A DNA stretch of 28,164 nucleotides from Promethearchaeota archaeon (GTDB lineage: Archaea > Asgardarchaeota > Lokiarchaeia > Sigyniarchaeales > SOKP01): positions 1 to 28,164 of the forward strand of contig JAHLWH010000157.1 of the NCBI GenBank assembly GCA_019058015.1, read 5' to 3'. Below the pieces are notes generated by a model that was given only the letters and a program-made list of their open reading frames with translations, made no database searches and was not told the DNA's origin. A program made the position numbers and the translations under genes. Positions 1 through 28,164 of this stretch are shown piece after piece. Position 1 is the stretch's first letter. Each line of letters begins with the position of its first letter.

Positions 1-770
1 GCTAAAGCTCTAATTTGTGGGATGGGTGGCGTAGTTGGTGTCTGATGAACTTCATTCTTTTTAAGCAAGCCAAGAAAATCGAAATACAGACCTCTATTTT
101 TCACTTGAGATGCTTTATTGATTGCAGCTTCTGATATCGAACACACTGCCAACCCTGGTGCAATACTAAAGCACTTTTGAACGGAAGCCAAACAAACATC
201 AATTCCTAATTTGTCAACCTCGACTTTTACACCCGCCATCGATGAGGTTGCATCCACACACACTAAAGTACCATAATCTTTAATAACTGGAATTACTTCA
301 TCAATTGGGTTATAAACTCCAGTTGATGTTTCATTTGATTGAATAAAGACAACAGAATATTTATCTTTGTTTAGAGCTTCTTGAGCGAATTCTGGCGTTA
401 TGGCTTTACCCCATTCAACACCTTCTTTCACTGAATTTTTACCATTACTAACTCCAATCTGATACCAACGATCTCCGAACGCTCCAATTGAAAAAAACAA
501 TGCTTTTTCATCATCTTTAACTAAATTCCTTACACAAGCCTCCATAATACCGGTCGCGCTAGATGTAAATATAAGGCACTTATTAGAAGTATATAAAACT
601 TTTTTTAGTCCTTCTTCAACAAGTTGGTGCATTTCTGAATATGGTTTAGATCTGTGTGTATCATTAGGCTTTGCCATTTCTTTTAATATTCTCTCTTGAA
701 CATACACATGCCCAGGTGTGAATAATTTTAATTGAGAACCCCTTTCTTTATTAAAATGAATTTTAGACAT
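1..770 (-). CDS. Class V PLP-dependent aminotransferase (alanine-glyoxylate/serine-pyruvate aminotransferase family), 3' end runs off the window
   Basis: Not in the ORF track. Manual translation from ATG at 770 gives MSKIHFNKERGSQLKLFTPGHVYV...THRS...SNETSTGVYN...VDATSS...ASVQKCFSIAPGLA, the class V signature with the PLP-binding Lys in SxQK. Confidence 0.9.
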   Translation of the reverse strand, partial: MSKIHFNKERGSQLKLFTPGHVYVQERILKEMAKPNDTHRSKPYSEMHQLVEEGLKKVLYTSNKCLIFTSSATGIMEACVRNLVKDDEKALFFSIGAFGDRWYQIGVSNGKNSVKEGVEWGKAITPEFAQEALNKDKYSVVFIQSNETSTGVYNPIDEVIPVIKDYGTLVCVDATSSMAGVKVEVDKLGIDVCLASVQKCFSIAPGLAVCSISEAAINKASQVKNRGLYFDFLGLLKKNEVHQTPTTPPIPQIRAL

Positions 771-928
771 AGTTTAATCAACATACATAGTTTATTGAAA
801 ATTTTTATTTTAATTTATAAAATAATAGTGTAAACTTTGATATTATTTTTTATATTTTTAATTGACCTTGAATAATAATTGTTTCCTTAATAAATAATAA
901 TTAAAAATTAAATCTATTTTTATAAAAT

Positions 929-2119
929 ATGAAGTATGCTGAAAGAATGGATCGACTTGGATCGGAAACTGCGTTCGAAGTACTCCGACAAATTCAATCT
1001 TTCCCAAAAGAAAGACAGGAGAATATTATTTCATTTGCAATAGGAGAACCAGATTTTAATACTCCTGAACATATTAAAGAAGCGGGAATTAATGCAATAA
1101 AAGAAGATTATACACATTATACACCTTCAGAAGGAATTCCAGAGCTCAGAAAAGCAATTGCTGATTATGTCTCTGAAGAAAGAAATATTTCAGTAGGACC
1201 AGAGAATATTGTGGTTTATCCGGCTGCGAAAATAATTTTGAGCTTTGCAATCCTTACATGTACTAATCCCGGAGATGAAGTCATTTACCCCAATCCTGGA
1301 TATCCAATATATGAGAGTTTAATTAATGTATTTGGTTGTAAACCTATTCCTGCCCAGTTATGGGAGTATGCTGATTTTAATCATAATACTGATGAGCTAA
1401 GAGAGCTCATAACCGATAAGACAAAATTGATTATAACAAATAGCCCTCAAAATCCTACAGGTTCGATTTTAAATAAAAATAACCTTGAAGCGATTTCTGA
1501 AATTGCCTTAGAGAATGATATCTGGATTTTATCAGACGAGATTTATTCGAATATGGTTTATGATAATATAAAATATTATAGTATAGCAGCTGCTCCCGAT
1601 ATGCAGCAAAGAACAATTATTTTGGACGGTTTTTCCAAATTCTTCGCTATGACAGGATGGAGACTTGGGTATAGCATAACGAACCCAAAAATTGCTGAAT
1701 ATTTTGCTAGGTGGTCAACAAATATTGTCTCATGTCCTGCATCATTCACTCAGATGGCAGGATTAACCGCAATGTTAGAAGATAAGGCTCCATCCTTAGA
1801 GATGGTAAGAGAATTTGAGAAACGCCGAAATTTAATTTGTGAAAAACTTAATTCTATTGAAGGAATTTCAGTTCGAACACCAAAGGGAGCATTTTATGTG
1901 TTTGCAAACGTAACAGAAGCATGTAGGAAATTGAGATTAAGGGATTCTCTAGAATTCCAGGAATTTTTATTGGAAAAAGGGGATGTGGCAGTATTATCTA
2001 GAGATTATTTTGGAACTCGAGCTCCTGAAGAAAATCAGGAATATGTAAGATTTTCTTATTGTGTTTCTCAAGAAGATATTATTAGAGGGATAGATCGAAT
2101 AAAATCAGCTATTGAATAA
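929..2119 (+). CDS. Class I/II PLP-dependent aminotransferase (aspartate aminotransferase-like)
   Basis: Motifs IGEPDF, NSPQNPTG, SDEIY, GFSKFFAMTGWRLGY, GAFY and RFSY. Confidence 0.93.
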   Translation: MKYAERMDRLGSETAFEVLRQIQSFPKERQENIISFAIGEPDFNTPEHIKEAGINAIKEDYTHYTPSEGIPELRKAIADYVSEERNISVGPENIVVYPAAKIILSFAILTCTNPGDEVIYPNPGYPIYESLINVFGCKPIPAQLWEYADFNHNTDELRELITDKTKLIITNSPQNPTGSILNKNNLEAISEIALENDIWILSDEIYSNMVYDNIKYYSIAAAPDMQQRTIILDGFSKFFAMTGWRLGYSITNPKIAEYFARWSTNIVSCPASFTQMAGLTAMLEDKAPSLEMVREFEKRRNLICEKLNSIEGISVRTPKGAFYVFANVTEACRKLRLRDSLEFQEFLLEKGDVAVLSRDYFGTRAPEENQEYVRFSYCVSQEDIIRGIDRIKSAIE

Positions 2120-2296
2120 ATTTCGGTTTTAAGATTTCACGATAACAAAAAGAAAAACCAGATTTAACTTATGTAGATTTTTATCTAATCTCAATTTTAG
2201 CTAAATTAAAAAATATTTTATATTAAAACAATGAATAATTATTTACAATATTCTACAAAAATAATTATAAAAAAATCAATAAATGAGTGTTAAAAA

Positions 2297-3310
2297 ATGA
2301 GTATTGATATATCTGATGGAATTGATGAGGGAAATCTAAGAATAAAAGTTCTAAGTACTAATTCTACGATTTTTTCATTATTAACTGATGATAAATTTAA
2401 TGGTAAAGTTATTCAGCCAGAAATGAATGCTTTTAAGTTATTAGCCGAACATGGATTAGCACTGAGTGTTGAAGTGTTAGATGGAGATATAACTCATCTT
2501 TTTTTATATGATACAGGAGGTCCAATGAGTACAATAATTAAAAATAGCCAACAATTAAAAATAAACTTAAATGAGGTAGGAAAATTAGTTCTAAGTCATG
2601 GACATGGTGATCATTATGGTGGATTAATGAAAGTTATCCCAGAACTTAAGGAAGGAACTGAGCTTTATCTAAGTTCAAACTCTTATAACAAAAATCTAAT
2701 GATTGTTTTTAAACCAGGTATAGAAATTCCCACCAAGGAATTAGGACCCTCTTTACGAACGTTGAAGAAGGAAGGAAAAATCAGATTCTCCTCAATCTCA
2801 CCTGCATTAAATAAAACATTAATTACAAATCTTGCAAATCAATATAAAATAAAAATCATTGAGACAAATAAACCAGAAAAACTTTATAAAGGTATCATAA
2901 CGAGTGGAGAAATTGAATTATTTGACAAAAATGAAGTTTCTCTAGGATTTTATGTTGCCAAAAGCAAGAAGGAGTTAGAAAAAAGTTACTTTAGAGATGA
3001 AACTGCTATTTTTGTTAATGTAAAAAATAAGGGTTTAGTCGTTCTTACGGGTTGCGGTCACTGTGGAATTATTAACACAATAAAATATGGGCAAAAATTA
3101 ACTGGTATTAATAAGATATATGCCGTAATCGGGGGATTTCATGAAGAATGGAATCCTGATGAGGTTGTAGATAAAAAAGTTAAATATCTTGAAGAAATAA
3201 ATCCTGAAATAATATGCGGAATGCATTGTACTGGCTTATATTTTAATGGTGAAATGTCAAAACATAATGCACACACACTTGGTGTTGTAGGAACTGAATT
3301 TCATTTATAA
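2297..3310 (+). CDS. MBL-fold metallo-hydrolase (COG1237-like)
   Basis: Motifs AEHGL, YDTG, SHGHGDHYGGL, TGCGHCG, IGGFH and MHCTG. Confidence 0.88.
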   Translation: MSIDISDGIDEGNLRIKVLSTNSTIFSLLTDDKFNGKVIQPEMNAFKLLAEHGLALSVEVLDGDITHLFLYDTGGPMSTIIKNSQQLKINLNEVGKLVLSHGHGDHYGGLMKVIPELKEGTELYLSSNSYNKNLMIVFKPGIEIPTKELGPSLRTLKKEGKIRFSSISPALNKTLITNLANQYKIKIIETNKPEKLYKGIITSGEIELFDKNEVSLGFYVAKSKKELEKSYFRDETAIFVNVKNKGLVVLTGCGHCGIINTIKYGQKLTGINKIYAVIGGFHEEWNPDEVVDKKVKYLEEINPEIICGMHCTGLYFNGEMSKHNAHTLGVVGTEFHL

Positions 3311-3374
3311 TTAACTTTTTATTTATTTATTTAGTTGAATATGATTTATAAATTAGAAATAATTGAATTAATAC

Positions 3375-3845
3375 ATGGATATTCCAGAAAAATGCCCTGG
3401 AAAAGAAGATAAAATTTATACGATAATAAATCTCATTCGACTTGCTATATCTTGCGTGATTTTATATTTTCTTCACTGGGGTTTTACAATTGGATTTTTA
3501 ATTTATTGGATAGTGTGTATTTTTATATTTTTTGATAGATATTTGTGTAATCGATGCATCTATAGATTAGGTAAAGAAGTTGAATCAATACAAGAATATA
3601 ATGAAAAATATGGTACTGAATTTAAACACCGGTTAATGGTTTCCTTTCCATTTTTATTAATTGATTGGTTTTTCGCGATTGGTATTGGAATATACATCAT
3701 CATAGTCGATATTTCATTAATTCTAATCATTTTGCCCTTGATAATAATTCAATTCATATTAACAATGTATAACTTAATTTCAACACCAAAAAAACACTGC
3801 CCTGAATGTTTATTCCGGGAATACTGCCCAGTATCGAAAAAATAA
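3375..3845 (+). CDS. Hypothetical ~4-TM membrane protein with CxxC motifs
   Basis: Two hydrophobic hairpins, followed by LCNRC and HCPECLFREYCP. Confidence 0.7.
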   Translation: MDIPEKCPGKEDKIYTIINLIRLAISCVILYFLHWGFTIGFLIYWIVCIFIFFDRYLCNRCIYRLGKEVESIQEYNEKYGTEFKHRLMVSFPFLLIDWFFAIGIGIYIIIVDISLILIILPLIIIQFILTMYNLISTPKKHCPECLFREYCPVSKK

Positions 3846-3876
3846 CACAATAGGAATTCTTATATTAAGATAGAAA

Positions 3877-4164
3877 TTATAAATTTATCTCAATTAATTC
3901 AAAAAGAGAAACCTCATTAACTGTCTTTTTTTCTATCAATTTTTTTAGTTTATTATTTCTTATAAACTGAAAACCACTTTCTTGAGCATTTATTATTGCA
4001 AATATTAGCCGTTTTGCTGTAGGTAAACTAATAGCATCACTACACTTCACTCTTAACATTTTTCTTATGTCTGTAATCGTATAAAGCGTGTTTAATTCTA
4101 ATTTATGAAATATATCAACCATTCTTTCAATCCAATTTCTCTTAACTTTGTTCTCTTCTGGCAT
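3877..4164 (-). CDS. Small hypothetical protein, possible winged-helix DNA-binding protein
   Basis: 95-aa basic ORF; YTITDIRKML...ISLPTAKRLI resembles a wHTH. Divergent from the 4388 gene. Confidence 0.5.
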   Translation of the reverse strand: MPEENKVKRNWIERMVDIFHKLELNTLYTITDIRKMLRVKCSDAISLPTAKRLIFAIINAQESGFQFIRNNKLKKLIEKKTVNEVSLFELIEINL

Positions 4165-4219
4165 AATAAAAAGAAGTTTTTAATTATTCTTTATAAAAAT
4201 ATATAGAATAAATACTATA

Positions 4220-4288
4220 AAAAAGTTACTAAACAAGATCTCTTCTTTAGTTTATAAGACTTTTTCTCTAGTTGAGGTGACTTTTTCT
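4220..4288. promoter_or_regulatory. Candidate operator region between divergent genes
   Basis: Imperfect palindrome ACTAAACAAGA-TC-TCTTCTTTAGT at 4228-4251. Direct repeat GACTTTTTCT at 4258-4267 and 4279-4288 (21-bp period), with a partial inverted copy AAAAAGT at 4220-4226. Confidence 0.35.
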
Positions 4289-4387
4289 AGGGTATAGTAA
4301 AGTTTAAATATAGGTTTGTCCACTTAACTTAATGACTATTAACTTTTAATACTATAAAAAAATATTAAAAAAAATAAGATTATTATA

Positions 4388-6580
4388 ATGGAACAGGAAA
4401 AACCAATATTAAAACCTATAAAACCTCCAATCAAACCTATAGTTGTTAAAGAACCGGCTAAAGTTAAGAAAATAAAAGAGAAGACAATAAAGATGACGTT
4501 AGAAAAAAATATTAAAAGTCTTGTCCATTTTATGGCATTTCCAGGGCCTCGATTAGGTAGGAGCACAATTTATGGTGAAGCTCCTGAAAAGTATATGCTA
4601 GATTCCATAAATTGGATCGGAAAACACGGCTTTTTTAAAGGAATTGAGATCACTCTTATAAAAGATCACGAGATCCGACAAAAAGTTATTAATTTATTAA
4701 AAAAATACAAGTTTTACATTACATTTTGCGCTCAACCAATTCAACTAATTAATGAAGATAATTTAATTGCACAAACAGATATCAGTTCAATTGATGAGTT
4801 AGAAAGAACTAACGCAGTCAATCGTCTTAAACATTACATAATTGAAGCCTATGAATTTGGAGCAATTAATTTCTGTTTTTTAAGCGGTAAGGATCCAGGG
4901 ACTGAGAATGGATTACGTTTAAGACGGCAGGCAACACAATCTTTAATTCGTTCAATTCATGAAATTTGTGTTTATAATAAAAGTATTGCTAAAAAATTGA
5001 ATAAAAGGCCTATGAAAATCACATTGGAAACCTTTGACAGGCTTTCAGATAAAAATTGTAAAAACCAATTGATTGGGCCTTCTGATGAAGCAAGAGAACT
5101 TGCTGAAATAGTTAGAAACAATTATGGTCATGATATTTTCGGTATCTTATATGATTTAAGTCATATGTTTTTATTAAGGAATGGATTTGATCATGAAGAA
5201 GCAAATGTATTGCGTTCGCTTGCTCCATATTTAAATTTTATTCATATTGCAAATACAATTATTGATAAAGAGCATCCTCAATATGGCGACGCTCATGTGG
5301 GGATGGACCATCCAGATGGAGCTGTAACTTCTGAAATACTAGCAAATTTTGTAAAAACATTAAATGAGATTAATTATAAAAATCCAATTGGTTTTGAGTT
5401 TATACCACAAGGAAGACAATTAAGTGAATCGGTTGTTAATATTGCAGTTGCATCGTATAAGGAAGCAGCTGAACAGATTGATGTTAATTATGCATTAGGG
5501 GCATATAGATTTAAGACACGTAGATTTCTTCCTGAAAAGATTTTCTATATGATTACAGATTATAGACTAAACAGCTATGAGATTATTCGACAGGAAATGA
5601 AAAATCGGCAGAGAAGAGAAAGACCTTGGGGAGATAATTTGATTATTATAGCTGCAGATCATCCAGCGAGAAGAGTTACTCGAGTGGGAGAAAATGATTT
5701 AGCGATGGGAGATAGACAACAGTATTTAGGTAGAATTTTAAGAGTTCTGATTCATGACCGAGTTGATGGTGTAATGACTACCCCAGATATTATGGATGAT
5801 TTATTTTTGATTAATTACTTCTATAAAGAAAATGGTGGGGAATCATTTTTGGATAATAAAATATTGTTGGGATGCACTAATAGAGGTGGATTGTCCGGGT
5901 CTTCTTACGAAATGGATGATTTATTAACAGCGTATACAGTAGAAGATATTATAAATTGCAATTTAGATGGCGCAAAAATGATGTTCAGAATTGATTTAGA
6001 AACACGTCAAGCAAGATATAGTCAAAGGACAATTGAAATATGCTCGAAAATCATTAGAGCATGTAATAAAAACAATATTCCTGCATTTGTTGAGCCATTA
6101 CCGGTGTATAGAGAAAAAGATGGAACTTATGTTGTTCAATATAATGCCGATGATATAATTAAGGCTATTGGGATTGCAACGGCGTTAGGTGGTTCTTCAA
6201 GTAATATTTGGTTAAAAATTCCATATGTTGCAAATTTTGAGCAAGTTGTAAGGAGTACAAGCAATCCTATTTTAATGCTAGGAGGAGAAAGCACAGGCAA
6301 TCCAACTGATATCTTGGAAAATTTTGAAAGAGGCTTAGGTGCTGGTCCAAATGTAAAAGGATGTTTAGTGGGTAGGAATTTATTATATCCTGGATTCGAC
6401 GATCCATACGCTTCTGCAGTTGCTGTATCACGAATACTTCATGATTATGATAATACAGAAAAGGCGGTAAAAGAATTAGCGAAAAATCGAGCAAAACGTA
6501 TGGATTTTTTCACATCAATAATATTGGGAATTCATACAGAAGCTGAGAAGGAGTTTAGTTATCCTTCGGAATTAACTTAA
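4388..6580 (+). CDS. Fusion: sugar-phosphate isomerase/epimerase TIM barrel + class I aldolase (Cgl0159-like)
   Basis: N-terminal half has xylose-isomerase-like metal ligands (LETFD, YDLSH, IHIAN, DAH, GFEF). C-terminal half has IIAADHPAR, NRGGLSG, DGAKMM, FVEPLP, WLKIP and GCLVGRNLLYP. Confidence 0.8.
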   Translation: MEQEKPILKPIKPPIKPIVVKEPAKVKKIKEKTIKMTLEKNIKSLVHFMAFPGPRLGRSTIYGEAPEKYMLDSINWIGKHGFFKGIEITLIKDHEIRQKVINLLKKYKFYITFCAQPIQLINEDNLIAQTDISSIDELERTNAVNRLKHYIIEAYEFGAINFCFLSGKDPGTENGLRLRRQATQSLIRSIHEICVYNKSIAKKLNKRPMKITLETFDRLSDKNCKNQLIGPSDEARELAEIVRNNYGHDIFGILYDLSHMFLLRNGFDHEEANVLRSLAPYLNFIHIANTIIDKEHPQYGDAHVGMDHPDGAVTSEILANFVKTLNEINYKNPIGFEFIPQGRQLSESVVNIAVASYKEAAEQIDVNYALGAYRFKTRRFLPEKIFYMITDYRLNSYEIIRQEMKNRQRRERPWGDNLIIIAADHPARRVTRVGENDLAMGDRQQYLGRILRVLIHDRVDGVMTTPDIMDDLFLINYFYKENGGESFLDNKILLGCTNRGGLSGSSYEMDDLLTAYTVEDIINCNLDGAKMMFRIDLETRQARYSQRTIEICSKIIRACNKNNIPAFVEPLPVYREKDGTYVVQYNADDIIKAIGIATALGGSSSNIWLKIPYVANFEQVVRSTSNPILMLGGESTGNPTDILENFERGLGAGPNVKGCLVGRNLLYPGFDDPYASAVAVSRILHDYDNTEKAVKELAKNRAKRMDFFTSIILGIHTEAEKEFSYPSELT

Positions 6581-6674
6581 AATTTTTTTAATTCCTTAAA
6601 AACATTTGAAATATCTTTTTTTATTATTTAAAAGGTAAAATTATTTTAATTTGATTAATTTTTAATTAAATAAT

Positions 6675-7385
6675 ATGAGAAAGGAAAAATTCCTCAATAC
6701 TTTTAAATTACCTTCTACAAGAAATCCAGATATAAAGATTATTGACCCGATGGAAAAATTGCAAAAGAAATCTGTGGAACAAAATATTATAAAAACTGGA
6801 ACAACAACTGTTGGATTGATTTGTAAAGATGCAGTTATATTAGGAACTGATAGACGTGCAAGTATGGCATATTATATTGCATCTAAAACTGCTAAAAAGC
6901 TTCATAAAATTCAAGATCACCTTTTTATGACTATTGCGGGAAGTGTAGCTGATGCTCAATACATTGTTGACATTATAAAAGCTGAAACAACAATATTTCA
7001 ATTAGAAAAGGAAAGACCAATTCAGGTTAAAAGTGCTGCCAGAATTCTTTCAAACATATTATATCAAAAAAAAATGTCTCCATATGAAGTTGGATTAATT
7101 TTAGCCGGAATAACTGAGGAAGAAGGACCTATTTTGATGGATATTGGTTCATATGGTTCAATTTTACCTGATGATTATATTGCTGTTGGTTCAGGAACTC
7201 CATTTGCAATTGGGGTCTTAGAAGCAAACTATAAAAAAAATTTACCCCCTGAAGAAGGCAAGAAAATTTGTGTTGATGCGGTAAAATCCTCTATAATTAG
7301 AGACATGGCATCAGGAAATGGGATCGATATTGCAATTATTCGAAAAGATGGAGCAAGTTCGGAAGAATTTATTCCAATTAGTTAA
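6675..7385 (+). CDS. psmB: 20S proteasome beta subunit
   Basis: Propeptide followed by KTG|TTTVG (catalytic Thr1), DRRAS, AGSVADAQ, GSG and RDMASG. Confidence 0.96.
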   Translation: MRKEKFLNTFKLPSTRNPDIKIIDPMEKLQKKSVEQNIIKTGTTTVGLICKDAVILGTDRRASMAYYIASKTAKKLHKIQDHLFMTIAGSVADAQYIVDIIKAETTIFQLEKERPIQVKSAARILSNILYQKKMSPYEVGLILAGITEEEGPILMDIGSYGSILPDDYIAVGSGTPFAIGVLEANYKKNLPPEEGKKICVDAVKSSIIRDMASGNGIDIAIIRKDGASSEEFIPIS

Positions 7386-7816
7386 TTGATTTTTTTCACT
7401 CTTTTTATTACTAAATTTAATTTTCCGGCTTTCTTTTACTATTTTAATTCAAAATTTGATAAATCTACTTATATCATTTCTTAGATAATTTCCCTATTTT
7501 TCTTTATTTTTTTCTTATTCTTTTTTATAAAGAATGATTTTTTATTATATTTTAAAAATAAATAAATAAATGGAGAAATTTAAATATAGAAACTTTTATT
7601 TTAAATTTAATTAAGACTAAAATGTTTTTAAGGGATAAATGGGCGGGTATTTTAATAAAATTTAAAAATATGAATGCCTAATAAAATTTGATTTAATAAA
7701 ATTTTTATAATATTTATATAATTACAATTAAAATAAACATTCAATAAATACATTGAAAAATTAAAAAAAATACATTTTTTCATTGAGAGAAACATATTAA
7801 GCGAAGGAGAATTACA

Positions 7817-8626
7817 GTGGTTTATAGAATATTAATGGATCTTTCTCATAATGAACAAGTAGAAAACTTCCCTGACGCTTTTAATGAAGATGATTTTATC
7901 ATTGAGTTTATAAATAAGAATGAGGGACCGCTAACTTATGATATGTTAGAGGATTTTGATGTCTTAATTTTAGGGAATATTATACACAATAAGGATAATA
8001 AAGACGATAAATTTACTCCTGAAGAATTAAAAGCCTTAAAAGAATTTGTTGGAAAGGGAGGAGGTTTATTAGTAACGACCGGAGCTGGAGGAGATCGAGA
8101 GATATCAATCAAACAGGGATCTATTAGAGTTCTTTATAAACTAACCGGTGTGAAAAAATTCTGGAATGGAGTGATACTATATCCTAAAAGAAATTCCATT
8201 ATTGATAATGTCAATTTAAAAATTGATACTATATTCCAACATCCCATTACGGACGGTATTAATCAATTAATATTAGGAAATTGTACATTCTTTTCCATTA
8301 CGGAAGATGCTGAAGATATAATAACAACATTTGAAAAAGCATCATTTGAGTATTTTGGTTTAAAAGAAATTGATGAGATTGGACAAGTTCCCATCTGTGT
8401 TATTTCTGAATTTTATAATGGACGCGTGGTAACTTTAGGATCATCATCAATTTTCTTCGAAGATAACGAAATCGGAATAGATATAGAGGATAATCGTAAA
8501 TTCCTGGACAATATCATTAGATGGCTCTGTTTTGACAAAGAAGAAAGAATTGTCGAAGAAGAGGAGGAGGTAAAAAAGGAAGAAGAGGAGGAAGAAGAGG
8601 ATTTTGAAGAAGATTCTTTTTTTTAA
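7817..8626 (+). CDS. GIFT (GldG/IFT52 N-terminal)-like domain protein with acidic C-terminal tail
   Basis: GTG start after AAGGAG. Motifs ILMDLSHNE, KFTPEELKALKEFVGKGGGLLV and GRVVTLGSSSIF...DNRKFLDNIIRWL. No signal peptide or TM segment. Ends in poly-Glu then DFEEDSFF. Confidence 0.7.
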   Translation: MVYRILMDLSHNEQVENFPDAFNEDDFIIEFINKNEGPLTYDMLEDFDVLILGNIIHNKDNKDDKFTPEELKALKEFVGKGGGLLVTTGAGGDREISIKQGSIRVLYKLTGVKKFWNGVILYPKRNSIIDNVNLKIDTIFQHPITDGINQLILGNCTFFSITEDAEDIITTFEKASFEYFGLKEIDEIGQVPICVISEFYNGRVVTLGSSSIFFEDNEIGIDIEDNRKFLDNIIRWLCFDKEERIVEEEEEVKKEEEEEEEDFEEDSFF

Positions 8627-8708
8627 AAAATTAAATTAATTTTAAGACTATCTTATTATTTTTACAAAGAAATATTGATACTTAACAAAATTATAGTTTA
8701 TTTTAAAA

Positions 8709-9821
8709 ATGATATTTAAATTTAGACGCCCTGACGCCGATATTGCTTGGAAAAATCTAGAGATACTTAAAAGATTGTCAAGATACCACGGAATTATTGA
8801 GAATAGGGAAATTGCAAGATATATTTTAGCAAAAACTGTCGAGTGCGATTTTAATTCCAATGATTCAATAGAAAATCTCGAAAAACTATTAAAACAAAAA
8901 TCTAAAGAATTTAATAAAATTTTAAGTGAAGATATTAATTCACAAAAGAAACGCAAAATTCAGGAAAAATCTTATTTAAACTTATCTGAAACGATTGCTT
9001 ATAAATATCTTGAAAATTGTAAATTTTGTGAGAGAAGATGCGGTGTTAATAGAATTCAAGGCGAAAAAGGATTTTGTCACCTAGATAAGGATATTTACGT
9101 TTCTTCTGCTTTTTTACATTGGGGAGAAGAATCGGTATTAGTGCCGAGTGGAACTATATTTTTTATTGGATGCAATTTTGGATGCGTTTTTTGCCAGAAT
9201 TATGATATATCTAACGCATGGAAAGGTCGAAGAAAAATTGAAGATATTGCCCAAAAAGTTGATGCGAAAAAATTAGCTGCAATTGCACAAAAATTGGTGG
9301 AGAATGGGGGAATTAATGTAAATTGGGTTGGAAGCGACCCTATCCCGTGCCTACATCTCATTCTTGGTTCACTGCTATATCAAAATATAAACATTACGCA
9401 ATTATGGAATTCTAATTTTTATTTAACGGAAGAATCTTTGGATTTAATCATAGATTTTATGGATTTTTGGCTACCTGATTTAAAATATGGAAATGAAACT
9501 TGTGCAGAAAAATACTCTGGAATAAAAAATTATTGGGAGGTTTTAACAAGGAATCTTAAAAAAATTCATGACGATGGCAGCGGAGAGATTATAATACGTC
9601 ATTTGGTTATGCCTAACCATATTGATTGTTGTTCCAAACCAATTTTAGATTTTATTGCGAAAAAAGTCCCAAAATCAGTTGTGAATATTATGGGGCAGTT
9701 TAGACCAGAGTACAAATCTAATCAATATCCTGAAATCAATCGAAGACCAACTTCAAGCGAAATGCAAGAAGTTAAATGGTATGCAGATAAGTTAAATATT
9801 CTTTATAAGCCAGTATCCTAA
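8709..9821 (+). CDS. Radical SAM protein, PflX-like family
   Basis: CKFCERRCGVNR...GFC N-terminal Cys cluster, HWGEE...PSGTIFF, CNFGCVFCQN and IIRHLVMPNH. Confidence 0.9.
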   Translation: MIFKFRRPDADIAWKNLEILKRLSRYHGIIENREIARYILAKTVECDFNSNDSIENLEKLLKQKSKEFNKILSEDINSQKKRKIQEKSYLNLSETIAYKYLENCKFCERRCGVNRIQGEKGFCHLDKDIYVSSAFLHWGEESVLVPSGTIFFIGCNFGCVFCQNYDISNAWKGRRKIEDIAQKVDAKKLAAIAQKLVENGGINVNWVGSDPIPCLHLILGSLLYQNINITQLWNSNFYLTEESLDLIIDFMDFWLPDLKYGNETCAEKYSGIKNYWEVLTRNLKKIHDDGSGEIIIRHLVMPNHIDCCSKPILDFIAKKVPKSVVNIMGQFRPEYKSNQYPEINRRPTSSEMQEVKWYADKLNILYKPVS

Positions 9822-10011
9822 GTTTTAATTAAAGAAAATTTAAAATTTTTAAAAATATTTATCAAAAAAGTTTAATCTATAATCTCTTTAAGGATAAATA
9901 TAACTTAAACCCAAAATTTAAAAAATAAAAGAATATTTTACTTAATAACACGTATTTATTTCTTTAAACATAGAATATATTTAAGGCATATGTTAATTTG
10001 GAGAGATTCCT

Positions 10012-11148
10012 ATGAGCTTTGAATTGAAAGATATTAAAGGACTAGGTGTTAAAAGTGCCGAAAAATTGAAAGCAGGTGGTATTGAATCTGTTGAAAAATT
10101 GGCTCAATTGAGCGTTGAAGAGTTATCTAAAGTCGAAGGAATTCGAAAAGGTAGCGCAAAAAAATATATTGAAGGTGCAAAAACATTATTAAACTCTAGC
10201 AAAAAAGAATCTATAAGTAAAACTGAAGAAAAGGATAAAAAAGACGAAGAACAAGAAGTAATTGCTGAAGAAGAAAAGACTGCTGAAGAAGAACTAAAAA
10301 GATTGAAAAAAAAGAAGGATAAGCTAAAAGAACTATCTATTAAAAAAGGTGATTTTGTTCTTGTAAAAATTACCGGTCGTACAGAAAAGGGATATATATT
10401 TCAAGTTAGTAGTCCTGAAGATGCAAAAAAAGCAGGAATTTATGATGAAAAGAAAGACAAACAAGGATTTTATACTCCAGAATTTGTAATAGTTGGAAAA
10501 TCTGGATTTGTAATTGAGGGTATAAATGAAATTTTAGAAACTATGAAGTTTTTTGAAAAAAAATCTGTCAGAATACCTCCAACTAAAGCGTTTGGAAAAC
10601 GAGAGGCTAAAAAAATTGATCGTATGGCAATTCAAAGATTTAAAAAATTAAATGAAGGAAAACCTCCTGAGCTAGGACAAACATATGTAAATAAAAAAGG
10701 ACAGAGAGGTACTGTCACTCGCATTGTACAAGGACGAGTTATAATTGACTACAACCACCCTCTTGCAGGTCAAACTCTTGAATATAATTTAGAAGTCATT
10801 GATAAAATAGAAGAATTTGATAAAAAATTAGCACGTTTTATTGAATTAAGAATGCCTGGAGCAAAAGCTGATCAATTCAAAATAAAATTTGAGCCTAAGA
10901 AAAAGTCAATTGAAATTGAAATACCTCAAATGCATCAGTTTAATCAAGGCCTTTTAATGTTTAAATTTGGATTAGCAATGGATCTACAAAATTATTTAGA
11001 TGGACAGATTGATACTGTTAAATTCCTAGAAGTTTTTGAAAAACCAAAAATTCCAGAAACACCTACACCTGAGCCAGAACAAAATCAAAATCATGAACAC
11101 GAACAAGATGACAATAAAAGTGATGAATCAAATAAAGAAAAGAAATAG
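10012..11148 (+). CDS. Archaeal long-type FKBP peptidyl-prolyl isomerase (SlyD-like) with N-terminal helix-hairpin-helix domain
   Basis: IKKGDFVLV, IPPTKAFGKR and DYNHPLAGQTL. N-terminus LKDIKGLGVKSAEKL...LSKVEGIRKGSAKK is a tandem HhH, joined by a charged linker. Confidence 0.9.
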   Translation: MSFELKDIKGLGVKSAEKLKAGGIESVEKLAQLSVEELSKVEGIRKGSAKKYIEGAKTLLNSSKKESISKTEEKDKKDEEQEVIAEEEKTAEEELKRLKKKKDKLKELSIKKGDFVLVKITGRTEKGYIFQVSSPEDAKKAGIYDEKKDKQGFYTPEFVIVGKSGFVIEGINEILETMKFFEKKSVRIPPTKAFGKREAKKIDRMAIQRFKKLNEGKPPELGQTYVNKKGQRGTVTRIVQGRVIIDYNHPLAGQTLEYNLEVIDKIEEFDKKLARFIELRMPGAKADQFKIKFEPKKKSIEIEIPQMHQFNQGLLMFKFGLAMDLQNYLDGQIDTVKFLEVFEKPKIPETPTPEPEQNQNHEHEQDDNKSDESNKEKK

Positions 11149-11244
11149 ATTTATTTGGTCACCTAAACAATATTTAATAACCTAGTCTATTTTATAAACT
11201 CAAAAGATTTTATTTATCTTAGAACTATTTCAAGGATCTCAATA

Positions 11245-12096
11245 ATGGGTAAAAAAATAACCTCTTTTTATTCAAAATACAAAGGTGTTTCAGATACTGC
11301 AAAAAAAATCAACCGAATTTGGGAAAAACATATACGAAAGGCATCAAAAGAGATAAGGAAATTATATAAATCAGCACCGATCAAAGAAGAGCGCCAAGAA
11401 ATTATTGAAGATATTCATAAACAGGGGTATAAGGTTTTTGATCTTCATATCCATACATATATTAGCGATGGGAATGAGAGTCCTCAATCTGTCGTAGATT
11501 ATGCAATTGATATCGGACTTGATGGAATAGCAATAACAGATCATAATGCAATAAGAGGCGGAAAATTAGCTCAGCAATACATAAAAGAGAAGGGGTATGG
11601 TTTGCTGTTATTTCCTGCAGAAGAGATATCTTCGTGTGAAGGGCACATTGTTGCATATTGGGTGGAATTTCCTGAAAAAAAGATTAAAGCAGGTCTCTCT
11701 GCTGTCGAAACTTGTAAGAAAATTCATAATATGGGTGGAATAGCAGTAGCTGCTCATCCGTTTGGACCCCATGGTGTTTCAGACCCGGAATTATTAACCA
11801 CTCTTTTTGATGCATTGGAGATAAATTCTCGTTCTACAGCAGGTTCGGATTCTTTAGCAAAAGATTTTGCAGAGGCACAAAAAATTGCATACACGGGTGG
11901 AAGTGATGCACATTTAATTCAATCTATAGCATGTGGATGCACTATTACTAAACAACCTGTAAAAAGAACTTCAGATCTTTATGAGTTAATTATTAATCAC
12001 AAAACAGATGTTTTAATTACACCAATGTGGGTGGAGATACTTACATATCTTGAAGAATTAGCTGAAGACTATGAAGAAGGACTAATTCAAAAATAA
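11245..12096 (+). CDS. PHP-domain metal-dependent phosphoesterase
   Basis: Motifs DLHIHT..SDG, AITDHN, GH, AAHP and GGSDAH. Confidence 0.9.
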   Translation: MGKKITSFYSKYKGVSDTAKKINRIWEKHIRKASKEIRKLYKSAPIKEERQEIIEDIHKQGYKVFDLHIHTYISDGNESPQSVVDYAIDIGLDGIAITDHNAIRGGKLAQQYIKEKGYGLLLFPAEEISSCEGHIVAYWVEFPEKKIKAGLSAVETCKKIHNMGGIAVAAHPFGPHGVSDPELLTTLFDALEINSRSTAGSDSLAKDFAEAQKIAYTGGSDAHLIQSIACGCTITKQPVKRTSDLYELIINHKTDVLITPMWVEILTYLEELAEDYEEGLIQK

Positions 12097-12238
12097 ATTT
12101 TTTACTCATTTTAAAAGAGAACTTTTATTATTTATCTGTTAGAAATAACATCGAATATTTAATAAATGCTAAATAACTGTTTCAACCTTTAAATAAGTGA
12201 TAAATTTAAATAAAGATTTTTTCTTATAACTTCATAGA

Positions 12239-13138
12239 ATGCAACAAAAAAGGGTTATACTTAGCGCAGAGGCAAGTCATGAAGTTATTAAAATATTCAT
12301 TGAGCATTTACAAAAACTTGATATTGACTTACAAATCTATAATCCAATTAGTAGTCCCCAAGATTTAGAAGATAATAAAATTTTCAATAGTAAATGCGAT
12401 TTATTACTAGTTAAAGTTCATAATGATACCTCGATTGACTTTTTACATTATGCAAAACTTCACAATATTTCTACATTAAATAGTATCGATGCAGTTCTTA
12501 ATGTTAAAAATAAGGTTTCTTTAGATTATAGCTTGCGTGCTATTTTTGATAAACATAATTTTGAAAACATTCGTTTACCTAAGTCTTGGACATACTACTT
12601 TTATAAGATAAAACCCTTTAAAAAATGGATTCAGGACAAACTTCCTATTGTTATAAAATCTCATTATCAGCACGAAAAAATGCAACGATTTAATTATTTA
12701 ATTAGAGATATTAGCGAAATCAAGATGCTTGTTCGAAAGCATATGCTATTTCTTAATTATGATGTCTATATACAAGAATTTATAGACTCTGATGGAATTG
12801 ATAATAAAATTTACGTAATTGGAGATAAAGTTTTTGGAATAAAAAGACCAAGCCCGATTTTTATTTATAAAAAATATGCAGCTCAATATATTGACACAAA
12901 AAAACTAGAACGAAAACAATATGATCCTGCACCAGAATTAATAGAATTAGCCCGTATTTTGAGAAAAGAACTTAAAATGGAATTCTTTGGATTTGATTTA
13001 CTAAAATCAAATCAAGACGGTAATTACTACATTGTAGATGTAAACGATTTTCCTGGGTATAGAGGTATTAATGAAGCCGCCAAGACAATGGCAGATTATG
13101 TAAAGAATTATTTAAAATTGAACGATTTGATTAGTTGA
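12239..13138 (+). CDS. ATP-grasp protein, inositol-phosphate kinase ITPK1-like
   Basis: PIVIK, IQEFI...KIYVIG...KRPS and FFGFDLL...IVDVNDFPGY, which match the ITPK1 pattern (QxFI..KVFVVG..RPS; LFGxD...IDINxFPGY) better than RimK (EVNxxPG). Confidence 0.72.
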   Translation: MQQKRVILSAEASHEVIKIFIEHLQKLDIDLQIYNPISSPQDLEDNKIFNSKCDLLLVKVHNDTSIDFLHYAKLHNISTLNSIDAVLNVKNKVSLDYSLRAIFDKHNFENIRLPKSWTYYFYKIKPFKKWIQDKLPIVIKSHYQHEKMQRFNYLIRDISEIKMLVRKHMLFLNYDVYIQEFIDSDGIDNKIYVIGDKVFGIKRPSPIFIYKKYAAQYIDTKKLERKQYDPAPELIELARILRKELKMEFFGFDLLKSNQDGNYYIVDVNDFPGYRGINEAAKTMADYVKNYLKLNDLIS

Positions 13139-13151
13139 TGTATTTAAATAT

Positions 13152-13442
13152 TTAATTTGATTTTTTCCTTAGGTGTATATATTCTCCATCCATAATACGC
13201 ACTAGATATGTTCTTCCTTTTATTATCCACATAATTTTATGACCCTCCCTTGCTTTTTTACCCCACTCAGACTTTTTTCTACTATTTTGTTCGATAAATC
13301 GATAACCAAAAATATCTATGTATTTTACTCCACTACTAGAAAATTTTTTTACTGGATATTCTATACCATCAATTTCTACAGTTTTTTTCCCTTCAAATAT
13401 AGCATTATATATCTTCAAACCATTTTCTTTTAAATCTTCCAA
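13152..13442 (-). CDS. Hypothetical protein
   Basis: 96-aa ORF with TTG start and normal composition, lying at the end of a minus-strand gene run. Confidence 0.7.
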   Translation of the reverse strand: MEDLKENGLKIYNAIFEGKKTVEIDGIEYPVKKFSSSGVKYIDIFGYRFIEQNSRKKSEWGKKAREGHKIMWIIKGRTYLVRIMDGEYIHLRKKSN

Positions 13443-13516
13443 TTTAATTAACCAACCAATTTAATAAAATATTTATTAATATTCACTATCGTGAATAATA
13501 TTAAAAGAAAAGATAA

Positions 13517-14635
13517 TTATAAAAAAAAAATTAACGTTTTTTTAGAATTCAAATAAGGCTTAATAAATTCAATAATTTTATCGTTAAAATTCTTTAAAGT
13601 TAATAAGTCTCCTCGTGCATTCACATCTAATATAGATTCTTTTAAATTTTGAAGATGGAGCCCTGCCCATTGCATTCTTTTCCACGATTTACCGGATATG
13701 GAGTTATAATAAGCCTGATCCAGTAATTTCTTAGCAATAATATAATTATATCTTCGGTAATCATTTGGAATAAAACGTTTCGCTCGACAGGGTAGTTTAT
13801 ATTTCTTGCATAGAGTAATTAATTTTTTATGAATTTTTTTTAAATAATTTCCATCTACATACATATTCCCCTTGTATAAATTTAAAAAATCATGAAGAAT
13901 ATCCTTATATTTACTATTTTTTATTTTATTTATAAAAAACTGGGCTTGGGAATCCCGCATTGTCATTCCAGGTGAAAATAATATAAAATCACATTTTGCT
14001 TCTTTGTTTTTTAAAATTATTTCTTCTAAATTTTCATCGGAATCCTCAAGGTAAGGGACAATTGGCATTAAATTGACACCAGTTTGGATTTTTGGAAATT
14101 CTTTTTTAATTTTCTTTAATGCTTCAATTCTCTTCAATGGAGGCGTTGCATGTGGTTCTAAAAATTTTGCAATCTCATCATCGAAGGTTGTAATTGTAAA
14201 AGATATCGTGCAATATGTATCAGCTGCGATTTTAGATAAAATATCTAAATCACGTAAAACTAAATCAGATTTAGTAGAAATACAGACAGGATATTTATAT
14301 TTGAATAAAACTTCTAAAATTTGACGAGTATTTTGATATTTTATTTCAGCCGGTTGATAAGCATCACATACACCACCAGTTGCTACAACATCAGGTAATA
14401 ATGTTCTGGCATTTTTTAATCGTTTATCTAATTTTTCTTTGACATTTTTCTTAACAATAATTTCATTGTCCAAATCGGGATGCAAGTAATACTTTTCAGA
14501 ACGAGCATCACAATAAATACAAGCATGTTCGCAGCCATTGTATGGATTAAGAGTGTATCGGCACCAAAACCAACTGTCGATATATTTTAACTTATTTATG
14601 ATAGTTTTGAACTCTTTCTCGATATATTTAACCAT
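13517..14635 (-). CDS. SplB/Rv2578c-like radical SAM protein with C-terminal helical (PolX N-terminal-like) domain
   Basis: LNPYNGCEHACIYCDAR, DAYQPAE, STKSDLVLRD and LEP. About 70-aa helical extension ending KKTLIFFL. Confidence 0.88.
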   Translation of the reverse strand: MVKYIEKEFKTIINKLKYIDSWFWCRYTLNPYNGCEHACIYCDARSEKYYLHPDLDNEIIVKKNVKEKLDKRLKNARTLLPDVVATGGVCDAYQPAEIKYQNTRQILEVLFKYKYPVCISTKSDLVLRDLDILSKIAADTYCTISFTITTFDDEIAKFLEPHATPPLKRIEALKKIKKEFPKIQTGVNLMPIVPYLEDSDENLEEIILKNKEAKCDFILFSPGMTMRDSQAQFFINKIKNSKYKDILHDFLNLYKGNMYVDGNYLKKIHKKLITLCKKYKLPCRAKRFIPNDYRRYNYIIAKKLLDQAYYNSISGKSWKRMQWAGLHLQNLKESILDVNARGDLLTLKNFNDKIIEFIKPYLNSKKTLIFFL

Positions 14636-14671
14636 AAAACCATATTTTTCTTTGAAATATATATTTTAAAT

Positions 14672-15514
14672 TTAGAAATTTATCAATTTGTTTCTAACAT
14701 AATTAATTCCTTTAATAAGAGCCATTTTAGAATTTAACTCAACAATTAGCGCCCCCTCGTATTTATATGATTTAATCAATGAAAAAATCAAATCAAAATT
14801 TATATTTCCCTTACCAAGAGCGATATGTGGGTCGCGATCTTTTGTGTTATTATCAACTAAATGAACATTTTTAATTTTATTATGGAAGGTTTTCCAAAAT
14901 GAAGTGGGGTCATCAGCGTTTGTCCAATAATGGGCAGTATCGTAAGTTATATAAAGATCATCACGATTGAAATGCGAGAAAAAATTGTTAAAATCTTCAG
15001 TTTTCAATAAAATATTAAGACTTTTTTGCATATTTTCAATGCAAATTTTTACTCCTAAATCTTCGGTGGCTTTTAAAATCTCTTTCACAGACCCAATTAA
15101 TCGTCTCGTATTAAATTGATTAATGGAATTAACGACAAGATTGGCTAAACCAGGATGAATGGTTAATATTTTAGTACCAATCTCTTTACAAATTATAGCA
15201 GACTCAATATAAGAATCAATGGATGCTTGAGAGATTTTATCATTGTGGCTACATAAACTCACGTCTATAAAAGGTCCATGAATTTGTTTTTCTATCGAAT
15301 ATGATTCACATAATTCAATAAATTTTTTCTTATTTTCCTCAGAAGAAAGAATAGGAAAATCTAGCATAATCTCACAAACTTTTAATCTTTCATTTTCAGC
15401 CAATTTTAAAGATTCTTCAGTAGAATTTAAAAATAGTTCAAGAAGTTTTTTGGGTTTTTCTGACCATATAAGATCTAGAATTAATCCTAATGAGCTAATC
15501 CCTAACTTTAACAT
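14672..15514 (-). CDS. Sugar-phosphate isomerase/epimerase (xylose isomerase-like TIM barrel)
   Basis: Motifs HGPF, TIHPG, IENM, YDTAH, VHLVDN, DPH...GKG and VE. Confidence 0.88.
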   Translation of the reverse strand: MLKLGISSLGLILDLIWSEKPKKLLELFLNSTEESLKLAENERLKVCEIMLDFPILSSEENKKKFIELCESYSIEKQIHGPFIDVSLCSHNDKISQASIDSYIESAIICKEIGTKILTIHPGLANLVVNSINQFNTRRLIGSVKEILKATEDLGVKICIENMQKSLNILLKTEDFNNFFSHFNRDDLYITYDTAHYWTNADDPTSFWKTFHNKIKNVHLVDNNTKDRDPHIALGKGNINFDLIFSLIKSYKYEGALIVELNSKMALIKGINYVRNKLINF

Positions 15515-15607
15515 TATAAAACGATTTCAATTGAATTTAGAGATATAATGTGTAATTATAATTAAATTTAAGGAGATTAAGAAATTAGATTCTAAATAAG
15601 AAAAGTA

Positions 15608-15913
15608 TTATTTCTTTTTCAATTGCTCTTTTAATTTTTTTATTTCTTTTTCTTTCTCTTCTATTGTTTTATCTTTCTCTTCTATTGCTTTAATATATTT
15701 TTTTTCTTTTTCTTCCAATTCTCTTTCTAAATCAGCTGCTTTGATCATATTATCTACGCCAAATAATTCCTCTTCATCTAAATCGATTCCGCTCTCTTCC
15801 GCTAATTGGTCATGAAATTCTTTTGAATCTTTCTTTATTTCATCCAGCAATTCTTTCAAATTTATCTCTTTTTTTTTTTTGAAAAAATAATTATTACAAA
15901 ATAATAAATACAT
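15608..15913 (-). pseudogene. Probable 3' remnant of a gene ending in a charged coiled coil
   Basis: The 3' ~85 codons look protein-like (EKDKTIEEKEKEIKKLKEQL). The N-terminus is low-complexity and crosses a 12-nt A/T homopolymer at 15869-15880. Confidence 0.45.
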
Positions 15914-15971
15914 CTTTTATCATATAATTAAATTGATTTTTTTTTCCTACTTCTTTTTTTTTCAATTAATA

Positions 15972-17153
15972 TCAATCAGACAGGTTTATCGGATAAACAC
16001 CGTATTTCCTCTTGATGTTTTGCATTGCTTCAAATCGATCTGCAGTAACTGCTGGATTAATAGAATGCCCACTGCTGAAGATATACCCTCCACCAGGTGC
16101 AAGTTCTCGTATTAATCGTTTCGCGTAATCTTCTATTTCAGAAATTTCACCAATTGCCAACATTATGGGGCTTAAATTACCGCAAAAAGTTATTTTATCT
16201 CCGTACTTTTCATTTAATTTAAAAATATCATAGTCCGGATTAGCTGTAGTGCTTTCTATTGGATTTAATACATCAACACCACTTTTGATTATATCTTCAA
16301 AGATTTCCATTAAATCTCCATCGGAATGCAATAATATTTTGCAATCTTGTTTGTGAGCTGCATCGCATATCTGTTTAATCCACGGAAAGACATATTTTCT
16401 GTAATTTATTGGACTCATAAATAATCCGTTTTTAAAACCATAATCATCCCATAAAATAACCATCTGAGCATCATTCTCAGCCAAAATCTTAACGAGTTCA
16501 AGCGTAAATTTACCCCTATCATCAAAAACTTTTTTTGCTTGTTTATGCCTTCCAATAATTCTTGAGAAGGTTTCAAGTCCAAATCCTTCCCAAGTGCATT
16601 CCATCAAAGCTCCCGTAGATGGAACGGAGAATATTTCATTATTCATTTCTTCTTGAACTTCTCTGCCTGCTAAAAAACCGTTTAAACGAGCTTCCCAAGT
16701 AGGATCTAGTGGCTCCCAACTCTCATAATCCTCAAAACTTTTAAAATGACCTCCATAATAACCCATTATTGTGGTACCATCCTTCTCATAATATTCAAAC
16801 TTCATAATTCTTCCATATTCATCAATAAATCCACTTGCATCTTCAAGAATTTCCCGTGGGAAAAGACTGGAGATACTTACTCCGATATCCAATCCAACTT
16901 TACGATAAAATTCATATGAGAATTTGTATCCTGTTTTTAATAAATTTTTTTGTTTCAGAAATTTTTGCAGGAGTTCATTTTTATTTGGCACGTTTTTTAA
17001 TAATGAAATACCATAGTCTCCTTTACCAGGTTTCATACCGTAATGTTCCATAATTGTATTATTCGTAAATGCACTTTCCCAAGCTGGAACTCTATCGGGT
17101 TCTTCATGGTTTACTGTTTTTAATACCCGTTCTGGAGCTGTTAATTTATTCAT
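15972..17153 (-). CDS. Uroporphyrinogen decarboxylase family protein (MtaA/CmuA-like)
   Basis: ERVLKTVNHEEPDRVP, DEYGR, DDYG, LHSDG, GNL and GGGYIFSSGHSI. Confidence 0.9.
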   Translation of the reverse strand: MNKLTAPERVLKTVNHEEPDRVPAWESAFTNNTIMEHYGMKPGKGDYGISLLKNVPNKNELLQKFLKQKNLLKTGYKFSYEFYRKVGLDIGVSISSLFPREILEDASGFIDEYGRIMKFEYYEKDGTTIMGYYGGHFKSFEDYESWEPLDPTWEARLNGFLAGREVQEEMNNEIFSVPSTGALMECTWEGFGLETFSRIIGRHKQAKKVFDDRGKFTLELVKILAENDAQMVILWDDYGFKNGLFMSPINYRKYVFPWIKQICDAAHKQDCKILLHSDGDLMEIFEDIIKSGVDVLNPIESTTANPDYDIFKLNEKYGDKITFCGNLSPIMLAIGEISEIEDYAKRLIRELAPGGGYIFSSGHSINPAVTADRFEAMQNIKRKYGVYPINLSD

Positions 17154-17218
17154 TATTATAATCTCTAATTTTCTATTTAAAATGTTTATAAATATAAATT
17201 AAATCTAATTCTATAAGA

Positions 17219-18391
17219 TCAAAAAAAGTCAAGCAAACCTCCAATTCCTCTCATTTTAGCATCTATGGCATGTTGAGGGCACATTTCCATGCAACATAAA
17301 CAAGAAATGCATTTTTTTTTCAAAAAAATTGGATATTGTTGCTCTTTAAAGTTAATCGCTTCAGCGGGGCATATTTGAGCACACTCGCCGCATTTTCTAC
17401 ATAACTTCTGCTTTAAAACTGGTATTTTTTTAAAGATTTTATATACTACATGGCCTGTAACATAACTAACAACATTTGTCATAAATTCTCCAGGGACTTT
17501 AAATTTAGGAACTTGTTTTTTAGCATCTTCTAAGGATAAACCTAATATTTCAATTTCATCAAAATTTCCAATACCTAATCCCCTTTTGAACGCATTGTTT
17601 AAATGAGGCACATTTTTTAATCCATTGAATTTACCAATCTCTAATGCAACCAAATCTAATGCCAATTCATCTGTTCCAACAAGAATTAGGTTCCATTTAA
17701 CCATTTCTCCCGCAGAAGGACCCCTTGGACCTTGCATAATTGTATGCAAATCGTAAATAGTTATTCTATTTGGTTTATTTTTCACAACCCATGAAAAATT
17801 ATCTGCAAGAACCATTCCAAAATTCTGTGCGTTTTTGCCTAATAGATGATATTTTGCTTTTAATCCTCCCGGAATGATGCCCCAATAATTTTTTATAGCT
17901 CCTGTCATCGTAGCCTCCACATGAGTTTTTAACTTTGGAAGATTTATTATAATATCACAATCTTTTACCGGTTTTGATACAAAGAATTCTTTCATAATTA
18001 AACCATCTTCAATTATTTCTTTTTCCGGAATTTCACTTTCGAAATTTACGAATTCTATACCTCCTCTCTCGCAAATATCAAAGAGTCCTATTTTCTTGGC
18101 AACAGAAGAAGCATTTTTCTTAAATTGACCAGGAGAATCACCAATTCTTACATTTTCCATGGAAATACCAACACTTTTTAGGTAATTAACAACTCCTTCA
18201 ACAAAAACTGGCTGTGTACACGCATCTCTTTCAGTAGAAAGCAAGTTTGGTTTTAATAAGATATATTTTGAATCTTTAAAGCTAAATGGTAAATCTTTCT
18301 CAACCAATTTGATAGCATTAAAAATTGCATCAATAACGCTATCAAAATCTTTTACATTTACAATACCTATTTTTGTTATCATTGTTAACAT
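17219..18391 (-). CDS. DUF362 domain protein with C-terminal 2x[4Fe-4S] ferredoxin domain
   Basis: LLKPNL, GDSPG, PKLKTH and GAIKN, plus CRKCGECAQICP and CISCLCCMEMCP. Confidence 0.9.
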   Translation of the reverse strand: MLTMITKIGIVNVKDFDSVIDAIFNAIKLVEKDLPFSFKDSKYILLKPNLLSTERDACTQPVFVEGVVNYLKSVGISMENVRIGDSPGQFKKNASSVAKKIGLFDICERGGIEFVNFESEIPEKEIIEDGLIMKEFFVSKPVKDCDIIINLPKLKTHVEATMTGAIKNYWGIIPGGLKAKYHLLGKNAQNFGMVLADNFSWVVKNKPNRITIYDLHTIMQGPRGPSAGEMVKWNLILVGTDELALDLVALEIGKFNGLKNVPHLNNAFKRGLGIGNFDEIEILGLSLEDAKKQVPKFKVPGEFMTNVVSYVTGHVVYKIFKKIPVLKQKLCRKCGECAQICPAEAINFKEQQYPIFLKKKCISCLCCMEMCPQHAIDAKMRGIGGLLDFF

Positions 18392-18434
18392 TTAAGGTTT
18401 AAACATTATAAAAATAATTTATTGTTGCATTTTT

Positions 18435-19130
18435 CTAAACAAAACTATTTAAATTGGCAAATTTTATACCCTTTACTTTCATATTTGACAATGTTTGGGA
18501 AATATTTCCTTCTGGTATATCTATTCCTCTAGTTAAATCTACAATGAAATAGACTTTGAATCCAAAATCAACTCCATCCATTGCGGTAAAATAACAACAA
18601 TAATCTAATGCAAGACCACAAATGAAAACTCTCTTAATTTTTAATGATTTCAACAATCCAGAAAGACCCGTTTCAGTTTTTTTATCATTTTCAAGAAACC
18701 CTGAATAACTATCAATTTCTGGATTCATTCCTTTTCGAATTATAGCTCTTGCATAGGATATTTCTAATGAATTATGAAATTCTGCTCCATAAGTTCCTTG
18801 AACGCAGTGATTAGGCCATAGAACTGGACCTATTGCTTCAGTTTGGTATTCATCTCCTGGATTCTTTCCAGGATGATTACTGGCAAAGGATTTATGAGTA
18901 CTAGGATGCCAATCTTGAGTTAATACTATGGATCCCACTTTTTCATAAAAGATTTTGATTATCTTATTAATTCCAGGGATAATTTGATTAGCTTCTCTTA
19001 CGGGTAAAGCACCACCCAGCATAAAATCATTCTGCATGTCAATAATAATAAATACATCATTACTAGAAATTGTAATATCTTTTACATATTTAATCTCGTC
19101 AAAATCCAAGTTAATCACTACTTTAAACAT
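18435..19130 (-). CDS. pncA: Nicotinamidase/pyrazinamidase
   Basis: IDMQNDF, QDWHP..H.SF, WPNHCVQGT, RKG...DSYSGF and GLALDYC. Confidence 0.93.
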   Translation of the reverse strand: MFKVVINLDFDEIKYVKDITISSNDVFIIIDMQNDFMLGGALPVREANQIIPGINKIIKIFYEKVGSIVLTQDWHPSTHKSFASNHPGKNPGDEYQTEAIGPVLWPNHCVQGTYGAEFHNSLEISYARAIIRKGMNPEIDSYSGFLENDKKTETGLSGLLKSLKIKRVFICGLALDYCCYFTAMDGVDFGFKVYFIVDLTRGIDIPEGNISQTLSNMKVKGIKFANLNSFV

Positions 19131-19406
19131 TTTTAATTTTCATTCTTTATAGTTTACTATACAGATATTAATTTTGTCCTAGATATAATTTAATAAGGGG
19201 ATTTGAAACTTTTTCTTTATTCAAATGCATTTTTCTTTATAAAGTATAATCTTTTATTCTAATTCTTCTTCTAAGTTTTAGATCAAAATGACTAAGATAC
19301 AAATCACTTCAAATATGACTTTTCATCACTGAATTTAATACTCAATCGAATTTTTACCTTCTTATACCTTCGTAATTAAATCCATATCTTTAAAAGCGGA
19401 ACACAA

Positions 19407-19415
19407 TTATATAAA
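19407..19415 (+). promoter_or_regulatory. Candidate TATA box of the his operon leader
   Basis: TTATATAAA lies about 30 nt upstream of the start of the structured leader. The background is AT-rich, so this is weak evidence. Confidence 0.4.
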
Positions 19416-19442
19416 GTAGTGCATGAAAAATGATTAGTAGAA

Positions 19443-19610
19443 AATTCTATTCTTTTTCAAAATCGAAAATCAGTTTTGATTTTATTTTTCATATTTTGCA
19501 CTTATAACCCGCATCATCATAAGCAACATAGCTGATGATGCTAAAATGCAACATTGTTTTTGAATTCTATTCTATATTTTTTCTTGGATTAAAACAGTTT
19601 TAGAATAGAA
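19443..19610 (+). promoter_or_regulatory. Structured his-operon leader (putative attenuator)
   Basis: Stems at 19459-19468/19474-19483, GCATCATCA 19511-19519/TGATGATGC 19533-19541, and TTCTATTCTA 19565-19574/TAGAATAGAA 19601-19610. AATTCTATTCT is repeated at 19443 and 19563, which allows alternative pairing. Confidence 0.55.
19476..19535 (+). CDS. Putative His-rich leader peptide (M)ILFFIFCTYNPHHHKQHS
   Basis: TTG-started 19-codon ORF with CAT CAT CAT AAG CAA CAT (4 His in 6 codons) directly upstream of hisC. Confidence 0.45.
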   Translation: MILFFIFCTYNPHHHKQHS

Positions 19611-19685
19611 ACCATAACAAAACATAATTAAAAATAGAGGTAATAAAAATGAAACTGAAAGGTGAATATATTCATCAATAAAAAG

Positions 19686-20849
19686 ATGAAAAAATTAAAA
19701 TCAAGTCTTGAAAAGGAAATTCAAGCAAAATCTAACATTCAAAATATGATAAAATATGATCCCCCATTAGAACAGAGACAGGGGAAAATTCGTTTAGATT
19801 TTAATGAGAATACATTTGGATGTTCTCCTAAAGTATTGGAAAGATTCCAAAAAATATCAATTGAAGATTTTTCTATATATCCAGAGAATAATACTTTTCG
19901 ACTAAAATTGGCAAAATTTCTTAATCTTTTTCCCTCAGAAGTGCTGCCATCTAATGGTACTGATGAAGCAATAAAAATAATTATGGATGCTTATCTTGAT
20001 ACTGACCAAGAATTAATTTTATTAACACCATCGTTTACAATGTACGAGATTTATGCTTTAATTGCTGGAGCAAAAATTCGACCCATCCTTTATAAAGCAG
20101 ATTTTTCCTTTCCTTTGGAGGCTATTTTAGCTGCAATTTCACAAACTACAAGAATGATAATTATTGGTAATCCAAACAACCCAACTGGCACTATTGTTAA
20201 ACAAACAGACATAGAGAGAATTTTAAAAAAAGCAAAAAATGCACTTGTTATTATTGACGAAGCATATTTTCACTATTATGGAAAATCTTCAATGGGACTA
20301 ATTCGATCTTACTCGAATTTAGTTGTCCTCCAGACTTTTTCAAAAGCTTTTGGATTAGCAGGATTGAGAATAGGGTACATTATGGCAAATTCAGCAATAA
20401 TTGAAACGCTTCAGAAAGTTATTTCCCCTTATAGTGTTAACAAATTTGCACAAATTGCAGCAATAGCATCAATAGAAGATATGGGTTTTATCAACCAAAA
20501 AGTTGAAGAAGTTCGGAAGAATCGTCAGTTCTCAATAAATCAATTACAGAATTTGGGTATAAAAGTAATTCCTTCAGAAGCAAATTTCATAATTGCATAT
20601 TTTGGAGAAAAAATGCAAAAAGTTTACACTCTTCTGAATAATTTTGGAATTCTTGTACGAGATCAAAGTAAAAAACCACTATTAAAAAATTATCTTCGTA
20701 TTACTATTGGTACAAAAGAAGAATGCATTTTGCTAGTAAAAGCAATACAACAAATTTATTCGGAAATTGAACAAGATTCAGTAAATAAAATACCATATTT
20801 GAAAAATTTGAGCAAAATTGACAATCAAAATTATGGAGAGAGACAATAA
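19686..20849 (+). CDS. hisC: Histidinol-phosphate aminotransferase
   Basis: RLDFNEN, NGTDE, NPNNPTG, IDEAY and TFSKAFGLAGLRIGY. Start is either ATG 19686 or GTG 19662. Confidence 0.95.
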   Translation: MKKLKSSLEKEIQAKSNIQNMIKYDPPLEQRQGKIRLDFNENTFGCSPKVLERFQKISIEDFSIYPENNTFRLKLAKFLNLFPSEVLPSNGTDEAIKIIMDAYLDTDQELILLTPSFTMYEIYALIAGAKIRPILYKADFSFPLEAILAAISQTTRMIIIGNPNNPTGTIVKQTDIERILKKAKNALVIIDEAYFHYYGKSSMGLIRSYSNLVVLQTFSKAFGLAGLRIGYIMANSAIIETLQKVISPYSVNKFAQIAAIASIEDMGFINQKVEEVRKNRQFSINQLQNLGIKVIPSEANFIIAYFGEKMQKVYTLLNNFGILVRDQSKKPLLKNYLRITIGTKEECILLVKAIQQIYSEIEQDSVNKIPYLKNLSKIDNQNYGERQ

Positions 20850-20850
20850 A

Positions 20851-21438
20851 ATGAGAAAAGCATCCGTAAATTGTCAGACAAAAGAAACAAAAATTGATAT
20901 CAGCTTAAATGTAGATGGAAAAGGTAAATATAATATTTCATCACCAATTGCATTTCTATCTCATATGTTAGAATCATTCGCTAAACATGGACTATTTGAT
21001 ATTTCTCTAAAAGCAGAGGGAGATATGCAAGTGGATCAGCATCATACAGTTGAAGATTGTGGAATTATCCTTGGAATGGTATTCAATAAAGCATTGGGCT
21101 CAAAAAAGGGAATTAATAGAGCAGGATATTTTGTTTTTCCTATGGATGATGCATTGGCTTCAGTTTCAGTTGATCTTAGTGGAAGGCCATTCTTAATTTA
21201 TAATGTTCAGTTTACAAGACATTTTTGCGGTGATTTTGATACAGATTTGCTTAAAGATTTCTTTCAAGGTTTTGCAGTTAATTTAAAAGCAAATATCGCA
21301 ATTCAGCTTTTATATGGAAAAAATGATCATCACAAGATAGAAGCAATATTCAAGGCACTTGGGAAAGCTATGAAGATGGCCTGTTCAATTGATCCAAGAT
21401 TAGGAGAAAATATTTTAAGTACAAAGGGGCGTTTATAA
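20851..21438 (+). CDS. hisB: Imidazoleglycerol-phosphate dehydratase (monofunctional)
   Basis: TKET, HML, HHTVED, PMDDAL and NDHHKIEAIFKA. ATG at 20851 follows GGAGAG and sits 1 nt after the hisC stop. Confidence 0.96.
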   Translation: MRKASVNCQTKETKIDISLNVDGKGKYNISSPIAFLSHMLESFAKHGLFDISLKAEGDMQVDQHHTVEDCGIILGMVFNKALGSKKGINRAGYFVFPMDDALASVSVDLSGRPFLIYNVQFTRHFCGDFDTDLLKDFFQGFAVNLKANIAIQLLYGKNDHHKIEAIFKALGKAMKMACSIDPRLGENILSTKGRL

Positions 21439-22019
21439 TGATCACAATAATTGATTATGGAGTAGGAAATATTAAAAGTGTACAAAAAGCATTTACAAAG
21501 ATAGGAATAAAATCCATTATTTCAACAGAATCCCAAAAAATTGAGGAAGCAACTAAGCTTGTTCTTCCCGGAGTAGGAAATTTTGGCGATACTATGCAAG
21601 AACTTCGAAAACTAGGGTTTGATAAGATTCTTATTACTAAAATACAAGAAGAAACCCCATTTTTAGGAATTTGTGTTGGTATGCAAATATTGTTTGAAAC
21701 AAGCAGTGAAGCTGAAGGGATTAATGGACTAGGAATTTTTCGAGGACGCGTACAAAAATTCACACAAGGAAAGGTACCTCATATTGGCTGGAATGAAATT
21801 ATTCCAAGAAAGTCAAGAGTACTTAAAAAGGGATATGTATATTTTGCTAATTCATTTTATGTTGTACTAAAAGATGATTCAATCATTTCCGCAGAAACAG
21901 ATTATTTTGTACGATTTGCCAGTGCAATTGAAAAGGATAAAATTACAGCATTTCAATTTCATCCAGAAAAAAGTGGAGTATTTGGTCTAAATACATTAAA
22001 GAGGTGGGCAAAATGTTAG
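21438..22019 (+). CDS. hisH: Imidazole glycerol phosphate synthase, glutaminase subunit
   Basis: IDYGVGN, LPGVG, GICVGMQ, PHIGWN and QFHPEKSG. TAATG overlap with hisB. Confidence 0.96.
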   Translation: MITIIDYGVGNIKSVQKAFTKIGIKSIISTESQKIEEATKLVLPGVGNFGDTMQELRKLGFDKILITKIQEETPFLGICVGMQILFETSSEAEGINGLGIFRGRVQKFTQGKVPHIGWNEIIPRKSRVLKKGYVYFANSFYVVLKDDSIISAETDYFVRFASAIEKDKITAFQFHPEKSGVFGLNTLKRWAKC

Positions 22020-22777
22020 CAAAACGGATAATTCCTTGTTTGGATATCAACAGAGAACGCGTAGTAAAAGGAATAAATTTCAAAAATCTTAAAGATATTG
22101 GAAATCCTCTTGAACTAGCAAGATATTATTCGAATTCTGGAGCAGACGAGATAAGTTTTCTAGATATTACAGCATCTTATGAAAATCGTAAAATAATTCT
22201 TGAACTCGTGAAATCAGTAGCAAATGAAGTTTTTATTCCATTATCTGTTGGAGGTGGAATTCGAACAATAGAAGAAATTCAATCTATTTTAGCTGCAGGT
22301 GCAGAAAAAGTAAGCATTGGTACCAGCGCCGTTCAAAACCCACAGTTAATTGCAAAGGCTGCAAATAAGTTTGGAAATCAAGCAATTGTTCTTTCAATAG
22401 ACGTTCAGCGTTCTTCTTCAATGAAAAATGGCTGGGAAGTTTATATCAATGGTGGAAGAAAACCAACTGGGTTAGATGCATTAGAATTTGCACAAAAAAT
22501 GGAAAACTTAGGATCAGGTGAAATTTTATTAAATTCAATCGATCGTGATGGGACAAGACTAGGCTATGATCTTGAATTAATTAAATTATTTAATGAAAAT
22601 CTGAAGGTTCCAATTATTGCATCTGGTGGAGCAGGTACTTTAGAGAACATTCTAGATGTTTTTACAATTGGAGGTGCAGATGCAGCTCTTGTAGCTTCAC
22701 TTTTTCATTACAAAAATTATAAGATTACGGAAGTTAAAAAATATTTGCGAAAGCACAAAGTGGAGGTGCGTCTTTAA
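22013..22777 (+). CDS. hisF: Imidazole glycerol phosphate synthase, cyclase subunit
   Basis: MLAKRIIPCLD, FLDITAS, VGGGIR, SIDRDGT and IASGGAG. SD GAGGTG at 22001. Confidence 0.97.
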   Translation: MLAKRIIPCLDINRERVVKGINFKNLKDIGNPLELARYYSNSGADEISFLDITASYENRKIILELVKSVANEVFIPLSVGGGIRTIEEIQSILAAGAEKVSIGTSAVQNPQLIAKAANKFGNQAIVLSIDVQRSSSMKNGWEVYINGGRKPTGLDALEFAQKMENLGSGEILLNSIDRDGTRLGYDLELIKLFNENLKVPIIASGGAGTLENILDVFTIGGADAALVASLFHYKNYKITEVKKYLRKHKVEVRL

Positions 22778-24000
22778 TGCTAATTCCAAGCATTGATTTG
22801 ATGAATAATAAGGCAGTTCAACTTCAACAAGGGAAAACAAAAATATTAGAAAGAGATGATGTTCTTGAATTGGCAAAAGAATTTCAAAAATATGGAGAAA
22901 TTGCGGTTATTGATCTTGATGCAGCCCTCAATCAAGGTGATAATATTGAACTCATTAAGAAAATCTTAAAAATTGCAGAGTGCCGTGTTGGAGGTGGAAT
23001 TCGCACACTTGAAAAGGCAAATCAAATTTTGCAATTGGGTGCAAAAAAAATTTTTATTGGAACTAAAGCATACCCAACATTTCTACAGAAATTACCTAAA
23101 GATCGAATAATTGTTGCAATTGATACGAGAAATGATGTTGTTGTAAATGAAGGTTGGACAAAACCCACACAAAAGACACCTAAAATGATGATTAAAGAAT
23201 TAGAAAAATATTGCTCTGAATTTTTATTTACAAATATAAATATGGAAGGATTGATGAAAGGGATAGATTTCGATTTAGTTAGAGAATTAAGACAATTAAC
23301 TAAAAAAGAATTTACCGTTGCAGGGGGAATTACAAATCTTGATGACATCAGATTTTTAGAGAAATTAAATTGTAATTCACAAATAGGAATGGCAATATAC
23401 ACAGGAAGATTAAATCTTATGGATGCTTTCATCTCAGTTCTTGATTTTAAAAAGAATAACGGATTAATTCCAACAATTGTGCAAGAGAAAAATGGACAAG
23501 TGCTAATGCTTGCATATTCCTCAAAAGAATCTTTAAAACTAACATTTCAATCAAGAAAAGCAACATATTATAGTCGATCTCGAGAAAAAATTTGGATAAA
23601 AGGTGAAACATCAAATAATCATCAAGAATTAATCTATGCAAGATATGATTGCGATAAAGATACAATACTTTTCAAGGTTAAACAACATAATTTTGCTTGC
23701 CATCTGGGACGATATTCTTGTTTTGAACAAAAAAACTTTACATTAAATGAGTTATTTGATGTTATTAAATCAAGATTAAAGGTATATTCAAAAGATTCAT
23801 ATACATCCCAAATATCACAAGATGAAGAGAAAATCAAAGCAAAAATCTTGGAAGAGACAAAGGAAATTCTAAATTATACATCAGTAGACAATCTCATTTG
23901 GGAAATTGCTGATTTAACCTACTTTATTCTGGTTTTAATGGCAAAAAAAGGGATTTCTCTTAATGATATTAAAAATGAACTATGGAGACGACGAAAATGA
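22777..24000 (+). CDS. hisAIE: Trifunctional HisA-HisI-HisE fusion
   Basis: HisA barrel (IPSIDL, IDLDAA, VGGGIR, AGG) is in frame with HisI (VLMLAY, SRSR..W.KGETS, DCDKD, ACH...SCF) and HisE (SYT, KILEE, EIADL.Y). Confidence 0.92.
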   Translation: MLIPSIDLMNNKAVQLQQGKTKILERDDVLELAKEFQKYGEIAVIDLDAALNQGDNIELIKKILKIAECRVGGGIRTLEKANQILQLGAKKIFIGTKAYPTFLQKLPKDRIIVAIDTRNDVVVNEGWTKPTQKTPKMMIKELEKYCSEFLFTNINMEGLMKGIDFDLVRELRQLTKKEFTVAGGITNLDDIRFLEKLNCNSQIGMAIYTGRLNLMDAFISVLDFKKNNGLIPTIVQEKNGQVLMLAYSSKESLKLTFQSRKATYYSRSREKIWIKGETSNNHQELIYARYDCDKDTILFKVKQHNFACHLGRYSCFEQKNFTLNELFDVIKSRLKVYSKDSYTSQISQDEEKIKAKILEETKEILNYTSVDNLIWEIADLTYFILVLMAKKGISLNDIKNELWRRRK

Positions 24001-25034
24001 CTGGTATTCAAATTCAGATGGGAATTCCATCTAAGGGAAGGATGGGAAAAGAAACTAAAAATTTTTTGAATAAATGTGGATTGACAGTAATTCGAAGAAA
24101 ACGAGAATATCTAGGAAGAATTTTGACAATTCCGGAAATTCAACTTATTTTTCAACGACAAAAGGACATTCTTCGTGGAGTAGAAAATGAGTCTTTAAGT
24201 TTTGGAATTATTGGATATGATTTATTAAAAGAATATGCTAATTTAGCTGGAAATGAAGTCGTAATTCTTCATGACGGACTTGGATTTGGAAAATGTACAC
24301 TAGAGCTTGCAATTCCTGAAGGATGGAAAGAAGATTCTCTTGTACAAATTCTTAAGAATAAAAAGAAAATTCGTATTGCAACAAAATACACTCGGCTTGC
24401 AAGGCAATTTCAAGAAGTATGCAAGGACCAATTTGAAATTATTAATGGAACTGGATCTATTGAAGTATTCCCAACATTAGGATATTCTGATGCAATAATT
24501 GATTTAGTTTCAACTGGGCAAACAATTAAAGATAATCGATTGAAACGCATAAGTGGAGGAATAATTCTCAAATCCCAAGCAATCTTCATTGGAAATCGAA
24601 AAATGCTTAAAAATCCCAAAATTTTAGCAGTAGCTAAAGAAATACTTGAATATTTTGAGGCAACAATACGTGCTAATGAATATCTTCAAATTTTTGCAAA
24701 TATGAAAGAATCTGATCCAAAAAAGATAGCTCAAGCACTTTTTTCAATTCCTGAACTAGCAGGATTACAAGGACCAACAATTTCACCAGTTTACAAAAAA
24801 GATGGGACACTATGGAATGCAATTCACATTATTGTCAAAAAGAATCAGCTTCAAGAAGCTATTCAATCGCTCAGAAAAATTGGAGGTAGTGGAGTAATTG
24901 TTTCACCAGCATTGTATATTTTCGAAGAAGAACCACCACAATACCTTAATTTATTACGTGAAATGCAAAATGAATCAAAAAATAATGGAAAAGGATGTGA
25001 GGAATATGGAGATCCTAACCTTAAAATATTATAA
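23997..25034 (+). CDS. hisG: ATP phosphoribosyltransferase, long form
   Basis: PSKGR, GFGKC.L, ATKY and DAIIDLVSTGQT, plus a C-terminal regulatory domain. ATGA overlap with the preceding gene at 23997-24000. Confidence 0.96.
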   Translation: MTGIQIQMGIPSKGRMGKETKNFLNKCGLTVIRRKREYLGRILTIPEIQLIFQRQKDILRGVENESLSFGIIGYDLLKEYANLAGNEVVILHDGLGFGKCTLELAIPEGWKEDSLVQILKNKKKIRIATKYTRLARQFQEVCKDQFEIINGTGSIEVFPTLGYSDAIIDLVSTGQTIKDNRLKRISGGIILKSQAIFIGNRKMLKNPKILAVAKEILEYFEATIRANEYLQIFANMKESDPKKIAQALFSIPELAGLQGPTISPVYKKDGTLWNAIHIIVKKNQLQEAIQSLRKIGGSGVIVSPALYIFEEEPPQYLNLLREMQNESKNNGKGCEEYGDPNLKIL

Positions 25035-26256
25035 ACGTAAGCATTTTGATTATACAGAAATGTTTGAATTAAAAAAAGTTAGAAAAATTTTAAAATCAGT
25101 AAAAAGAAATGGAGATTCCGCAATCAAGCACTATACAAAACAATTTGATGAAGTTAATTTAGAGAAAATTCAAATTCCAGAAGAAAGAATTACAGAAATC
25201 TACAAATCTGCTGATCCAAAATTAATTGAACTTCTACAATATGCTACAAATCGAATACAACTTTTTGCATCAAAACAACTAGAATCTTTCAAAAATCTTG
25301 AAATAAAGATTGAAGATTCAATCATTGGACAAAAAATTGTGCCTATACAAAAAGTAGGATGCTATGTTCCAGGAGGACGTTTTCCTCTTATTTCTACTGC
25401 ATTGATGACAGTCATTCCTGCAAAAGTAGCTGGAGTGAAGGAAATATTTGTATGTTCCCCAAAAATTCATTCAATAACAATACTTGCAGCAAAAATTGCT
25501 GGTGCGGATCGAATATTCAATATGGGAGGAGTACAGGCAATAGCTGCTTTTGCATTCGGAACTGAATCTGTACCAAAAGTCGATAAAATTGTTGGACCTG
25601 GTAATAAATATGTTACAGCTGCAAAAAAAGAAGTATACGGAACAGTGGGAATTGATTTTCTTGCAGGACCTAGTGAAATATTAATTATTGCAGACGAAAC
25701 GGCTATACCAGAATTTATTGCTGCAGATCTTCTTGCACAAGCAGAACATGATCCAAATTCTATTCCGGAACTAATTACAACATCTCCTCAACTTGCAGAA
25801 AAAGTCAATCAACAACTAAAAATTCAACTTTCTAATTTAACGACAAAAAAAACTGCAGAAAGTGCATTAAAGAATGGAAAAATAATTCTTACAGATTCTA
25901 TACTAGATGCTATAAAAATGTCAAATAATATCGCTCCAGAACATTTAGAAATTCATATTTCCAATCCAGATCTAATAATTGATAAATTATATAATTATGG
26001 TTCCTTATTCATTGGGAATTATTCTGCGGAAACATTTGGAGACTATTGTAGCGGAACTAACCATATACTTCCTACAAATGGGGCAGCACGTTACACAGGA
26101 GGACTATCAGTAAAAAATTTCATTAAAATCCAAACATATCAAAAAATTGGCAAGAAAGATGCAAAAAAAATAAGTCAAATTACAGAAAACCTTGCAGAAA
26201 TAGAAGGATTATATGCACATAAAAATGCATCCATAATTCGTTTTAAATCTTTGTGA
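25006..26256 (+). CDS. hisD: Histidinol dehydrogenase
   Basis: [36 protein letters not shown] and [13 protein letters not shown]. Likely ATG at 25006 after GAGGA. Confidence 0.96.
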
Positions 26257-26281
26257 AGATTATTTAAAATTGATAGAGAGA

Positions 26282-26338
26282 TTATGTGACTCCCACGATG
26301 TAAATATCTCCTGAAGAGTCTACAGCCAAGTTTATCCC
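26282..26338 (-). pseudogene. Remnant of a beta-propeller (SBBP/NHL-like) repeat gene
   Basis: The minus strand reads GINLAVDSSGDIYIVGVT*, close to the iAvDssGniYvtG blade consensus. It is an isolated GC-richer patch with no full ORF. Confidence 0.6.
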
Positions 26339-26377
26339 TATATTAAATATTTTTAATTTTTATTCTTTTTATTTTAT

Positions 26378-26436
26378 TGTTGGAAGCAATATTATTTTGT
26401 CTCAAATCAGCAATAAATAATTGTCAAATTTTGACA
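26378..26436. repeat. Left terminal repeat region with two putative transposase-binding sites
   Basis: TGTTGGAAGCAATATTATTTTGTCT at 26378-26402, TCAGCAATAAATAATTGTCA at 26407-26426, and palindrome TGTCAAATTTTGACA at 26422-26436. Confidence 0.65.
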
Positions 26437-26518
26437 CTAATTTTTATTTTTAATGTATTATTTTGGTATTAATAATAAATTTTAAAAAAAATAAAAAAAT
26501 TGATATTAATATTAAATC

Positions 26519-27859
26519 TTAAAGGTTTAATGTTTTTATTAGAAGATTGTTGTGGTAAACCAAGAGATTCCTGCCAAGGTTTGTCTCTTGGACCTCAACA
26601 TTTTTCCCTGCTAATTTATAATCGATAGTATAGAACTTTCCCTTATAAGATATTTGACCGCTATAGGTGATTTTTCTCCTTTTTTTAGCGTTTTTTTTCG
26701 GTGTAATTAAGATCTGATACGGATGGGTTATTAATAATTTATCTTTGGAATATAACTCTAATTTATTTTCATATTCAAGCACATCAATCCTTGAACCTGA
26801 ATATCCTGGCGGAACATCAAAAGCTTGGGACTTATATGATATTTGGTTGTATTTATTGACCTTTCTTTGCGACAACTCGTGAAGCCATCTCTCCCAATTC
26901 ACCTGCGTTTGAAGTGGTCTAAAAATACGATCTTTCATTTCAAAAAAGATTTTTGCAGGCGGTCCTTTATTAGCTAACATGCGATGAGGTTTTTTGGTAT
27001 TATACCAATTTAACCATTCCTTAAATTTTTGGTTAAAATCTGCCAGGGAACACTGAGGATTGTTATTGACATAATGCCTTCCTTCAATTAAAAACATTTG
27101 AACGACTGTGCCAAACCATCTTTCGAGCTTTCCTTTAGTTTGGGGGTGATATGGTTTAGCAAAAATAGGCTTAATATCCATAGACTCGAGAAGTTTTGAA
27201 TATTTAGTTCCTAAATCCCCAATTACATTACGAAATTGAAGTCCGTTATCGGCAAGGATCTGGTTTGGTCTTCCATAAGCCATAATAGCATCTCGGATAA
27301 TTTTTATTATATTTGTCCCTTTTTGGCCCCCAAAATATTCCGCTGCCAATATGAACCTCGAGCAATCGTCCAGTAAACCTACCAAATACAATTGCTTTAA
27401 ATGGCCAATAGTTTGAACGCCTGCAATATCAATTTGCCACAGATCATTTGGTTTTTTCCTTTCAAATTTGATATATCCCTGTTTTCGGTATTCAGATTTA
27501 TAAGTAAGCCCTTGATCTCGAATAAATTTTCGAATTGTTGATATAGAAGGGTAGGAGTTTGGATATTCGTTTCTCAGTATTTTATGTACTAATGGTGCGC
27601 TTCTCTGTGGTAATTCCTCCTTTAATTCCACAATCCGATTAAATATTATAGACGGATATTTTTTTGGACGACCCGATTCCTTTTTAGAATTTTGGGAGAC
27701 GAGGGAATTTTCTTGGTTTACACATTTAAGCCATCTATAAATGGTTCTCAAGGATTTTCCAAAATGAATTGCGAGTTCTTTGTGTGAAAGACCTTGATTA
27801 TAATGCATTTCTTTCACTTCATCATATAAATCCTTTTTTATTTTATCTTTCATATCCAT
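26519..27859 (-). CDS. DDE transposase/integrase (rve core, IS481-like) with N-terminal HTH and duplicated Mu-transposase-C-like beta domain
   Basis: HTH GLSHKELA...SLRTIYRW. Catalytic WQID / ADNG / KGKLER. Two C-terminal RK(V/I)xxxxQISYK repeats. Confidence 0.93.
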   Translation of the reverse strand: MDMKDKIKKDLYDEVKEMHYNQGLSHKELAIHFGKSLRTIYRWLKCVNQENSLVSQNSKKESGRPKKYPSIIFNRIVELKEELPQRSAPLVHKILRNEYPNSYPSISTIRKFIRDQGLTYKSEYRKQGYIKFERKKPNDLWQIDIAGVQTIGHLKQLYLVGLLDDCSRFILAAEYFGGQKGTNIIKIIRDAIMAYGRPNQILADNGLQFRNVIGDLGTKYSKLLESMDIKPIFAKPYHPQTKGKLERWFGTVVQMFLIEGRHYVNNNPQCSLADFNQKFKEWLNWYNTKKPHRMLANKGPPAKIFFEMKDRIFRPLQTQVNWERWLHELSQRKVNKYNQISYKSQAFDVPPGYSGSRIDVLEYENKLELYSKDKLLITHPYQILITPKKNAKKRRKITYSGQISYKGKFYTIDYKLAGKNVEVQETNLGRNLLVYHNNLLIKTLNL

Positions 27860-27992
27860 TGTTTAATCACTTCCTGTGCCGTAATTTAAGCACATTTGGT
27901 CAAATTAGACATAATATAAAAGTAAAATTGCTAATTAGGTCATAGTAAAAAATTTAGATTATGTTTCCTTAAATTAGTGCCCTAATTGAAAA

Positions 27993-28164
27993 TGTCACTA
28001 TTTATTACTGACGACTAACGGCAGTTGTCAAAAAATGAGACATTAAAAATTTTTAAAAATCGCTTATTTTTTGTCATTTTGCTACTACTGACAACATGTC
28101 GGCAGTAATAATTTTTTGTCAGGATTTATTACTGATTTTTGTCATTTATTTATTACTGACAACA
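27993..28164. repeat. Cluster of transposon-end repeats (TGTCA-N3/4-TTTATTACTGA[CAACA])
   Basis: Direct copies at 27993-28016, 28072-28096, 28117-28135 and 28140-28164, and an inverted copy at 28097-28121. Confidence 0.85.

Follow-up and report, generated by a model that had tools for sequence, protein, structure and literature searches.

A candidate histidine-codon leader upstream of a rearranged his operon in a Promethearchaeota archaeon, with a natural frameshift allele

On balance, we lean towards reading the region upstream of the his operon described here as the leader of a rearranged operon, in which a short ORF rich in His codons would act as a gauge of the histidine supply. The operon lies in a 28,164-nt stretch of DNA (the window, meaning the whole stretch that was analysed), which is contig C155 of a 3.84-Mb archaeal MAG of about 30% G+C. 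An earlier note on this DNA had proposed that a leader peptide senses histidine. That idea has since gained support from (i), an in-frame His tail in orthologous leaders, (ii), the rarity of such tails and (iii), His-tailed leaders in relatives of the organism, while the switch between RNA stems that formed the other half of the proposal was not supported.

The operon reads away from a nicotinamidase-like gene (18435-19130) that is divergent from it, leaving an intergenic region of 555 nt, and is made up as follows:

19686..26256, plus strand: his operon, hisC, hisB, hisH, hisF, hisA-IE fusion, hisG and hisD, in that order
22777-24000, plus strand: hisA-hisIE fusion gene, inside the his operon

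The gene order hisC-B-H-F-AIE-G-D had been given correctly in the earlier note, and the host is indeed archaeal, as judged from a 16S model match, an archaeal proteasome beta subunit and the compositional profile of the genome. All seven his genes (7/7) are intact and 96-98% identical to their counterparts in the genus-mate G001. Their order is a circular permutation of the (A)IE-G-D-C-B-H-A-F order found in relatives: hisD immediately precedes hisC in 72 of 80 loci of other organisms, so that hisC is not the first gene there. A HisD search indicated that the operon is absent from two of four genus-mates, and no ArgJ or TrpA family match was obtained in the source genome (94% complete) with the queries used; from these missing matches, histidine may be one of the few amino acids that the organism makes itself.

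Several further observations concern the surroundings of the operon. Synteny between the window and G001 stops at about 19140, where the nicotinamidase-like gene has no counterpart (311 of 579 aligned bases are identical, which is noise); the his operon thus travels with about 490 nt of upstream DNA. Within that DNA, a 63-nt stretch (19282-19344) is confined to the window and is skipped in the G001, L043, X5 and X16 contigs. In hisC (19686-20849), the window and G001 differ by 25 amino-acid-changing and 14 silent codon differences, a larger share of amino-acid-changing differences than in the other six his genes, and this pattern suggests relaxed or changing selection. Directly after hisD lies a transposase gene (26519-27859, minus strand), whose product combines an rve integrase core with a Mu-type C-terminal domain; it may be connected with the rearrangement or the patchy distribution of the operon.

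The orthologous leaders available for comparison come from G001, from the metagenome contig L043, which is nearly identical to G001, and from contigs of the DNA runs X5 and X16; with the window included, they amount to three distinct and independent haplotypes only. G001 (L006:1586-1690) and L043 (2216-2320) carry an ATG-started ORF of 34 codons, MISGKFYSYLKSKISFDFTFHILHYNPHHHKQHS, and the X5 haplotype, rebuilt from a mapped contig, reads MISRKFYSYSKSKISFDFSFHILHYNPHHHKQHS. The ortholog ORF ends in FHILHYNPHHHKQHS followed by the stop. Its last 12 codons include five for His and its last 14 include six, of which three stand in a row. The corresponding elements of the window copy are:

19430..19507, plus strand: leader ORF in its source-genome form, ATG 19430, 25 codons (MISRKFYSFSKSKISFDFIFHILHL), stop TAA 19505-07
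19502..19503, plus strand: extra T, one of two Ts, absent in the G001, L043, X5 and X16 contigs
19503..19538, plus strand: His tail in the shifted frame, TAT AAC CCG CAT CAT CAT AAG CAA CAT AGC, then TGA TGA
19476..19535, plus strand: TTG-started ORF of the earlier note, 19 codons, TGA 19533-35, reading (M)ILFFIFCTYNPHHHKQHS and ending in NPHHHKQHS

The 25-codon ORF is the 5' part of the orthologs' 34-codon ORF and stops four bases before the hairpin formed by the His codons (hairpin 1, below). The extra T, an insertion of 1 nt, stands 9 nt ahead of the His run, which it puts out of the frame of ATG 19430, and the ORF consequently stops early at TAA 19505-07; in X5 and X16, both of them runs covering the site, one base is left out at 19503. 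The same stretch forms the C-terminus of the ortholog peptides, ...HYNPHHHKQHS, followed by two stops. ATG 19430, which the earlier note had overlooked, opens the leader frame that is conserved in relatives. Because the extra T ends the ORF before the His run, sensing is probably lost in the window copy, and, provided that the weak TTG 19476 is not used, the +T allele would be a natural allele that has lost sensing.

That TTG had been taken as the start of the leader peptide. Its letters are present as described, but the leader role does not carry over to the other sequences: the TTG frame reads the His run because the window copy carries the extra T, the same TTG in G001 opens MILLFIFCTTTRIIINN..., and in the other three sequences the TTG frame has Ile codons across CATCATCAT. 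A short ORF with its His codons in frame with a credible start (ATG) exists in the orthologs; in the window copy, the run can be read from TTG 19476 only, which lacks an SD, as the caveat attached to the original proposal had stated. Neither is there a clear SD before ATG 19430, the 3' end of the 16S rRNA being GGATCACCTCCT. The promoter geometry bears on this start as well:

19407..19415, plus strand: TATA-like box, TTATATAAA, with its core TATATAAA kept in G001, a candidate promoter

In the usual archaeal geometry, a box at 19407-15 would place the transcription start near 19435-19440. With the box so close, the transcript might start a few bases after ATG 19430, and this spacing is a weakness of the leader-ORF reading. 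Two other small ORFs lie between the leader ORF and hisC:

19535..19603, plus strand: second small ORF, 22 codons, its ATG overlapping the leader stop (TGATG; TAATG in G001)
19637..19681, plus strand: uORF, GAGGT (which matches the anti-SD), ATG 19649, 10 codons

The second small ORF, whose C-terminal half varies between strains, may be a simple consequence of the palindrome described below. The uORF was rejected as a candidate, since ATA replaces its ATG in G001 and X5 lacks 6 nt at 19646.

How the leader has changed between haplotypes speaks on both sides. When the window is aligned with G001, identity comes to 92.6% for 19131-19685 and to 92.8% for 19430-19610, whereas the third codon positions of the his genes reach 93.4-96.1%. 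Conservation of the leader is below that of his-gene silent sites, and this counts against the sensor reading. Indels of 1, 6 and 63 nt separate the haplotypes, and the ORF is broken in the source genome while the his genes are intact. All this would fit a leader with no function at all, in which a His-tailed ORF and a palindrome arose by chance in an A/T-rich, fast-evolving promoter region; in a variant of this explanation, an inverted duplication of the type (CAT)n/(ATG)n could have made both the ORF tail and the palindrome. That very many windows were screened is a further point in its favour. The distribution of the changes along the ORF argues the other way: between the window and G001, all four substitutions (4/4) in its N-terminal part change an amino acid, whereas all three (3/3) in the His tail, at 19505, 19523 and 19534, are silent or exchange one stop for another. 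The tail moreover stands on the sense strand, directly before a his operon. The proposed comparison of regions upstream of homologous operons had a divided outcome: in the orthologs, the His run is kept in the frame of ATG 19430, but the stems around it show no covariation.

The reach of this comparison is set by how few close relatives carry the operon. A DNA search with the leader in 41 relatives matched G001 only, and G001 was likewise the only genome with a HisC above 90% identity among 61 family genomes or a HisD above 90% identity among 151 class genomes. In a scan of HisC from species representatives, the next-best match apart from a near-identical sequence reached at most 49%. The closest other HisD is 56% identical (in G040), and its contig has a probably shortened hisG and no usable leader. 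On the contig concerned (L127, G040:C256), the hisG match at 5375-5932 (minus strand) starts at query residue 150 and is probably truncated, and no his gene lies upstream of it.

Background counts were used to ask how often such a tail arises by chance. Outside long ORFs (808,075 nt), three consecutive His codons, (CAY)3, occur 37 times, which corresponds to 2.3e-5 per strand position; at this rate, about 0.006-0.013 occurrences would be expected on the sense strand of this leader. Among 17,309 small ORFs outside long ORFs in the source genome, eight have at least four His in their last 12 codons and none (0/17,309) has at least five. For six of the other seven four-His ORFs, the downstream ORFs were viewed, and none was his-related by eye. 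No background ORF thus matches the His tail, and this, together with the silent changes in the tail and with the independent family of His-tailed leaders in relatives described below, argues against the absence of function, which we regard as unlikely.

A different explanation of the conserved tail is that the 34-aa ORF makes a small His-rich protein with a function of its own, for instance metal binding, and is not a codon sensor. The conservation of the His-rich C-terminus speaks for such a protein, but the N-terminal part changes freely and the ORF is broken in the source genome; a search of 1.84 billion representative sequences gave no relatives save two matches inside long unrelated proteins, and the analogous ORFs of relatives have only the His tail in common. 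We find this explanation hardly credible.

The RNA stems invoked in the earlier note can be found in the window, together with two bare T runs:

19511..19541, plus strand: hairpin 1, GCATCATCA (19511-19) pairing with TGATGATGC (19533-41), perfect 9 bp, 13-nt loop
19565..19610, plus strand: hairpin 2, 19565-74/19601-10, 10-bp A/U-rich stem, 26-nt loop
19557..19582, plus strand: T runs, T5 at 19557-61 and T6 at 19577-82, candidate archaeal termination signals, the T5 runs being kept in G001

The 9-bp stem is just as it had been described, its 5' arm consisting of the His codons and its 3' arm of the stop codons together with ATG 19535. The letters of the second, 10-bp stem and of its duplicated 5' arm at 19443 are likewise in place: one copy of the repeat AATTCTATTCT lies within the leader ORF at 19443-53 and the other at 19563-73, and 19445-53 is complementary to 19602-10. 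So are those of a third stem, AAAATC at 19459-64 and GATTTT at 19478-83, which flank the TTG. Perfect 9-bp inverted repeats with a loop of 3-20 nt number 31 in 786,430 nt if at least four G/C are required and 805, or about one per kb, if any composition is allowed; the GC-containing hairpin 1 is thus unusual, and the A/U-only stems are not.

The earlier note had joined these elements into a terminator/antiterminator attenuator, in which the TTG-19476 peptide governs three competing sets of stems that possibly hide or expose the U tracts. The ORF, the stems and the T runs do exist, and the whole leader folds better than its shuffles (z -3.1; 1 of 200). Several results speak against the model. 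Hairpin 1 is intact in the X5 contig, and G19534A breaks one of its pairs in G001 and X16, uncompensated; in hairpin 2, G19603T breaks one pair in G001, X5 and X16, where the loop also has a 6-nt insertion. Over all sites paired in the MFE fold, seven of ten substitutions break the pair, three keep it by a change on one side and none is compensated, which speaks against a conserved set of mutually exclusive stems. When the footprint of a ribosome on the His run or on the stop was masked, the downstream helices stayed unchanged in the folds of both the window and G001, so that no ribosome-driven switch was obtained. Nor does a terminator of the hairpin-plus-T type occur: 19131-19720 holds no terminator-like site (0), only the bare T5 and T6 runs. 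Add to this that A/U-only 9-bp inverted repeats arise about once per kb, that the His run stands in the TTG frame in the window copy only and that the TTG has no SD, and the attenuator in this form becomes very unlikely. Two other pairings were considered and set aside. Pairing between the middle of the leader ORF and the hisC start (-13.9 kcal/mol; 22 of 1000 shuffles as good) is matched equally by three of nine unrelated gene starts, and a long-range helix in the MFE fold (19470-97/19631-58) is not conserved, its register differing in G001 and a 6-nt deletion affecting it in X5.

The earlier note had also allowed that the palindrome is a DNA element. As an operator, GCATCATCA-N13-TGATGATGC would be the binding site of a dimeric factor that controls transcription of the his operon, and the His codons would be incidental. 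Perfect GC-containing inverted repeats are rare (31 in 786 kb, as above), and the half-sites lie about two helical turns apart. The palindrome CATCATCA...TGATGATG is nevertheless unique in the source genome, G001 and X16 have an uncompensated change in one arm, there is no adjacent regulator gene, and an operator leaves the ORF and the His codons outside the arms unexplained. We consider it quite unlikely.

On the minus strand, the same letters could be read as an antisense C/D-box small RNA, with a C box (AUGAUGA, 19520-14) and a D box (CUGA, 19473-70) whose spacing of 40 nt fits, and Rfam snoZ118 gives a weak match at 19450-19525 (minus strand; 21.8 bits, E 0.42). This score falls well short of the gathering score of 48, however; the inner boxes (C' and D') are degenerate, one of the guides contains the 1-nt indel, and the GC-containing guide, with up to one mismatch allowed, has no match on the 16S rRNA contigs C75 and C111. 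We give this RNA almost no credence. In the Rfam scan of 18900-19900 (E up to 10), no family was significant and neither His_leader (RF00514) nor a T-box was matched, and a tRNA search of the leader region gave no match.

The reading that we favour, that of a His-codon ORF acting as a histidine gauge, suggests the following chain of events. The intact ORF would be translated, and ribosomes would pause on the His codons when charged tRNA-His is scarce; pausing there would change expression of the downstream his genes. The His codons and the stops being the arms of hairpin 1, a pausing or terminating ribosome would have to open it, so that the position of the ribosome would decide whether hairpin 1 is present. 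Within the next 150 nt come the T5 and T6 runs, hairpin 2 and the hisC start, and what is controlled could be either transcript termination at these runs or the accessibility of the hisC start. In this chain we infer the translation of the ORF, the pausing, and both the direction and the level (transcriptional or translational) of control.

The closest known comparison is the enterobacterial hisL attenuator (RF00514), leader-peptide attenuation being a textbook bacterial mechanism. Both have a short His-codon ORF directly upstream of the operon on the same strand, with codons that overlap a hairpin. E. coli hisL has seven His codons in a row, and leaders of the window type have three consecutive ones and six in 14. 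Unlike hisL, the window leader is archaeal and has neither an RF00514 match, nor a GC-rich terminator, nor supported antiterminator/terminator alternatives; its output could be translational, or could come about through oligo-T or factor-dependent termination. A further comparison is with translational attenuation of the ermC/cat type, which works by stalling on a leader peptide: a stalled ribosome could keep the downstream RNA open with no need for a terminator, which suits an archaeon. The likeness ends where, unlike in ermC/cat, the pairing of the leader with the hisC start is unspecific and the signal would be missing charged tRNA and not a drug.

Other Promethearchaeia carry His-tailed leaders of their own. 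HisD was located in 86 of 151 class genomes, and 40 his loci were taken, in which the his genes were mapped with tblastn. Besides the layout of the window, two others were found, namely hisIE (or hisA-IE), G, D, C, B, H, A, F and hisG, D, C. Thirteen of the 38 his-operon upstream regions that were long enough contain an ORF of 36-54 aa with a His-rich tail, which stops about 85 nt before the first his gene; all 13 loci have the hisIE-first layout. We call this family R1:

L130-L136, L143, L144, L150, L156, L157 and L166: R1 loci (example L144:4963-5201)

The R1 tails include HHWLHHE, HLHHHQHHK and EHHHLHYK, and only M1 and an HH pair are invariant in the peptide alignment. The stop is followed by a 12-bp hairpin, an 8-bp hairpin, UUU-GGGGG (the SD) and then the ATG. 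In these hairpins, 93% of cells pair and seven of 20 pairs are changed on both sides; shuffles gave 2.0 +/- 1.1 such pairs, with none of 500 reaching seven, and slid controls gave 2-3. A covariance model of R1 gave exactly one hit each in 14 of 151 genomes, from two genera, with members scoring 86-149 bits; thirteen of these hits fall on the loci used for training, and the remaining one, too, is located upstream of a HisD match. R1 matched no Rfam family, and no publication on a leader of this type was found.

R1 and the window leader resemble each other in that an ATG-started small ORF with a His-rich C-terminus precedes the first his gene and has its stop codon at the base of a hairpin; they occur in the same class, on the same pathway and 85-150 nt before that gene, a likeness of layout and not of descent. 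They differ in that the R1 hairpins covary and none does in the window leader, whose first gene is hisC. Nhmmer with R1 found no hit in the source genome (E up to 10), the best window hit of the R1 covariance model (19487-19543) reached 14.8 bits with an E of 5, and hhalign of the R1 peptide against the window leader peptide gave a probability of 1%, with only the His tail aligning. As judged from these sequence comparisons, the window leader is not a member of the R1 family. R1 not being homologous to it, the His tail would have arisen twice independently, and nothing argues more strongly for the His codons as the functional part than this layout shared by two unrelated leaders. The broader claim, that His-codon leader ORFs at Asgard his operons (hisIE-first and hisC-first) evolved at least twice independently, is tentative, and we hold its chances to be a little short of even.

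A different gene of the source genome offers a possible parallel. An ATG-started ORF of 26 codons with a Leu/Val-rich tail, ...ALLFVLLLVVVLSLVL (G000, the source genome, C129:19291-19371, plus strand, equivalent to L182:192-272), precedes leuS (L182:461-3241; TIGR00396, 966 bits), which begins 188 nt after it. Three genus-mates (DNA identity 85-90%) retain both the ORF and its tail, with changes that mostly swap or create Leu codons, and an aminoacyl-tRNA synthetase gene may here have a leader with cognate codons. Among those W-, R-, V- and M-tailed ORFs of the source genome whose downstream products were inspected by eye, only the leuS case was cognate-linked.

Full-text searches gave no paper on leader-peptide attenuation in archaea, nor on this leader. 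The novelty lies in a leader that is independent of R1 and not homologous to it, on a permuted operon, along with a natural frameshift allele. If the reading is right, ribosome-based sensing of charged tRNA would be a recurrent and selected form of regulation in archaea; a second, unrelated His-tailed leader in the lineage closest to eukaryotes would argue for selection and not for an accident of one family. The +T allele would then be a natural knock-out of the sensor beside intact alleles in related populations, and this pair of intact and frameshifted alleles would give a direct handle on the mechanism.
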